Below are positions 1-64,000 of a stretch of 64,000 nt of DNA, in pieces. Position 1 is the stretch's first letter; each line of letters begins with the position of its first letter. This DNA comes from a bacterium (lineage in GTDB: Bacteria > Patescibacteriota > Patescibacteriia > Patescibacteriales > UBA12465): the NCBI GenBank assembly GCA_035402825.1, contig DAONDZ010000004.1:8456-72455 (forward strand), read 5' to 3'. The notes below the pieces were generated by a model. It saw only the letters and a program-made list of their open reading frames with translations. It was not told the origin of the DNA and did not search any database. The position numbers were made by a program, and so were the translations under genes.

Positions 1-124
1 GCGGCCGCTCGTAGAAATAAGCTGTGCCGATTTTCTCGGTTTGATACCCCAAAAGACCCTGGATTTTAGCCCAATCTTCTGATTGCAAAAAAGAATCTAA
101 TGACTGATTAGTGATATTTCCCAT
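1..124 (-). CDS. Partial CDS (5' end only, continues off left edge); possibly FemAB-type peptidyltransferase
   Basis: ATG at 124-122, reverse translation MGNITNQSLDSFLQSEDWAKIQGLLGYQTEKIGTAYFYERP open to window edge; FLQSxxWAxxQ-type N-terminus resembles FemAB family (weak, motif only). Confidence 0.35.
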   Translation of the reverse strand, partial: MGNITNQSLDSFLQSEDWAKIQGLLGYQTEKIGTAYFYERP

Positions 125-155
125 ATGATTAGCATAACATAAAAATAAGGGAAAA

Positions 156-188
156 ACAAAAAATCCCCGGCAATAATGCTGGGGATTT
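156..188 (-). terminator. Rho-independent terminator after pilin gene
   Basis: Inverted repeat aaatcccc(161-168)/ggggattt(181-188); on minus strand followed by T-run. Confidence 0.6.
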
Positions 189-202
189 CGTCAAACTGTA
201 GT

Positions 203-607
203 TTAGTATAGAGAAACCGGGCTGGCGGTATGAAGGCCGGCAGTAATTGATCCGACATTGCCTTCTAAGAAATATTGCAAGGTGTAGGAGGCGTTAGAAG
301 AGGTAGCTTGATAGGTATATTCCGAGATGGCGGTCGGCGGAGTCGGAGGAGTCGGTACCATATTCATATAAATGCTAGAACCGCTAGCAATGCTGCCACC
401 CGGGGTAACGGTGGTGGTGTATTGTTGGCTGTCGTTGAAATATAATTCCAAAGCAGTCATGATCTGCTTGACGTCAGCGACACGTTTTGCATCGCGAGCC
501 TTAGCTCTGGCATTGTTCAAAGACAAAACCGATAAGGTGGCTAGTAAGCCGATAATGGCAATAACCACTAATAATTCCACGAGGGTGAAAGCTTTTTTCT
601 TGTTCAT
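203..607 (-). CDS. Type IV pilin / pseudopilin (prepilin-type N-terminus)
   Basis: MNKKKAFTLVELLVVIAIIGLLA = basic leader + FTLxE + hydrophobic helix; last gene of pil operon. Confidence 0.85.
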   Translation of the reverse strand: MNKKKAFTLVELLVVIAIIGLLATLSVLSLNNARAKARDAKRVADVKQIMTALELYFNDSQQYTTTVTPGGSIASGSSIYMNMVPTPPTPPTAISEYTYQATSSNASYTLQYFLEGNVGSITAGLHTASPVSLY

Positions 608-666
608 ATTATTTAGTAAAATATGTTATACACAGTTAATAATTATCTATTTAAATTATAGCACTT

Positions 667-1875
667 TTAGAAACTAGTGGCAATATTATACATCGGCAAA
701 ATGACAGCCGCCACCATAATAGCCACACCAATACCTAAAATGATCATCACTACCGGCTCCAACACCGCTCCCAGGTTATTAAGCTTCTCGGCCAATTCTC
801 GGCTATAGAATTGGCTAATTTTCTCCAAAACCGAGTCTAAATGGCCAGTTCTCTCACCAATAGACATCATTTGCGGAATCATGCGCGGCACATAGGAACT
901 GGTCAGAAAGACAGCTGAAACTGAATCACCTTCCGAAACGGCCTTCATGGTCTTTTGAATTAATTTTTGATACAAGCGGTTACGCACCACTTCGCCACTC
1001 ACTTCTAAGCTGCGGATAATGGTCACACCGCCTTTCAACAAGGTACCAAATGACCGACAGAACCGAATGAGATAAATCAGCTTATACATCTTCCCCACTA
1101 TCGGCAAGCGAAGTTTCAGACTATCAATTCGCAAACGGCCGGCATCGGTTTTCATTAAAGCCCGGAAAGAAAATATTGCTAAGATAATCAACAGGATAAT
1201 TAACCAAATATAATTTTGAAAGAAATTAACCGCGCCGATAACCACCTGAGTGGCCCAAGGCAAAGTAGCCCCAGTCTCCTCTAAAATAGCCGTTAAATTC
1301 GGCAATACAAAATACATCATAATGAATCCGACGCCGCCTAAACCGCATAAGACCACGGCCGGATAAATCATAGCGCTTTTAAATTTGCTGACTAAATCAT
1401 AATCTTTTTCCATTTCATCAGCCAGATAGGACAAAACCTCATCTAATTTTCCGGATGTTTCACCGGCAGCCACGACGTTGACATAAAAATTAGAAAAGAT
1501 TTTTTCTCCTTTGCGGCGCAAAGCTTCGGACAGCAGCGATCCGCCGTTCACTTCAAAAGCAACGTCGGTGATAATGCTTTGGAACCGGGGATTTTCAGTT
1601 TGCTCCACGATAGTCATCAAGGCATCCACTACACCGATATCGGAAGAAACCAACAAAGAAAACTGGCGAGAGAAAACTACCAAATCACGCGACTTCACCC
1701 GTTGATAAATAAAAGCCAAACGGGATTCTAGGCCGCCGGAAACATTAAATAACTTCTCCACGCGAAAACCGCGGTTGGACAAGCGTCGTTCGGCATCGCC
1801 TTGGTTTAGAGCCACTACTTTGCCCCGTACCCGATTGCCATGAATATTGGTTCCTTGGTATTTAAAAATTGCCAT
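667..1875 (-). CDS. pilC: Type IV pilus platform protein PilC (GspF family)
   Basis: 402 aa, duplicated T2SS-F architecture with 3 TM regions, directly downstream of pilB (3-nt gap). Confidence 0.85.
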   Translation of the reverse strand: MAIFKYQGTNIHGNRVRGKVVALNQGDAERRLSNRGFRVEKLFNVSGGLESRLAFIYQRVKSRDLVVFSRQFSLLVSSDIGVVDALMTIVEQTENPRFQSIITDVAFEVNGGSLLSEALRRKGEKIFSNFYVNVVAAGETSGKLDEVLSYLADEMEKDYDLVSKFKSAMIYPAVVLCGLGGVGFIMMYFVLPNLTAILEETGATLPWATQVVIGAVNFFQNYIWLIILLIILAIFSFRALMKTDAGRLRIDSLKLRLPIVGKMYKLIYLIRFCRSFGTLLKGGVTIIRSLEVSGEVVRNRLYQKLIQKTMKAVSEGDSVSAVFLTSSYVPRMIPQMMSIGERTGHLDSVLEKISQFYSRELAEKLNNLGAVLEPVVMIILGIGVAIMVAAVILPMYNIATSF

Positions 1876-1878
1876 AAA

Positions 1879-3654
1879 TTATAAATTTTCAATTTCCACC
1901 ACCCGCAACACTTCATTCAAATCTGTTATCCCCTGAAGGACCTTAAAGAGCCCGGCTTGTTTGATGGAAATGAAGGCCTGGCTAGCTTTAATCTGCTCGA
2001 TATTCAAATTCTCCCGATGATTGATAATCAAGTCCTGAATTTTTTCGTTAATCGAAATCACTTCCGAAATTGCAGTCCGATCTTGATACCCTGTCCGAGC
2101 GCAATGATCGCAGCCCACCGGTTCATATATTTTCCAAGTCTTGATATCTTCCAAGGTATTCAGCCCCGGAATTTCCTTTTGCAAAGTCTCCAAAGGCAAT
2201 TCCCGCAAAGTGGTCATAATTTCCTCGGCTATCTTGTCAGCAAAAGTAGCTTCTTTGCGGCAGTCCAAGCATAACCGGCGCACTAGTCGCTGGGCAATAA
2301 CCGTTCGGAGAGTGGAAGCCAGCAAAAATGGCTCCATTTTCATATCCAAAAGACGGAAAATAGCGCCCAAAGCGTCATTAGTATGCAAAGTAGACAGCAC
2401 TAAGTGACCAGTCAAACCGGCATGAACAGCCAATTCAGCAGTCTCCTCATCTCTGACCTCGCCGACCATAATGATATTAGGGTCTTGGCGCAAGAAAGAG
2501 CGCAAGCCGGTAGCGAAAGTAAAGCCTAACTCCGGCCGAATTTGAGATTGGTTGACGCCCTTAATCTGATATTCAATCGGATCTTCCAAAGTAGAAATAT
2601 TAACGCTCTCTTTATTCAAAATATTAATTAGAGAATATAAAGTGGTCGTTTTGCCGGATCCAGTCGGACCAGTTAAGAGCAGAATACCGCTGGTCTTTTT
2701 CAAAGCTTCTTTAATTAAGTCATAGCAATGAACATCAAAGCCTAAATCTTCCAAGGCGGTCACACCTTTAGTCTGATCCAAGATTCTCATCTCCACTTTT
2801 TCCGAGCCAGTCAAAGGCAGAGTGGAAACGCGGAAGTCTATCTGTCTTTTATCCACCACCAAACTCAAACGTCCGTCTTGCGGAATTCTAGTTTCATCTA
2901 GTTTCAATTTAGCCATCACTTTGATACGAGCCACCACCGAAGAATGGATGGATTTGGGCAAGACCAAAGAATTATGCAACATACCATCAATACGATAGCG
3001 TACCCGGCTTTCATTGGCGAAAGGCTCAACGTGAATATCGGAAGCTCTGGCCTCCACAGCGTGTTTAATAATCACGGAAACGATCTTAGCTACCGGAGCG
3101 TTATTAACATCCTCCTCTTTTAATAGTTCCTCTTCCCCACTCTCTTTTTTAGTCGCTTCTAAGCCTTCTTCTTGGCGGGATTTAGCTTTGACATCCAAAG
3201 CCGTGGAGATTTCTTCCTCCATTCTTTCGTAGCGCTTAAAAATTTCACGGAAACTATGTTCGGAAATTAAATAATATTCAATTTGAAGATTTTGTCCTTG
3301 GGCTAAGAAATTAACCGCTTCCATGGCTTTCAAATCAAAATCGGTTAAACCGATGCGAGCGGTTTTGTAGTCCTTATAGAAACAAACTATTTCATAATTT
3401 TGCGAAATATCCTTAGACAAAAAATAGACAGCGGCATCCTTGATGTCCATGTCAATTAAGTTCTTGTAGGGCAAATGGTATAATTCGGCTTTGACCTCAG
3501 CCATTTTTTCGTCATCAATCAGTTTATTCTTAAGCAAATAAGGCTCAAAACCTTTCAGGTCCGGGCCTAATTCCTTAGTGGCGGCGTCCATTTGCAGCGC
3601 CGTCAAAATATTTTGCTTGAGCAAAACTGCTGATAATTCGCTAGGTTGATACAT
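1879..3654 (-). CDS. pilB: Type IV pilus assembly ATPase PilB (GspE family)
   Basis: 591 aa; Walker A GPTGSGKTT, Asp/His boxes, C-terminal tetracysteine CDHC..., N-terminal GspE-N-like domain. Confidence 0.9.
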   Translation of the reverse strand: MYQPSELSAVLLKQNILTALQMDAATKELGPDLKGFEPYLLKNKLIDDEKMAEVKAELYHLPYKNLIDMDIKDAAVYFLSKDISQNYEIVCFYKDYKTARIGLTDFDLKAMEAVNFLAQGQNLQIEYYLISEHSFREIFKRYERMEEEISTALDVKAKSRQEEGLEATKKESGEEELLKEEDVNNAPVAKIVSVIIKHAVEARASDIHVEPFANESRVRYRIDGMLHNSLVLPKSIHSSVVARIKVMAKLKLDETRIPQDGRLSLVVDKRQIDFRVSTLPLTGSEKVEMRILDQTKGVTALEDLGFDVHCYDLIKEALKKTSGILLLTGPTGSGKTTTLYSLINILNKESVNISTLEDPIEYQIKGVNQSQIRPELGFTFATGLRSFLRQDPNIIMVGEVRDEETAELAVHAGLTGHLVLSTLHTNDALGAIFRLLDMKMEPFLLASTLRTVIAQRLVRRLCLDCRKEATFADKIAEEIMTTLRELPLETLQKEIPGLNTLEDIKTWKIYEPVGCDHCARTGYQDRTAISEVISINEKIQDLIINHRENLNIEQIKASQAFISIKQAGLFKVLQGITDLNEVLRVVEIENL

Positions 3655-3656
3655 AG

Positions 3657-4007
3657 TTAAAAAGCTTTAAAGGGATCACTGTTTCCCACCGGAAAGTTAG
3701 CAGTGGAAGTAGAAGTAGTACCGGTGCCAGGCATGACAATGCCGGTTAAATCGACTTTAACGGCTTGCAAAGCCTTAAATTTTTCACTGTCAATAACTCC
3801 CATATCCAAAGAACTGCTGGCGGTTTTGCCATCAACTTTAATCCCCAAGGTCTGGGCGTCCAAATCGGTCTGTTCATTAACATCGCCGACATTATTAATC
3901 TGGTTTAAATAAGCAAAAACCTGAAATCTAAAAACCACCAGAACTACCGCTAGCGCCAGGACAAGAAGGATAAAAATATAGCCGATAATATTTAAAACTT
4001 TATGCAT
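3657..4007 (-). CDS. Small bitopic membrane protein of pil operon (PilP-position)
   Basis: ORF 3657-4085 trimmed to internal MHKVLNIIGYIFILLVLALAVV start (4007) to abut upstream stop at 4009; single N-terminal TM helix. Confidence 0.5.
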   Translation of the reverse strand: MHKVLNIIGYIFILLVLALAVVLVVFRFQVFAYLNQINNVGDVNEQTDLDAQTLGIKVDGKTASSSLDMGVIDSEKFKALQAVKVDLTGIVMPGTGTTSTSTANFPVGNSDPFKAF

Positions 4008-4008
4008 A

Positions 4009-4713
4009 TTATTTTTTGAAATAGTAAGTAGACAAATGAAGAGCGGCAGTCTTCTCGGCCGGATTAAAGGATAAATCCTGAACATCGGTCAAGCGCAAAT
4101 TATGCTCAATCAATCCTAATAATTTCTTGAGGTGCGGATAATCAATATTAGCCACTGAAACCGAAACTCGCATCATGCCAATACCCACCGGCAAAGAACC
4201 GGTATCAGAAGTCTTGGCCGGGCTGGCCTTGCGGCCGTTAGTGGAAGTAGCGACTTCGGTCCCCTCGCCTTCGCGGGTAACGTCCAAAGTTTTGACCTCA
4301 TAGCCATTATGAGAAAAAAGATAAATGACTTCAGCGAATAAATCTTCTTTGATATATTCCGGCGGCACTAAACCGGCATGCTTTTCTAAAATCTTCGGAT
4401 CTAGCTGACTATAAGCCTCGGCTAATTTTTCATAGTTAGTCAGCTCTTGATATTTCGGCTCTAACTGCTTGGCGGCAAAAGCATTCGTATTGATTTTCTC
4501 CAATATTTTCTGATACTTAGGGCGAAGAATAAAATTATAGGATAAAGCTAAAACAATAATCACAGCGATCACCGTCAAAATGCCAAAATATTCATTCAAC
4601 ACCCGATTAAAGGTATTCAATAAATGACGGCGGCTGGAAGACATTTCCGGTTTGGTGTTTAAACCGCCGACTAGATTAGTTTTGCCTGTATTGTTTAAAG
4701 GGGTATTCAACAT
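4009..4713 (-). CDS. PilO-like pilus alignment protein (bitopic)
   Basis: One TM helix (GILTVIAVIIVLALSYNFIL) then coiled-coil-like segment; position between PilN-like and pilB. Confidence 0.5.
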   Translation of the reverse strand: MLNTPLNNTGKTNLVGGLNTKPEMSSSRRHLLNTFNRVLNEYFGILTVIAVIIVLALSYNFILRPKYQKILEKINTNAFAAKQLEPKYQELTNYEKLAEAYSQLDPKILEKHAGLVPPEYIKEDLFAEVIYLFSHNGYEVKTLDVTREGEGTEVATSTNGRKASPAKTSDTGSLPVGIGMMRVSVSVANIDYPHLKKLLGLIEHNLRLTDVQDLSFNPAEKTAALHLSTYYFKK

Positions 4714-4715
4714 AT

Positions 4716-5396
4716 TTATTTAGTAAACAAAGACGGCTTAACCGTCAGGTTAAAATCAAACAGCACGCCCAGAGAGCGAGTTCCTTGATCATCAATCACC
4801 TCGCTATCAGTCTTAGCTTGCGCCGTATATTCATCGGAGCTGAAAGATTTCACTTGAGCTCCCAAGGCTCGATAATCGGTAGTACCGGACTTCAAGGTAT
4901 AATTGCCGGATAAAGAACCGGTGAAGCCGGAATAGAAAACATTAGACAAAGTATTTTTTTCCAAATAAGAAAAGAAATTATTCCAATAGACATGGCCATA
5001 GAACAAAGGAGCCACGGTATTATTCTTAGCAATAAACTGCAAAGCCGGGGTCGCTTTGACCTTAGCTTGTTCTATCTTAGTATTGAGAGTGCTAACTTCC
5101 CGTCCTAAAATATCGGTTTTCTTCCTAATTTCCTGTCTTTCCCAGAAATAAAGCAATAAATAGAGTTGAACCACTAAAAATAAAGCTAAAAAAACAAACC
5201 ACATCAACTTGCGCCAATGAGAGCGCCAATCAAAAGATACCGGCACTTCGTCCTTGATTAAATCCATATCCAAAAGAGCCAAGCCGCCAGTAGCGGCCTT
5301 TAGTTTAGCTCCCTTCTTTCCGGAATTAGAAGAACGGTTCGAGCCGGGCTTGAACCAAGAACTAACATCCATTTTCCACCAACTATTTTTTGCCAT
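4716..5396 (-). CDS. PilN-like pilus alignment protein (bitopic)
   Basis: TM helix LMWFVFLALFLVVQLYLLLYFW followed by coiled coil; 2 nt after pilM. Confidence 0.5.
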   Translation of the reverse strand: MAKNSWWKMDVSSWFKPGSNRSSNSGKKGAKLKAATGGLALLDMDLIKDEVPVSFDWRSHWRKLMWFVFLALFLVVQLYLLLYFWERQEIRKKTDILGREVSTLNTKIEQAKVKATPALQFIAKNNTVAPLFYGHVYWNNFFSYLEKNTLSNVFYSGFTGSLSGNYTLKSGTTDYRALGAQVKSFSSDEYTAQAKTDSEVIDDQGTRSLGVLFDFNLTVKPSLFTK

Positions 5397-5398
5397 AA

Positions 5399-6433
5399 TT
5401 AATCAGCTTCACGCAATGCTAAACCGACCGCCACTGCCAACTTCGGACCGACATTCGCCAAGACCGGCTGGAGCTCTTGCGGACTGGATATCCTAAACCA
5501 AGGATTGCCCACCACTACCTGCAAATTCAAATTGCTTTCCAGATAACTAGCTAGATTCACCAACATGGAACCGCCGCCGGTTAAAATAATCTTTTCCACT
5601 TTCTGAGCATGACTGCCCTGGAAAAGTTCCAGCATATATTTGATTTCGGTAATGATCGGATCAACTGCTTTGAAAATAACCGCCGGGATCTCATTGGTCT
5701 GGCCGTCTTTGACTGCCGCCAAATCGATCTTCAATCTCTCGGCTTTAGCCGGATCTAAATTCAATTGCCGGCCGATAGCTTCATTAATGGTAGCGCCGGA
5801 AACATTCAAGCTGCGGTTTAAATAAGGGATGCTTTCTTTGACAATACAAACATCAGTGCTGTTGGCTCCCAAATCCACCAACATCACCGTGGAAGGATCA
5901 TTTCCCAACAAAGCTCTAATCAAAGAAAAAGTTTCAGTCTCTAAAGACACCAATTCAATTTGAGCTTTCTGGAAAGCGGAGATATAACGCTTGATTAATT
6001 TCTTCGGGCTGCCGGTTAAAAATACTTTAGTCCCTCCCCCGGCGTCTGCGGACGGAATAACTTTCCAATCCAAAACCATTTCGGAAAGAGGCAACGGAAT
6101 AACCTTCTTAGCTTCTTCGCTAATCTGATCAGCAATATTTTTAGTGTTGACGCTGGCCAAATTAATCACCGCGCTGAAAACAGCAAAAGACGGCAAAGAG
6201 ACGCTGGCGCGATTGCCGACTATGCCCACTTCTTTTTTGACGCGAGAAATAGCCTCAGCCAAATAATCCAAATCGTCCGTAGAGGTCAATTTGGTTTGAC
6301 TTAAATCTTCACTAAATCCGTAGTTGAGCAGATGGATAACTTTACCCCGTTTTTGCAGCTCCACCACCTTAATGGAGGAGTCGCCGATATCAATACCTAA
6401 TAAAGTCTTAGGGCTGGAATTAAATAGTCCCAT
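5399..6433 (-). CDS. pilM: Type IV pilus assembly protein PilM (actin-like ATPase fold)
   Basis: 344 aa; GIDIGDSSIKVVEL phosphate-1 motif, LVDLGANSTD, ILTGGGS; first gene of operon. Confidence 0.85.
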   Translation of the reverse strand: MGLFNSSPKTLLGIDIGDSSIKVVELQKRGKVIHLLNYGFSEDLSQTKLTSTDDLDYLAEAISRVKKEVGIVGNRASVSLPSFAVFSAVINLASVNTKNIADQISEEAKKVIPLPLSEMVLDWKVIPSADAGGGTKVFLTGSPKKLIKRYISAFQKAQIELVSLETETFSLIRALLGNDPSTVMLVDLGANSTDVCIVKESIPYLNRSLNVSGATINEAIGRQLNLDPAKAERLKIDLAAVKDGQTNEIPAVIFKAVDPIITEIKYMLELFQGSHAQKVEKIILTGGGSMLVNLASYLESNLNLQVVVGNPWFRISSPQELQPVLANVGPKLAVAVGLALREAD

Positions 6434-6448
6434 AATTTTATGGCTTGT

Positions 6449-6557
6449 AGCGCTTTGCGTAATTTATATTTATATTATATAATATATACATAAATATCAC
6501 AATATTAAAGCGCTCTAATTGGTCATAACTAACAATCTAATTATACCACGAAGCGCT
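6449..6557. promoter_or_regulatory. Divergent pilM / propeller-gene control region with three AGCGCT palindromes
   Basis: AGCGCT at 6449-6454, 6509-6514, 6552-6557 inside a very AT-rich 135-nt intergenic region. Confidence 0.35.
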
Positions 6558-6568
6558 CCATAAGCCAA

Positions 6569-7828
6569 ATGAATTTCTTCAACCGCTACAAAAAAATAAT
6601 TTACATCGCCTTATTCGTCTTGGCGGTTATTTTAATAGCCACTTTTATCTGGAGAGCCTTCTTTAAAACCAAGATAACTACCATTCCTACCCCCACCGGC
6701 ACCACCACTACCCCCGGCGAATTGCCAACAGCCGGCGAAGGCGGACAACAAGTGAGCTCCACGACCCCCGGAACCATACCGGGAGCCGGCACTATCCCCG
6801 GTATTAGCGGAGCAATACCGACTACCGGCCCGCAAGTAACCGCTACCGCCCAGGGCGGATTGACCAAGGTCACCCCATTAAACGGCGGCCGAGCTCTCAA
6901 TCCCCTCTTATCCAGTGACGGCAAAAACATTCAATACTACAACCAAACGGACGGCAAGTTTTATAAGATTAATGAGAAGGGCGAAATGGTGGCTTTGAGC
7001 GATAAGGTTTTCTATAACGTAAAAACGGTTGATTGGGCTCCCAATGGCAGCAAAGCCGTCTTAGAATATCCGGATGGTTCCAACATCGTCTATGACTTCA
7101 ATTCCCAGAAGCAAGTCACCCTGCCCAAACACTGGGAAGACTTTAGTTTCTCCAAAGACAGCAATCAATTAGTTTCCAAAAGCTTAGGTACCGATCCTGA
7201 TAACCGCTGGCTCATCACTTCCAACAGCGACGGTTCCAATTCCAAGGTCATTGAATACATCGGCGAAAACGATGAGAAGGTAATATCGTCCTGGTCTCCC
7301 AATAACCAAACTATTGCCCTCTATACCGAAGGCATTGATTTCAACCGCCAACAACTTTTCTTCGTCGGCCAAAACGGCGAGAATTTTAAATCCACCATCG
7401 TCGAAGGCCGCGATGTCCGAGCTAAATGGACTCCGACTGGCGATCGTTTGCTCTATAGTGCCTATAACAGCAATTCCGACTTAAAGCCAGAACTATGGAT
7501 AGTCGGCGCCCAAGGAGAGAACATCGGTGCCGCTCGCACTGATTTAAAGATTAATACCTGGGCTGATAAATGCACTTTCGCCACCGCCACTGAAATCTAT
7601 TGCGCTGTTCCGGAAAGCCTGGAAAGAGGCGCTGGTATGCTGCCGGATTTGGCTTTGAAGACTAAGGATAACCTCTATAAGATTGATGTCACCACTGGCG
7701 CTAAAAAATTAATCGCTATCCCTAACGGCAGTTTCAATATTAATAGCTTGGTAGTCACCAAAGATCAAAGCCAGCTTTATTTCACCGATCAAACCAGCAA
7801 CCAAGTCTATGCCGTCAGCCTGCGCTAA
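6569..7828 (+). CDS. Membrane-anchored TolB/PD40-like beta-propeller protein
   Basis: N-terminal TM helix, T/P/G low-complexity linker, repeated WAPNGSK / WSPNNQT / WTPTGDR PD40-type blades. Confidence 0.6.
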   Translation: MNFFNRYKKIIYIALFVLAVILIATFIWRAFFKTKITTIPTPTGTTTTPGELPTAGEGGQQVSSTTPGTIPGAGTIPGISGAIPTTGPQVTATAQGGLTKVTPLNGGRALNPLLSSDGKNIQYYNQTDGKFYKINEKGEMVALSDKVFYNVKTVDWAPNGSKAVLEYPDGSNIVYDFNSQKQVTLPKHWEDFSFSKDSNQLVSKSLGTDPDNRWLITSNSDGSNSKVIEYIGENDEKVISSWSPNNQTIALYTEGIDFNRQQLFFVGQNGENFKSTIVEGRDVRAKWTPTGDRLLYSAYNSNSDLKPELWIVGAQGENIGAARTDLKINTWADKCTFATATEIYCAVPESLERGAGMLPDLALKTKDNLYKIDVTTGAKKLIAIPNGSFNINSLVVTKDQSQLYFTDQTSNQVYAVSLR

Positions 7829-7874
7829 ATAAATATTCAACCAAAAATATAAAAACCGGGTGTTACCCGGTTTT

Positions 7875-8579
7875 TTATTGCAACAGCAGATAAGCGAGCA
7901 TGGTTCGCAGCGGATCCCGATCGCGGCGATAGGAAAAATATTTTGCCGTGGAGCAATGAGTACACTCGGAACTGATAGCCAGATTTTCTTCTTTAATTCC
8001 CTGAGCCAAAAGCTGCCTTTGTAATGCCTTAGCAAAATCCAAATACTTCTTCTCCCCTATCCTGGAAATACACTCTGGATAATTGAAAAACTTCTCCACT
8101 AAATCATCTTGTATCCCAAAATGACATTGGCCTAAATGAGGGCCGATAAACACCTGAATATCGGCTGGCGAACAATTAAAATCCTGGGCCATTTTCTTGA
8201 TTACTAAGGGGGCAATCTCAGCTAAGACCCCTTTCCAGCCGGCATGAGCCAGGGCAATCACTTGCCGTTTAGGATCAAAGAAATAAAGCGGCAGGCAATC
8301 AGCCACTGAAATAGATAATATTACTCCCGGTGTAGCGGTAATTAATCCATCGCAATCATAAACCGTATCTCCCCGCTCCTCTGTTCCCACAATAGCCAAA
8401 TTAGTACCATGGCTCAAAAACACTGAAACTAAATCTGCGGCTGACAAACCGCGGCGGGAGAGAAAATTTTTCCGGTTTAAAAAAGCGACTCGGTTATCAC
8501 CCTCCGGAGTTATCTTCATATCTCCGTCCGAAATCTCTGAGAGACCCAGTATTGGATTGTGCCCAGAAAAACTAATCAT
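7875..8579 (-). CDS. pgeF: YfiH/PgeF-family (DUF152) purine nucleoside/peptidoglycan-editing enzyme
   Basis: 234 aa; VADCLPL, ALAHAGWKG, CTHC motifs typical of the family. Confidence 0.75.
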   Translation of the reverse strand: MISFSGHNPILGLSEISDGDMKITPEGDNRVAFLNRKNFLSRRGLSAADLVSVFLSHGTNLAIVGTEERGDTVYDCDGLITATPGVILSISVADCLPLYFFDPKRQVIALAHAGWKGVLAEIAPLVIKKMAQDFNCSPADIQVFIGPHLGQCHFGIQDDLVEKFFNYPECISRIGEKKYLDFAKALQRQLLAQGIKEENLAISSECTHCSTAKYFSYRRDRDPLRTMLAYLLLQ

Positions 8580-8584
8580 ACCAA

Positions 8585-9181
8585 TTAATTATACAACCTG
8601 GCTCGCTTTTTAAATCTATGGACATAGAACAAAATAGTCAGTAAAGAAATGGTGGCCGCAATAATCATCGTCCAGATTAGTGTTAAGAAACCGAAAGCCG
8701 AAGCTACTAACCCACCCAGGATAGCAGCCAGACCGCTCATCAAATCGTTGCCGCCTTCAAATATTGCCCATTGTGATTCCCCCTTCTTCTTGTCGGTACA
8801 GCGCGATAGTTCTTCATCAAATATCGGGTCAGCCACTGCATTGCCAATAGCGGTGAGAATTTGAGTCAAGAATAACATACCGACACTGGAGACCACCAAA
8901 TAAAGAGATAAGCCAAGCAACCAAATCATCCAGCCGCCGATCATTATCAACATCCGAAAACGAGGATTCCAATTCAGCTTATGAAAAAACACCGTGAATA
9001 ACCCTTGGGTGATTAAAAATATACCCATGGCCAATCCAGCGTCCAAAATATCGCCGCCAATCTTCTGAACAAAGATAGCATAGATAGGAACGATGATGCC
9101 TTCGGAAAAAGTCGAGATGGCATAGGCAGAAATTAGCAAACGATAAGCGATGTTAGTTTTAGGCTTCATGATTGATAGCAT
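8585..9181 (-). CDS. Six-TM membrane protein, MFS-half-like
   Basis: 198 aa, about 6 hydrophobic helices; half the length of a canonical MFS transporter. Confidence 0.4.
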   Translation of the reverse strand: MLSIMKPKTNIAYRLLISAYAISTFSEGIIVPIYAIFVQKIGGDILDAGLAMGIFLITQGLFTVFFHKLNWNPRFRMLIMIGGWMIWLLGLSLYLVVSSVGMLFLTQILTAIGNAVADPIFDEELSRCTDKKKGESQWAIFEGGNDLMSGLAAILGGLVASAFGFLTLIWTMIIAATISLLTILFYVHRFKKRARLYN

Positions 9182-9212
9182 ATAATTAAACTAAATAATT
9201 ATTGGATTAAAA

Positions 9213-9821
9213 CTATATTTTATTCAAATAACGGCCGACAAATTCAATTAGTTCTTGGCCGATTACTTTTCGCCAAAAAGCATCCTTTTCTGCCGGAGAT
9301 ATTTCCGCGGTATATTTTCCGGTCTCCGGATCAATTTGAATTGATTCCAGCGGATAGCCTTCAATTACCTTGCTACTTCTTTGACTCACAAACTTCCGCG
9401 GCGACTTGATACTCATCTCCTCAGTTCGTCCGTCTGGGAAAGCCAAACAAATACCATATTCCCAATAGCCGGAGACTTCCCCGCCCAATTTAGCTATGAG
9501 CTGGGAATAATAGTCTATCGGCTCTTCGTCTGTCGGCCGGTCAACCCGACCGGGAATGCGGCGGACATTAAGTCCGGGCTGTTCTTCTGGGGACAAACCG
9601 TCTAAATAAAGGGCGTTGTCCATAGAAAGTATAGACTGCTTCAAAGCAGTGGCATAAAAGACAGCCTTCAGCCGGGCATTCTCTAAAACAGTCTGGCCAT
9701 CTTCCGGTGCCTCACCCAAATAATTATCCGGCAGTCCTTGAACAGAAAAACCCAAAGGCTCTAGGATGCCCCTAACTTGTTCTACCTTAGCTTTATTTTT
9801 AGTACCAATAATTAAAGTCAT
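9213..9821 (-). CDS. Non-canonical purine NTP pyrophosphatase (Ham1/RdgB family)
   Basis: N-terminus LIIGTKNKAKVEQV resembles the ATxNxxKxxE motif. Confidence 0.55.
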   Translation of the reverse strand: MTLIIGTKNKAKVEQVRGILEPLGFSVQGLPDNYLGEAPEDGQTVLENARLKAVFYATALKQSILSMDNALYLDGLSPEEQPGLNVRRIPGRVDRPTDEEPIDYYSQLIAKLGGEVSGYWEYGICLAFPDGRTEEMSIKSPRKFVSQRSSKVIEGYPLESIQIDPETGKYTAEISPAEKDAFWRKVIGQELIEFVGRYLNKI

Positions 9822-9827
9822 AATAAT

Positions 9828-10166
9828 TTATCCTAGCTTGGCGCCGTTGGGAACTTCCTTATCCGGAACCGCCAAAACGACCGAGCCATCTTCCCGATAG
9901 AATCCCGAACAAAGAAACTCGGAAATAAAGGGACCGATTTGTTTGGGCGAAAAATTAACTACGCCAATGATTCTTTTATTTAATAAGTCTTCTTGACTAT
10001 AGAGATTGGTAATTCGGGCGCTAGATTTTTTAATGCCAACTTCCAGCCCGAAATCCACCGTCAGCTTATAGGCTGGCTGGTTGGCTTCCGGAAAACTCTG
10101 CACGCCAATTATTGTGCCCACCCGCAATTCAATCTTTTCAAATTCGTTCCAAGTAATTGGTTCCAT
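9828..10166 (-). CDS. tRNA-binding domain protein (CsaA/YgjH type)
   Basis: 112 aa; EKIELRVGTI...AYKLTVDFG...SAxIT OB-fold pattern. Confidence 0.7.
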   Translation of the reverse strand: MEPITWNEFEKIELRVGTIIGVQSFPEANQPAYKLTVDFGLEVGIKKSSARITNLYSQEDLLNKRIIGVVNFSPKQIGPFISEFLCSGFYREDGSVVLAVPDKEVPNGAKLG

Positions 10167-10192
10167 ATAAAACTAATTCTTTGTTCTAATAA

Positions 10193-10882
10193 TTATAATT
10201 TATACTCCACAAACTTTCCTTGATCCGGTCGGATTTTACAAAAGAAAATTCGTTTATTTTTTAAATCATAAATAAATGAGCATTTGGTAGTAATCCACCA
10301 AGGCGGCCCACTGCAAATACTTTTGTCGGGATAGCCTTGCCGGTCGGAAAGAAATTTAATGATTCCAGAAAAGGACTTAATATCTCCAACTATCTCTTGA
10401 GCCCTCTTATATCTCGCCCTAGCCCAATCTCTAATCGTCTTCAAACGAGCGCCGTTCTGTTTATTCAATTTAACGCTGAGATTAGTAATGGCACTATGAT
10501 CTCTGAGTTTAGTGACAGCAAATTCAGAGGGAGTTTTTTCAATAATGAAAGCCTGACTGGAATTAGCAACAATCATATTAGCCGAAACTCGGCTGCTTTC
10601 TATAATCTTTAAAATGTCAGTGATATTGTCTTGATCTAATATTTTTCTGGCTATTTGCGAAGGCATTAAATGTCTAACCCTGGGATAAGGCTGCAGAGTA
10701 GCCTCAATCAACCCGATGCCATGTTCGTTTATCCCCTCGCAATGCCCGTGCTCATCAACAATCAACAGCTTTTTTGTTCCCTTGTCTTCCCTAACGACCC
10801 TGGTATCAATCGGATATTCTCTATCTCGATTTTTAAAGATATAGAAATTATTATTAATTTTCTTCGCTCCCAGGGTGCACAT
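10193..10882 (-). CDS. Ntn-hydrolase, peptidase C45/acyltransferase-like
   Basis: Starts MCT (Cys2 as candidate N-terminal nucleophile), size and FKNRD pattern fit the family. Confidence 0.4.
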   Translation of the reverse strand: MCTLGAKKINNNFYIFKNRDREYPIDTRVVREDKGTKKLLIVDEHGHCEGINEHGIGLIEATLQPYPRVRHLMPSQIARKILDQDNITDILKIIESSRVSANMIVANSSQAFIIEKTPSEFAVTKLRDHSAITNLSVKLNKQNGARLKTIRDWARARYKRAQEIVGDIKSFSGIIKFLSDRQGYPDKSICSGPPWWITTKCSFIYDLKNKRIFFCKIRPDQGKFVEYKL

Positions 10883-10892
10883 ATAGATTTGA

Positions 10893-11366
10893 TTAGCCCA
10901 CTGATAATTGAATCATCGGAATATTAGACATTCTGATGTCTTCTTCAATCTGCTGCTGCATATTCTTAGCGTCAATAAAATTAGCCCCTCTTAATTCCGT
11001 GCGCTGGCGCAATAGCTCATCGCTAATGTGAAGATAGACTATCAAATCACTATCCAGCACTACGGTGCCAAAAACCGGCCGACCGTTTTCAACTTTCACC
11101 TTTTCCCTAACTAACCTAGCCATAGTTTCTCCAATCGCTGGAGTCCAGGGATGCTGGCAGACATAATCATGTTCCTCCTGAGTTAATTGGGGAAAAACTA
11201 ATTCGTCCATATCGGCGGCGTCGGGAAGATCTTTTAAAAAAGTAGTTTTACCGGTACAGGTAGTACCGACGACCACCACCCGCTTATCCTTATTTTTATC
11301 CAAAAGATTAACCAAATCATTTAATAGTTCATGATTATTCAATTGTTCCGAAATAATATTTTCCAT
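10893..11366 (-). CDS. P-loop NTPase/kinase
   Basis: Walker A VVVGTTCTGKTT. Confidence 0.5.
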   Translation of the reverse strand: MENIISEQLNNHELLNDLVNLLDKNKDKRVVVVGTTCTGKTTFLKDLPDAADMDELVFPQLTQEEHDYVCQHPWTPAIGETMARLVREKVKVENGRPVFGTVVLDSDLIVYLHISDELLRQRTELRGANFIDAKNMQQQIEEDIRMSNIPMIQLSVG

Positions 11367-11371
11367 ACAAT

Positions 11372-11671
11372 CTAAGAAACATTATTAGGCTTAACCAAAC
11401 TCTTCTTGGCTCGCAGCTTGTATTTTATAGACAAAAATAGCACTAGCCAGGAACCGATGGCGCCAATGATAAAGCTCAAGATCAAAACTAGGTCATGAAT
11501 AAAGAATCCATATAAGGTCCAAAGCAAAGTGCCAAAAGCAAAAACAATAAAAGCCGCCAAAGAAATACTGTCGGCTGATTTAGTTTTGTAAATCTTATAA
11601 GCCTGAGGGAAATATCCCACGGACATCATGATACCGACAATGGTGGTCAGTATTGAAAAAATTTTCATCAT
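11372..11671 (-). CDS. SemiSWEET (single PQ-loop, 3-TM sugar transporter)
   Basis: 99 aa, three TM helices, PQ motif (GYFPQAYKIYKTKSADSIS). Confidence 0.7.
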   Translation of the reverse strand: MMKIFSILTTIVGIMMSVGYFPQAYKIYKTKSADSISLAAFIVFAFGTLLWTLYGFFIHDLVLILSFIIGAIGSWLVLFLSIKYKLRAKKSLVKPNNVS

Positions 11672-11694
11672 ATAATATATAAATTATAATAAAT

Positions 11695-12072
11695 CTATTT
11701 CTCTCCTTTGACCTCCTGCCAAAATCTCTTGAAATAAGCAGACATAAAATCATGTCGGCTTCTAGAAATAGCCCGGCCGGTTTTAGTCAGCATCTTGTCC
11801 TTAATTTTTTTTAATTTAAACTCATACTCTAAAACCGCGGAATCTTCAATAGTATAAGAATAATTTTTCTTGGATTTGGCCAATTTAGTTTCATTTCCGG
11901 AGTATAGAGCGTGATGGAAATAGCCGGCAAATAAAAAATCTCGGCCAATGCCTACGGCTCCAATAGAATCCAGCTTGTCGGCATCAAAAAGAACTTTAGC
12001 TTCAATGGTTTGCGGAACATACTCATTGCGATAACGATGGGTAATAATACAATTGAAGTCGAAGCTGGTAAT
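11695..12072 (-). pseudogene. 5'-truncated HD-domain phosphohydrolase gene
   Basis: Frame open from 12072 with no start codon until TTG at 11883; translation ...ITHRYRNEYVPQTIEAKVLFDADKLDSIGAVGIGRDF... is the C-terminal half of an HD domain; N-terminal His/Asp part missing; break abuts repeat at 12075. Confidence 0.65.
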
Positions 12073-12074
12073 TT

Positions 12075-12168
12075 AAAAAATCGCCAATATTAGTTTCAAA
12101 CAGCCCTATGATGTGCTGTCTAAAATACCAAATAAAGACGATTTTTCACTAATGCGGAGAGGGTGGGA
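12075..12168. repeat. Direct repeat copy 1 (recombinase 3' end + tRNA-Ser 3' end core)
   Basis: Hand alignment to 15335-15429: about 80 of 95 positions identical, including tgcggagaggg core. Confidence 0.8.
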
Positions 12169-12211
12169 TATAGTTGGAATGATTTTAACTGTTATTGATT
12201 AATTTTAAACA

Positions 12212-14272
12212 TTACTCTAATCCACCTACTTCTATTTTTCTAATATCACTAGATATAGCGCCTAAACTTAGGGCTTTCATAATTTCATACATACTATCTT
12301 GAGTTCCTCCATACCATCTTTTACCATTATGAATATACCAAATCTCACCATGAGAATTGGGCCCCGAAACCTGCAACATCATTTTTCCTTCTAATCTATT
12401 AACTAAATTATTATCATAATTATATTTCTGATTATTTACTGGATTATAATTATTTAATAATTCTTCTTTATCATTATAACCATCACCATCAGTATCAGCT
12501 TTGTTAGGGTCTGTTCCTAAAGCAATTTCTAGTCTATCTGGTAAACCGTCGCCATCCATATCAGTCAAATTATATAAATTTTCTGGGATACCTACTGGTA
12601 TTTTTTGCAAATTTTCATAAGTTATACCTGTGGCTAATTTAGCGCCGATGCTTAAAGCCGCTTCGCCATTTTCGAAATAGAATCTGTTTAATGACGCAGG
12701 GTCAACATACCAAAGACGACCATAATTTTCTACATCTAAAAACATGGTTCCAGCATATTTTTCAGAAAATGCTTGATTAATTTGAGTTAATTTCTGTTCA
12801 AGCTCAATTACTAGTTTTTCCATTTCGCTGATTCTTCTTTCTAAATTTAAAACAATTTCTGATCCATTATTGGAAGAAGCGGATGAACCCACAGAAGAGT
12901 TTGTTCCTTGAGGGAAATAAGTCGGCGTGCCTTTTACGGAGTTAACATTATTAACTAAATTGCTATCACTAAAACTATTGTCTGTATCAATTATAGCTTT
13001 AAACAAATATTCGGTGCCATCTGTAAATTCTATCGTATCTAATAAATAGTTAGGTTTATTAAAAACTACTGTATATTGCTCACCTGGAGCTAGGCTATTT
13101 TTACCAAAAGCATTTATATTAATTTTGGCATTATAAACATTGCCTTTCCCAAAACAATTATTGACTCCGCAAGCTTCTATTTCGGAATAATTAGTTCCGT
13201 AAATTAGGGTTAACCCAGTATTTGGATTAACACTTTCGGTGCCAAAATTTTTAACAATCACTTTAATTTGGTTGGTTCCGTCATCACTTATTCTTTTTTC
13301 TAAAACACCTAGGCTAATAATGCCTAAATCTGCTTTTGAGGTGGTAGCCACATGGCAATCGCCAATAACTATTACTTGCGAAAGAGTATTATTATTTTCA
13401 TTGGATTCTACCAATTCATTAGCGTTATCAACTGTAAACTGAATATATAAATTTCCTGAGGTGTTAAATTTTCCGACCCAAGTGAAGATAATCGATTCAT
13501 TTGTTCCCAGTGGATTGGCGACCGTTGGTAAAGCTCTGTTTGTTTGAAAATTAAGAATACCAGCAGTTGGACTCATGAAAACAAAATTTTGACTGGAAAG
13601 ATTATTATACCAATTTAATAAGCCCGTGCTATCAGTCAATGCTCCGCCTAAATTCTTAATGGTCACGGACAAGGTTCCTTGTTGTCCAGGCTCCGCATTT
13701 ACTCCTGATTGGCAATTATCAGCCGTAAATTTAATGTCGGAAACGGTTAAATCTTTTGAGGTGGTAGCCACATGGCAATCGCCAATAACTATTACTTGCG
13801 AAAGAGTATTATTATTTTCATTGGATTCTACCAATTCATTAGCGTTATCAACTGTAAACTGAATATATAAATTTCCTGAGGTGTTAAATTTTCCGACCCA
13901 AGTGAAGATAATCGATTCATTTGTTCCCAGTGGATTGGCGACCGTTGGTAAAGCTCTGTTTGTTTGAAAATTAAGAATACCAGCAGTTGGACTCATGAAA
14001 ACAAAATTTTGACTGGAAAGATTATTATACCAATTTAATAAGCCCGTGCTATCAGTCAATGCTCCGCCTAAATTCTTAATGGTCACGGACAAGGTTCCTT
14101 GTTGTCCAGGCTCCGCATTTACTCCTGATTGGCAATTATCAGCCGTAAATTTAATGTCGGAAACGGTTAAATCCGCTAGACTATCAGCCCGCGCATTTAA
14201 CGAAAATAAGGAAAACGATAAAAAAGCAGACAAGCAAAAAACAGTTGAAAATTTTAAAACTTTGTTTAACAT
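12212..14272 (-). CDS. Secreted surface protein: signal peptide, 3 CARDB-like domains (2 identical), coiled coil, TSP3-type Ca-binding repeats
   Basis: 686 aa; signal peptide ...SLFSLNARA/DS; aa34-173 = aa174-313 identical; DMDGDGLPD...DTDGDGYND; two GExWY modules. Confidence 0.8.
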   Translation of the reverse strand: MLNKVLKFSTVFCLSAFLSFSLFSLNARADSLADLTVSDIKFTADNCQSGVNAEPGQQGTLSVTIKNLGGALTDSTGLLNWYNNLSSQNFVFMSPTAGILNFQTNRALPTVANPLGTNESIIFTWVGKFNTSGNLYIQFTVDNANELVESNENNNTLSQVIVIGDCHVATTSKDLTVSDIKFTADNCQSGVNAEPGQQGTLSVTIKNLGGALTDSTGLLNWYNNLSSQNFVFMSPTAGILNFQTNRALPTVANPLGTNESIIFTWVGKFNTSGNLYIQFTVDNANELVESNENNNTLSQVIVIGDCHVATTSKADLGIISLGVLEKRISDDGTNQIKVIVKNFGTESVNPNTGLTLIYGTNYSEIEACGVNNCFGKGNVYNAKININAFGKNSLAPGEQYTVVFNKPNYLLDTIEFTDGTEYLFKAIIDTDNSFSDSNLVNNVNSVKGTPTYFPQGTNSSVGSSASSNNGSEIVLNLERRISEMEKLVIELEQKLTQINQAFSEKYAGTMFLDVENYGRLWYVDPASLNRFYFENGEAALSIGAKLATGITYENLQKIPVGIPENLYNLTDMDGDGLPDRLEIALGTDPNKADTDGDGYNDKEELLNNYNPVNNQKYNYDNNLVNRLEGKMMLQVSGPNSHGEIWYIHNGKRWYGGTQDSMYEIMKALSLGAISSDIRKIEVGGLE
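13333..14173. repeat. Perfect 2 x 420-bp tandem duplication inside CDS
   Basis: 13333-13752 and 13753-14172 read identical base for base; in frame (140 codons). Confidence 0.9.
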
Positions 14273-15334
14273 AATTTTTTAAATTAAAATTTTATTATAT
14301 TTTTAGAATACCACAAAAATCAGCCAAAAACAAGCCCAAATTATCAACCTTGCCCCAGCCTAAAATCTATGCCAAAATAGACCTATGACAACCGACCAAA
14401 TCAAAAACCAAATAACAGCTTATGTCCGCAAATTCAAGGAAAATTCGGGCATGTTTAAGAGTTTTGAGGTTATATCTGATTATGTTGATTTTTTAGAATC
14501 AGAGCCATATCTAAAAGAACTTTTAACCCCCATTATAAGTTATATCAAAACGAGGGTTTTCGAAGTCGGGCAGGCAGAAAATATCATAAGAGTAAAATTC
14601 ATAAAATCCTCGGTCAGTCTTTCTATTGTGGAATTATGGAAAAAGACGGCGAAAAATATTTAGGAAAATATGAGCCGATCATTTCCAAGGAGTTATTTGA
14701 TAATGTCCAAGAAGTGATTAACAAAAAAGCTCATGTTAAACATCAAGTTATTCCCTTTGCTTTTAGAGGCATATTAAAATGTGCCAAGTGCGGTTGCCAA
14801 TTAACCGCCTCAAAAAAGAAAGGTCGGTTAACTTATTATTACTGCACCAACGGCAAAGGTAATTGTGGGGAGCATAAGGCTTATTTGAAAGAAGAAGATT
14901 TATCTAAAGAATTAAGTGGAGTATTTGACGACCTGCTTTTTGACGAGGAATTAATTGAGTTAGTTTATCAAGCTAAACTAGAGGAGCAAGATAAATCCCT
15001 ATCTTATTTTGACGAGTCCATTAACAGCCTCAAAGGTAGGCTTAAAACGCTTGAGGAACGCAAGAATGCCTTGCTAGACGGATATTTGGATAAGACCATA
15101 GCCCAAGCCGACTACGAGGCTAAGAACAAGATAATCAATAGCGAGGCAGTTGATATTAAAAAGAGTTTAGAGGAGTTAGAGGCTAGAAAAAAGGGTCAAG
15201 ACAAAGATACTTTGGAACGGATAAAAAATGTATTTTTAGAGCCTAAAAGAATGAAAGAAGACTTTAAATCGTTTACTCCCGATAAACAGAGGGATATGCT
15301 TATTTCCTTACTTTGGAACGCCGAAGTTGCCAAC

Positions 15335-15429
15335 AAAAAAATCGCTAATATTTCTTTCAAACAGCCTTATGACGTGCTGTCTAAAATTGAAAATAAAAGC
15401 GATTTTTCTTCAGTGCGGAGAGGGAGGGA
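15335..15429. repeat. Direct repeat copy 2
   Basis: See 12075-12168. Confidence 0.8.
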
Positions 15430-15502
15430 TTCGAACCCTCGGTACCCTTTCGGGCACGACAGTTTTCAAGACTGTTCCATTCAACCGCTCTGGCACCTCT
15501 CC
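15416..15502 (-). tRNA. tRNA-Ser (anticodon UGA)
   Basis: Hand-folded: acceptor GGAGAGG/CCTCTCC, anticodon arm ACAGT-CTTGAAA-ACTGT, long variable arm, T-arm GAGGG-TTCGAAT-CCCTC, discriminator G; CCA not encoded. Confidence 0.9.
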
Positions 15503-15534
15503 TAAACGGCTAAGGGTATTATACTAACCCCACT

Positions 15535-15567
15535 AAAAAAAAGAAAGGGGGCTTTTTGCCCCCTTTT
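15535..15567. terminator. Bidirectional hairpin terminator
   Basis: aaagggggc(15544-52)/gcccccttt(15558-66), A-run and T-run on either side. Confidence 0.7.
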
Positions 15568-15569
15568 CA

Positions 15570-15836
15570 TTAATTTATCTTTCTGGATAGTCTTTCGGCT
15601 TGAAGCTTCCTCCGGGTGGCTCCACTCATAATCAAAAGATTTAAAGGAATGCAAGCGATTCCCCGCCAAGGATCATTCTCGGAGAGCACTCCGACTATGC
15701 CGTCATCTTCCAATGTTTCGGGCATGACAATGACTAAGTCCTTGGGTTTTAGACCGACCAGAGCCAAAAGCTCTTCGTTGCCGTTTTTTACAATAGAAAA
15801 GTCCATTGCAAACGGATTTAATTTTTTTATATTCAC
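15570..15836 (-). CDS. Hypothetical protein (88 aa)
   Basis: ORF with terminator directly downstream; no recognisable motif. Confidence 0.45.
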   Translation of the reverse strand: MNIKKLNPFAMDFSIVKNGNEELLALVGLKPKDLVIVMPETLEDDGIVGVLSENDPWRGIACIPLNLLIMSGATRRKLQAERLSRKIN

Positions 15837-15886
15837 GATTTCTAGTTTTTAATTAACAATATCCCCAATCTAGCACGATAATGGGG

Positions 15887-16474
15887 TTAAGTCAACAAGA
15901 GGTTGAACCCTAATTTTTTCAGTTCGCGGCGCCGGGCCTTAAAATCCGGCACGGTTCTTTCCACTTGTGCCCAGAAACGGGGTGAATGATTTAATTCCCG
16001 CAAATGGCAAAGTTCATGGACGATGATATAGTCGGCCAAGGCTTCGGGCAAAAATATGAGGCGATAATTGAAATTGAGATTCCCATCCTTGGAGCAACTT
16101 CCCCAGCGAGTTCGCTGGTCCCGGATACTCACTCTCTGGAAATGGAAATCATAGTATCTATTGAAATAATCCAGCTTGGCCTCCACAAATTTCCTGGCCT
16201 GAGCCCGCTGTTTGCGATCTTCGGTGGGGTTAATTGGTTTAGTGGTTTGGCGAGGAATATTTTTTAACTTTTCCGCCAGCCAATCCCGCTTGGACCACAA
16301 AAACTTTTCCGCCCGAGCTTCACTCACCCAGCGAGGACGCGACAAGCTCAAGCGGCCGTCGGGATAGATACTAATTTTAATTTGCCGGGACAAAGGATTG
16401 GCGCGAGAAATATATTCTCTCTCCTCACCGGCAATATTTATGGTCTTGTGTTTTATCATATCACCATCATACAA
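15887..16474 (-). CDS. YgjP/DUF45-type zinc metallopeptidase (M48-like)
   Basis: RWGSCS...NFNYRL...HELCHLRELNHSPRFW. Confidence 0.75.
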   Translation of the reverse strand: MYDGDMIKHKTINIAGEEREYISRANPLSRQIKISIYPDGRLSLSRPRWVSEARAEKFLWSKRDWLAEKLKNIPRQTTKPINPTEDRKQRAQARKFVEAKLDYFNRYYDFHFQRVSIRDQRTRWGSCSKDGNLNFNYRLIFLPEALADYIIVHELCHLRELNHSPRFWAQVERTVPDFKARRRELKKLGFNLLLT

Positions 16475-16496
16475 GATATTGTCTTCCCAGACAAAC

Positions 16497-16524
16497 CAAA
16501 ACGCCTCCCGCAGGAGGCGTTTTG
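16497..16524 (-). terminator. Rho-independent terminator of 16536-17906
   Basis: aaacgcctcc-cgca-ggaggcgttt hairpin, T-run on minus strand. Confidence 0.7.
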
Positions 16525-16535
16525 AAAAGGTATAC

Positions 16536-17906
16536 TTAGAAGTTCAATTGCAAATTATTGCTATACACTCCACAAGCGCCGCCTAAATATTCGCAAACCC
16601 GGAAATTATGAGTACCGGCCGGCAAATCACTCCAAGAATCACTGCGCACAGTAGGGCTGCTTAGGTAGTGATAGGTATCACCGGGATAAATAGGATTCTC
16701 ATGACCAGCTACCACCACCTTAAAACCGTTAGGAGAGGTCATATTGGCCAAAGTCCAATTCAAGTTAATTTTGCCATCAACTACATTGCCGGTTAAAGTA
16801 ATGGAACCATCGGTATTGGAAACCGGCTGCAATATCGTGACCTTATAATTATTACTATACACCCCGCAAGCGCCGCCGAGATATTCACAAACGCGGAAAT
16901 AATAGGTACCGGAGTCCAAATCAGACCAAGCATCGCTGCGGACATCCGGACTGGTTAGATAGTGGTAGTCGTCACCGGGATAAACCGGATTTTCGTGAGT
17001 AGCTACCACCACTTTGAAACCGTTAGGAGAGGTCATATTGGCCAAAGTCCAATTCAAATCTATAGTGCCATCATGATTAGCGCCGGTCAAAGTGATGGAA
17101 CCGTTGCTATTGTTCAAGTTTCCCTCCACTTCGCTGCTCTGATTATCCGCCTCCAAATTACCAGTCTCAATATTGTTTAAATTCTGATTGGTAATGCCCA
17201 AACTCAAATTGCGCATTATCTTATAAGCCTCTTCTCCATTCTTGAGATAGTATAATATACCGGTCTTGGGATGAATATAATAAGCCTCACCGTGATTCTC
17301 TACCTGCAAAACTATTTTGCCTTTTAACCTTTCTATCAAATCAGCTTGCTTGGCTTTTAATTTCTCTAAGTTTTTATTGGAAACCCCCAACCCCATTTGG
17401 CGCATCATGGTATAGGCGGTATCACCGTCTTTCAAATAATAACGCAAACCGTTATCCGGACTAACATACCAAGCTTCACCATGTTTTTCCACTTGCAATA
17501 ATATCCAACCCTTAACCACTGACAAAGCCTTAGCTACTCCGGTCAATTTAGACTCAGAAGCAGCCGGAGCGGCTACATCAGCCGTGGTTTTGGAAATCAA
17601 AGTGGCTCCCACCCAACCGGTGGTGCCATCGGTATCTTTCACCTTATACCAGCCGTCCATTTCTGCAATCACCGGAACAATCTTTCCTTTCTCCAAGACG
17701 CGGATAACTTCAGACTCGGCCATGCAAGGCATGTTGCGCAGGCGCAGAGCCATAATAACCTGGCCGTTGAAATTGCGTTCATACACTGGGTCCTGGTTGC
17801 AGCTATACTCGCTCGCCGATCCCCCTTCATTAGCCAAAGCCGCAGTGACTAAGGTCAAAGAAAGAGCCAGCCCTAGAACCAAACCCAATAATTTGATTGG
17901 TTTCAT
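16536..17906 (-). CDS. Secreted protein: signal peptide, SH3b-like domain, 2 GEAWY modules, 2 FN3-like Cys-containing repeats
   Basis: 456 aa; signal peptide; GWYKVKDTDGTTGWV; aa132-183/195-246 and aa269-359/367-456 internal repeats. Confidence 0.75.
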   Translation of the reverse strand: MKPIKLLGLVLGLALSLTLVTAALANEGGSASEYSCNQDPVYERNFNGQVIMALRLRNMPCMAESEVIRVLEKGKIVPVIAEMDGWYKVKDTDGTTGWVGATLISKTTADVAAPAASESKLTGVAKALSVVKGWILLQVEKHGEAWYVSPDNGLRYYLKDGDTAYTMMRQMGLGVSNKNLEKLKAKQADLIERLKGKIVLQVENHGEAYYIHPKTGILYYLKNGEEAYKIMRNLSLGITNQNLNNIETGNLEADNQSSEVEGNLNNSNGSITLTGANHDGTIDLNWTLANMTSPNGFKVVVATHENPVYPGDDYHYLTSPDVRSDAWSDLDSGTYYFRVCEYLGGACGVYSNNYKVTILQPVSNTDGSITLTGNVVDGKINLNWTLANMTSPNGFKVVVAGHENPIYPGDTYHYLSSPTVRSDSWSDLPAGTHNFRVCEYLGGACGVYSNNLQLNF

Positions 17907-18001
17907 ATGAGTTAGTTGCCGCCCGGTTAACCCATAATTAAACCGCCACGGCTAATATTAATCTATCTCTAGTATATCAAAAATCAGAGAATCGAACAAT
18001 T

Positions 18002-18027
18002 AAAAAACGCCCTCAAAGTGAGAGCGT
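18002..18027 (-). terminator. Terminator of HAD gene
   Basis: acgccctca/tgagagcgt hairpin followed by T-run on minus strand. Confidence 0.55.
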
Positions 18028-18034
18028 CCAGCGG

Positions 18035-18694
18035 CTAGAGTGTAGCCAATAAATTCACTAATTTAGCCGGATTATCTAAGATCATTCGGCGCGGCACCCC
18101 GGCGTCCATAAAGTCTTCAAGGTCATGAAGCAGCGAAGTGATTCCCACAAATTGGAGGGGTGGCGAATGATGACGAGCGGCTTTTAAATCGCAGGCAATA
18201 GTATCGCCGACGTATAAAGTCGTCTCCGGATGCCAACCGTTTTGCCAAAAAGAATTGAATACCCGCGGATCAGGTTTTTGAATACCATTAGCCGGAGTAA
18301 CAATGTGGCTAAACAAGGAAATATCCAAGCCCAGTCTTTGGAAATGATAATGCAATCTTTCCGGCCGGCGATTGGTGGCAATACCTAAACGATGATTCCC
18401 CGCCAAAGTCTTAAAAGCCTCGGGCAGTCCTGCAGGAATGGGAAAAATCTCCTCTTGGCAGAGGCGATAAAACTCATCCGCTAATTTATCAATGGAAAAG
18501 ACCGGCCAATTCATAAAACGAGCGGACAGCGGTATAATTTCCTTTTCCATAATTTTTCCCCAATGTTCTTTCAAGAAATAGCGGGGCGGCGGTTTCAATC
18601 CAAAATCGTTAACGGCGCGGGTGAAGTTAATCAAACCGACTTCAGTGGAAAGAAAAATTACTCCGTCCACGTCAAAAATAATATTTTCTATCAT
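18035..18694 (-). CDS. HAD-superfamily hydrolase
   Basis: Motif I IIFDVDGVI, motif IV YVGDTIACD. Confidence 0.75.
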   Translation of the reverse strand: MIENIIFDVDGVIFLSTEVGLINFTRAVNDFGLKPPPRYFLKEHWGKIMEKEIIPLSARFMNWPVFSIDKLADEFYRLCQEEIFPIPAGLPEAFKTLAGNHRLGIATNRRPERLHYHFQRLGLDISLFSHIVTPANGIQKPDPRVFNSFWQNGWHPETTLYVGDTIACDLKAARHHSPPLQFVGITSLLHDLEDFMDAGVPRRMILDNPAKLVNLLATL

Positions 18695-18785
18695 TGTCTA
18701 TTTATTTTTATGTTAATGTTCCGATTAATTGACCTTTCATTTAACCCTAATCTCCACAAAAAGTCAAAGGTCTACAAAAAACCGG

Positions 18786-19334
18786 CTATTTCCGCCGGTT
18801 ATTAGGTATCCTATAGAAATAAATCCCTAAACTCAGGACTATCAGCCCCACCAAATAGCCAACCAGAACATCGCTCAGATAATGGACGCCCAAATAGAGG
18901 CGGCTAAAACCAATGAACGCAATCAGCAAGCTAAAGGATATTAATATAACCAACCTCTGAGTATTAAAAAGTTTGAGGAGAATATAGGCTAAATAACCGT
19001 AGAAAGCCAAGGCGATGGCCGAGTGACCGCTAGGAAAAGAAAAAGTATTTTCCAAAAAAACCGCCAGAAGCGGCCGGGGCCGATGAAACCAAATTTTCAC
19101 CAAAAAAATTATGGCTTCGGTACCAACGGCTATCAAAGCCCAAGGAAGAATAAATTTTTTTCTTTTCTTTAGAAACAAAACCAAGGCTATCACTAGCCCT
19201 AGAAACAACAGGAAGCGCCAATCTCCCAGAAAGGTGATGATCGTAAATAACTTAATGCCCCACGGACTGCGATGAGCCAAAAAGAAAGTGGCGGCTTGTT
19301 GATCAAAATTATTGAGAAAAAAATTATCTAGCAT
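18786..19334 (-). CDS. PAP2-family phosphatase (undecaprenyl-diphosphatase-like)
   Basis: FHRPRP, SFPSGHS, SRLYLGVHYLSDV; multiple TM helices. Confidence 0.8.
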   Translation of the reverse strand: MLDNFFLNNFDQQAATFFLAHRSPWGIKLFTIITFLGDWRFLLFLGLVIALVLFLKKRKKFILPWALIAVGTEAIIFLVKIWFHRPRPLLAVFLENTFSFPSGHSAIALAFYGYLAYILLKLFNTQRLVILISFSLLIAFIGFSRLYLGVHYLSDVLVGYLVGLIVLSLGIYFYRIPNNRRK

Positions 19335-19341
19335 ATTTCGC

Positions 19342-19821
19342 CTATGAAACTTCGGCGATAATGACTACGTAATTTTTGCCATACTTCTTAGCGCACTTCG
19401 GACAAGTGGTATACCACATATACATCTTTTTAGTCGTCAGCCCTTTGCCTTTTACATACACAGCAAAATCCTCACACCATTTGTCGGTATTCTTGAAGCT
19501 GCCTTCATAGACCTTGCTTAAATACTTGCCAGATAGAGAAACATTCTCCGCCCCCGGTATCTCCTTGTCCACGGCTAGATAAAGATCCATATTCCATCTG
19601 GAAGTATGGTCGGATAAACAAAGATAGTCCGACACTTCCCCGCCGGCCTTCTCCACCCTTTCCATCATTCGTTTCATGACTGCACCGAAATTAAGAGGCA
19701 TAAACAAAAAAGTACAGACCTGGTCTTTGATAAAGTGCTTGTTCTCCCAATTAAACTCTTGGTTCTCCCAAAGAGCGGGATTAACCCTGGGACAACATTC
19801 TTGATCTTTTTTTGGTTCCAT
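19342..19821 (-). CDS. Hypothetical Cys-rich protein (159 aa)
   Basis: ORF tightly packed between neighbours; CC..., TTCPKCAKKYG motif; family not recognised. Confidence 0.5.
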   Translation of the reverse strand: MEPKKDQECCPRVNPALWENQEFNWENKHFIKDQVCTFLFMPLNFGAVMKRMMERVEKAGGEVSDYLCLSDHTSRWNMDLYLAVDKEIPGAENVSLSGKYLSKVYEGSFKNTDKWCEDFAVYVKGKGLTTKKMYMWYTTCPKCAKKYGKNYVVIIAEVS

Positions 19822-19834
19822 ATTGTTTAAAAAA

Positions 19835-20881
19835 TTAATCTCTCAAACACCGCACCGACATATTATAAGTTGGATCCAGGAAGTTTAAAGAAGCTATAGT
19901 ATTGTCATATTGCAACCATAGAACCGGATCATAGGGTGATGCCCAATTAGAGCCCCAATAGATTCCTCTGGTGTTAGCGGCCCAAAAGCCAGGAACAGCC
20001 GAGAACCCAGATTCATCGGTAGCGCCGGTATTAGGCGCTCCCCAAATCCCAGTACCCCCCTCAACAGTACCGGTTTGTTTTAACTTTCCGCCAGCCACAT
20101 TAGTTCCTCCCAAACCATTAACCAAAGTCGAAAAATCAGCATTGCTAGGAATATGCCAACCATCAGGACAAATACCTTGGCCGCCATTCACATTCCAACC
20201 GGGATAGCCATTAGCTTCTTCACGATTATATTGCCCGCCATACAGATTGCAATTATCACAATGCTTTTCAATTATTCCGTCATCGGTCTGGGTGCCTTCA
20301 ACACCGACATTTAAATTATCTTTCAGCCAACACTGAGAACCGATTAAGACGGTGCGATAATATCCGCCCTGATTCCTGACGGTACCGCTTTGATCATAAG
20401 GGCCGCCTTCATATTGGACCGGAAAACTCTCGCAACAATTAGTGCTTAGAACGCCCTTGGAAGTGGCGCACTTGGATCCGGATGTTAAACTGGCAACTTG
20501 ACCGCCTAAACAAAAATCCAGAGCATAACCGTTGCCACCATCTTGTTGAGAATAGACATAGCTATTATCCCCAGGCAGGCAGGTTCCGTCAGCCGGACTT
20601 GGCGCGGTGGGAATAATTTGCATATAGGTTGAAGTAGCGCCGGAAGAGGTGGAGAATATACTGCCGGTATTCCATTCTGTCGCGGTGGGATAACGGCCCA
20701 TATCGTTGAAGAATAGTTCTAGGGCGGTAGAGATCTGTTTGACGTCGGCTACCCGTTTGGCATCACGGGATTTAGCCCGGGCGGTGTTAAGAGCAATGAC
20801 AGAAATAGTCGCTAAAGTGCCAATAATGGCAATAACGACCAAAAGTTCAATTAGAGTAAAGCCTTTTTGCTTCAATTTCAT
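19835..20881 (-). CDS. Prepilin-type N-terminus fused to FISUMP (Fibrobacter succinogenes major paralogous) domain
   Basis: Start moved to MKLKQKGFTLIELLVVIAIIG (20881); C-terminus IGSQCWLKDNLN...GGQYNREEA...GICPDGWHIPSNADFSTL...GGKLK...SAVPG...SVRCLRD. Confidence 0.8.
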   Translation of the reverse strand: MKLKQKGFTLIELLVVIAIIGTLATISVIALNTARAKSRDAKRVADVKQISTALELFFNDMGRYPTATEWNTGSIFSTSSGATSTYMQIIPTAPSPADGTCLPGDNSYVYSQQDGGNGYALDFCLGGQVASLTSGSKCATSKGVLSTNCCESFPVQYEGGPYDQSGTVRNQGGYYRTVLIGSQCWLKDNLNVGVEGTQTDDGIIEKHCDNCNLYGGQYNREEANGYPGWNVNGGQGICPDGWHIPSNADFSTLVNGLGGTNVAGGKLKQTGTVEGGTGIWGAPNTGATDESGFSAVPGFWAANTRGIYWGSNWASPYDPVLWLQYDNTIASLNFLDPTYNMSVRCLRD

Positions 20882-21004
20882 ACCGAATAGAGTATTTTTA
20901 TTATATTGACATTGTAACATTACATTCTTTAATCGCAAAATCATCCTTGAATTATCTTCAATTTTATGCTAAAATTATCGTAATAAACAGCTAATAATAA
21001 TTCT

Positions 21005-21667
21005 ATGCCAAAAGAAATGATGAGCTTAGACGACCTTAAAAAGCCCGTGGATAACCCCCGAGAAGTTAGGGCCGCGGAACGCAATACCTATCTTTCCGCT
21101 TGGAAGAAGATATTTTCCCCGATAACCGCGGCGGACATCTCCCAAGAAGAAAGCCAACAAGATTCAATTCTAGAAGAGGCTGAAGCTATTAACCGCGCGG
21201 CCGACAAACTAGTCCAAGAAAAGAAGGCCGCCAACTACACCGAAGCAGTTGATGTCTTGGTACAAACTAAATTTAAGAACAAAAATAGTTTAGAAATAAT
21301 GGCTGAAGAAAAAGCTCGGGCCGCAGCGCTAAAAGTTTCCGATCTGATGAGTTCAAACCAATTTGACAAAATAGAAGGATACAGTTGGCCGGCGGGAGTA
21401 TTTAGAAAGGAGTCCCCGGTGGAAAAGAAACATGAAGAAGCGAGAGACAAAGAATTCGGCTCCAATCAATACGGAAATAGCACCTCTTGGAAAATGGATA
21501 TCTCTTGGCCCGCCGATGATCTTTTCCATCAATACAAGGATGAAATTGTAAAACAAAAATATCTGGAATTGAAAAGATTGAAGGATCAAAAATTACTAAA
21601 TGAATTTAATGCTGTTTTCTCAAATTATGTAAAGAATTTAAAAGCAAAGGGCATAATTTCGGAATAA
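21005..21667 (+). CDS. Hypothetical charged protein (220 aa)
   Basis: ORF followed by hairpin terminator; no motif recognised. Confidence 0.5.
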   Translation: MPKEMMSLDDLKKPVDNPREVRAAERNTYLSAWKKIFSPITAADISQEESQQDSILEEAEAINRAADKLVQEKKAANYTEAVDVLVQTKFKNKNSLEIMAEEKARAAALKVSDLMSSNQFDKIEGYSWPAGVFRKESPVEKKHEEARDKEFGSNQYGNSTSWKMDISWPADDLFHQYKDEIVKQKYLELKRLKDQKLLNEFNAVFSNYVKNLKAKGIISE

Positions 21668-21689
21668 GACTAACAATATTACTCTCAAC

Positions 21690-21717
21690 AAAAACAGACT
21701 ATTTAAAGTCTGTTTTT
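21690..21717. terminator. Bidirectional terminator between convergent genes
   Basis: aaaaacagact / agtctgttttt. Confidence 0.75.
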
Positions 21718-21732
21718 GTTTGCAATATTTTT

Positions 21733-22050
21733 CTATTTCATGATGAGCAAAATCGCAAAAGCTAGAATCATAAAAACAAATAAACCAATACCGGTAAAAA
21801 ACAATAATTTTACCCCCTCTTTTTTGTGGCCATCAAGATAAAGCATGAGCGGTTTTCCCAAGACCAACCCGCCGGTTACCAATGCAGAAAAAATAAAAAG
21901 CATTAAAGCGGCAACGGGGGTAACGATCTTTTGGTCGGCTTGGCCGAACCAACTATTAGCCTGGCTAAAGAAAGTGGCAAGCAAAAGTATATAGACCAAC
22001 ACACCAAGAGCATGAATCGCGCCCCACCTAATCAAAGTTGAGTTCTTCAT
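21733..22050 (-). CDS. Small 3-4 TM membrane protein
   Basis: 105 aa, hydrophobic throughout. Confidence 0.5.
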   Translation of the reverse strand: MKNSTLIRWGAIHALGVLVYILLLATFFSQANSWFGQADQKIVTPVAALMLFIFSALVTGGLVLGKPLMLYLDGHKKEGVKLLFFTGIGLFVFMILAFAILLIMK

Positions 22051-22121
22051 ACGATTTAAATAATATTAATTAATATTTTAAGGCTAAATGACCTGATACT
22101 TAATCTGGCAAAACTTTAAAA

Positions 22122-22517
22122 TTAAACCCCCTGCTTCAAAAAAATACCTAATTCTTCTAACGGCCGCTTTTCATTATCCCAGTGATAAGTTTTTATACCC
22201 ACGGATTGGGCGCTGGCAACCGCCTCAGAATTATGCTCAAAATAAACAACATCATCCACTTCCAAATTAAAATACTCTAACATCTTTTTATAATATTCGG
22301 GGTTTGTTTTTTCCGGATCATGCTTTAGCGTAAAAACTTCATAAGGCATTTTATCCAAACCAAATTTCTTGTATTGTTCATCGTTCGCTCCCGTCAGAAT
22401 AATTTTCTTATTAGGAAATCCGTCAAGCAGTTTACGCATTGGCTCAAATATCTCAAAACTTCCATTTTCGGTTCTTATAACAAATGCGTCAACCGCATCA
22501 ACCAGGATTGTTTTCAT
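22122..22517 (-). CDS. Small HAD-like hydrolase (tentative)
   Basis: 131 aa; ILVDAVDAFV, ILTGAN, VVYFEHNSEAV loosely follow HAD motifs I, II, IV. Confidence 0.35.
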   Translation of the reverse strand: MKTILVDAVDAFVIRTENGSFEIFEPMRKLLDGFPNKKIILTGANDEQYKKFGLDKMPYEVFTLKHDPEKTNPEYYKKMLEYFNLEVDDVVYFEHNSEAVASAQSVGIKTYHWDNEKRPLEELGIFLKQGV

Positions 22518-22586
22518 AAGGTTATTACACTATTTTATAATACCTTGATTATATCACGCCCTTTTAAAGCAATAAAGCTGGAATGA

Positions 22587-22991
22587 TTATTTCTTAAGTC
22601 TCATCCCTGTTTCAAATAATTCAAAACCAAATTTGTTATAGAAAGGTATTAAAAAGTCTTTATTTTCTGGCCAAGCGAATAGGCTAACCGAAATATAGTT
22701 TTTGTCTTTGGTAAAATCTAATAAATTGTTCATTATCATTTTACCTATTCCCTTGCCTTGATAATCTTTATGCACAACAATATCGTACAGCATGCACATT
22801 GTCCCATCTTCTAATATTCTACCAAAACCGACCATTTTATCTCCGTCAAAAATACTATAAACAAAAGATGATTTACTTAAAATTTCCCGCCACTTTTCTG
22901 CCCCCCTGTGATTAATCCAGCCCACTGAGTCCATGAGGGAATTTATTTGCTCGATATTTAAATCTTTTTTTATTGATTCGATTAATTTCAT
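22587..22991 (-). CDS. GNAT-family N-acetyltransferase
   Basis: VHKDYQGKGIGKMIM (Q/RxxGxG/A acetyl-CoA motif). Confidence 0.75.
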   Translation of the reverse strand: MKLIESIKKDLNIEQINSLMDSVGWINHRGAEKWREILSKSSFVYSIFDGDKMVGFGRILEDGTMCMLYDIVVHKDYQGKGIGKMIMNNLLDFTKDKNYISVSLFAWPENKDFLIPFYNKFGFELFETGMRLKK

Positions 22992-22998
22992 ATACTAA

Positions 22999-23079
22999 AA
23001 TTATATCATATTGTTCTGAGGCAACAAACTCCCTATCAAAAAAGCCCTAAAGAGGGCTACTTACAATCTGCGGAGGGGA
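22999..23079. repeat. Degenerate copy of the segment downstream of tRNA-Ser(GCU) (tRNA 3' end + hairpin + TGnTATAAT-like box)
   Basis: Shares aattatatca..., hairpin (aaagccct.../agggct) and atctgcggag with 23732-23814. Confidence 0.6.
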
Positions 23080-23142
23080 CGAGATGTAGTTAGAACAGTA
23101 TTCCATTTGTGTGAAGTATAAAAAACATACGGAACTTTTAAT

Positions 23143-23670
23143 TTAGTCCATATGAATTAGCTTCCGCTTTTTAAATTTTGGTTTTTTGCCAAATATTGCC
23201 ATGCCAAAATTAAAATATTTTTTTCCAGAAGTATCAATATCATGCCATCTGTCAGCTAATTCACTATATGTTAAATAAGTATAATTAAACGCGGCCGGAT
23301 CTTCAAAAATAATTTTATCCTTTGTGTAGCCAACAACAACCGCATAATGTCCGTCCGACCAATTTTTTTTCCAATCAATATTTTTTTTGTTAGTCCACGC
23401 CTGTAAAGCAATCATAACTGGAACCTTTTTATCAATATATTTCTTCAAATCCTGAATACTCATTTTTCCTGATTTAACTTTTAAACCATATCGACATATA
23501 ACTTCTTTAATATTTTTAATCCGAGTGCCACTCTTTGTGGTTGATTCTAATTTTATAATTTCATCCCCCCTTACGTCTAGACCATAATATACCAAAACGG
23601 ACTCGGTCGCTTTTGAACCGCAGTCATAATTATAGGTTTGACGAAGTTGTGGCAAAACAAGAAGTTTCAT
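23143..23670 (-). CDS. C39-like papain-fold cysteine peptidase
   Basis: QTYNYDCGSKATESVLVYYG (Cys), DGHYAVVVGY (His), FEDP. Confidence 0.6.
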   Translation of the reverse strand: MKLLVLPQLRQTYNYDCGSKATESVLVYYGLDVRGDEIIKLESTTKSGTRIKNIKEVICRYGLKVKSGKMSIQDLKKYIDKKVPVMIALQAWTNKKNIDWKKNWSDGHYAVVVGYTKDKIIFEDPAAFNYTYLTYSELADRWHDIDTSGKKYFNFGMAIFGKKPKFKKRKLIHMD

Positions 23671-23731
23671 TTATTAGTTACATTAAATTTTAAATCTGTT
23701 ATAAATAATCACATCAATTATTACGTATTTT

Positions 23732-23814
23732 AATTATATCACATCCCTTCAAAGAGAAAAACTTATAAACAAAAATAGCCCCTATTTAGGGCTATTTATA
23801 ATCTGCGGAGAGGA
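23732..23814. repeat. Partner of repeat 22999-23079, overlapping tRNA 3' end
   Basis: See 22999-23079. Confidence 0.6.
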
Positions 23815-23896
23815 AGGGATTCGAACCCTTGATAGGGATTAAAACCCCTATAACAGGTTAGCAACCTGCCGCTTTCGACCACTCAGCCACCTCTCC
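23806..23896 (-). tRNA. tRNA-Ser (anticodon GCU)
   Basis: Acceptor GGAGAGG/CCTCTCC, anticodon arm GCAGG-TTGCTAA-CCTGT, long variable arm, T-arm AAGGG-TTCGAAT-CCCTT. Confidence 0.9.
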
Positions 23897-23981
23897 AGAT
23901 GACATTTCCAAGTGTTTAAAAATATGGTATAATTATCATATAAAATATAATCATCATTGTCAAACGACAATTTTTTTCACT

Positions 23982-24497
23982 ATGTCTAAAAAAAACAAGA
24001 AACTGGCGGCCAAGGAAGCCAGTTTAAACCCGGAAAAAATGGCTTGGCAGATTAAGGACTATGAGCATCGCGGCCACAACAAAAAGTGGTATCTGATTGC
24101 CGGCGCCGTAGGCATCGCCCTAATAGTCTATGCTATTTTCACCCATAATTACCTCTTCGGGCTGCTCATCGTCATGGCTGGCACCCTGGTCTATTTCCTG
24201 GACCAGCAAGAGCCTTTAATTATCGATTTCAGCGTTTCCGGCTCTGGCATCCATTTCGGCCCTCGCCTCATTCCCTATGAGAGATTAAAGGACTTTGCCG
24301 TGGTTTTTCGTCCCGATGACAATATCAAGACTTTATACCTAAACTACAAGAATACTGCCCGCCGCCGCTTATCTATCCCTCTCAATGGCACTGACCCCCT
24401 TATTTTACGCCGTTTTCTCCTGAAATACTTAAATGAAGACTTAGACCGTACTGATGCTCCCCTATCCGAAGGAATAGCCAAAATGTTGAAATTATAG
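23982..24497 (+). CDS. Hypothetical 2-TM membrane protein
   Basis: 171 aa, two adjacent TM helices after basic N-terminus. Confidence 0.5.
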   Translation: MSKKNKKLAAKEASLNPEKMAWQIKDYEHRGHNKKWYLIAGAVGIALIVYAIFTHNYLFGLLIVMAGTLVYFLDQQEPLIIDFSVSGSGIHFGPRLIPYERLKDFAVVFRPDDNIKTLYLNYKNTARRRLSIPLNGTDPLILRRFLLKYLNEDLDRTDAPLSEGIAKMLKL

Positions 24498-24548
24498 CCG
24501 GCTTTACAACCCCAACTAATTCGGCTATAATTCAAACGAATTATTTTG

Positions 24549-24620
24549 GCTCTCGTCGTTCAATGGATAGGACGCAAGATTGCGGATCTTGCAATTGAGG
24601 TTCGACTCCTCACGAGAGCA
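24549..24620 (+). tRNA. tRNA-Arg (anticodon GCG)
   Basis: Acceptor GCTCTCG/CGAGAGC, anticodon arm CAAGA-TTGCGGA-TCTTG, T-arm TGAGG-TTCGACT-CCTCA, discriminator A. Confidence 0.8.
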
Positions 24621-24621
24621 C

Positions 24622-26688
24622 ATGTCAAACACTCTAGCCACTAAACTCAGCGCTCTGCATGGCGCTGGACCGACTATATCTTCCCGCCTCAAAAAATTAG
24701 GTCTGGATTCCATCCAAGACCTGATTTTTTATTTCCCCTGGCGCTATGACAATTTCGGCCCCAGGCAAATGATTGATAACCTCAAAATTAACACGGTGGC
24801 CAATATCCACGGTCATGTAGAAATGATTCAAAGCCGCCGCAGCTTTAAACGTCGTCTGAGCGTGGTGGAAGCGCTCATTAGCGACGAGAGCGGCTCCATT
24901 AAAGCCATTTGGTTCAACCAGCCTTTTGTCGCCAAGAACATCAAAACCGGCGACTATCTATCCCTCGGGGGCAAAGTCACCGAATATCACGGCCAAGCCG
25001 TCTTGAGCTCTCCGGTCTATGAAAAAACCGAATTCAACCAAGCTCCGCTCCATACTCAAGGGCTAACCCCGATCTATGCCACCACCCAGGGATTAACCCA
25101 AAAACAAATCCGCTCCTTCCTGTCCCAATCTCTGCCTCTAGCCAAAACCCTGCCAGATTGGATTCCAGAAGACATCAAAAAAGACCTAGGGCTTTTAGAT
25201 ATCTATCCGGCACTATACAAAATTCATTTCCCGGAAGATGAGAATGAACTCCGCCAAGCCAAACAGCGTTTGGGATTCGGGGAGCTTTTTCTGCGGCAGT
25301 TAAAAGCCCAGCTCTCCAAAAAATCCTGGGACTTGAGCCAAGCGCCGCCATTAATTTTTCAAAAGGATATTGTCCAAAAATTGCTCGCTTCTCTGCCCTT
25401 CGCCTTAACCCCGGATCAGAAACAAGCCGCTTGGGAAATACTGCAAGATTTAGAAAAAAACCACCCCATGGCCAGATTGCTCATCGGCGATGTGGGCAGC
25501 GGCAAAACCATCGTGGCTATCTTGGCAATGTTGAACTCGGTGAGCGGCGAAAATGTCGGCCACCAAGCGGCCCTCATGGCTCCCACGGAAATTTTAGCCT
25601 ATCAACACTATCAAAGCTGCCAAAAAATCTTGGCGGGCTGGAATCTGAAAATTGGTATATTAACTAATAGTTTCAAAGAGATAAACGGCCAAGGGGCTAA
25701 AGCGGCGGATATCAGTCTGGAATCTGATATCATCATCGGCACTCAAGCTTTAATTCAAAAGAAAGTAGCTTTCCGCAACTTGAGCCTGACTATAGTGGAC
25801 GAACAGCACCGCTTTGGCGTCAGACAGAGGCAGAGAATAACTCAACAGAAAGAAGTATTGGCTCCTCATTTCTTGTCCCTCACTGCCACTCCTATTCCTC
25901 GCTCTTTAGCTTTGGCTATCTACGGTGATTTGGATGTTTCCTTGATTCGCCACAAACCGGAAAATCGCCAAACCATTATCACTAAAATAGTGCCAGAGAC
26001 TCAGCGCCATTTAGCCTATCGCTTCATCGGCCAAGAGATTGCCAAAGGCCGCCAGGCTTTCGTCATCTGTCCCTTAATTGATCCCAGCGACAAGCTGGGC
26101 GTGAAATCAGTAACCCTAGAACATCAGAAACTGGACAAGGAAATATTTCCCGATATTTCCGTAGGGCTTTTGCATGGCAAATTAAAGGCCGAGGAAAAAG
26201 AAAAAATCATGCGGGATTTTCAAAACAACCAGATTAAAATATTAGTTTCCACCTCGGTAGTGGAAGTGGGGGTGGATATTCAAAATGCCACCATTATGGC
26301 CATTGAGGGAGCTAGTCGCTTCGGGCTGTCCCAATTGCATCAATTTAGAGGCCGAGTTGGGCGAGACAAGCATCAATCATATTGCTTGCTCTTCCCAGAA
26401 GAAGGTTCCAGCGCTAAAACCATTGACCGTCTTCAGGCCATGGTCAAATTTCAAGATGGCTTCACTCTGGCCAATGAAGATCTAAAACTTCGCGGCGCCG
26501 GCGAAATATTCGGCACCATTCAAAGCGGTTTCCCGGAAATCAGAATGGCTTCCCTATTTGATTCCGTCCTCATTAATCGCGCTCAAGAAGCGGCTAAGGA
26601 TATAATAGCTGCCGACCCAGAACTAAAAAAATATCCCCTCCTCAAAGCCGAATTAGGAGAATATGAAAAAGGATTACATTTGGAATAA
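24622..26688 (+). CDS. recG: ATP-dependent DNA helicase RecG
   Basis: Start moved from 24580 (inside tRNA) to MSNTLATKLSALHGAG; wedge domain, GDVGSGKT, DEQHRFG, TATPIPR, helicase C motifs. Confidence 0.9.
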   Translation: MSNTLATKLSALHGAGPTISSRLKKLGLDSIQDLIFYFPWRYDNFGPRQMIDNLKINTVANIHGHVEMIQSRRSFKRRLSVVEALISDESGSIKAIWFNQPFVAKNIKTGDYLSLGGKVTEYHGQAVLSSPVYEKTEFNQAPLHTQGLTPIYATTQGLTQKQIRSFLSQSLPLAKTLPDWIPEDIKKDLGLLDIYPALYKIHFPEDENELRQAKQRLGFGELFLRQLKAQLSKKSWDLSQAPPLIFQKDIVQKLLASLPFALTPDQKQAAWEILQDLEKNHPMARLLIGDVGSGKTIVAILAMLNSVSGENVGHQAALMAPTEILAYQHYQSCQKILAGWNLKIGILTNSFKEINGQGAKAADISLESDIIIGTQALIQKKVAFRNLSLTIVDEQHRFGVRQRQRITQQKEVLAPHFLSLTATPIPRSLALAIYGDLDVSLIRHKPENRQTIITKIVPETQRHLAYRFIGQEIAKGRQAFVICPLIDPSDKLGVKSVTLEHQKLDKEIFPDISVGLLHGKLKAEEKEKIMRDFQNNQIKILVSTSVVEVGVDIQNATIMAIEGASRFGLSQLHQFRGRVGRDKHQSYCLLFPEEGSSAKTIDRLQAMVKFQDGFTLANEDLKLRGAGEIFGTIQSGFPEIRMASLFDSVLINRAQEAAKDIIAADPELKKYPLLKAELGEYEKGLHLE

Positions 26689-26897
26689 TAAAAGCCGCTG
26701 GTTAAAGCGGCTATGGTTTCGTGGATATATTGCCAAATGGGCTCCGCGTTTACGAAACAAAAACGCAGAAAGAAGTATCCGGCCACCAATGATCCTACGA
26801 TTAAGAGCAGGGTCAAAAAGTCCTTGGTTACCGATTTTTCAGTAAAAACTGCCTTGACTGTATAAAGCAGTGGGGTCCGATCAAAGTTGATTTTCAT
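26583..26897 (-). CDS. Doubtful small membrane protein ORF
   Basis: One TM helix, but 3' 106 nt overlap recG and a hairpin (26693-26715) lies inside it. Confidence 0.25.
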   Translation of the reverse strand: MKINFDRTPLLYTVKAVFTEKSVTKDFLTLLLIVGSLVAGYFFLRFCFVNAEPIWQYIHETIAALTSGFYYSKCNPFSYSPNSALRRGYFFSSGSAAIISLAAS

Positions 26898-26976
26898 GGG
26901 ATAAGGCTTTAAAATGAACGAAATTAGCGAATATTAGCTGTTCTGGTTATAGCATTATTTTTTCCACAGGTCAATA

Positions 26977-27005
26977 TTGACAAAACTTAAATAATGTACT
27001 ACTAT
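26977..27005 (+). promoter_or_regulatory. Sigma70-type promoter
   Basis: TTGACA (26977-82) - 17 nt - TACTAT (27000-05), 35 nt upstream of ATG preceded by AGGAGG. Confidence 0.6.
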
Positions 27006-27040
27006 AGATAGTTATCACAAAAAACACAGGAGGCTGTACC

Positions 27041-27328
27041 ATGAGACACAAAAAAAGACCTCCAAAAAAGGGGAAAAGAACAGGGGAAGAATTCGGCACG
27101 TTTGACGGCCGAGATTGCATCATTAACTGGGACGACACACGAGGAAATTTGGTGAGAATCACCATCCTCGAAGATTATATTGATAATCCCCCCACCTATT
27201 TCGTCTCTAAAGACGCTATCAGGTTGGGGCCCAATCCCAAATCAGTAATGCACGAAACGCTGGACAGACCAACCAGAGGACAAAAAACACTCTGCGCCAG
27301 CGACCTCCCCGCACCATGTTTCAACTGA
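27041..27328 (+). CDS. Small basic hypothetical protein (95 aa)
   Basis: Consensus-like promoter, strong SD (acaggaggctgtaccATG), terminator downstream. Confidence 0.6.
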   Translation: MRHKKRPPKKGKRTGEEFGTFDGRDCIINWDDTRGNLVRITILEDYIDNPPTYFVSKDAIRLGPNPKSVMHETLDRPTRGQKTLCASDLPAPCFN

Positions 27329-27340
27329 ACAAGAACCAAC

Positions 27341-27375
27341 AAAAAAAGAAGAGGCTTAACCACAGCCTCTTTTTC
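27341..27375. terminator. Bidirectional terminator (ends radA operon and 27041 gene)
   Basis: gaggct(27351-56)/agcctc(27364-69) flanked by A-run and T-run. Confidence 0.7.
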
Positions 27376-27386
27376 ATTGGGTGTCA

Positions 27387-28760
27387 CTATTTCAAGTCGT
27401 TTATCAAATCAATCGCTTGGCTTAGGGTTTTGACCTTAATCAACTCCAAGCCTTTCACCTCCACTTTCATATCCGGAACTATCGCTCGGCTAAATCCCAG
27501 CTTAGCCGCTTCTTTAAGCCGCAAATCAATTTTGCTCACTCCGCGCACTTCTCCGCCCAAACCCACCTCACCCAAAACTAGCAACCGCTGGTCAATGGCG
27601 GTATTTAAAAGCGAAGAAACGATAGCCAAACAAACTGATAAATCTAGGGCCGGATCATTAATCTTCAATCCTCCCGCTACATTGACTATCACATCCGAGC
27701 TGGCTAAATTTAATTTCTGTTTTTTGGACAAAACCGCAGTCAAGACTTGCAAACGATTCAAATCAAAACCCGAGGCCTTGCGCTGCGGATAGCCAAAGAT
27801 GGTTTTAGTGACCAGAGCTTGGATGTCCACCAAAAAAGGCCGGCTGCCTTCAATCATCGCCCCGACCACTGTACCATTCAATGAACGGCGATTGTCTTCT
27901 AAAAAGATAGCCGTGGGATTAACCACTTCCCTAAATCCCGATCCGGTCATTTCTAAAACTCCCAATTCATTAACACTGCCAAAACGGTTCTTGACCACGC
28001 GCAACAAAGAATAATTATGAATAGATTCATTTTCTAAATAGATTACCGTATCCACGATATGTTCCAAAGATTTCGGTCCGGCTAATTGGCCGTCCTTGGT
28101 GATGTGTCCGATTAAAAATACCGCCGGCCCGTTTTCGCTCTTGGCCAATTCCAAAAACTTCACCGCGCTGGCTCTAATCTGGTTCAAATTGCCGGCCTCG
28201 GAAGGCAGGCTAGTGGAATAGACGGTTTGAATGGAGTCCACCACCACTAAAGCCGGCTTGAGCTGCAAGGCACTGCCGATAATCTTCTCCACGGCGGTTT
28301 CACCGATGAACTTAATCCGCTTTAAATCACAGCCCAAACGTTCTAAGCGCGATTTAACCTGAGCGGCGGACTCTTCACCGGAAACATATAAAATATCCAA
28401 TTGATGCTTTTTAGCCAAAGCATCGGCTAACTGAGCGACAATGGTACTCTTGCCAATTCCCGGCTCCCCGCCTAAAAGCAACAGCGAGCCCGGCACTACG
28501 CCACCGCCCAAAACTCGGTCAGCTTCCGCGAAGCCGGTATCCAAACGTTCTTCATTAGAGGCTTTAATTTTAGTGAGATCAATCAGTTTAGCGCCGGAGT
28601 TGATTAAGGCAGTCCGATTCTCTAAAATATGGCGCTTCTCACCGCTGTCTTGGATTTCTTGACCCAAAGTTCCCCAGGAGCCGCACTCTAAACAACGCCC
28701 ACTCCATTTAGAGAATTGGGCGTCGCATTTTGAGCAAGTATAGATAATCTTCTCAGCCAT
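27387..28760 (-). CDS. radA: DNA repair / recombination protein RadA (Sms)
   Basis: C4 zinc finger CSKCDAQFSKWSGRCLECGSW, Walker A GEPGIGKST, KNRFG motif, Lon-like C-domain. Confidence 0.92.
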   Translation of the reverse strand: MAEKIIYTCSKCDAQFSKWSGRCLECGSWGTLGQEIQDSGEKRHILENRTALINSGAKLIDLTKIKASNEERLDTGFAEADRVLGGGVVPGSLLLLGGEPGIGKSTIVAQLADALAKKHQLDILYVSGEESAAQVKSRLERLGCDLKRIKFIGETAVEKIIGSALQLKPALVVVDSIQTVYSTSLPSEAGNLNQIRASAVKFLELAKSENGPAVFLIGHITKDGQLAGPKSLEHIVDTVIYLENESIHNYSLLRVVKNRFGSVNELGVLEMTGSGFREVVNPTAIFLEDNRRSLNGTVVGAMIEGSRPFLVDIQALVTKTIFGYPQRKASGFDLNRLQVLTAVLSKKQKLNLASSDVIVNVAGGLKINDPALDLSVCLAIVSSLLNTAIDQRLLVLGEVGLGGEVRGVSKIDLRLKEAAKLGFSRAIVPDMKVEVKGLELIKVKTLSQAIDLINDLK

Positions 28761-28763
28761 AGT

Positions 28764-29093
28764 TTAATCGGTATTACACTCTAACATCGTCACCATCGGA
28801 TCACTGCCGCATTTGGGGCTAAGATCCTGGTGTCTTTCAAATATCAAAGGGGTGGCGTCTAAAGCTTCAGCGGCCTTTTCGGTTTGGTATAGGTTATTAG
28901 ACCGGATAGCTACGATAGTCAACCCCACGGCGATAAAAGCAAAAACAGAAATCGCCAAGAAAAGCCGATCAAAGTGAATATTGCTTTTCTCCCTGGATTT
29001 AATAGCCGCTACCGCCTTCTTCGCTGCCGGTTTTCTAACAACCGGTTTCTTGGCTCGCGGCTTAATTGTCTTTTTTGGCGCAACCTTAGGCAT
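28764..29093 (-). CDS. Small bitopic protein, K/A/P-rich basic N-terminus (T4SS-like operon)
   Basis: 109 aa; MPKVAPKKTIKPRAKKPVVRKPAAKK..., one TM helix; 3 nt upstream of radA. Confidence 0.55.
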   Translation of the reverse strand: MPKVAPKKTIKPRAKKPVVRKPAAKKAVAAIKSREKSNIHFDRLFLAISVFAFIAVGLTIVAIRSNNLYQTEKAAEALDATPLIFERHQDLSPKCGSDPMVTMLECNTD

Positions 29094-29101
29094 AGTATTG
29101 A

Positions 29102-29713
29102 TTATTTAACCCAAAAGGCTCCATCTACTTTCCATTCCCCGCCTTCTTTGGCAAACAGCAAGCGGATATTCTGGTCATAGGTCTGCGGGTTATTATCACT
29201 CCCCTGCACCTCGCGACGCTGGGTGCTCACCACCACTTCTGCGGTACCAGCCTTGTCATCAAAACTCTTCACTTCACCGGAAATAGCCACTGTAGTGATG
29301 CCGTAGTAATTAGCGTAATCGGTATTGCGTCTTTCTAGCTCGGCAATATAGCCATCGCTCCAGCGGCGCATTTCAGCGGTCATGAAGATAGTCAGATCGC
29401 GGATATTGTCATAATTGGATTGATTAGAATAAGAACCGAAACGCTCGGCAAAAGCCAAAGCCATCTGCTTAATATCTTCCGAATTCAAAGGGCGCTGCTT
29501 TTCAGCGGCCGGATCAAAGGTATAGTTAAAGCTATTATTCTTCTGAGCATCCAACATCAGCTTGTCAGCTTCATTGACTGACGGAGTGACCGTATTATCA
29601 GCCGGCGGATTATTTTGGCGATTTAGAAAATAAACAAACAAAGCCATGGCCACCAGAATGATAAAGGCGGTACCGATAATGAATATTCCCCATCTTTTTT
29701 TGTTATCCATCAT
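29102..29713 (-). CDS. Bitopic protein with NTF2-like ectodomain, VirB8-like candidate
   Basis: N-terminal TM helix; C-terminus ...AEVVVSTQRREV...IRLLFAKEGGEWKVDGAFW has the cone-fold sequence pattern; operon context. Confidence 0.35.
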   Translation of the reverse strand: MMDNKKRWGIFIIGTAFIILVAMALFVYFLNRQNNPPADNTVTPSVNEADKLMLDAQKNNSFNYTFDPAAEKQRPLNSEDIKQMALAFAERFGSYSNQSNYDNIRDLTIFMTAEMRRWSDGYIAELERRNTDYANYYGITTVAISGEVKSFDDKAGTAEVVVSTQRREVQGSDNNPQTYDQNIRLLFAKEGGEWKVDGAFWVK

Positions 29714-29747
29714 ATATTTTACTTATATTATACATCAAAAAATCAAA

Positions 29748-31706
29748 CTAGCCAATCTCCGGCTCTTCCACCCCGGGCGGGTTAGTAGCCGCCGGCGCCG
29801 GAGCTTCAGTATTCTGAGCAAATTGCTTCTTGGCCTCCTCAATTTCCAATAATTGCCGCGGATCAGAGGTAATTAATTGATCCTCAGTATAGGAAGCCAC
29901 CACCTTAATGGCGACGTGCTTGTTGCCGGCAAAGAAAATACCTTCACCCAAACCACATTCCAACAAAAGATATTTCTCTCCCTCAGTCAGCATGAAAGTT
30001 TTCTGCACCAAGTCAATAGCGGCTGGAGACTGTTTGAGAAGAATTTGCAAAGAAGAGTTATTAACAATCGCCTGGCCATAAGGGGAGGTCAAAAAGTCAT
30101 TAACATCCTGGGTAATGGTGGTGACACCTAAATAATATTTGCGGCAGCGCTTGACTAGGGCGAAAATAAACTTGGCGCTGTCTTCGTTCTGCATCATCCA
30201 CCAAGCTTCGTCAATCACTAAGATTCTTTTTTTCATCTGGCTGCGGACAATATTCCAAATATAATTGACGATGGTATAAATAGCTATCGGCCGCAATTCA
30301 TCTTCCAAGTCGCGCACCGAGAAACAAACTAATTGATTATCCATCTCCACATTAGTCGGATTATTCAGCAAGCCGGCAAAGGTACCTTCGGTATATTTCT
30401 TCAATCTCTCCCCTAGCGAAGTACCACCCTCCATACCATCCAACACCTGAGCGAAGTCGGTCATCACCGGCGGTTCTATCTGACTCAAATCTGAGTCGGG
30501 GGTAATATCTTTTTTGGCATAAGTTTCTAAAAGAGCTCTATCCACCAAAGAATCTTCTTCATTATTCAAATTACCAATCATGAGTCGCACCAATCCCTTT
30601 AAGGTAATAACAGCGCTGCGGATAATATCCTTGGGCTTAGCTTCGCCGCCAATGGCTCGAGGCAAATCAAAAGGATTAATCTTGCTTTCGCTGGATAATG
30701 AAATATTGATGTAGGTTCCGCCCACCGCTTCAGATAAATGCTTGTATTCATATTCCGGATCAATAATGATAACATCGGTGCCCATCATCAAAGAGCGTAA
30801 AACTTCTAATTTAATGGCATATGACTTGCCGGCGCCGGAAGTGGCAAAAACCACTGAGTTGGCATTAGGCAAAGAAAAACGATCAAACAATATCAAGCTG
30901 TTGTTATGTCGGTTAATGCCATATAATATCCCTTTGTCGCTGGTTAATTCCGAGGAAATAAAGGGGAAAGAAGAGGCTACCGGCGAAGAATTCATGTTGA
31001 AAGTAATATATAATTCATCATTACACAAAGGCAGAGTGGAATTAAACCCTTGCTCAGATTGGTAATAGGCGCGCTTGGAATAAACCAACCGGGAGCCAAA
31101 AATATCTTCAATTTGGTCGGATAATCTGTCTAATTCCTCTAAAGTTTCGGAATAGATGGTGACATAGAGCGCGAATTGAAAAAATTTCTCCGTGCCCTGG
31201 GTCAAGGCATCGCGCAAATATTCAATATCCCGCAAAGCGGTTTCTCTAATCGGATCACGCGGCGAGCCTTTGTCAGCATCGGACATGATTTGAGCCTCTA
31301 AGTTACCCACCCGATTCTTCAACTGTTTTAAAATAATAGCCGATTTTACCGGATAGAAAAACATGGAGACATCAAAAGTATAGTTTAAATTAATGATCGG
31401 AGCGAACCAACCGACGCCGATATAGCGGGGGTAGTTAATCACAAACATAGTGCGGACAAATTTCTTGCCCAAAATCAAATAAGTCGGGTTGATTTTTAAA
31501 CTAGCCGGAGAAATCAAATCGCGGACCGACAAAACGCCGCGGCGATAAGCGATTTCTTCCGCCACCACTTCCCTGGTCGCTTCCACATTCTCATCCAGCC
31601 CTTGGGCTTTAGTGGAAGAGGCAATCAAAGCACCCAAAGCGCTGGGGCGAGATTGGGTTTGGTTGTCTTCTTTTTGAATTTTTTTAAAATCAATCATAGT
31701 AAGCAA
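29748..31706 (-). CDS. VirB4/TrbE-family T4SS ATPase
   Basis: 652 aa; Walker A ATSGAGKSY, Walker B ILVIDEAWWMM, FVINYPRYIGVGW N-domain pattern. Confidence 0.85.
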   Translation of the reverse strand: MLTMIDFKKIQKEDNQTQSRPSALGALIASSTKAQGLDENVEATREVVAEEIAYRRGVLSVRDLISPASLKINPTYLILGKKFVRTMFVINYPRYIGVGWFAPIINLNYTFDVSMFFYPVKSAIILKQLKNRVGNLEAQIMSDADKGSPRDPIRETALRDIEYLRDALTQGTEKFFQFALYVTIYSETLEELDRLSDQIEDIFGSRLVYSKRAYYQSEQGFNSTLPLCNDELYITFNMNSSPVASSFPFISSELTSDKGILYGINRHNNSLILFDRFSLPNANSVVFATSGAGKSYAIKLEVLRSLMMGTDVIIIDPEYEYKHLSEAVGGTYINISLSSESKINPFDLPRAIGGEAKPKDIIRSAVITLKGLVRLMIGNLNNEEDSLVDRALLETYAKKDITPDSDLSQIEPPVMTDFAQVLDGMEGGTSLGERLKKYTEGTFAGLLNNPTNVEMDNQLVCFSVRDLEDELRPIAIYTIVNYIWNIVRSQMKKRILVIDEAWWMMQNEDSAKFIFALVKRCRKYYLGVTTITQDVNDFLTSPYGQAIVNNSSLQILLKQSPAAIDLVQKTFMLTEGEKYLLLECGLGEGIFFAGNKHVAIKVVASYTEDQLITSDPRQLLEIEEAKKQFAQNTEAPAPAATNPPGVEEPEIG

Positions 31707-31709
31707 AAA

Positions 31710-32393
31710 TTACATTTCCACACGCAACTTTCCCATCTCAGCCAAAGGCTGATTCTTGGCAGTTTCCGGATTATAGGTTTGATAATATAATTCAATTAAT
31801 TCCTGGGTGTTCAACTGTTTGACATCCACGCCCAAAGAAGACAAGGAAGACATCACACTATCTACCCGGCGATCTAACGATTCCTTTAGCTTCAAAAAGC
31901 GGCTCTCTTTCAATTTCAAAGATGATGCCGGCCGGAAAGCTTCCCCCAGAGAGGTAAAGAATCCTTTGCGCTGGTCAGAGGTGGCGCTATAAGCAACAAT
32001 AACATAGAAGCGCTTGTTCATGATTTTGCCGATGGAGATTAATTCTTTAATGTACTCCATATAATCGGCCGTTTGAATTTTCAAGAGCTTGTTGGTCTGC
32101 TCCTTTTCTCTCTGCGCCAAATATTCCAAATAATTAGTAATATTCAACTCCCGGGATTGGATAACAATTTGAATCATGGAACCGATATTGTTCAAAAAGC
32201 TGACATAGGAAGAAATCACCGCATTCTGCTCGTCTTCGCTCTTGAGAGCGAAGTTGATGCTGGAAACAGCCAAAACAGAGCGCAAAGTGCCATCGCGCAT
32301 AATAACGGTATTGTCTTTGATCTCAGCGATATCCAAATATTGCTGAGTGGAAACACCGACCGAACTCTTAGTTAATTGGCTTTTTTCCGGCAT
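31710..32393 (-). CDS. VirB4 N-terminal-domain-like protein (separate ORF)
   Basis: QQYLDIAEIKDNTVIMRDGTLRSVLAVSSINFALKSEDEQNAVISSYVSFLN resembles the extreme N-terminus of Gram-positive VirB4 homologues; 3-nt gap to ATPase. Confidence 0.45.
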   Translation of the reverse strand: MPEKSQLTKSSVGVSTQQYLDIAEIKDNTVIMRDGTLRSVLAVSSINFALKSEDEQNAVISSYVSFLNNIGSMIQIVIQSRELNITNYLEYLAQREKEQTNKLLKIQTADYMEYIKELISIGKIMNKRFYVIVAYSATSDQRKGFFTSLGEAFRPASSLKLKESRFLKLKESLDRRVDSVMSSLSSLGVDVKQLNTQELIELYYQTYNPETAKNQPLAEMGKLRVEM

Positions 32394-32405
32394 AATAATT
32401 ATGAA

Positions 32406-32825
32406 TTATTCTTTTTCTCCCTGATATTTTCCCTTAGTATCCACAATCAAGCTTAATTCCTGTAATTGCTTTTCGTTTAACTCCTTGTTCACTACCGTAT
32501 CTTCAAATTTCACTTCTTTAGCCTCTTTCTCTTCAAAGGTTCCCTGGCGATGATTCCAAACCCTTAACCCCGGTTTTCTAAATGTCTGAATCAGGTTCAA
32601 AACAAAAAAATGGAAGGGGCGGCCATTGATGCGCAAGAAAGCAAAAACTCCGGCCACTAAAACCACAATGATGGTGGCAGTGAGAAACAAAGCAAAGTCA
32701 AATACTTTATAGAAAATAAATCCTAAAATAGCAGCGCCGAGAAAAATCAAAAATTGCCGAGTGGTAATCGGGCCGATAATCTTGCTTTCCACGTCAATAA
32801 ATTGCGGGACGGTAAACTGCTGCAT
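32406..32825 (-). CDS. PrgI-family / VirB3-like membrane protein
   Basis: VPQFIDVESKIIGPITTRQFLIFLGAAILGFIF then second TM helix. Confidence 0.6.
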   Translation of the reverse strand: MQQFTVPQFIDVESKIIGPITTRQFLIFLGAAILGFIFYKVFDFALFLTATIIVVLVAGVFAFLRINGRPFHFFVLNLIQTFRKPGLRVWNHRQGTFEEKEAKEVKFEDTVVNKELNEKQLQELSLIVDTKGKYQGEKE

Positions 32826-32831
32826 AAAACT

Positions 32832-34073
32832 CTAATTAATATTTTTATTCAACTCCATGATGGCTTCCATTTCAGCTAAAGTCAAAGAGTTCTTGTCCTG
32901 TTCTTTAAATAAATCAACCGCTTTAGCCAAATCAACTCCCTGCGATAAGCTGTAGCGGGCAATGGCTAGATACATTCTTCCAATTGGACTCTCTCTAAAA
33001 GAGCGCATCGCGGCCAAGCCTTTCTGATAGTCTTCCTTCAGAAGCATATCAATTCTGGCTTTAATCTTAGCGGTCATTTCCGCTGGGGTATTCCCTAGCC
33101 GGCGAAAGTTCACCGGGTCCATAAATCGGATTTCATCAATCGGGTTCATTACTTTCACCTGGCGGACATCCCGCACTGCCGGACGGCTAGGCAAAACCGG
33201 TTTCACCACCGGTACCGGCGGCAAAGGCTTAGCGATAGTTTCCGGTTTTTTAGCCATTGGTTTCGGTTCTTCAGTCTTCGGTTTTGAGGGAGCCATGGGG
33301 ACAGCCGGGATAACCGGTTTTTCCTCATGATCAAATTTGGATAATTCATGAATAATGGAAACAGTGCCGCCCACTTTTGGTGGGATACCCAAACTCTTGC
33401 CCTGTTCCTGTTTAGGGGCGGCTATTTCATGGCTTAAATCCAAACCGCTTTCCAACTCATGTTTAGTATCCAATACTTTTAATAAATCATAGGGGGCTTC
33501 GGTTTTCTTCTCTAATCCGCTTAGCTTGTCCAGCATTCCCGTCGGTCTTTTGGCCGGCAATTCCATCAGACTATTCTTGGCCGTATTCATCAGTCCCACT
33601 AATTTTTCAATCTGGGCAAATGACAAACCAAAATTCTTAGCTAAAGCCTCTTTAGTATCAATCATATTGCGCACTCCCCGCAAATACATCTTAATGGCAT
33701 CAGCCAAAGCATGGGCATTAGGAAAATCAGCCACCTGAGCGATAATCTGATTTACTACGCCAGCTATTTTTTGAGTATAGGGGTCAGCGGTGACATTGAG
33801 ATCTAAATAATCAGCCACGGCGGAAAGCACTTTGTCTTTCAATTCTTGAGCTAAAGTCTCAGCGATTGTTTTGTCTATGGTAAACTCTTCTGCTAAGCGT
33901 AAAGGCAAATCATTAGCCGGCATTGCCTTAACCATGAGCTTCATCACAAACGGAGCTAGCTCCACATGATATTTCTCATCCAAAGCGTCTAAAATAGCCA
34001 TAACCGCCGGATTGGAAACTTTGTCTTTTAAACTCTTAGGCAGTTGATTGAACTTTTCTAAATAATCAAACAT
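32832..34073 (-). CDS. Hypothetical 413-aa protein with central Pro/Lys-rich linker (T4SS-like operon)
   Basis: No TM or signal peptide seen; PVIPAVPMAPSKPKTEEPKPMAKKPETIAKPLPPVPVVKPVLPSRPA. Confidence 0.6.
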   Translation of the reverse strand: MFDYLEKFNQLPKSLKDKVSNPAVMAILDALDEKYHVELAPFVMKLMVKAMPANDLPLRLAEEFTIDKTIAETLAQELKDKVLSAVADYLDLNVTADPYTQKIAGVVNQIIAQVADFPNAHALADAIKMYLRGVRNMIDTKEALAKNFGLSFAQIEKLVGLMNTAKNSLMELPAKRPTGMLDKLSGLEKKTEAPYDLLKVLDTKHELESGLDLSHEIAAPKQEQGKSLGIPPKVGGTVSIIHELSKFDHEEKPVIPAVPMAPSKPKTEEPKPMAKKPETIAKPLPPVPVVKPVLPSRPAVRDVRQVKVMNPIDEIRFMDPVNFRRLGNTPAEMTAKIKARIDMLLKEDYQKGLAAMRSFRESPIGRMYLAIARYSLSQGVDLAKAVDLFKEQDKNSLTLAEMEAIMELNKNIN

Positions 34074-34076
34074 ATT

Positions 34077-35168
34077 TTATATTTTGTTTTGTCTTTTTTT
34101 AATTTCTTGTTCTAAGGCCCGGCGCTCTAAGCTGCCCACCGGATAAGTTGCTAACATTTTTTCTAAATCATCAGCTGGTTTAGGAGCAGCGGCCGCCGAT
34201 TTAACTGGAGCCGGAACGGGAGCGGCTAGGACTGGCTTAATCTCCGGCTTTGCCTCCTTAGGGATGGCTATGGAACGGCGCGGCGCGGCAGCTTCTCGAG
34301 ATTCTTTTTCCAAAGGAATTATCTCCCATTCTTCCGGAGATAATCCGGCCATGCTTTCCGGATAGAATATCAAACTGCGATATAGTTTTAATAATCGACG
34401 TAATAAACGACGGTCACTCTCCCCCAAATTCTTGACGCTGGGAGTGGTAGTTAAATATTTAGACAAAACGACGATATTAAAATTCTCGCTGCCATTTTCA
34501 GAAATAAAATGCTTCAACCAATTGGCAATGGTGCCGGGCTGTAATTTTCCCTCTAAAATTACCCCCTTTTCGGTGAGCACTTCCTGATTATTCAATAATG
34601 CTTTATTGACCTTAACACTGAAATCCGGTTTGTTGATTAACAAATAGACTAAGGCGCCGTTTAAATCGGTTAATATCTTTTGATCAGTTTCTCCCAAAAT
34701 ATCTTTAAGCTGTTCGGAAAATATTCTTAAAGAAGCGTTTTCTTCTTCTTCGGGGTTGAAAGTGCTTTCTTGCAGTTCAGCCATCTCTTCCACGAAATTA
34801 AAGTTTTCATCACTTATTAGCTCCTGGAACGCATCAATTGATTTTTGATAGTTCTCTGCCAATCCGCCGCGCTTGATAATCTCCGCCTTAACATCTTTGC
34901 CGATGAAAGGAGCGACCGGCAAGAATAAATGACCCAAAATATCAGCGGCTAGACCTTTCTGACTAACACCTTTGTCTAAAAGCGAGAAGTCAAAATTAGC
35001 CAAGACAATATCCACGAATAGGTTATAGATAAAATCTTCATCCAGCTTGTATTTGACCTGGAGGTCAATGAACCGCTGGCCGATGACTTTGGAGCCAAAA
35101 TAAAGCTGAGCCTCATCGGAAAGAGTATCTATTTTGTCTAAAAATTGGATGTTCTTATCTTCGTTCAT
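34077..35168 (-). CDS. Hypothetical 363-aa protein with C-terminal Ala/Pro-rich tail (T4SS-like operon)
   Basis: No TM or signal peptide seen; ...KPEIKPVLAAPVPAPVKSAAAAPKPADD. Confidence 0.6.
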   Translation of the reverse strand: MNEDKNIQFLDKIDTLSDEAQLYFGSKVIGQRFIDLQVKYKLDEDFIYNLFVDIVLANFDFSLLDKGVSQKGLAADILGHLFLPVAPFIGKDVKAEIIKRGGLAENYQKSIDAFQELISDENFNFVEEMAELQESTFNPEEEENASLRIFSEQLKDILGETDQKILTDLNGALVYLLINKPDFSVKVNKALLNNQEVLTEKGVILEGKLQPGTIANWLKHFISENGSENFNIVVLSKYLTTTPSVKNLGESDRRLLRRLLKLYRSLIFYPESMAGLSPEEWEIIPLEKESREAAAPRRSIAIPKEAKPEIKPVLAAPVPAPVKSAAAAPKPADDLEKMLATYPVGSLERRALEQEIKKRQNKI

Positions 35169-35178
35169 AAAATATTAA

Positions 35179-37971
35179 TTAAGGCGTCCGAGCCGGCGGC
35201 GTTAAAGTGGCGATATTATTGCGCAAGGAAGAAATGATAGTCTTGGTCACCGGATCGCCGACGGAGTCCAAACCGGCATTCTTTAAGATGCCCTTTAAAG
35301 CCTTGGCTACTTCTTCATTGCTGGAGGCGCCGTTTAAGCCAGAACCTTCCAAGCGAACTTTAATTTCATTGAAGAACTGAGTTTTAGTATCTTTGCTCTT
35401 AATAGTCTTCTTGACTTCTTCGTCCTTCATTTCTCCTAAGTATTTATCCTTGTGAGCTTTATTAACCGGATCAGAGGAAGGACCGAAAGAATCCAAATCA
35501 TAGCCCTTGGCATAGGACAATTTTTTCTTCGCCTTATATAATTGCTCATCTCTAGTTTTAGTTTCCTCCGGGGTGGTAGCCGCCGCTAAATCTTGGCGAG
35601 CCCTCACCACTTCTCTATCCAAGGACTGCTTCATAGCCTCTTTGCGCTGGTCTGGAGCGGCATCAAACTGAGTTTGGAAGGTTCTATCCTTCAAACCGGA
35701 AACGATATCTTGAATGGTTAGGTCAATAGCTTCGGCGCTCAAATCAGAAATCTTGGTGATGCCCTGATTCAATTCGGAAACAATCTGCTTGGAAGCAGCG
35801 GAAGCTTTCGGGCCGCCCAATTTTAATTCAGAAATCGGTTTAGAATGCTCCGGATAGAACTTGTCAGCAGAAGCATCCAACATGCTCACCACTCGGTCAT
35901 CACCCTTAAAACGATTAGCGGCTTGATCCTTGTATCTAGCGGCTTCTTGAGAACTGGAGAAAACATCTCCTTTTTCCAAGGCAATCATAGTAGCCGCTGC
36001 CTGTTCGTGATGATTAGTGGAATTTTTTATGGTATCCAATAGCTTCTCTTTACCCATGAACTTCATGGTGTCCTTCTGCATACCAATCTTTTGACTATTG
36101 TAATTAGCTGCCCGGCGCAAATTATCTTTGCCGGCATTCTTTAAATTCTTCTTAGCTATCAATCCAGTCAGCGCACCGACTGATCCGGTAACGGCGCCGA
36201 AGGCCGCCGGGGTACCGATACCAGTCAAAGCCAATCCGGCTCCAGCCACGCCCAAAGAGGCAGCCATACCAGTACTGATAATCTTCTTGGCTCGGGATTG
36301 ACGCTTAGAGTATTTATCAATCTTTTCCTGTTCAGTTTCAATATTAGAATTATACTGTATTTCAATCTCTACCTTTTCCGCTTTCAACCTATCGATTTCA
36401 GCCAAAGCTTCATCTCTGAACCTCTCCGGGTCAGCAATTACAGTTTCCAATTCAGCCTGTCGAGCAAGTTCTTGATTGGTCAAAATGTCGCCGGCAGCCT
36501 CGCGATCGTTCAAATTTTGCAATTCTCTATTAGCCTCTGGGTAGCCGGCATCAATATCTTTAATCATGTCCTGATTTTTCTTGATCTCATCATCAACGGT
36601 AGTGGTTCTAGTTTGTTTCTCAGTTTCCAAACGCAATCTCTCCGCCTCGGCCTGTTTCTGTTTCTGGCCGCCAAAATTAGCTGCCAGTCTGGTAGAAGTA
36701 GTTTCTTGTAATTTATTAAACGGCTTAGCCAAAGTTTCTTTAGTTTTTCCAATGGCTCTGTTAGCTCTGACCGCGTCGTCACGAGCTCTCTGACTGCGAT
36801 CAGCCACCTTCATATCCTTATATGACTTATAAGCCATCTGGACTCTTTCCACGCCGGTAGCTCTCTTTAAACCAGTACCCAAACTCTTGGTGGCGCTGCT
36901 GCCTAGCTTCTGTAATTTCTGCATGCCTTTGCCGGCCATTGCTCCGGCCTGTCCGCCAATTTGCTGAGAAATCATCAATCCGCCTAATAACATGGCGATG
37001 GAGATAATAAACTTAATCATGTGATCCGGAGAACCGGCTTCGGTAATACCGGCAGTCGGACCGACACTAACAGTCCCTAGCTGTCCCTCGGCGCCGCTCT
37101 GCTGATTTTCATTAATCTTTTTGATATTAGCCACCACCTGCGGCTCTTCTACGCCTCCCAAGGAAGCGAAAGATAACCAGATGAAAAAAGCTAAGACCGG
37201 GCCGATAATCAAATTCTTAGAAAACTCCTGCCACCATTGACGAGCATATCCTTGCCCGCCCGGAACAGCAGAAAGCAGATAGGCAAAAGGTGATAACACT
37301 ACATAAACCCAAATCATGATCATGCGCATTACGAGCACTGCCAACATGGTAATGATAACTATTAAAGCGATAGTAGCGTAAAGTAAGGCCAGCATGTAAG
37401 AACCGACAATGGACCATAAATTAACATCCCCAGGGTCAGCCGTCGATGAGCTCATGGTCATCAGCTTGTCAATTCCCAACATATTGGTGAGATTGCCGGT
37501 TCCGAGATCTTTAAATCCATTAACGAAGGTCAACATGATAACTTGAGCGAAATCAATCAAGATGCTACAAATAGTTTTAGAAAAGTTAATTAGCACTGCC
37601 ATGATAATTAAAGTCGGCAGCATCTTCTTGAAGCTATATTGCTCTATTCTCAAAATAGTAGCGAAGGCAATGACTAACAAGATGAGGATAAAAAACATGT
37701 TGCATAAATCGCGGACGATTGCCCAGCCATAGACCACCGGTTCAGCATTGATAAAATCATTGAATTGGGCGACTTTAATCAGCACCCACATCACCAACAT
37801 CAAAATCAAGCCGATGACATAGACTAAAGCATAAATAATCCAGCCCAAAACCTTGGCGACAGCATCGCCAATAGCGCTGGCTTCAACCGGCTTAACTACA
37901 AAAAACACGCCTATTAATAAAATAATTGACAGGAGTGAGATGACTTGTTTTTTAGATAACCACCTAGACAT
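35179..37971 (-). CDS. TrbL/VirB6-like polytopic membrane protein with long hydrophilic C-terminal extension
   Basis: 930 aa; ~8 TM helices in first ~340 aa with VirB6-like pattern; coiled-coil-rich remainder with one Gly/Ala hydrophobic patch. Confidence 0.65.
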   Translation of the reverse strand: MSRWLSKKQVISLLSIILLIGVFFVVKPVEASAIGDAVAKVLGWIIYALVYVIGLILMLVMWVLIKVAQFNDFINAEPVVYGWAIVRDLCNMFFILILLVIAFATILRIEQYSFKKMLPTLIIMAVLINFSKTICSILIDFAQVIMLTFVNGFKDLGTGNLTNMLGIDKLMTMSSSTADPGDVNLWSIVGSYMLALLYATIALIVIITMLAVLVMRMIMIWVYVVLSPFAYLLSAVPGGQGYARQWWQEFSKNLIIGPVLAFFIWLSFASLGGVEEPQVVANIKKINENQQSGAEGQLGTVSVGPTAGITEAGSPDHMIKFIISIAMLLGGLMISQQIGGQAGAMAGKGMQKLQKLGSSATKSLGTGLKRATGVERVQMAYKSYKDMKVADRSQRARDDAVRANRAIGKTKETLAKPFNKLQETTSTRLAANFGGQKQKQAEAERLRLETEKQTRTTTVDDEIKKNQDMIKDIDAGYPEANRELQNLNDREAAGDILTNQELARQAELETVIADPERFRDEALAEIDRLKAEKVEIEIQYNSNIETEQEKIDKYSKRQSRAKKIISTGMAASLGVAGAGLALTGIGTPAAFGAVTGSVGALTGLIAKKNLKNAGKDNLRRAANYNSQKIGMQKDTMKFMGKEKLLDTIKNSTNHHEQAAATMIALEKGDVFSSSQEAARYKDQAANRFKGDDRVVSMLDASADKFYPEHSKPISELKLGGPKASAASKQIVSELNQGITKISDLSAEAIDLTIQDIVSGLKDRTFQTQFDAAPDQRKEAMKQSLDREVVRARQDLAAATTPEETKTRDEQLYKAKKKLSYAKGYDLDSFGPSSDPVNKAHKDKYLGEMKDEEVKKTIKSKDTKTQFFNEIKVRLEGSGLNGASSNEEVAKALKGILKNAGLDSVGDPVTKTIISSLRNNIATLTPPARTP

Positions 37972-38002
37972 GGGATTAAGGGTGGATTAATATTATTCGG
38001 TC

Positions 38003-38545
38003 CTAAAATTCAAATATTCCAAAGACACCATTAGTGGAAGGATCAAAAGCGGCTACAATAACGGAGACAATCAAGAGAACAATGATAATGATCATACAGC
38101 AACAACCGGTTTCAGCGAAATGGATAACATTATCCTTGAGAGCCATGATTTTCTGCTGCATCTTCTGCATGGATGCGGGCATGTTAGATTTCTTGCCCAT
38201 ATCCTCAGAGCCCAGAGGCACGAAAAGCTTAGGCATGAACTTGCTCATCAGCAGATGGATGTTAATCCAAGCTACGCCCAAAGCAAACAGGATAGTCGTT
38301 TCCGCTTTTAACGCTAATTTTAAAAGTAAAGTAATACCCTTGGACAACGCCTGCGTTGCTCCCCCGGAGTCGCCCTTGCCCTTCAAGGTGGCCATTCTTT
38401 GTTCGGCCAATGCGGCAGCTTGAGCTTGTTGCTCAGCCAATAATCGAGCCTGATTTCTTTCGGCTTCTATTCTTTGAGCCGCCTCCTGTTCGGCCGAAAA
38501 ATTGTCTATTTGTTCTGCCATATACCGGCCCAATTTTAAAATCAA
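38003..38545 (-). CDS. Small membrane protein, Q/A-rich N-terminus, possible VirB2-like subunit
   Basis: TTG start at 38545 or ATG at 38521 (MAEQIDNF...); two hydrophobic helices, CCC motif; first gene of operon. Confidence 0.45.
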   Translation of the reverse strand: MILKLGRYMAEQIDNFSAEQEAAQRIEAERNQARLLAEQQAQAAALAEQRMATLKGKGDSGGATQALSKGITLLLKLALKAETTILFALGVAWINIHLLMSKFMPKLFVPLGSEDMGKKSNMPASMQKMQQKIMALKDNVIHFAETGCCCMIIIIVLLIVSVIVAAFDPSTNGVFGIFEF

Positions 38546-38757
38546 TATACCTTTATTTTACTACAAAACAAAAAAAAGCGCAAACAAAATTGACCCTAAT
38601 TTAGCGCTTTTTCTTAATCTAAAAACAACCTCAGCTAACACTTCCCCACTAAGGCCATAATCGCTTTGACTAGCCGCTCTTAATTTGGCTGATTTTGGCT
38701 TAAAAATTAAAAAAGCCCGGCTGACAGCCAAGCTTTTTATGACAAAAGAAAAATTGA

Positions 38758-39585
38758 TTAATTGTTCTTGACAAAAACATCCACCTTCACCCGACCGGAA
38801 AAATTCGGATTCTGAGCAACGGTTTCAGCGATTGCTTTAAGTCTTTCAGCTCCCTGCGGACTGGAAATTACCAAGAGATAGAAATTTTCGTCTGGATGGT
38901 GTCCCAAACGGCCATGATCACTAAAAGCTATTTCGGTGAGTTTGGTGAGTTCGGTGGCAATATAACTATCGCTCAATCCCAATTTAGGAGAAGCGGAGTT
39001 GAAAAACTGCTGGTCGTCAATTTCCACGAAACTTTCATCAAAATCAATATCGGTGACGATTATCCCCGATTCATTATGCTCGGTCTTATCCTCCGGCAAA
39101 TTCATATGGCCATAGTCAATCCCGACCATTTCCGCCAAACGCTTGGTGTAAATAATCCCCAATTCATCGGCAGTGGCCGGCAATTGAGAAATACCCAAGA
39201 AAGCGAAAATCCGCGCCACTTCCTTGTCATCGTCTTTAGCCATCAGCTCCTTGATAGCCTTAAAAGCTATCGCCGCTGCTCCACAGCCTTCATGGCTAGC
39301 GATGAGCTGGGGGGCTTCAGAATTGTTTTTCAGCTTAGCGATAAAGTCATTCAATTCAGTTTCGCTAAATAGAAGCAAAACGCCTTGACCGGCCATTCCC
39401 TCTTTGTCTAAAGTTTGGCTCTCCGGAGAAAAACGTCCGTCAGAGCAACAAAGACAGCCGGGACGATGAATAAAAGCCGCGGCCGGTACTTCCGCCATAG
39501 CTTCAGCGAAGGACATTCCTTGCTGGATCTTTTCCAAGATGTTTACTACTGGTTGTTTTTTCATTTCAAAATTATTTTCAGTCAT
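38758..39585 (-). CDS. Hypothetical protein with beta-carbonic-anhydrase-like zinc-site motifs
   Basis: C47-S-D-G-R51 and H98-E-G-C101 (CxDxR ... HxxC) at beta-CA-like spacing; 16 nt downstream of atpC. Confidence 0.3.
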   Translation of the reverse strand: MTENNFEMKKQPVVNILEKIQQGMSFAEAMAEVPAAAFIHRPGCLCCSDGRFSPESQTLDKEGMAGQGVLLLFSETELNDFIAKLKNNSEAPQLIASHEGCGAAAIAFKAIKELMAKDDDKEVARIFAFLGISQLPATADELGIIYTKRLAEMVGIDYGHMNLPEDKTEHNESGIIVTDIDFDESFVEIDDQQFFNSASPKLGLSDSYIATELTKLTEIAFSDHGRLGHHPDENFYLLVISSPQGAERLKAIAETVAQNPNFSGRVKVDVFVKNN

Positions 39586-39601
39586 ACAAAAGAACGATAT
39601 A

Positions 39602-40048
39602 TTAATTATTTTTTAAACTTTTTATATTCCGCCATCTCTTCACCGCTTTGGAGCGAGCCAACTGCTTTTCAATTAAAGCGTTGATCTCAGCGAATTGAAC
39701 GGCATCAATATCCTTCCATTTCTTCATCTCTTCCGCTTTCTGTCGAGCTTCTTCAATTCTGGTCTCATCTAATTCCACCGCGATCTCAGCAGTATCGGCC
39801 AAAATCACTATCTTGTTTTTTAAAACTTCCACAAAGCCGCCGGAAACCGACATCACTTCCTGCTCGCCATTTTCTTTCTTCACTTCAATTACCCCCGGAC
39901 GCAAAATAGAGACTAAGGGAATATGATCGGGCAAAATAGTCACCTCACCGCTCTGGGTTGGGACTGAAACCTGCAAGATGTCCTCCTTCAAAACCACTCT
40001 TTCCGGAGTGACTATTTCAAATCTAATTGTTTTTTTGTCGATTGACAT
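39602..40048 (-). CDS. atpC: F1 ATP synthase epsilon subunit
   Basis: 148 aa, operon position, IVTPERVV...GVLPDHIPL-type pattern. Confidence 0.85.
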   Translation of the reverse strand: MSIDKKTIRFEIVTPERVVLKEDILQVSVPTQSGEVTILPDHIPLVSILRPGVIEVKKENGEQEVMSVSGGFVEVLKNKIVILADTAEIAVELDETRIEEARQKAEEMKKWKDIDAVQFAEINALIEKQLARSKAVKRWRNIKSLKNN

Positions 40049-40103
40049 AATGGTTTACTAGACTATATTAGCATCTTTTTAGCAAAATTTCACTCCCGAC
40101 TGC

Positions 40104-41522
<1,419 letters not shown>

Positions 41523-42473
41523 TTATTCATTTAAAGCATTGGCCCCGGCACTGATTTCAGCAATTTCAGCGGTGATGCTGGCCTGGCGGGCTTTGTTATA
41601 AAACAGGGTTAACTCACTAACCATATCCGAAGCGGCTTCGGTAGCTTGGTGCATAGCCGCCATACTGGCACTATGCTCAGAAGCGCTGGATTCTAATAAG
41701 GCTTGATACAATTGCACTTCAATTAAGCGCGGCACAATTCTATCCAAAACTTCATTCGGGCCCGGTTCAAAGGTGTAGTCATAAGTAAACTCACCAGCGC
41801 TCAAATGTTTTTTGCTCTTCTCTTCTAAATAATCTTTTTTGGTTCCCACGGTCTCGCTTTTGCCGACTACTCCTAAATATTCATCTTCGGCATTAACATC
41901 TACCGGCAAAAGCTGTTTAACCCGAGGCACTTGTTTCACGGCACTGACAAAATCGGTATAAGCCAACATGACCTTATCATATTTTCCGGTCAGATAATCA
42001 GCCACTGCCATTCGGGCAATCGGATTAGTTTCCGCGGCCGACAAAATCAAATCGGATTTAGAAAACTCAGCGGCAATATTATACCCGGCCTGAGCCAAGG
42101 GTAATCCCTTTTTGCCGACTAAAATAATATCTGTTTCCACATCGTGTTTTTTGATAGACTCCTTGGCTTTAGCGATAATGGCCGAATTAAAGCCGCCGCA
42201 TAAACCACGATTAGAGGTTACCACGATAACCGCCACTCGTTTGACGCTAGAGCGGGCGCTCAATAAAGGATGTAAAACTTCATTCTTGGCCTGAGAAAGA
42301 TTAGCCAAATGCAAAACCGTCTCCCAGCTTAAGTTAGCATAGGTACGAGTTTTGATTACAGCTTCCACGGCCTTGCGCATTTTAGCGGCCGACACCATTT
42401 CCATAGCTTTAGTAATCTTTTTGGTGCTGGAAACTGATTTTATTCGACGTGATATCTCCTTAGTATTGGCCAT
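41523..42473 (-). CDS. atpG: F1 ATP synthase gamma subunit
   Basis: 316 aa; N-terminal IKSVSSTKKITKAMEMVSAAKMRKA, C-terminal ITAEIAEISAGANA. Confidence 0.9.
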   Translation of the reverse strand: MANTKEISRRIKSVSSTKKITKAMEMVSAAKMRKAVEAVIKTRTYANLSWETVLHLANLSQAKNEVLHPLLSARSSVKRVAVIVVTSNRGLCGGFNSAIIAKAKESIKKHDVETDIILVGKKGLPLAQAGYNIAAEFSKSDLILSAAETNPIARMAVADYLTGKYDKVMLAYTDFVSAVKQVPRVKQLLPVDVNAEDEYLGVVGKSETVGTKKDYLEEKSKKHLSAGEFTYDYTFEPGPNEVLDRIVPRLIEVQLYQALLESSASEHSASMAAMHQATEAASDMVSELTLFYNKARQASITAEIAEISAGANALNE

Positions 42474-42475
42474 AA

Positions 42476-44002
42476 TTACTTAATCAAATAATCTAAAGTG
42501 GCTTTGTAGCCATCGACTAATTTCTTAATTTCATTTTCAATCTCTTCATCTAAGTCCTTGCGGTCATCAATCATCTTGATTACTCCGTCATTTAAGTCAG
42601 TATACTTCATTAATCCGGCTTCAAACTCACGCATTTTCTCTACCGGCACATTATCAGTCAATCCGTTAATTAAGGAGTAGTAGACAATAACCTGCTTAGC
42701 CACGGCTAACGGAGTATATTGATCCTGTTTGAAGATTTCATATAGACGCTTGCCTCTTTCCAACTTGTTTTTGGTATCTTCATCTAAATCAGAACCGAAT
42801 TGAGCAAAGGCTGCCAATTCCCGATATTGCGCGGCTTCTAAACGCATCTTGCCGGCCACCTTTTTCATCGCTTTGATCTGAGCGGTGGAACCGACGCGGG
42901 ACACGGACAAACCGGCGTTCACGGCCGGACGGTTGCCTTGATAGAAAAGATCCGGTTCCAAGAAAATCTGACCATCGGTAATGGAAATAACATTGGTCGG
43001 AATATAAGCGGATAAATCTCCGGCTTGAGTTTCAATAATCGGCAAAGCGGTAATTGATCCGCCACCGAAATCAGGATTAAGCTTACAAGCTCTTTCCAAC
43101 AAACGGGAATGAAGATAAAAAACATCGCCCGGATAAGCTTCGCGTCCCGGAGGGCGACGAAGCAATAGAGATATTTCGCGATAAGAAACAGCGTGTTTGG
43201 ACAAATCATCGTAAATAATCAAAACATCTTCCCCTTTATCCAAAAAGTATTCGGCCATAGCGCAACCGGCATAAGGAGCGATATATAATAATGAAGCAGA
43301 CTTAGAGGCGCCAGCCAAAACCACAGTAGTATATTCCATAGCGCCATGCTCTTCTAATTTAGCGACGATGTTGGCAATCTTGGATTCTTTCTGGCCAATA
43401 GCCACATAAATACATTTCATGTTCTGCCCTTTCTGGTTGATGATAGCATCAATAGCAATAGCGGTTTTCCCCAACTGGCGATCGCCGATGATTAATTCTC
43501 TCTGGCCGCGGCCGATAGGAATCATAGCATCAATAGCTTTGATACCAGTCTGAACCGGTTGTTTGACGGAAGCACGGGTAATAACGCCCGGAGCAATCTT
43601 TTCCACCGGATAAAAAGTTTTGGTGTCCACCTTGCCCTTGCCGTCTAAAGGTTCGCCCAAAGGATCCACTACACGGCCGACTAAGGCTTCGCCAACCGGC
43701 ACTTCCAAAATTCTCTTGGTACAGACCACTTCGTCGCCCTCTTTGATATCCATGTAATCGCCGAAGATGATGGCGCCAACCTGGTTTTCTTCCAAGTTCA
43801 AAACTACGCCCACCACTTCTTCTTTGGCGGCTTTAAATAAAATAATTTCGCTCATCATCGCTTCCGGCAAACCAGAAACCAAGGCGATGCCGTCAGCCAC
43901 TTTCAAAACGCGGCCGACTGATTGTTCTTTGACCTCAGCTTCAAAACCGGCAATCTGGTTTTTGATCTGGGAAATGATGTAATCTTTGACGTTATTAGAC
44001 AT
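42476..44002 (-). CDS. atpA: F1 ATP synthase alpha subunit
   Basis: GDRQLGKTA Walker A, 508 aa. Confidence 0.95.
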
Positions 44003-44024
44003 ATCGATTAATTAAATATTTAAA

Positions 44025-44426
44025 TTATTGATTAATTTTTTCTTTTAAACGGGAAAGCGATTGGCGCAAAGAAGCATCCAATACTCGGCCTTCATAGCGC
44101 AACACTAGACCTCCTAAAATATTTTTGTCTTCCTTAAATCTCCAATTAACTTTTTCCACTCCGGTTTTTTTAGAAATATACTCCGCCGCCAGTTTTTTAA
44201 TCGCTTCAGTGGGCGGGAAAGCAGATACTAAATCAGCGCCGATTTCACCCTGGGATTTGTCATAAGCCTGGCTGAAGAAATCCAAAATTGCCTCCAAACG
44301 GTTGAAGTCGCGATTTTTAATCAGCAAAGCTACAAAGCCGGACAAAACCTTATCCAATTCTTTGCCGCTCTGGCCATCAATAGCCTCCATCAGGCCCAAG
44401 GCGTATTGTTTAGAGGTAATTTTCAT
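44025..44426 (-). CDS. atpH: F1 ATP synthase delta (OSCP) subunit, short form
   Basis: 133 aa, operon position, OSCP-like C-terminus. Confidence 0.7.
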   Translation of the reverse strand: MKITSKQYALGLMEAIDGQSGKELDKVLSGFVALLIKNRDFNRLEAILDFFSQAYDKSQGEIGADLVSAFPPTEAIKKLAAEYISKKTGVEKVNWRFKEDKNILGGLVLRYEGRVLDASLRQSLSRLKEKINQ

Positions 44427-44430
44427 AAAA

Positions 44431-44919
44431 CTATTTAATAATCTTAGCGATCAGCTCTTTATCCTTAGCTCCGTCCATTTTTTCACCAATCACCTTTTCG
44501 GTGGCCAAGATGACCAATTCAGCCATTTCCCTCTTCAATTCCTCCCGCAAGCTATCTTTTTCCGCTTGAATCTTAGCTTTTTCCTGGACGATGATCTGAG
44601 CCACTTCCTGTTTGGTTTTTTCTACTAATTTCTGTTTGTTCTCTTCGGCTTGAACATTGGCCTTCTCCACGATAGCCAAAGCGTCTTTCTTGGCCTGGTT
44701 TAAAACTTCAACCTGTTCGAAATTAGTCTGAGTCAATTTCTTTTCAATATCTTTAGCGTCAGTTAGTCCCTTCTCAATTAATTTAGTCCGGTCATTCATC
44801 ATCTTGGACAAAGGTTTGAAGGCAAAACGATAGAGGACGAAAAAAATAATGCCAAAATTAATAATCTGGGCGATTAAGATTTTCCAATCAATGTGAAAAA
44901 TAGAAATTAAAGAATCCAT
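44431..44919 (-). CDS. atpF: Fo ATP synthase b subunit
   Basis: N-terminal TM helix then long charged helix. Confidence 0.8.
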   Translation of the reverse strand: MDSLISIFHIDWKILIAQIINFGIIFFVLYRFAFKPLSKMMNDRTKLIEKGLTDAKDIEKKLTQTNFEQVEVLNQAKKDALAIVEKANVQAEENKQKLVEKTKQEVAQIIVQEKAKIQAEKDSLREELKREMAELVILATEKVIGEKMDGAKDKELIAKIIK

Positions 44920-44986
44920 ATCTTTTTATAATTCTAAATAATAAGCTCACCCCTCTCCGGGATTTCCCGGAGAATTCGTCAGACTA

Positions 44987-45205
<219 letters not shown>

Positions 45206-45243
45206 TTAAATTAATTATTTATATTTAAATTATTAACGTTAAA

Positions 45244-46074
45244 TTAATGCTCCTCGGCGGTAGTGGCAATAGACAAATATATCAAAACTAGGATAGAAAA
45301 TATTAAAGCCTGAATTAAGCCGACAATCACTTCCAAAAACATGAAAGGCAAAGGCAACCCAAAGGCTAAAATGGCCGACATGGAAGCCAAAAGCACTTCC
45401 CCAGCGAAAATATTGCCGAACAAACGAAAGGACAAGCTGGCAATCTTAGCGAACTCGCCGATGATTTCAATCACCCCCACAAAAAACTTAATCGGATTGA
45501 CCAACAAAATAGTCGGTTCCTTAATAACCTTTTTTGGTATTTCCAATAATACTTTAAAATTCAAAAACTTATTCAAATATTTCCACCAGCCCAAAGCGAT
45601 GACTCCTAAAATGTGGCTCATCACCACGCCGATAATTGCTAAAGCTAGAGTAGTATTAAGATCAGCGGTGCCGCCTCGGAAATATGGAATAAACACTTTT
45701 TCGCCATGTTCTAAGGCCACTTGGCCGATAGAACCCACTCCCGGGAGTAATCCCATCCAGTTGCTGATTAACACGAAGAAAAAGAAGGTCATGACAAAAG
45801 GCGCGAATTTCAAAGTCTTGGCGCGGGAGCCGGTCACCATATCAAACAAACCAAAAAATAATTCAAAGACCATTTCCAAAGCGTTTTGCAAGCCGCGCGG
45901 GATTAATCTGATTTTTCGCCGCTGCAAAAACAAGGCCAAGATCACCACGATTAAAACCACCAACCAAGAATTAAGCAAGGAATTGGTGATGGGAAAACTA
46001 CCGACATGGAATATCGGTTCGGCATACAAAGTATTTTCGTGAACTATTTGTTCGGAATTATTACCCTCGGCCAT
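45244..46074 (-). CDS. atpB: Fo ATP synthase a subunit
   Basis: 276 aa polytopic; SLSFRLFGNIFAGE with essential Arg. Confidence 0.9.
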   Translation of the reverse strand: MAEGNNSEQIVHENTLYAEPIFHVGSFPITNSLLNSWLVVLIVVILALFLQRRKIRLIPRGLQNALEMVFELFFGLFDMVTGSRAKTLKFAPFVMTFFFFVLISNWMGLLPGVGSIGQVALEHGEKVFIPYFRGGTADLNTTLALAIIGVVMSHILGVIALGWWKYLNKFLNFKVLLEIPKKVIKEPTILLVNPIKFFVGVIEIIGEFAKIASLSFRLFGNIFAGEVLLASMSAILAFGLPLPFMFLEVIVGLIQALIFSILVLIYLSIATTAEEH

Positions 46075-46079
46075 ACAAA

Positions 46080-46376
46080 TTATTTCTGTTTATCAATTTT
46101 TTTATATTCTTTCATGGTCTCTCTAACCAGCATCACCATGGAAACCACGAATGAGATGCCGACACAGATCAAAAACCATTTCGGTTCGCTGGCGTTCTTT
46201 TTATCCAGCCACTTCCCTAAAAACAAACCGATCAATACCGGTACCACTATCCACACTGAGAGACGCGCAAAAATCTTCATCGGCTCAGCCCAGGAATAAT
46301 CAGTTTTCTGATTTTTAGGTTGTCTATTTGGCATAAAAACAACAAAATGAGGGCCAGGAGCCCTTCTAAGTCTCAT
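46080..46376 (-). CDS. AtpZ/AtpI-like small membrane protein
   Basis: Two TM helices, first gene of atp operon; real start may be M15 (46334); TTGACT-17-TAAAAT promoter-like box upstream. Confidence 0.6.
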   Translation of the reverse strand: MRLRRAPGPHFVVFMPNRQPKNQKTDYSWAEPMKIFARLSVWIVVPVLIGLFLGKWLDKKNASEPKWFLICVGISFVVSMVMLVRETMKEYKKIDKQK

Positions 46377-46487
46377 AACGTGATTGTCAACTTAGTATTA
46401 TATTTTATAGCTTATTAAACCCAAAGTCAACAATTTATTGTATAATTGACAAAAATATTATTTTATTACCAAAAAATCAAGCTGTAG

Positions 46488-47678
46488 CTAGTTTTGGACA
46501 CACCGAATAGAAAAACCGTTACTTCGAACATCAACGCCTCGATAAATTGATGCGTAACTTGCATTTAAATGCCGTATCCAAGAATTTGATCCATTCATTG
46601 ATGACGACCAAAAAGAGGCCCAGATACCAGGACCATAGAAGGGCCCGCCCTGATAACAAACTCCGCCCAGAATGGCATCAAATCCAGAGCCACCACTAAC
46701 CTTTAATTTATTGCCAGCGTTAGCGCAACCAAAATCATTGTAGCGATTGGCATCGCAACTGGTGTCGGTTAAATATTGATCTAAAGTATTTAGTTCGGCG
46801 TCAGATGGAACGTGCCAGCCGGAAGGGCAGATACCTTGGGCGCCTTCTGAGGTGGAATATTGCATAGCTTCATCCCACTGGTAAAAACCTCCGGCCGCTT
46901 GGCAATTACCACCAATATTGTCAAAACAGTATTTTTCTAAAGTTGGTCCACTGCTTTGGCTGGTACCTCCATTAACAATAGCACCAAGGTTCATATTTTG
47001 TTTCATCCAACACTGAGTCCCAATTGTGACAGTGTCATAAGTGCAGGTATCATAATCCGGGGCATCGGCATTACAGGTATGGCCCAAGAGAGAGGTAATA
47101 GTAACTTGATCGCCACAAGCGAAAGGAGGAGTAGCACAGGTGCCACTAATACAAACATCGTTACCAGTACAAGTACCACAGCTTCCGCCGCAACCATCAT
47201 CACCACAATTCTTGCCGGAACAATCAAGAATGCAACCCCCTCCACCACCACAAGCCGCCATCCCACTAGGGGTGGCACAAAGCTCACCGGCAGCAAGAGA
47301 ACCCACTACTCCACCAGTACAGAAGGTCAGGGTATATGATTCACCACTATTATCCTGGGTATAAGAGAAAGAGTTGGTAGTAGAGTCACAGCTACCATCA
47401 GCTGGGGAGGGGGCTGAGGGAATGGTGGTGAGATAGGTCTGACCATTATACTCTAAAGAGCCACTAGCCCATTCTAGATCAGTGGGGTATCTACCAGCAT
47501 CATTGAAGAATAGCTCTAAAGCCGTACTGATCTGTTTAACATCAGCCACCCTCTTAGCATCTCTAGACTTAGCCCTGGCACTATTTAAAGCAATGACTGA
47601 CAGAGTAGCCAATAGTCCAATAATGGCTATCACTACCAATAGTTCTACTAGGGTGAAGGCTTTCTTGTTGGAAGCCAT
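46488..47678 (-). CDS. Prepilin-type N-terminus + Cys/Gly-rich module + FISUMP domain
   Basis: MASNKKAFTLVELLVVIAIIGLLA; CGGGGGCILDCSGKNCGDDGCGGSCGTCTGNDVC; IGTQCWMKQNMN...GGFYQWDEA...GICPSGWHVPSDAELNTL...FSIRCVQN. Confidence 0.8.
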   Translation of the reverse strand: MASNKKAFTLVELLVVIAIIGLLATLSVIALNSARAKSRDAKRVADVKQISTALELFFNDAGRYPTDLEWASGSLEYNGQTYLTTIPSAPSPADGSCDSTTNSFSYTQDNSGESYTLTFCTGGVVGSLAAGELCATPSGMAACGGGGGCILDCSGKNCGDDGCGGSCGTCTGNDVCISGTCATPPFACGDQVTITSLLGHTCNADAPDYDTCTYDTVTIGTQCWMKQNMNLGAIVNGGTSQSSGPTLEKYCFDNIGGNCQAAGGFYQWDEAMQYSTSEGAQGICPSGWHVPSDAELNTLDQYLTDTSCDANRYNDFGCANAGNKLKVSGGSGFDAILGGVCYQGGPFYGPGIWASFWSSSMNGSNSWIRHLNASYASIYRGVDVRSNGFSIRCVQN

Positions 47679-47719
47679 AGAATAAAATATTATTAGGGTA
47701 TTATAGCGCTTATCTCTAA

Positions 47720-48583
47720 TTATATCAAATCAGACAAACAAAAAAAATCCATGGCGGTCCTTAGAGTCTTGCTCCCCACCTCTTCTTGGCTTAATCCCTT
47801 CACTTCCCCAATTTTTTTAGCTACGTATTGGACATAGGCTGGCTCATTCCGCTTCCCGCGCAAAGGCACTGGCGTCAAGTAGGGAGAGTCGGTTTCAATC
47901 ATCATTTTTTCCAAAGGGATTTCTTTAATCACCTCATCCCATTGATGACTGAAAGTAATAATACCGGTGAAAGAAATTAACAACCCGAGATCAATATACT
48001 TTCGCGCTAAATTTAAATCGCCCGAAAAACAATGAATGACTCCCCAAGGTTTTTCCCCCAGACCATTCTTTGCTTGATAATCTTGTAATAAAGGATAAAG
48101 ATCGTCATGAGCTTCACGACAATGAATAATAACTGGTAAATTTAGCTCTTGGGCTAAGTCTAGTTGTCGAATAAAGACTTCTTTCTGTTTTTGTTTCTGT
48201 AAATCGGCATCTTTATTCGGATTGAGGTGATAATAATCCAAACCGACCTCACCAATAGCAACCACCTTAGGGCTCTTCCCTAGATCCAGATATTCTTGAT
48301 AATTAAACTCCTCACCACGAGACTGGAAGGCATAATCGCCTTCTTCGCTGTGATTTTCCACTAACGCTTGCTCTAAATGAATCGGATGCAGACCAATAGT
48401 GGCATAAACACCGCTTGGATGTTTTTGCGCGCGATCAATAGCACGTTTTGAAGTTTTAGTTTCCGAACCGACAATAATAACGGCGGTCTTAGCCGCCAAA
48501 GATCGGTCCAGTGCTTGATCAGCGTCCTCTTGAAAATCTTTAAAATTCAAATGGCAGTGAGTATCAATATATTGATAATTCAT
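47720..48583 (-). CDS. TatD-family metal-dependent hydrolase/DNase
   Basis: IDTHCHLNF, IGEVGLDY, IHCR, HCFSG, ETDSPYL. Confidence 0.85.
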   Translation of the reverse strand: MNYQYIDTHCHLNFKDFQEDADQALDRSLAAKTAVIIVGSETKTSKRAIDRAQKHPSGVYATIGLHPIHLEQALVENHSEEGDYAFQSRGEEFNYQEYLDLGKSPKVVAIGEVGLDYYHLNPNKDADLQKQKQKEVFIRQLDLAQELNLPVIIHCREAHDDLYPLLQDYQAKNGLGEKPWGVIHCFSGDLNLARKYIDLGLLISFTGIITFSHQWDEVIKEIPLEKMMIETDSPYLTPVPLRGKRNEPAYVQYVAKKIGEVKGLSQEEVGSKTLRTAMDFFCLSDLI

Positions 48584-48584
48584 A

Positions 48585-49649
48585 TTAGATGTTTAACCCT
48601 TCCAAAACTTTTTCCGCTCCCCGACTGATATTTTTAGGAATAATAATTTTAATATTTACCAAATGATCGCCGCGGCCACGACTATGCAGACGATGCGATC
48701 CATGCTCCTTGATCCTGAAAGTAGTATTGGGTTGGGTGCCAGCTGGAATTTTTAAAGTCACCGGTCCATCAACCGTATCGACTTCAATCTTATCTCCTAA
48801 AATGGCCTGCTTAACCCCGATTTCTTCTTGGCTTAAAATATTATCATTATCCCGAACAAATTTCTTGTGCTCTTTGACCCTGATATGCAAGAATAGATCA
48901 CCAAAGTTTCCACCCTTTACCCCGGCCTCACCTTGATCCTTCAATCTGATAGTCTCCCCATTGTTAATCCCGGCTGGAATTTTTACCTTTATCTTGGCCT
49001 GCTCGCGAACTATACCGCGGCCAGAGCATTGGTCGCAGAGACGTGAATATTTTTTCCCCTCTCCCTGACAATCAGGACAAATGGTTTCTACTTGGACACT
49101 GCCTAAAATAGTCCGTTGCAAACGCACCACGCGACCACGACCGCCGCAACTGCGACAATCCTCCACTTTAGCCTTGGGGTCGCCACCGGTCCCTCGACAA
49201 TCAGGACAAACGGTATGGCGCTGATAGCTAATCTCTTTTTGGGTACCAAAAACCGCTTCGGCGAAATCAATGGTTAAAGCCATTTCCAGACTACGGCCAT
49301 CGTGATTAGGCGTAGCACTACGACGACCTTGGCCGAAGCCAAACATATCAGAAAAACCACCAAACATATCACCGATATCACCAAAATCGAAATTAGCGTT
49401 TCCCTGATTGAAGTTCTGCCAATTAAACCCATTGCCGCCGGAGAAAGACTCCGAACCGAAGCGGTCATACTGCTGGCGCTTCTCGGGATTGTTGAGGACT
49501 TGATAGGCTTCATTAATTTCCTTAAATTTTTCTTGATCACCGCCTTTGTCCGGATGATGCTCATGAGCCAACTTACGGAAAGCAACCTTAATCTGATCAG
49601 CATTGGCTGATTTATCAACTCCTAAAATTTTATAATAATCCTTGGACAT
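48585..49649 (-). CDS. dnaJ: Chaperone DnaJ
   Basis: J-domain with HPD, G/F region, four CxxCxGxG repeats. Confidence 0.95.
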   Translation of the reverse strand: MSKDYYKILGVDKSANADQIKVAFRKLAHEHHPDKGGDQEKFKEINEAYQVLNNPEKRQQYDRFGSESFSGGNGFNWQNFNQGNANFDFGDIGDMFGGFSDMFGFGQGRRSATPNHDGRSLEMALTIDFAEAVFGTQKEISYQRHTVCPDCRGTGGDPKAKVEDCRSCGGRGRVVRLQRTILGSVQVETICPDCQGEGKKYSRLCDQCSGRGIVREQAKIKVKIPAGINNGETIRLKDQGEAGVKGGNFGDLFLHIRVKEHKKFVRDNDNILSQEEIGVKQAILGDKIEVDTVDGPVTLKIPAGTQPNTTFRIKEHGSHRLHSRGRGDHLVNIKIIIPKNISRGAEKVLEGLNI

Positions 49650-49721
49650 AAATAAAAGGTGGATTTAATAAGTCTTAAATTATTCTTTAGCGTTTCTTCA
49701 TGACCTATTTGTAATAATAAT

Positions 49722-49795
49722 TCTGTGGGGGCGGCAGGCGCAAGACTGGACTCGTCACTCTAAGCCTTCCGGGTTCAACTCCCGGCGCCTCCACA
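49722..49795 (+). ncRNA. Candidate tRNA-Ala/tmRNA-like minihelix RNA (acceptor + T-arm only)
   Basis: 11-bp closing helix ctgtgggggcg/cgcctccacag (G:U at acceptor position 3:70), T-arm ccggg-ttcaact-cccgg, no D or anticodon arm; antisense to dnaK-dnaJ spacer. Confidence 0.3.
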
Positions 49796-49871
49796 GGGAG
49801 AAAATTGACTTTCTCTCTAAAAAGACTATACTAATATCAAGTGACGAGTCTATACTTCGCCTGTAAGGCAA

Positions 49872-49899
49872 TAAAAACTACCCCGTCAGGGGTGGTTTT
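49872..49899. terminator. Bidirectional terminator after dnaK
   Basis: ctacccc-gtca-ggggtgg with A-run/T-run. Confidence 0.75.
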
Positions 49900-49912
49900 T
49901 ATATTAGCCTAA

Positions 49913-51802
49913 TTATTTCTTATCTTCCACTTCGCCCTCCACTACATTTTCTTCATTTTTAGGAGTCTCACCGGCAGCCGGCTGTTCATTATTCGGTTGC
50001 GCATTATTCTGATACATAGCAGTACCAATTCTTTGCGCCACAACAGTCAGTTCTTCCAATTTCTTTTTCATCTCTTCATACTGCTCGCCGTCTTTAACCG
50101 CTTTTAGGGCCGCTAATTTTTCTTCCAATTCAGTCTTGTCTTCCGGCTTCATTTTATCGCCGCTTTCCTTGATTAGTTTATCAGTGGAAAAGCAAACCGC
50201 ATCAGCCTGATTCTTGATATCAATATTTTCTCGTTTTTTCTTATCTTCTTCAGCATGTAGTTCGGCTTCCTTCTTCATCTTCTCCACTTCTTCTTTAGAC
50301 AATCCGGAAGAAGCGGTAATGGTGATCTGCTGTTTTTTGCCGGTCGCCTTGTCAGTGGCAGAAACATTCAAGATGCCGTTGGCATCAATATCAAATTTCA
50401 CTTCCACTTGCGGCACGCCGCGCGGAGCAGACGGAATACCGTCTAAGATGAAACGACCCAAAGTCTTGTTATCTGCGGCCATCGGTCTTTCGCCTTGCAA
50501 AATATGAATTTCCACGCTCGGCTGATTATCAGCGGCCGTGGAGAAAATCTGCGACTTAGAAGTTGGGATAGTAGTATTTCTTTCAATTAAAGGAGTGGAG
50601 ACGGAGCCCAAAGTTTCAATGCCTAGAGTCAAAGGGGTGACATCTAAAAGCAAAATGTCTTTGACATCGCCTTGCAAGACACCGGCTTGAACAGCGGCGC
50701 CTAAGGCCACCACTTCATCCGGGTTAACAGTCAAGTTCGGTTCTTTGCCGAAAAACTCTTTGACTTTCTGTTGAACCAAAGGCATGCGAGTCATGCCGCC
50801 CACCATTAATACTTCATTAATATCATTGAGAGAAAAGCCCGAATCGGTTAAAGCCTTTTTGCAGGGCTCAATAGTCTTTTCCACTAAATCCATCACTAAA
50901 GATTCCATCTTGGCCCGAGTTAATTTTATCACCAAATGCTTGGGGCCATTCTGGTCGGTAGTGATAAAAGGTTGATTGATTTCAGTTTCGTTAGTAGTGG
51001 ATAATTCAATCTTGGCTTTCTCGGCTGATTCCTTGATTCTTTGCAAAGCTAAAGTATCCTTAGACAAATCAATGCCTTGATCTTTTTTAAACTCTTCAAT
51101 AATCCAATCAATCAAGCGCTTGTCAAAATCTTCACCGCCTAAATGAGTGTCGCCGTTGGTGGCGCGCACTTCAACAGTATCCGCAGAGATGTCCAAAACT
51201 GAAACATCAAAAGTACCGCCGCCTAAATCATAGACCACTATTTTCTGACCTTGCTTCTTGTCAAAGCCATAGGCTAAAGCAGCCGCGGTCGGTTCGTTAA
51301 TAATTCTTTTGACATCCAAACCGGCAATTTGGCCGGCGTCCTTAGTAGCCTGACGCTGAGAGTCATCGAAATAAGCCGGGACGGTAATAATCGCTTCGGT
51401 AATCGGTTCACCCAGTTTAGCTTCGGCATCGGCTTTCAATTTAGATAGAATCATGGCCGAAACTTCTTGCGGCGTATGCTCCTGGCCGTTCATTAAGACC
51501 TTAATACCAGAACCTGAAGCCACAATCTTATAAGGCATAGTTTCCTCATCGCGTTTTACCTCCGGATCGTCACTGCGGCGACCGATTAAGCGCTTAACGG
51601 CATAAACGGTATTTTCCGGATTAATCACAGCTTGGCGTTTGGCGGTCTGGCCGACTAAACGTTCACCGTTCTTAGCTACCGCCACGATAGACGGAGTAGT
51701 TCGATTGCCTTCAATGTTTTCAATAATTTTGGGAGCGCCGCCCTCCATGATAGCCATGGCGCAATTGGTGGTGCCCAAATCGATACCTAGAATTTTTCCC
51801 AT
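49913..51802 (-). CDS. dnaK: Chaperone DnaK (Hsp70)
   Basis: [17 protein letters not shown], full length 629 aa. Confidence 0.97.
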
Positions 51803-51814
51803 ATCTTTTTTATA

Positions 51815-52018
51815 TTAATTATTTTCTAAACTATTAATTAAAGTTTGATTATGCAGATCATTTTGAATCTCTAAATTATTCAAATCTGCTTTGATTTCCG
51901 CTTTCTGTTCTGGACTATTAAACCAGCCGCCTTGAGTAATGCCCCAAGTAAACAGCAGAGCGATAATAGCCACTGCGAGCAGTAAAACGATGAGACTGAA
52001 ACCTTTTTGACTGTTCAT
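51815..52018 (-). CDS. Pilin-like micro-protein (67 aa) lacking Glu5
   Basis: MNSQKGFSLIVLLLAVAIIALLF; 2 nt after hsp20 and 12 nt before dnaK. Confidence 0.5.
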   Translation of the reverse strand: MNSQKGFSLIVLLLAVAIIALLFTWGITQGGWFNSPEQKAEIKADLNNLEIQNDLHNQTLINSLENN

Positions 52019-52020
52019 AG

Positions 52021-52458
52021 TTATTTCTTTTGGGTTTGAATTTTAATGGCTTTCGGCTCGGCGGTCGGGGCTTTAGGGATAGAGACTTTTAAGATACCAT
52101 TAGCGGTAATGGCACTGGCCTTATCGCCTAAAACTTTGGCCGGCAAAGGAATAGAGCGGAAAAAGGAACCGCGGCGAATTTCTTGGCGGTAATAATTCTT
52201 GTCTTCCACCTCGCTCTTCTTTTCACTTTCTCCTTTAATGGTCAAAACGTCATTATCAACCGTCAAATCAACTTTCTCCGGATCAATACCGGCTAATTGG
52301 GTTTCCACTATCACTTGGTCTTTATCCTCATACATATCAATAGCCGGGGTAAAGCCCATTTGATTGCCGCGCACGGCGGGCAAATTCTCTGAGAACATTT
52401 TTTCCATGTCCTCAAAGGAATTGTCAGCCCAGAATGGAGTCCATTTGATTAAGGACAT
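52021..52458 (-). CDS. Small heat-shock protein (Hsp20/alpha-crystallin)
   Basis: alpha-crystallin domain, GILKVSIPK. Confidence 0.9.
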   Translation of the reverse strand: MSLIKWTPFWADNSFEDMEKMFSENLPAVRGNQMGFTPAIDMYEDKDQVIVETQLAGIDPEKVDLTVDNDVLTIKGESEKKSEVEDKNYYRQEIRRGSFFRSIPLPAKVLGDKASAITANGILKVSIPKAPTAEPKAIKIQTQKK

Positions 52459-52521
52459 AAATTAATTTAGGCAGAATTAAAACTTGAATTTCAAGTAGAT
52501 AATAATGCCGCTCTTTATATA

Positions 52522-52980
52522 TTATTCTTTAACTGTTACTTTAGCGGGAATAATCACTTTGCCTCTGAGGCGATAACCGGCTTTCACTTCTTTCTCCACT
52601 GTTTCGCCTTGGCCGGAAATAGCTTCCATGCATTCGGGATCAAACTTCTCTCCCAAAACCGCTATCTCGGTGACGCCCTTCTGTTCTAATAAATCCTTGA
52701 ACTGTTTTAAAACATGCTGCACGCCGACTACCCAGGGGCTCTGTGCTTCGGTCTCACTTAATCCAGTCACCGCTAATTTCAAATGATCATAGACCGGCAG
52801 CAGGTCGTGGAGAAAATCGGTCAAGGCGAATTGATAGAATTCGCTCTTGTCTTTATCTACTTGCCGCAACAGATTTTGATAATCAGCTAAAGCGCGGAGA
52901 TATTTCTCATTCAACTCTTTGTCGCCTTCCGGCTCCGGAGTTACTTCAGTTTCTTTTTTTTCCTCGGACATATTACTCAT
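52522..52980 (-). CDS. grpE: Nucleotide exchange factor GrpE
   Basis: YLRALADYQN, FDPECMEAI, operon context. Confidence 0.9.
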   Translation of the reverse strand: MSNMSEEKKETEVTPEPEGDKELNEKYLRALADYQNLLRQVDKDKSEFYQFALTDFLHDLLPVYDHLKLAVTGLSETEAQSPWVVGVQHVLKQFKDLLEQKGVTEIAVLGEKFDPECMEAISGQGETVEKEVKAGYRLRGKVIIPAKVTVKE

Positions 52981-52990
52981 ATTTAAATCT

Positions 52991-53680
52991 TTATTTTAAT
53001 TTCTCGGCCAAATAATCCATGGCCGCTAAATGGCTTTCATAGTCAGTGCGCAAAGGGCTCAGTATGCCCACTAATCCGGTTTGATTATTCTTCTTGTATT
53101 TTAATAGGATGGCGCTTAAAAAATGACCAAAAGGATTTTCCGCACCAATCAATACCTGTCGTCCTAAAGGCAAGCTTTCAAATAGACCGTCAATAATTTC
53201 CTCCATCCGGTCAATGACTACCGAAACATCACAGACTAAATCCAATTGCTTAAACTCGGCCTGGGAAAATAAATTGGAAAGTCCGGTGTAATATAAATCG
53301 TTTTTGTGAAACGCCCAAAAAACTGCATTGGCCGAAATCTCCGCCAAAGCCTTGGCTGTCGGCCGCAAGCCGCGATCGGTTTCTTCTAGTGAAGCAACGA
53401 TCATCTGTTCATGCTTGCTATTTATCTTCTTCGGTTTTTTTTCAGCTAAGCCCTCCAGATAAAGACGAAAAGCCTTTTCGGTCGGTACTCGGCCGGCGGA
53501 AGTATGAGGCTGATGGATATAGCCTTCCTCTTCCAAAGCCATCATTTCATTTCTCACTGTCGCCGGTGAAGCGGACAATTTATATTTATCCACCAAAATA
53601 CCGGAGCTAACCGGCTGAGCGGTTTGAATATGCTCCTTGATAATGGCTTCTAAAATTATTTGGCGGCGAGCAGAAATCAT
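52991..53680 (-). CDS. hrcA: Heat-inducible repressor HrcA (short, 229 aa)
   Basis: wHTH N-terminus ...PVSSGILVDKYKLSASPATVRNEMMALEEEGYIHQPHTSAGRVPT; CIRCE upstream. Confidence 0.85.
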   Translation of the reverse strand: MISARRQIILEAIIKEHIQTAQPVSSGILVDKYKLSASPATVRNEMMALEEEGYIHQPHTSAGRVPTEKAFRLYLEGLAEKKPKKINSKHEQMIVASLEETDRGLRPTAKALAEISANAVFWAFHKNDLYYTGLSNLFSQAEFKQLDLVCDVSVVIDRMEEIIDGLFESLPLGRQVLIGAENPFGHFLSAILLKYKKNNQTGLVGILSPLRTDYESHLAAMDYLAEKLK

Positions 53681-53701
53681 AGTCTTTTTCTAACATTGCT
53701 T

Positions 53702-53730
53702 ATTATAATCCCCATTAGCACTCCTGTCAA
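53702..53730 (-). promoter_or_regulatory. Consensus sigma70 promoter of hrcA operon
   Basis: Minus strand TTGACA (53730-25) - 17 nt - TATAAT (53707-02). Confidence 0.75.
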
Positions 53731-53741
53731 GAGAGTGCTAA
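53715..53741. promoter_or_regulatory. CIRCE operator (HrcA binding site)
   Basis: TTAGCACTC-N9-GAGTGCTAA perfect inverted repeat. Confidence 0.92.
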
Positions 53742-53771
53742 AAAGCCCTGGCCGTTTCTAGCCAGGGCTTT
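53742..53771 (-). terminator. Terminator of PBP gene, abutting CIRCE
   Basis: aaagccctggc/gccagggcttt hairpin. Confidence 0.7.
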
Positions 53772-53790
53772 AAATCCAGGGATAAATCAG

Positions 53791-55854
53791 CTATTTCCTA
53801 TCGCCAAAATACCAAGTCAAAACCTGGTTGACTATCGGCACGGCAATAGTACTTCCCTCGCCGCCTTCTTCCACTAAAACGGTAATGGCGATAGTGGGCT
53901 GGTCATAGGGGGCAAAGCCGGTAAACCAAGCCATATTAGCTTTAGTACTAGACCATTGAGCGGTACCGGTTTTTCCAGCCACCTCCACCGGCACAGATTG
54001 CAAACTGCGCGCGCTGCCGGCGACAACCGTTTGCCGCATACCGGCTCGGACGATTTTCAAAATATTATCGTCAATAAAATTATTGCGAATCACTTTGGGT
54101 TTAATTTCTTCCAACACTTGTAATTTCTCATTTAAGATATTATTCACTAAACGCGGCTGATATAATGTGCCCCCGTTAGCAATGGCCGCGGTATAATTAG
54201 CCACTTGAAGAGGGGTGGTTAATAGATCGCCCTGACCGATAGAAACATGATAGGTGTCGCCGATATACCAAGCTTCATCTTTGACATCTTCCTTCCACTG
54301 TTCAGTCGGCAAGAAACCGGCCGATTCTCCCGGCAAATCAATGCCGGTTTTTTCTCCTAAACCGAAGAGGGTAAAATATTTATTTATTTTCTCCATGCCC
54401 AATCCCACAAAGTCGTTATAGCCTCCGCCGATATAATAAAAAAAAGTATTGACCGATTCAGCAATGGCTTTTTTGACATCGGTTAATCCGTGCCCGCCGG
54501 CTTTCCAGTCCGGGAAAGACCATTGGCCGATATGCAAACCGCCGGTACTTAACACCGTGGTATTTTCAGTGATAATTTTTTCCGCCAAGGCCGCAGCGGC
54601 CATAACCGGCTTAATGGTGGAGCCGGAAGGAAACTCTCCGGAGATAGCTCGATTAAATAAAGGATGATCGGGGTCAGCGGTTAACTTTTGATAAGCCTGG
54701 GTGCTGATGCCTTTAGCAAAATCATTATTATTATACGGCGGCCAGGAAACTAAAGCTAAAACTTCCCCATTATTAGGATTGATGGCGATCAGACTGCCTC
54801 GACTTTTGCCATTGCGAGCCAAAACATCGGCCAAAACCGATTCAGCTTTCTGCTGTAAATCTAAATCTAAGCTCAGCTGCAAATGATGGCCATTCTGCGG
54901 TTCAACCTGGCTGACAATTTTCTTTTCTCGGCCCAAGGCATCAACTTCAATATTCTTCTTTCCCTTCTCACCCCGCAGTTCATTTTCATAGCTATATTCC
55001 AAACCGGTTTTGCCCAAATAATCAATCGGCGAATAGAGCAAGCGCTGAGCGGCTAATTCTTCGGCATTAATTTTTCCGGTATACCCCAAGATATGCGACA
55101 AGCTCGGCACGCTCAAATCGGCTTCAGAGCTGGTATCGCCATGGCCGCTGAAATAATGACGGCGAATTTTAGTGGCGAGATAAACTCCCGGAGTTCTGTC
55201 AGCTTCTAAATACAAACGCAGAGCGATATCATAATCCAGGTTATCTCCCAAAAACAAAGGCTGATAAGCGTCCAGAGAATTAATTTTTACCTTATCAATT
55301 TGGCTTTTTAAGTCATAAAAAACCGGATCGTCGGCAATCAGCTCTAAATTGCTGGAACTGCTAATAATTTCTCCGGGTTTCCCTCCGGTTAAAATCAAAC
55401 TGAGCCTTTTAATCACTGCGTCCCGCTCCGCCCCATCGGCCGGCAATTGGTTGGGAATCACATAGAGCAGAAAGTTAGCTTCATTGCGCACTAATGGTTT
55501 TAAATTGCGATCATAGATAATGCCGCGCTTAGCTTCAATGTCCACCACCTTCAAGCGGTTGCCCTCGGCTAGAGAATAATAATACTGTCCGCGCACCACT
55601 TGCAGCCAAAAGACTCGGGAAACTAATACTACCAAGAACAAAATCAAAAAGCCAACGATATACCGTCTTTTGTCTAAATCAAAAGTCCGCCGCAGCATGT
55701 CTTTCTCATGATCTCCGGATAAAAAGCTTTCTTCCGCCCAGTTGCTCTGATGCACCGGATCTTCCAGGTTGGCAAAAGGAATCTTGCCGGAGCGAATTAG
55801 GAAAGGATTACTATGACGCTTTTTTTTAATTAAGCTTTCGGGGTTTATCGACAT
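53791..55854 (-). CDS. Class B penicillin-binding protein (PBP2/FtsI-type transpeptidase)
   Basis: N-terminal TM anchor, SGSTIKP (SxxK), SVN, KTGTA. Confidence 0.9.
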   Translation of the reverse strand: MSINPESLIKKKRHSNPFLIRSGKIPFANLEDPVHQSNWAEESFLSGDHEKDMLRRTFDLDKRRYIVGFLILFLVVLVSRVFWLQVVRGQYYYSLAEGNRLKVVDIEAKRGIIYDRNLKPLVRNEANFLLYVIPNQLPADGAERDAVIKRLSLILTGGKPGEIISSSSNLELIADDPVFYDLKSQIDKVKINSLDAYQPLFLGDNLDYDIALRLYLEADRTPGVYLATKIRRHYFSGHGDTSSEADLSVPSLSHILGYTGKINAEELAAQRLLYSPIDYLGKTGLEYSYENELRGEKGKKNIEVDALGREKKIVSQVEPQNGHHLQLSLDLDLQQKAESVLADVLARNGKSRGSLIAINPNNGEVLALVSWPPYNNNDFAKGISTQAYQKLTADPDHPLFNRAISGEFPSGSTIKPVMAAAALAEKIITENTTVLSTGGLHIGQWSFPDWKAGGHGLTDVKKAIAESVNTFFYYIGGGYNDFVGLGMEKINKYFTLFGLGEKTGIDLPGESAGFLPTEQWKEDVKDEAWYIGDTYHVSIGQGDLLTTPLQVANYTAAIANGGTLYQPRLVNNILNEKLQVLEEIKPKVIRNNFIDDNILKIVRAGMRQTVVAGSARSLQSVPVEVAGKTGTAQWSSTKANMAWFTGFAPYDQPTIAITVLVEEGGEGSTIAVPIVNQVLTWYFGDRK

Positions 55855-56019
55855 AAGTTGTTTTTAAAATCATAACACAAAAAACTGATATTTTGAAAGC
55901 TAGGCTAAAATTCCCTAAAAAATCCCCAAATTGCCTTATTTTTATTTGATTAACCTTTTAGCCTCACTTCAGCCCCAAAATTATATAATCAAAGCAGTTA
56001 ATTATCAAAGGAGGTCACA

Positions 56020-56244
56020 ATGTCCTTATCAAGAATCTGCCACGAGCACCCTTGCCTCAAGCCCTATGATGAAGGTCCCTGCCACAAGCAACGCCCACTG
56101 GGAATAATGGGCAGTGTCAGCTTGTGCGCTGAAAATCAAACCGACTGCCCTTATTACCACGAATTGGAATATGGTTGCTACGATTTTGAAGACACTTTAT
56201 TCCTGGCTAATTGGGAGGAATGCCTGGCGCTAAAAACTAGTTAA
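56020..56244 (+). CDS. Small Cys/His-rich hypothetical protein (74 aa)
   Basis: Strong SD aaaggaggtcacaATG; 8 Cys. Confidence 0.5.
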   Translation: MSLSRICHEHPCLKPYDEGPCHKQRPLGIMGSVSLCAENQTDCPYYHELEYGCYDFEDTLFLANWEECLALKTS

Positions 56245-56283
56245 TACGGAGCGGTCTGACGGCCGCTCCATTTTCAAAAAATT

Positions 56284-56976
56284 ATGAATATTATCACTGC
56301 TTTGGATGAAGTCTTTTCCTTCATTCCCAAAACTGAATTGCGAAAGTTTAAAGATCAGGGATTGTATCAGCCCATCTTGAGGGGCGAGGCTAAAGATGCC
56401 AGCCAGCTCTATGAATATCTCAACAATGCCCAATGCTCTTGGCCGCGGTCAGACTATCGATCTTTGGCCCAAGAGTTAAAAAAACAGCTACTCTCCGGAC
56501 CGACCTTGCAAATCGGCTGTGGCGGCGGCGAGATGCTCTTGCACCTCTATCATTCCGGCCAAAAAATGCTCTATGGATTAGATTGCAGTCCGGCCATGTT
56601 ACGCTTAGCCCGCCAAAAATTAAAAGGCTTGAATGTAAAATTAATCAAAGAACGGGCGGAGAATATTAAGCAAATTAGTCTCCTGCCTTTAAAAAATATT
56701 ATCATCCATAATTTCTGGGGGCTACTGCCTAAGGCAGCTTCGATAAAACTGCTCTTAGATTTAAAGCTGAAGCTCTTGCCCGGCGGACAGATAATCATCG
56801 GGCCCAATACACCATTAACCCGACCCGGCCGAAAACAACAAGCAGAAAAAATCCTGAGCCAAGAACTAGATTTCCATTTTAACTATCCTCAATTTAAGAA
56901 CTTCTCCCAATTAGGTTACCGAGTCAAAATGATTAATGCCGCCGGTTACGAATATTATTTTCTCATCAGGCCCTGA
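56284..56976 (+). CDS. Class I SAM-dependent methyltransferase
   Basis: Motif I LQIGCGGGEM, post-I LYGLDCS. Confidence 0.7.
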   Translation: MNIITALDEVFSFIPKTELRKFKDQGLYQPILRGEAKDASQLYEYLNNAQCSWPRSDYRSLAQELKKQLLSGPTLQIGCGGGEMLLHLYHSGQKMLYGLDCSPAMLRLARQKLKGLNVKLIKERAENIKQISLLPLKNIIIHNFWGLLPKAASIKLLLDLKLKLLPGGQIIIGPNTPLTRPGRKQQAEKILSQELDFHFNYPQFKNFSQLGYRVKMINAAGYEYYFLIRP

Positions 56977-57159
56977 AACTATTCGGACCAAGGTCGAACT
57001 GAATAGAGGCGGGGTAATTTGACATACTAAGCCAAGTAATTCTAAAATTATGGCAGAATTAATAACTCAATTATTATCTTGTCCAGAAACACGTTCCGTT
57101 TTAGCCCGCGGACTTCTGCCCCCGGCTGGACCCTACATCCCCTGGCATGAATAAAAACT

Positions 57160-58545
57160 ATGTTTAGCTTCCCAGAGCGCCTCCGTCAAGAATCCACCAT
57201 AACTGTTTGGCAAATATTAAAAATCTTAAGCTGGCTGTCAATAATTTTATCCGTTAGCGCCACTCTAATCTTACTAGCCGATCAAATCAGCTACGGCGCC
57301 GGCTACCATGGTTTATCCCCTCTCTGGGGATTAGCCATCAGCTTGCTTTTTATTTTTATTTATTACTTAGGAAAAAGACGACCGGCTCTGGGAAGCAGCT
57401 TATTCATTGCTGTTTATTTTATCTTCAACACCTATTTTGCCTATCGCTGGGGCGTGGAACTGCCGGCGGTGATAATCTTCTATATTCTTTTAGTAGTCAT
57501 GACTATGATTCTGCGGGGACCGAAAGGCGGCTGGATAATGGCCGGCGCCGCCAGCTTGTTTCTGCTTGGCGGAGCAATATTGGAAGACCGGCACTTATTA
57601 AATCCGAATCTTTATTGGCGGGCTAACCACGCCAATGCCGCGGATAAAGTTCCGGAAATTATCGCTATTATAATCGTAGCCGTTATTTGCGCTCTCTATA
57701 CTCGACAAATCAAACTATCGCTCAAAAGAGTCTGGACTTCCGAGGACCTATTGCGCCAAGAACGAGATAATCTGGAAACGACTGTAGCGCAAAGAACCAG
57801 AGAATTGAAACAAGCTCAATTGGAAAAGATGACTCAGCTTTATCGTTTCGCCGAATTTGGCCGCTTATCAGCTGGCATCTTCCATGACCTGGTTAATCCG
57901 CTAACCGCCGTCAACTTAAACTTGCATCAAATTGAAAAAACCAAAAACCCTGATTTTAAATCCAGCCAAGACAACCTGCACCGCGCCCTAAAAGCTACGG
58001 AGAAAATGAATGATTTTGTAATTACCTTAAAAAGACAATTAAAGAAAGAAAGCCAATCCATCTTATTCTCCGTCAATGAAGAAATTAGACAAACTATTTT
58101 GCTTTTAAATTATCCTTTAACTAAAGCCGGACTGAATTGTGATTTTCGAAGCAATGGTGAATTCCATTTGCAAGGCGATCCCATTAAATTCAATCAAATA
58201 ATTCTCAATTTGGTGGCCAATGCCATTGATGCTTCCAACCGAAAAGAAACCAAGAATTCGGAAATTAAAATTCGCCTCAAAAAACATAACGCCAAAATAT
58301 TAATTACCATCATCGACTACGGCACCGGTATCAGTCCGGAAAACCAAACCAAAATCTTTGAGCCCTTTTTTAGCACCAAGCCCGGCAAGGGATTGGGCAT
58401 TGGATTGTCAGCCACCAAAAATATTATTGAAAAAGACTATCGGGGCACTATCAGCTGCCAAAGCCAAATAGGAACCGGCACCAAATTCACAATCAGCCTG
58501 CCTCTCAAAAATGAACTCTCTAAAAATTCTGCCGACACTATTTAA
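57160..58545 (+). CDS. Sensor histidine kinase (no cognate response regulator in window)
   Basis: ~6 TM N-domain; H-box FHDLVNPLT; N-box NLVANAIDA; DYGTGI; GLGIGLS. Confidence 0.85.
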   Translation: MFSFPERLRQESTITVWQILKILSWLSIILSVSATLILLADQISYGAGYHGLSPLWGLAISLLFIFIYYLGKRRPALGSSLFIAVYFIFNTYFAYRWGVELPAVIIFYILLVVMTMILRGPKGGWIMAGAASLFLLGGAILEDRHLLNPNLYWRANHANAADKVPEIIAIIIVAVICALYTRQIKLSLKRVWTSEDLLRQERDNLETTVAQRTRELKQAQLEKMTQLYRFAEFGRLSAGIFHDLVNPLTAVNLNLHQIEKTKNPDFKSSQDNLHRALKATEKMNDFVITLKRQLKKESQSILFSVNEEIRQTILLLNYPLTKAGLNCDFRSNGEFHLQGDPIKFNQIILNLVANAIDASNRKETKNSEIKIRLKKHNAKILITIIDYGTGISPENQTKIFEPFFSTKPGKGLGIGLSATKNIIEKDYRGTISCQSQIGTGTKFTISLPLKNELSKNSADTI

Positions 58546-59632
58546 AGTTAGCCCGGAACTAGAGAAATACTTTTTCCCTTCCCTGACTCACGGATTTGAG
58601 ATGTTAAACCAGCGATCGGAAAAGTTAGGAGCCAAACAATTGGCTGGCCTAACCTGTCTCTTGGAAATTATTGAAACCGCTCCCGGCGGACCATACCAAG
58701 ATGAAAATGGCGACATTAACCCCGATCTAAATCAATTAATTACCTCCCTGCTCCAAAAACACCAAATCTATATCAACACCGAAACCATCGGGCACCAGCT
58801 CTCGGAAGAAATAATTAACAGAGCCGAAAAACAGCTAGCCGCCTGGCCGGAAAAAATAAAAGCTGAGGCCAGGAAAAAATTGGCCAGAACCATTGCCCTC
58901 AACCATCATCAAGAAATTACTATTTTTGCTCATCATTTTCACCAAGGCTTGAGAGCTGTCTATCAAGAAAAAATTGATAAGGAGCTAATAATCAACCTGG
59001 GGCTGATCAATCTATACTATTGGACCGGATATACTATTCTAGATAACATCTTTGACCAAGAAGAAGATGTTAATCAATTATTCTTAGCCCTGGAGTTTAA
59101 GCGCCTGAGCGATAATCTTCTAAATTGTTTGTCTTTGGACGCTGATACTAAAAAAATAATAACGGAGATCTTTAGCCAAATGCACCAAGGGCAAATGACA
59201 GCGCCGACGCAAGTCCTAGATCTCTCTCAGAAATCGCTGGCCCAAGCTATCGGCCCTTTAGTAATCCTAGCCCAATTAACCGACGAACCGAGAGAAAACG
59301 ATTTAGCTAATTGGCTGGAATATGCCCGCTGTTATTTAAGCATCCGCCAACTACATGATGATTTGAGTGACCAAGAAACCGACCGAGAAAACAATCGAAG
59401 TAATTATGTAAATGACCATCTCGGCGGCAATAATGAATTAGCAAAGAAAGAAATAACCCGGCTCCTAGCTGCCGGAAAAAAATCCTTGCGCAATATCTCT
59501 GCCCTGGAAAATCCTAGCTATTTCCTAATGCTCCTCGGAAGGTATGAACTTAGCGAACAAAAAGCTAGTGCAATTTTTCAAGCCGAATACCGCCGGCTGA
59601 AAGCGGCGCTGAAAATAAAAAAGCCGTGCTGA
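58511..59632 (+). CDS. Hypothetical protein, class I isoprenoid-synthase-like Asp-rich motifs (tentative)
   Basis: All-helical composition; IRQLHDDLSD resembles second DDxxD motif, ILDNIFDQEED degenerate first motif; 35-nt overlap with kinase gene. Confidence 0.3.
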   Translation: MNSLKILPTLFKVSPELEKYFFPSLTHGFEMLNQRSEKLGAKQLAGLTCLLEIIETAPGGPYQDENGDINPDLNQLITSLLQKHQIYINTETIGHQLSEEIINRAEKQLAAWPEKIKAEARKKLARTIALNHHQEITIFAHHFHQGLRAVYQEKIDKELIINLGLINLYYWTGYTILDNIFDQEEDVNQLFLALEFKRLSDNLLNCLSLDADTKKIITEIFSQMHQGQMTAPTQVLDLSQKSLAQAIGPLVILAQLTDEPRENDLANWLEYARCYLSIRQLHDDLSDQETDRENNRSNYVNDHLGGNNELAKKEITRLLAAGKKSLRNISALENPSYFLMLLGRYELSEQKASAIFQAEYRRLKAALKIKKPC

Positions 59633-60154
59633 TCAGGCGCGGCTTTTTGGTCCATAAATGAATTTAAGGACCTCTCTGGTTAACAGAGAAAATTTGGAAA
59701 ATTCGGCTAAAAGAACGAGGCACTCTGAAGGGATTTCTCCCGGAGGATTGTCTAAGACAACGCACTGCCTGATTAAATCTTCCGGTGCGGAAAAAAGTCT
59801 CCCCTCCTTTAAAGTTAGTTGAGTGCTGATAATACGAATTGAGAAAACGAAAATTTTACCATCGACTCCATGATACTTCTTTAGTTTCTGAAACGGCCCG
59901 ATGGTTTGCAAATGCTGACGGTTAATTTCAACCCCCAACTTATTTTTTATTTTTCCCAGAATGGTATCTTCCGGGGAGTGAATAAACTTATCCGGGGACC
60001 CTCCCCAGAAAATAATTTGGTTGGGTGTGATCTTGGCTTCGGCTGAACGGTGATGAAAAAGCAAATTGCCGTTTTCATCTTTTACTATCGCCACTGCCGC
60101 CCGGTCATATCCGTCTAAGCCCTTTTCGGGCTTCCAAGCTGCTATTCCGTTCAT
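59633..60154 (-). CDS. Nudix-like hydrolase (degenerate Nudix box)
   Basis: GGSPDKFIHSPEDTILGKIKNKLG loosely fits GX5EX7REUXEEXGU. Confidence 0.35.
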   Translation of the reverse strand: MNGIAAWKPEKGLDGYDRAAVAIVKDENGNLLFHHRSAEAKITPNQIIFWGGSPDKFIHSPEDTILGKIKNKLGVEINRQHLQTIGPFQKLKKYHGVDGKIFVFSIRIISTQLTLKEGRLFSAPEDLIRQCVVLDNPPGEIPSECLVLLAEFSKFSLLTREVLKFIYGPKSRA

Positions 60155-60213
60155 CTTCTTAATTTTAATGAAACAATTTTTTTATTATATTTCCATATCT
60201 CATTTTTGTCAAT

Positions 60214-60238
60214 AAAAAACCTGCGGGGTAAGCGCAGG
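60214..60238 (-). terminator. Terminator of 60276-60581
   Basis: cctgcg-7nt-cgcagg, T-run on minus strand. Confidence 0.65.
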
Positions 60239-60275
60239 CTATGTAGTCTCATGTTTTGTTCGATGGGGCCTAGGC

Positions 60276-60581
60276 CTAGGCTTTGGCTTTAATTTTCATG
60301 AGTCGGAACTCGTCGGCCAAAATAGCGGCGGCCGAAAAAGAAACACTAGCCAATATTCTGAACACCAAGAAAACGAGGGGCGATGTGAACCAGCGGCTGC
60401 GAATAAAAATAATTGCGGCTCTGGGATCTTGGCTTATCAAGTTTTTGGCTATGGTGTCCAGGCGTTCAATGTCAAAGAAATTGGTAGCATACTGTCTGGC
60501 ATACCGCCATTTTTCCAAGGTATCCACCTCATTTAAAGGCAGAATCCTGGGTTCCGTGGTTATTACTATCGGATTTTTCAT
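60276..60581 (-). CDS. Hypothetical protein (101 aa)
   Basis: Chosen over fully overlapping + strand ORF because a minus-strand terminator follows it. Confidence 0.4.
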   Translation of the reverse strand: MKNPIVITTEPRILPLNEVDTLEKWRYARQYATNFFDIERLDTIAKNLISQDPRAAIIFIRSRWFTSPLVFLVFRILASVSFSAAAILADEFRLMKIKAKA

Positions 60582-60696
60582 ACTGATTGGTTTTTAAAGG
60601 ATTTTTAACATTACCATATTAAATAACTACTGTCAAGGACATAAAAACCAAAAAGACCCCTAATGGGCCTTTGATTTTATATTGCAATAACTAACG

Positions 60697-61329
60697 CTAG
60701 AAACCTAAATTCTTTAATACCTCCCTGAAAATTACCTCATGACCGGAATCATTGGGGTGTAATCCGTCTTCACAAAGTAATGATAAATAATCATGACCAC
60801 GAAAAGCCGCATTAATATCAATAAACTGGATATCTTCCCTAGCCGCTAAAGCCTTGATCCGATCGTTATAGGAATCAACATATTTATTAAACCGAGAATT
60901 ATCTTTGTTCTCCGGGTGAGAAGCCTGGCTTTCATCAACCGGGCTGATATTCAAAATGAATATTTTCCCGCCGAATTTTTTAGCTTGACCGATAACGCTT
61001 TCTAGATTTTTCTCAAAATCATCTATTTCCACCCTAAACCTATTCTGACTGGGAGTGAAACAAGCGTCGTTAGTTCCATAGGCAAAAATGAAAATTAATT
61101 CTTCCTGCTTAGCGCTATTGAGCCGAGCTTGGACATCCGGCAAAAAGCGACTGACTAAACCGGCAGTGGTTTCGCCGCAGACGCCGATATTGTATGTCAG
61201 AAAATAAAGATTGGGGTCGGCAGCTTGTTGGGCATCCAAAAGCACCCTGAGTCGAGTGGCCCAACCACCCCCGGTCATATCCCAGGCTCCGTAAGTAATA
61301 CTATCGCCAAAACAAAATATTTTTGCCAT
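60697..61329 (-). CDS. SGNH/GDSL hydrolase
   Basis: Block I FGDSITYG, block III GTND, block V DGLHPN. Confidence 0.8.
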   Translation of the reverse strand: MAKIFCFGDSITYGAWDMTGGGWATRLRVLLDAQQAADPNLYFLTYNIGVCGETTAGLVSRFLPDVQARLNSAKQEELIFIFAYGTNDACFTPSQNRFRVEIDDFEKNLESVIGQAKKFGGKIFILNISPVDESQASHPENKDNSRFNKYVDSYNDRIKALAAREDIQFIDINAAFRGHDYLSLLCEDGLHPNDSGHEVIFREVLKNLGF

Positions 61330-61359
61330 ATCGCCAAACCTTATTCCAATTTTATCCGA

Positions 61360-61914
61360 CTATTTTTTCTTAGCCTTCTTCGCCTTAGCTGGCTTGGCTT
61401 TAACAACCGGGGCCTTTTTGGCAGCTTTCTTCGGAGCAGCTTTTTTCACTTCCCGCACCTCTTCTTTTTTGACAATCGGTTGAGAAGCGGTAGCTGGAGT
61501 TAACAGGCGCAAGATCTTATCTAATTTGTCATTTAAAGATTTAATTTGTTCGCTAACGGCGTTATTACCACCGGCATTATCGCCCTTACTGAAACAATTG
61601 CTGCAATAGACCGGCTTGCCGGCGGAAGGCTGGAAAGGCACTTCGCAAGACTGGCCGCATTTATCACAAGTGGCTCGAAACATCTTTTTTTTGCCGAAAC
61701 TAGGCCGACCGGAATCACGGCGTTCAAAGCGATTAGAGTCACGACCGGTATCTTTGCCTTTAAAACAATTACTGCAATAGACCGGCTTATCACCGGTAGG
61801 TTTAAACGGAACCTCACAGCTTTGGCCGCAATCGGCGCAGATAGCCTTATGCATGCTGCCGCGGTTGGAATCGCGATGGCCGAAATTGCCGCCGCCTCTA
61901 TTAAAATTTTTCAT
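61360..61914 (-). CDS. Double zinc-ribbon protein with Lys/Ala-rich histone-H1-like tail
   Basis: CADCGQSCEVPFKPTGDKPVYCSNCF and CDKCGQSCEVPFQPSAGKPVYCSNCF; tail KKAAPKKAAKKAPVVKAKPAKAKKAKKK. Confidence 0.7.
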   Translation of the reverse strand: MKNFNRGGGNFGHRDSNRGSMHKAICADCGQSCEVPFKPTGDKPVYCSNCFKGKDTGRDSNRFERRDSGRPSFGKKKMFRATCDKCGQSCEVPFQPSAGKPVYCSNCFSKGDNAGGNNAVSEQIKSLNDKLDKILRLLTPATASQPIVKKEEVREVKKAAPKKAAKKAPVVKAKPAKAKKAKKK

Positions 61915-62037
61915 AGTTCTTGGGGTTAGTTATTATAATTAAAGTCTAGCTACTTGGGGGCAAAAAAGCAATAGTCCCCCAAAAACAAAGTCCCGCCACA
62001 ACAGAATTGGGCGGGACTTTGATCTTATATAAAGATT

Positions 62038-62235
62038 TTATGCGCGTTGGACGTTAACCGCGTTCAAACCCTTCGGGGACATTTCAGTTTCGAAAGAAAC
62101 TGCATCGCCCTGGTGAAGTTCGTTGAATTGGACACCAACCAAAGAATTGCTGTGGAAGAATAAATCCTTCTCCTGCCCTTCAGCGGTGATGAAACCAAAA
62201 CCTTTGTCGGTTAAAGTTTTAATAATACCAGTCAT
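62038..62235 (-). CDS. Cold-shock domain protein
   Basis: Start moved to MTGIIKTLTDKGFGFITAEG (RNP1), LFFHSNS (RNP2). Confidence 0.9.
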   Translation of the reverse strand: MTGIIKTLTDKGFGFITAEGQEKDLFFHSNSLVGVQFNELHQGDAVSFETEMSPKGLNAVNVQRA

Positions 62236-62325
62236 GATTTTAAGACTTAGTTTATAAGTTTGCAATTTAATAAAGAGTTTAAAAATCGACCACTTTTTTG
62301 ACACGCGATATTTTTTTGCCTAATT

Positions 62326-62354
62326 ACTATACCATATAAAAATAGATAAGTCAA
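62326..62354 (-). promoter_or_regulatory. csp promoter (extended -10) giving ~85-nt 5'UTR
   Basis: Minus strand TTGACT (62354-49) - 17 nt (ending TGg) - TATAGT (62331-26). Confidence 0.6.
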
Positions 62355-62466
62355 ATTGGGGCCTTTTATTGATAATATCCGATTATTTATCTAATCTCAA
62401 AAGCTAACTCAACTAAGGTCCTAAATCAATAAAATAGCATTGGGGATGCTATTTTATCATTGGTTC

Positions 62467-62589
62467 TTATCTCTTCTTTTTCTTAGCGGCGCGCTCTTCC
62501 AGCATCACCCGCTTAACCTCTAAACGTTTCTTGGTCTTATGGGAGTGCGACTTCTTGTGTACGCCGACCCCGGTAGTTCTTTTAGCCAT
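62467..62589 (-). CDS. Unlisted 40-aa highly basic ORF, bL28-like core motif (tentative)
   Basis: Below ORF-track cutoff; MAKRTTGVGVHKKSHSHKTKKRLEVKRVMLEERAAKKKKR; hairpin terminator 62431-62457 downstream. Confidence 0.45.
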   Translation of the reverse strand: MAKRTTGVGVHKKSHSHKTKKRLEVKRVMLEERAAKKKKR

Positions 62590-62646
62590 ATAGATATTTA
62601 ATGAATAATAGCTATCTTAACCCATAAAGGAAATAAAATCAATATT

Positions 62647-62674
62647 TAAAAGCCGCCCTGGAAATTGGGCGGCT
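62647..62674 (-). terminator. Terminator of 62683-63486
   Basis: agccgccc/gggcggct hairpin, T-run on minus strand. Confidence 0.7.
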
Positions 62675-62682
62675 GCAATATC

Positions 62683-63486
62683 TTAAACCTGACGGTTCTT
62701 GTCGGCTTCCAAAAATAACTCTGCATTGGAGTATTTTTTCCTTTCAATTAAGGAAAAATCATCCACCGGCTCTCCTCCTCCGGCCGGACGAATCATTCTC
62801 ACCCAGTTGAAATAATCGGACAAGCCTTGCTGAGTATTGGGATTTTCCCGAGTGTAATGAATAATGGAACAATTAGGCACACGCGCCCAATTTTCTCCAG
62901 TCGTCAGAAATTCATTGGCTTTCTGAAGCGGCATCCTTTCCAAGATTATCCGGAACACTCGCATCACATGGCCATGACAGACGATAATCACATTCTTGCC
63001 ATCGCACTCTCTGGCCAAAGTGACTAAAACCACTTTAATTCTCTGGCAGACATCAGCCAGACTTTCACCCTGAGGCGGACGGAACAAAAATGGCTGGGTG
63101 TTGTAAAATTTCTGCTGGTCCGCATACTTAGAATCCCTTTTGCTGGGCTTAATAACATTAAATAATCCCCCATCTCTTTCCCGGAGATTATAATCAATCA
63201 TCCACTTAGAGTCGGGCAAATTAAGATAAGCCGCGGTCTGCATAGCTCGCACATTATTAGACACCAGCATCCGGTCAAAGTTAAGGAAATTTTCCTGCGA
63301 AAACCAGTTACCGGCTTTTCGAGCTTGCTCAACCCCTAAGAGAGTCAGAGCGTATTGGGATTCATGCAGTCCCAAAAATTCATCCGAGAAAAAAGATTCA
63401 TCGTTATCCTTCTCGTATTTTTTCCTCACCAGATTTCCCTCAGACTGTCCGTGTCTGACCAGAAACAAATTTTTTGGCATTCTCAT
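62683..63486 (-). CDS. Histidine phosphatase superfamily (phosphoglycerate-mutase-like)
   Basis: LVRHGQSEGN (RHG), later CHGH. Confidence 0.75.
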   Translation of the reverse strand: MRMPKNLFLVRHGQSEGNLVRKKYEKDNDESFFSDEFLGLHESQYALTLLGVEQARKAGNWFSQENFLNFDRMLVSNNVRAMQTAAYLNLPDSKWMIDYNLRERDGGLFNVIKPSKRDSKYADQQKFYNTQPFLFRPPQGESLADVCQRIKVVLVTLARECDGKNVIIVCHGHVMRVFRIILERMPLQKANEFLTTGENWARVPNCSIIHYTRENPNTQQGLSDYFNWVRMIRPAGGGEPVDDFSLIERKKYSNAELFLEADKNRQV

Positions 63487-63511
63487 TTTTTCTACTTTTT
63501 TGGTTTAGCAA

Positions 63512-63988
63512 CTAACCTCTTTCATAGGTACCGTGATCGTAATACAAAGGATCAAAACGATAGAAGCGACCTCCTTGAAGCTTTTTCAAAGCTTTTTCTT
63601 TTTCCTGAATAGTCGGCATTAGCGGCAGCTGATCCTCGGAAGCATGGCCGGCCAATCTATTCTTTATAATCTTGATAAACCCGCTACGCTCGTTCCTGTC
63701 CATTTCCCTAATTTTTCCGAAAACTCGCAATTGATGAACCGTTATTTCATTAAAAGCGCCGTAGAGGAAAACTTCCGACAGTCGGAATAAACCGCTATCC
63801 TCCTCTTCGTTCAAGTGGAAAAAAACAGTCAGCTGTTTTGTCAGCCCCTTAGACTTCTCAAAGAAACAGCGATGGCGTAACGGTCGATCGAAAAAAGGAT
63901 TCACGAAGACTCCAGTGTCAGTAGACGGGAAAACCGTCCAAACCAAGGGAAACATTTCCATTCCCTTTTTTTCAGTTATTCTTTCCAT
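63512..63988 (-). CDS. Hypothetical protein (158 aa)
   Basis: ORF 25 nt upstream of next gene; no motif recognised. Confidence 0.45.
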   Translation of the reverse strand: MERITEKKGMEMFPLVWTVFPSTDTGVFVNPFFDRPLRHRCFFEKSKGLTKQLTVFFHLNEEEDSGLFRLSEVFLYGAFNEITVHQLRVFGKIREMDRNERSGFIKIIKNRLAGHASEDQLPLMPTIQEKEKALKKLQGGRFYRFDPLYYDHGTYERG

Positions 63989-64000
63989 ATAGACTCCTAT

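What the first reader, a model, noticed from the sequence alone, without database searches (positions are those of the whole stretch)
49722..49861. Alanine-type tRNA/tmRNA-like minihelix, with a 12-bp long-range complement, antisense in the dnaK-dnaJ spacer
Seen on the + strand:
- an 11-bp helix, ctgtgggggcg (49722-32) / cgcctccacag (49785-95), whose inner 7 bp equal a tRNA-Ala acceptor stem including G3:U70
- a canonical T-arm, ccggg-TTCAACT-cccgg (49768-84), followed by cgcctcc-A-ca
- a 5' side (GGGGGCGGCAGGCGCAAGACUGGA) that resembles the start of tmRNAs (GGGG..GA..GG...GAC.GG)
- only ~35 nt between acceptor and T-arm, so there is no D or anticodon arm and no tag ORF
- nt 49746-49757 perfectly complementary (one G:U) to 49840-49851, and 49735-39 complementary to 49857-61, a pairing that crosses the first helix
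- a bidirectional terminator at 49872-99 that would end such a transcript

Established: G3:U70 is the alanine identity element shared by tRNA-Ala and tmRNA. tRNA-like-domain-only tmRNAs are known from jakobid mitochondria, and permuted two-piece tmRNAs occur in several bacterial lineages.

Hypotheses: (a) a reduced or novel-permutation tmRNA-like RNA, (b) a relic of an ssrA or tRNA-Ala gene, or (c) a ~127-bp MITE-like insertion with 23-bp imperfect terminal inverted repeats (49735-57 / 49840-61).
Basis: partly seen in the sequence, partly recalled or inferred. Interest (0 to 1): 0.65.

Follow-up and report, generated by a model that had tools for sequence, protein, structure and literature searches.

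The report
tRNA-like gene with matching antisense RNA
The dnaK-dnaJ spacer of this candidate-phyla bacterium carries an alanine-type tRNA-like gene followed by its own small antisense RNA gene, and similar pairs in other metagenomic contigs suggest a family of RNA-RNA modules for which I found no prior description.

Summary
On the + strand, 49727-49793 encodes a 67-nt compact tRNA-like RNA ("RNA-1"). It has a 7-bp acceptor stem with G3:U70, discriminator A73 and a canonical T-arm.

It is not a tmRNA, a tRNA-Ala, a relic or a MITE:
- ARAGORN and Rfam do not call it.
- There is no tag ORF.
- It is single-copy in the window.
- It is about 91% conserved in a lineage whose dnaJ third-codon positions are only 42% identical.

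The "long-range complement" is the 5' end of a second gene, "RNA-2" (about 49839-49905). RNA-2 has a near-consensus promoter (TTGACT-16-TATACT, 49805-49832) and ends at the terminator 49871-49902. Its first 24 nt pair with RNA-1 nt 9-33.

The same two-gene layout recurs in at least 14 further modules, in different gene contexts and GC 33-61%, sometimes in tandem. Their pairing sequences are unrelated but always co-vary.

Best reading: a dedicated antisense sRNA masks the D/anticodon-side half of an alanine-type tRNA-like effector, in an antitoxin-like layout. The pairing is supported by covariation; the function is inferred. I found no prior description in Rfam 15 or the paper library.

The parts
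49710..49718 (+). P1: extended -10-like promoter element TGTAATAAT. The predicted start is near G49725, 2 nt before the acceptor stem.
   Evidence: Read. A TGn-TAnAAT-type element lies at the same distance from GTGGGGG in L006, L153, L240 and L224. This is a consensus match only; no transcript data are available.
49727..49793 (+). RNA-1: a 67-nt compact alanine-type tRNA-like RNA. Parts: acceptor 5' strand 49727-33; mini D-arm 49734-41; long imperfect arm 49742-68; T-arm 49769-85; acceptor 3' strand 49786-92; A73 at 49793. CCA is not encoded. The GU leader 49725-26 pairs with A73-C74.
   Evidence: fold -28.4 kcal/mol. Rfam gives sub-threshold hits only and ARAGORN gives none. The covariance model scores it 95.6 bits as the single window hit. 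It is 61/67 identical in L006. The 3' 25 nt equal tmRNA 3' ends.
49735..49759 (+). Target region inside RNA-1 (nt 9-33): the mini D-arm plus the 5' strand and loop of the long arm. This region pairs with RNA-2.
   Evidence: In the window, L006/L133 and L153, 22/24, 21/24 and 23/25 positions are paired. Six pairs carry changes on both sides.
49795..49818 (+). Hairpin AGGGAGAAA-ATTGAC-TTTCTCTCT between RNA-1 and RNA-2. Its loop holds the -35 box of P2. It is kept in L006/L133 but not in other modules.
   Evidence: the repeat finder I6. Its role is unknown.
49805..49832 (+). P2: sigma-70-type promoter TTGACT-16-TATACT that drives RNA-2.
   Evidence: 10 of 12 consensus positions. L006/L133 and L153 have TTGACT-16-TATAAT. 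A promoter scoring 9-11 of 12 sits 3-8 nt before the complement in 12 of 13 modules; 10 of 13 are reached by 2% or fewer of shuffles.
49839..49905 (+). RNA-2: a predicted antisense sRNA of about 62-66 nt. Parts: antisense stretch 49840-63; A-rich linker; intrinsic terminator 49871-49902, which is shared with dnaK on the opposite strand.
   Evidence: Duplexfold with RNA-1 gives -37.4 kcal/mol, against -18.3 +/- 4.5 for non-cognate pairs. The ends are predicted, not mapped.

Best explanation
The spacer holds a self-contained two-gene RNA module on the + strand, antisense to the dnaK-dnaJ operon.

Gene 1 is a compact tRNA-like RNA with the alanine identity set (G3:U70, A73, G1-C72, G2-C71), a canonical T-arm, a mini D-arm and a long non-canonical arm.

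Gene 2 has its own strong promoter and a terminator. It makes an sRNA of about 65 nt whose very 5' end is complementary to nt 9-33 of RNA-1.

Proposed mechanism:
1. P1 transcripts run through both genes, because no terminator lies between them. RNA-1 is therefore made already masked in cis.
2. tRNA-processing enzymes release RNA-1. CCA is added, and AlaRS can charge the acceptor/T minihelix.
3. RNA-2, made in excess from P2, pairs with the D-arm and with the 5' strand and loop of the long arm. This melts the elbow/anticodon-side half and leaves the acceptor/T minihelix intact. RNA-1 then cannot adopt an L-shape or act on the ribosome or SmpB, and the duplex may be cut by RNase III.
4. When RNA-2 falls, free RNA-1 acts. 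For the window copy, which has no canonical anticodon loop, the most likely action is as a tmRNA-TLD-like decoy for SmpB, EF-Tu or AlaRS. Family members with anticodon-like loops might instead act as alanine-inserting decoders.

Supported by sequence and comparison: the anatomy, the promoter and terminator arrangement, the pairing and its covariation, and the recurrence of the module.
Inferred: processing, charging, the direction of control and the cellular effect.
For: Anatomy and strand:
- Sequence, repeats, fold, promoter scan and RNA-1 fold support the layout.
- In 12 cognate helices there are 19 G:U pairs on the + strand against 2 A.C.

Selection:
- RNA-1 is 61/67 identical between the window and L006, while dnaJ third-codon identity is 42%.
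- Within the window subfamily, 6 pairs changed on both sides and 5 on one side with pairing kept.

Family:
- A metagenome scan for compact G3:U70 tRNA-like genes gave 72 with both flanks held. Twelve have a complement of 14 nt or more to their internal region 41-75 nt downstream. The controls gave 1 of 72 upstream and 0 of 72 after shuffling.
- The internal sequences are unrelated between modules, yet each is matched by its own partner. Cognate duplexes are -32 to -44 kcal/mol; non-cognate pairs average -18.3 +/- 4.5.
- Every module has a promoter 3-8 nt before the complement and a terminator after it.
- Modules lie in unrelated gene contexts (aroC, rpsQ, groES, radA, glycosyltransferase-like genes). 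They occur in tandem in L153 (2) and L240 (3 T-arm/acceptor ends in a row; two full modules verified).
- Two members not selected by the search pattern (L153b, L240b) still have G3:U70 and A73.

Precedent for an effect: a TLD-only RNA strongly inhibits tmRNA, perhaps by titrating SmpB (PMC4131195).
Against: - There are no expression, end-mapping, charging or phenotype data. Promoters and terminators are consensus matches only.
- RNA-2 does not touch the acceptor/T minihelix, so it cannot block charging by itself.
- In the window, CCA is not encoded, and the GU leader pairs with A73-C74. This could hinder RNase P cleavage and charging.
- The module is absent from one related lineage at the same locus (58-nt spacer), so it is dispensable there.
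- Family sampling was biased, because G3:U70 was imposed by the search pattern. Only two pattern-independent members test it.
- The window RNA-1 has no canonical anticodon loop and lacks the tmRNA GGAC/UUCGAC elements that contact SmpB. Its molecular target is therefore a guess.
- The reverse logic, in which RNA-1 acts as a sponge for RNA-2, is not excluded.
Confidence: 0.45

Rival explanations
1. A new kind of reduced or two-piece tmRNA. RNA-1 would be the tRNA-like domain and RNA-2 a second piece joined through a P2-like helix. Together with SmpB they would rescue ribosomes without tagging, or with a very short tag.
For: - The 3' 25 nt are identical to those of genuine tmRNA genes: ARAGORN called 31 of 40 loci checked as tmRNA.
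- The 5' end GGGGGCG-GCA-GG-C-GCAAGAC resembles GGGGGCG-NNN-GG-N-UUCGAC.
- TLD-only tmRNAs exist in phage DS6A, in organelles and possibly in two bacterial groups, and 2-aa tags exist.
- No canonical ssrA or smpB is present in this 64-kb window.
Against: - ARAGORN gives nothing and Rfam scores are far below threshold.
- RNA-2 has no conserved frame. Candidate frames differ between the window, L133 and L153, and run into the terminator.
- The helix joins the 5' strand to a downstream strand, which is not a circular permutation of tmRNA topology.
- The UUCGAC...GGAC closure seen in true TLD-only genes from the same scan (L144, L185, L204, L213) is absent.
- Tandem arrays of 2-3 divergent modules per contig and absence from a related lineage do not fit a single-copy housekeeping gene.
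- 64 kb is far too little to say that ssrA is missing.
Confidence: 0.1
2. RNA-2 is the effector, a trans-acting sRNA with other targets, and RNA-1 is its stable tRNA-shaped sponge. Alternatively, the pair is only a cis-processing device in which pairing controls RNase P or RNase III maturation of one transcript.
For: - The pairing and excess-promoter arrangement fit equally well.
- tRNA spacer-derived sponges are an established class (3'ETS-leuZ; from my own knowledge).
- No terminator separates the two genes, so a single precursor is likely.
Against: - The 5' antisense stretch of RNA-2 is hypervariable between modules and tracks only its own RNA-1. A seed directed at conserved mRNAs should be conserved.
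- Apart from the antisense stretch, RNA-2 is little more than a linker and a terminator.
- The strictly kept alanine identity set, T-loop and GG of RNA-1 point to recognition by the tRNA machinery, which a sponge would not need.
Confidence: 0.12
3. The functional strand is the minus strand. The element would be a structured 5' UTR or promoter insert regulating dnaJ, for example a heat-sensitive structure.
For: - It lies between the dnaK terminator and dnaJ.
- The minus-strand fold is also stable (-82.3 kcal/mol, z = -5.5).
- A promoter-like site TAGACT-16-TATAGT at 49852..49825 faces dnaJ.
Against: - The same module occurs next to unrelated genes.
- Wobble pairs are G:U on the + strand, which would be A.C mismatches on the minus strand (19 against 2).
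- The T-arm, acceptor, P1, P2 and the terminator U-run all read on the + strand.
- The structure ends 75 nt before the dnaJ start codon and does not touch it.
Confidence: 0.05
4. A decaying relic of ssrA or tRNA-Ala, or a MITE-like insertion whose terminal inverted repeats are the two arms.
For: - Presence/absence polymorphism at the locus.
- tmRNA-like ends.
- Imperfect inverted repeats.
Against: - Purifying selection and compensatory changes.
- A conserved promoter between the arms.
- A single copy in the window. The 19-nt core was not found in the viral or metagenome collections, although the latter lacks even the source contig; the whole module was not found in phage or plasmid collections.
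- The left arm lies inside the tRNA-like fold, not at the edge of the inserted segment.
- No target-site duplication is visible.
Confidence: 0.03

Closest known systems
TLD-only (CDS-less) tmRNA-like RNAs: mycobacteriophage DS6A, jakobid mitochondria, Mallomonadaceae plastids
   Same: - About 65-70 nt.
- G3:U70 acceptor and T-arm.
- No tag reading frame.
- The 3' end is identical to real tmRNAs.
- Such a molecule is reported to inhibit trans-translation, perhaps by titrating SmpB.
   Different: - It lacks the GG-UUCGAC...GGAC closure.
- It is not detected by ARAGORN or Rfam.
- It has a mini D-arm and a long variable arm.
- It always comes with a dedicated antisense sRNA gene.
- It can occur in tandem arrays.
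- It lies in bacterial chromosomal intergenic regions.
Compact tRNAs (tRNA-Pyl, mammalian mt-tRNA-Ser(UCN)) and natural alanine-identity mistranslating or suppressor tRNAs (allo-tRNAs)
   Same: - One nucleotide between the acceptor and D stems, a small D-loop, an elongated anticodon-type stem and a very short variable region (compared with PMC7609411).
- G18G19-like GG and TΨC are kept.
- Some family members are called tRNA-Leu(GAG) or tRNA-Asp(GUC) by ARAGORN although they carry G3:U70/A73.
- allo-tRNAs with alanine identity insert Ala at other codons (PMC5389517).
   Different: - 7/5 acceptor/T geometry, not 8/4 or 9/3.
- The window copy has an 8-nt loop and no recognisable anticodon.
- No antisense partner has been described for any of those tRNAs.
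- Decoding is untested.
Adjacent antisense-RNA control pairs: type I toxin-antitoxin loci with trans-encoded sRNAs (tisB/istR, zor/orz) and type VIII RNA-RNA toxin-antitoxin pairs (SdsR/RyeA, CreT/CreA)
   Same: - Two neighbouring genes.
- A short, strongly promoted sRNA (60-85 nt, ending in a terminator) whose 5' end pairs over about 14-25 nt with its partner.
- Pair-specific ('orthogonal') recognition.
- Multiple divergent copies.
- Patchy distribution among relatives.
   Different: - The partner is neither an mRNA for a toxic peptide nor a known RNA toxin. It is a tRNA-like RNA.
- Both genes are on the same strand.
- Toxicity and differential stability are untested.
mascRNA / MEN-beta tRNA-like RNA (best Rfam hit)
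   Same: Acceptor-like stem plus T-arm with a shortened middle (24 bits, E = 0.01).
   Different: It is a eukaryotic family. The score is far below the gathering cut-off (42.5). The resemblance reflects only the generic tRNA-like shape.

Membership tests
tmRNA (ssrA), standard or permuted | Alanine-type acceptor stem (G3:U70) and T-arm forming a tRNA-like domain | tested here: met
   The 3' 25 nt are identical to tmRNA 3' ends in many phyla.
tmRNA (ssrA), standard or permuted | Tag reading frame with a resume codon and a stop | tested here: not met
   ARAGORN finds no tmRNA. Frames in RNA-2 are not conserved between the window, L133 and L153, and they run into the terminator.
tmRNA (ssrA), standard or permuted | P2 helix closing the TLD (GG-UUCGAC...GGAC before the T-arm), pseudoknots, and a score above the family covariance-model threshold | tested here: not met
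   Rfam scores: tmRNA 13.3 bits against 47, tmRNA_permuted 13.3 against 47. Nothing reaches gathering. The sequence before the T-arm is GCCUU, not GGAC.
tmRNA (ssrA), standard or permuted | Binding to SmpB and function in trans-translation | not testable with these tools
   No smpB is in the window (tblastn). The rest of the genome was not available.
tRNA-Ala | G3:U70, A73 and a T-loop | tested here: met
tRNA-Ala | Canonical D-arm, 5-bp anticodon stem, 7-nt loop with a UGC/GGC/CGC anticodon, and detection by tRNA finders | tested here: not met
   ARAGORN gives none. The Rfam tRNA model scores below 13.3 bits and was left out as the lower-scoring clan member. The predicted loop is the 8-nt CUCGUCAC.
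MITE / small non-autonomous transposon | Many similar copies per genome, inverted repeats at the element's termini, and a target-site duplication | tested here: not met
   One copy in 64 kb. No hit in four collections. The arms are internal to the extra segment, and no duplication flanks it.
Type I toxin-antitoxin locus | A small toxic-peptide ORF whose mRNA is bound by the antisense sRNA | tested here: not met
   No ORF of 40 aa or more lies in 49650-49912. The sRNA's partner is the tRNA-like RNA.
RNA-RNA (type VIII-like) toxin-antitoxin pair | An RNA effector neutralised by base pairing with an adjacent, separately transcribed RNA | tested here: inconclusive
   The pairing, separate promoter, pair specificity and arrays are supported by sequence and comparison. 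Toxicity and stability are not testable here.
Compact G3:U70 tRNA-like + cognate antisense sRNA module (family defined here) | A tRNA-like RNA of about 67-69 nt with G3:U70/A73 and 34-38 nt between the acceptor and T stems; a promoter; a complement of 13 nt or more to its internal region starting 41-75 nt downstream; a terminator | tested here: met
   The window meets all four criteria. Fourteen further modules: 12 in metagenome contigs (including L153b and L240b) and 2 in viral contigs.

The most novel reading that the evidence does not exclude
An RNA-only toxin-antitoxin or abortive-infection-type module. An alanine-charged tRNA-like RNA would be the toxin. It would poison translation in one of two ways: by inserting Ala at Leu, Asp or Arg codons (members with anticodon-like loops), or by blocking trans-translation or EF-Tu/AlaRS as a TLD-like decoy (the window copy). 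A labile, strongly transcribed antisense sRNA would be its specific antidote. Tandem arrays would hold mutually orthogonal pairs.
Probability: 0.2. Interest if true: 0.9.

Novelty: categorically new. Interest (0 to 1): 0.8.

Why it matters
If the pairing and the alanine identity are functional, bacteria from ultra-small candidate-phyla lineages to GC-rich soil organisms carry a class of tRNA-shaped effectors. Each would be kept in check by its own antisense RNA.

That would add:
- a new way of regulating a tRNA-like molecule, by masking its elbow/anticodon half while leaving the chargeable minihelix;
- a possible new RNA-only addiction or defence principle acting on translation or ribosome rescue;
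- a set of naturally orthogonal RNA-RNA pairs.

It also shows that standard tRNA and tmRNA finders and Rfam miss a recurrent family of alanine-type tRNA-like genes. The hypothesis can be tested directly with short synthetic genes.

Tried and rejected
- ARAGORN and Rfam (gathering and E-value modes) on the site gave no family.
- An exact 19-nt core scan of viral and metagenome collections found nothing. The metagenome collection lacks even the source contig, so this says little.
- The single genome-contig scan went on the T-arm/acceptor string. It showed tmRNA-type ends but gave no relatives and no organism names for the module.
- MAFFT/RNAalifold on 12 RNA-1 sequences misaligned the 5' ends, so a covariance model was used instead.
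- The first module-scan script had a wrong T-loop pattern and was corrected.
- Tag-peptide reading of RNA-2: frames are not conserved. An apparent ...PA** frame in L207 is the antisense of the aroC stop region.
- CIRCE-like operator: the arms do not resemble TTAGCACTC-N9-GAGTGCTAA.
- Inverted paralogous tRNA gene: rejected, because the complement covers only the internal region and never the T-arm or acceptor.
- "Recent loss in a 97% DnaJ relative": withdrawn. That lineage is only about 80% identical over grpE-dnaK and shares a recombined dnaJ-tatD tract.
- BLAST of the module against phage and plasmid collections gave no match.
- Paper searches for a tRNA-like RNA with an antisense partner found nothing relevant.
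Full report
**Setting.** The window comes from a Patescibacteria (Candidatus Falkowbacteria-like) metagenomic contig. This is based on DnaJ and DnaK homologs and the identical contig JGI 3300009692 Ga0116171_10000039. On the minus strand lie grpE (52980-52522), hsp20, a 67-aa ORF, dnaK (51802-49913), a 263-nt spacer, dnaJ (49649-48585) and tatD. The spacer is 100% identical in three further assemblies of the same organism.

**Checking the observation.**
- Acceptor stem: GGGGGCG 49727-33 pairs with CGCCTCC 49786-92, with G3:U70, and A73 is at 49793. Leader CUGU and trailer ACAG extend it to 11 bp (49723-33 / 49786-96).
- T-arm: CCGGG-TTCAACT-CCCGG at 49769-85.
- Spacing: 35 nt lie between the acceptor and the T stem.
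- Long-range complement: 49742-59 / 49840-57, which grows to 22 bp (49735-59 / 49840-63) in the minimum-free-energy fold.
- Terminator: 49871-49902.
- The + strand fold is far better than shuffles (z = -8.2).
- The key strings are unique in the window.

**It is not a known family.**
- ARAGORN calls three ordinary tRNAs in the window and nothing here.
- Rfam at gathering finds only those tRNAs.
- At permissive thresholds the site gives mascRNA at 24 bits (cut-off 42.5). The last third of the tmRNA model scores 13.3 bits (cut-off 47), and the tRNA model scores lower still.
- The 25-nt T-arm plus 3' acceptor string is nevertheless a genuine tmRNA 3' end. In species-representative genomes it hit at least 120 loci. 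ARAGORN called 31 of the first 40 as full-length tmRNA genes ending at the match. None of the 120 has the 5' acceptor strand within 60 nt.
- So the ends are tmRNA-type, but the middle is not. There is no UUCGAC...GGAC closure, no pseudoknots and no conserved tag frame.

**Relatives at the same locus.**
- A lineage with 75% DnaJ and 90% DnaK identity carries the element at the same place. It comprises two strain variants in ENA ERZ27247363 (L006 and L133), and assembly breaks inside the element.
- dnaJ third-codon identity to the window is 42%. RNA-1 is 61/67 identical, and the flanks are barely alignable. This indicates purifying selection.
- Another lineage (L004, L005, L131, L132) has only a 58-nt spacer, consisting of the terminator plus 17 nt.
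- I first read that as a recent loss. However, that lineage is only 74-84% DNA-identical over grpE-dnaK, against 94-98% over the 3' two-thirds of dnaJ. This is a recombination tract. The absence therefore shows only that the element is dispensable in one related lineage.
- More distant relatives (61% DnaJ) have a 307-336-aa ORF in the spacer instead.

**The turning point.**
- A metagenome scan for any G3:U70 acceptor followed within 18-40 nt by a GGGTTCRA T-arm reached its 120-locus limit. It returned many tRNA-like genes of about 68 nt with only 34-38 nt between the acceptor and T stems.
- One of them, L153, is a close homolog of the window RNA in an unrelated context. It shows the same downstream layout.
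- For every compact tRNA-like gene I searched the 130 nt downstream for the best complement to its internal region. Twelve of 72 have 14-22 nt, starting 41-75 nt after A73. The controls gave 1 of 72 upstream and 0 of 72 after shuffling.
- The internal sequences of these modules are unrelated to each other, yet each is matched by its own downstream stretch.

**Anatomy shared by the modules.**
1. RNA-1 is 67-69 nt.
2. A short spacer follows, with no terminator.
3. A sigma-70-type promoter scores 9-11 of 12 consensus positions in 12 of 13 modules. Ten of 13 are reached by 2% or fewer of shuffles, including TTGACA-17-TATAGT in a 59% GC contig.
4. The complement starts 3-8 nt after the -10 box, that is, at the predicted transcription start.
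5. After 20-40 more nucleotides comes an intrinsic terminator.

The second arm is therefore the 5' end of a separate sRNA of 62-87 nt, RNA-2. In the window these parts are P2 at 49805-49832 (also found), RNA-2 at about 49839-49905, and a terminator shared with dnaK.

RNA-1 has its own extended -10 element. In the AT-rich members it is placed to start transcription 2 nt before the acceptor stem. In the window this is TGTAATAAT at 49710-18. The same arrangement occurs in L006, L153, L240 and L224.

**Evidence that the two RNAs pair.**
- Duplexfold energies are -32 to -44 kcal/mol for cognate pairs and -18.3 +/- 4.5 for non-cognate pairs.
- In the window subfamily (window, L006/L133, L153), 22/24, 21/24 and 23/25 positions are paired. 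Six pairs changed on both sides and five changed on one side with pairing kept.
- Across 12 helices there are 19 G:U pairs on the RNA-1 strand against 2 A.C. This argues for RNA-level pairing on the + strand, and against a DNA-level inverted repeat or a minus-strand RNA.

**What RNA-1 looks like.**
- It has a 7-bp acceptor stem, one linker nucleotide and a mini D-arm. The D-arm has a 2-4-bp stem and a 3-5-nt loop containing GG.
- It then has a long arm of 6-9 bp, 0-2 nt, the T-arm, and A73.
- This compaction recalls tRNA-Pyl and mt-tRNA-Ser(UCN).
- In several members the long arm ends in a 7-nt CU-NNN-A/C-A loop. ARAGORN calls L141 tRNA-Leu(GAG) and two viral-contig members tRNA-Asp(GUC), although they carry the alanine identity set.
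- The window copy has an 8-nt loop (CUCGUCAC) and is not callable.
- Two members that the search pattern could not have selected (L153b and L240b) still have G3:U70 and A73.
- A covariance model built from the window subfamily finds one copy in the window and ranks L195 and other compact G3:U70 genes next.

**Distribution.**
- Modules sit beside unrelated housekeeping genes: aroC, rpsQ, groES, radA and large membrane proteins.
- The contigs range from 33% to 61% GC.
- They occur in tandem in L153 (two). L240 shows three T-arm/acceptor ends in a row, of which two were verified as full modules.
- Modules are rare among viral contigs: 2 clear cases among about 55 compact genes.
- None of eight module-bearing loci matches an Rfam family at gathering, except one RNA-1 that reaches the tRNA model at 31 bits.
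- The window module has no match in phage or plasmid collections.

**Interpretation.**
- Supported by sequence and comparison: a conserved two-gene RNA module in which RNA-2's 5' end pairs with the D-arm and with the 5' strand and loop of the long arm of RNA-1.
- Inferred from established rules: RNA-1 is handled by the tRNA machinery and is chargeable with alanine. G3:U70 and A73 suffice for AlaRS, even in minihelices.
- Inferred from geometry: pairing must melt the elbow/anticodon half while sparing the acceptor/T minihelix.
- My committed reading is that RNA-2 is a dedicated antagonist of a tRNA-shaped effector. No terminator separates the genes, so P1 transcripts carry their own mask. P2 adds excess RNA-2.
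- What free RNA-1 does is speculative. For the window copy the best precedent is that a TLD-only RNA strongly inhibits tmRNA, perhaps by titrating SmpB. For members with anticodon-like loops, alanine insertion at other codons is conceivable. Alanine-identity allo-tRNAs do this in E. coli.
- Pair-specific recognition, divergent tandem copies and patchy presence resemble toxin-antitoxin logic, but no toxicity data exist.

**Rivals.**
- A novel two-piece tmRNA is unlikely. There is no frame, the topology is wrong, the modules occur in arrays, and one related lineage lacks the element.
- RNA-1 as a sponge for RNA-2 is not excluded. It fits poorly with the hypervariable RNA-2 seed and the strictly kept tRNA identity features.
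- A minus-strand dnaJ regulator is contradicted by the wobble asymmetry and by the varied gene contexts.
- A relic or a MITE is contradicted by selection, covariation and copy number.

**Limits.**
- All evidence is computational.
- Scans were capped at 120 loci.
- G3:U70 was imposed by the search pattern.
- RNA ends are predicted.
- The rest of the genome could not be examined, so the location of ssrA and smpB is unknown.
- The paper library is partial. I found no description of such a module.

Noticed in passing
L048:370-541 (JAJTYJ010000004.1, 'bacterium DTUPAT3'): A tmRNA-like gene of about 140 nt (GGGGGCGTAAGGGTTCGACAG ... GCC TAA ... CCGGGTTCAATTCCCGGCGCCTCCACCA) that ARAGORN does not call. 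It seems to encode only a one-codon frame, which would give an Ala-Ala tag. The 2025 tmRNA database paper mentions this class.
   Followed up: partly
L144:610-675, L166, L185, L189, L200, L204, L213, L217; viral L325:7440-7508: Classic TLD-only mini-tmRNA genes of 62-70 nt, with GG-UUCGAC...GGAC closure and no coding part, occur in metagenome and viral contigs. They lack the downstream antisense partner. Only nine 'standard, no CDS' tmRNA genes are listed in the 2025 database.
   Followed up: partly
L134, L137, L169, L170, L172, L190, L194, L206, L236 and others; many viral loci: Many compact G3:U70/A73 tRNA-like genes have no antisense partner, and their loops read like non-alanine anticodons. 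ARAGORN calls L172 tRNA-Trp(CCA) and leaves most uncalled. Some compact ones are ordinary tRNA-Ala(UGC) inside tRNA arrays of 17-23 genes (L149, L188).
   Followed up: partly
window 47720-52980 compared with L132: DNA identity to the lineage that lacks the module is 74-84% over grpE-dnaK. It rises to 94-98% over the 3' two-thirds of dnaJ and 92% over tatD. This is a recombination tract whose boundary lies near the spacer and the 5' part of dnaJ.
   Followed up: partly
L007:1759-2976, L009:2048-2971: Relatives with about 61% DnaJ identity carry an ORF of 307-336 aa with no Pfam hit between dnaK and dnaJ, where the window has the RNA module. L007 also has a 39-aa ORF there.
   Followed up: no
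window 49852-49825 (minus strand): A promoter-like site TAGACT-16-TATAGT faces dnaJ, and L133 has GGACTC-16-TATAAT at the same place. A dnaJ mRNA starting there, or reading through the dnaK terminator, would carry the full antisense of RNA-1 in its 5' UTR.
   Followed up: partly
window 51815-52018 (minus strand): A 67-aa ORF with an N-terminal methylation (pilin-type) motif sits inside the grpE-hsp20-dnaK heat-shock operon. It is conserved in position in relatives.
   Followed up: no
L176:8866-9525, L145:848-1507: A HigB/HigA-like pair of small ORFs (115 aa and a 95-aa ORF that looks like an HTH protein; assigned by eye, no family search run) lies immediately upstream of the RNA module in two related contigs.
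   Followed up: no
L240 (minus strand, oriented 114-1052); L153:446-640 and 737-930: Tandem arrays of modules: three T-arm/acceptor ends in a row in L240 (two verified as full modules) and two modules in L153. Each RNA-1 has a different internal sequence and its own matching RNA-2.
   Followed up: yes
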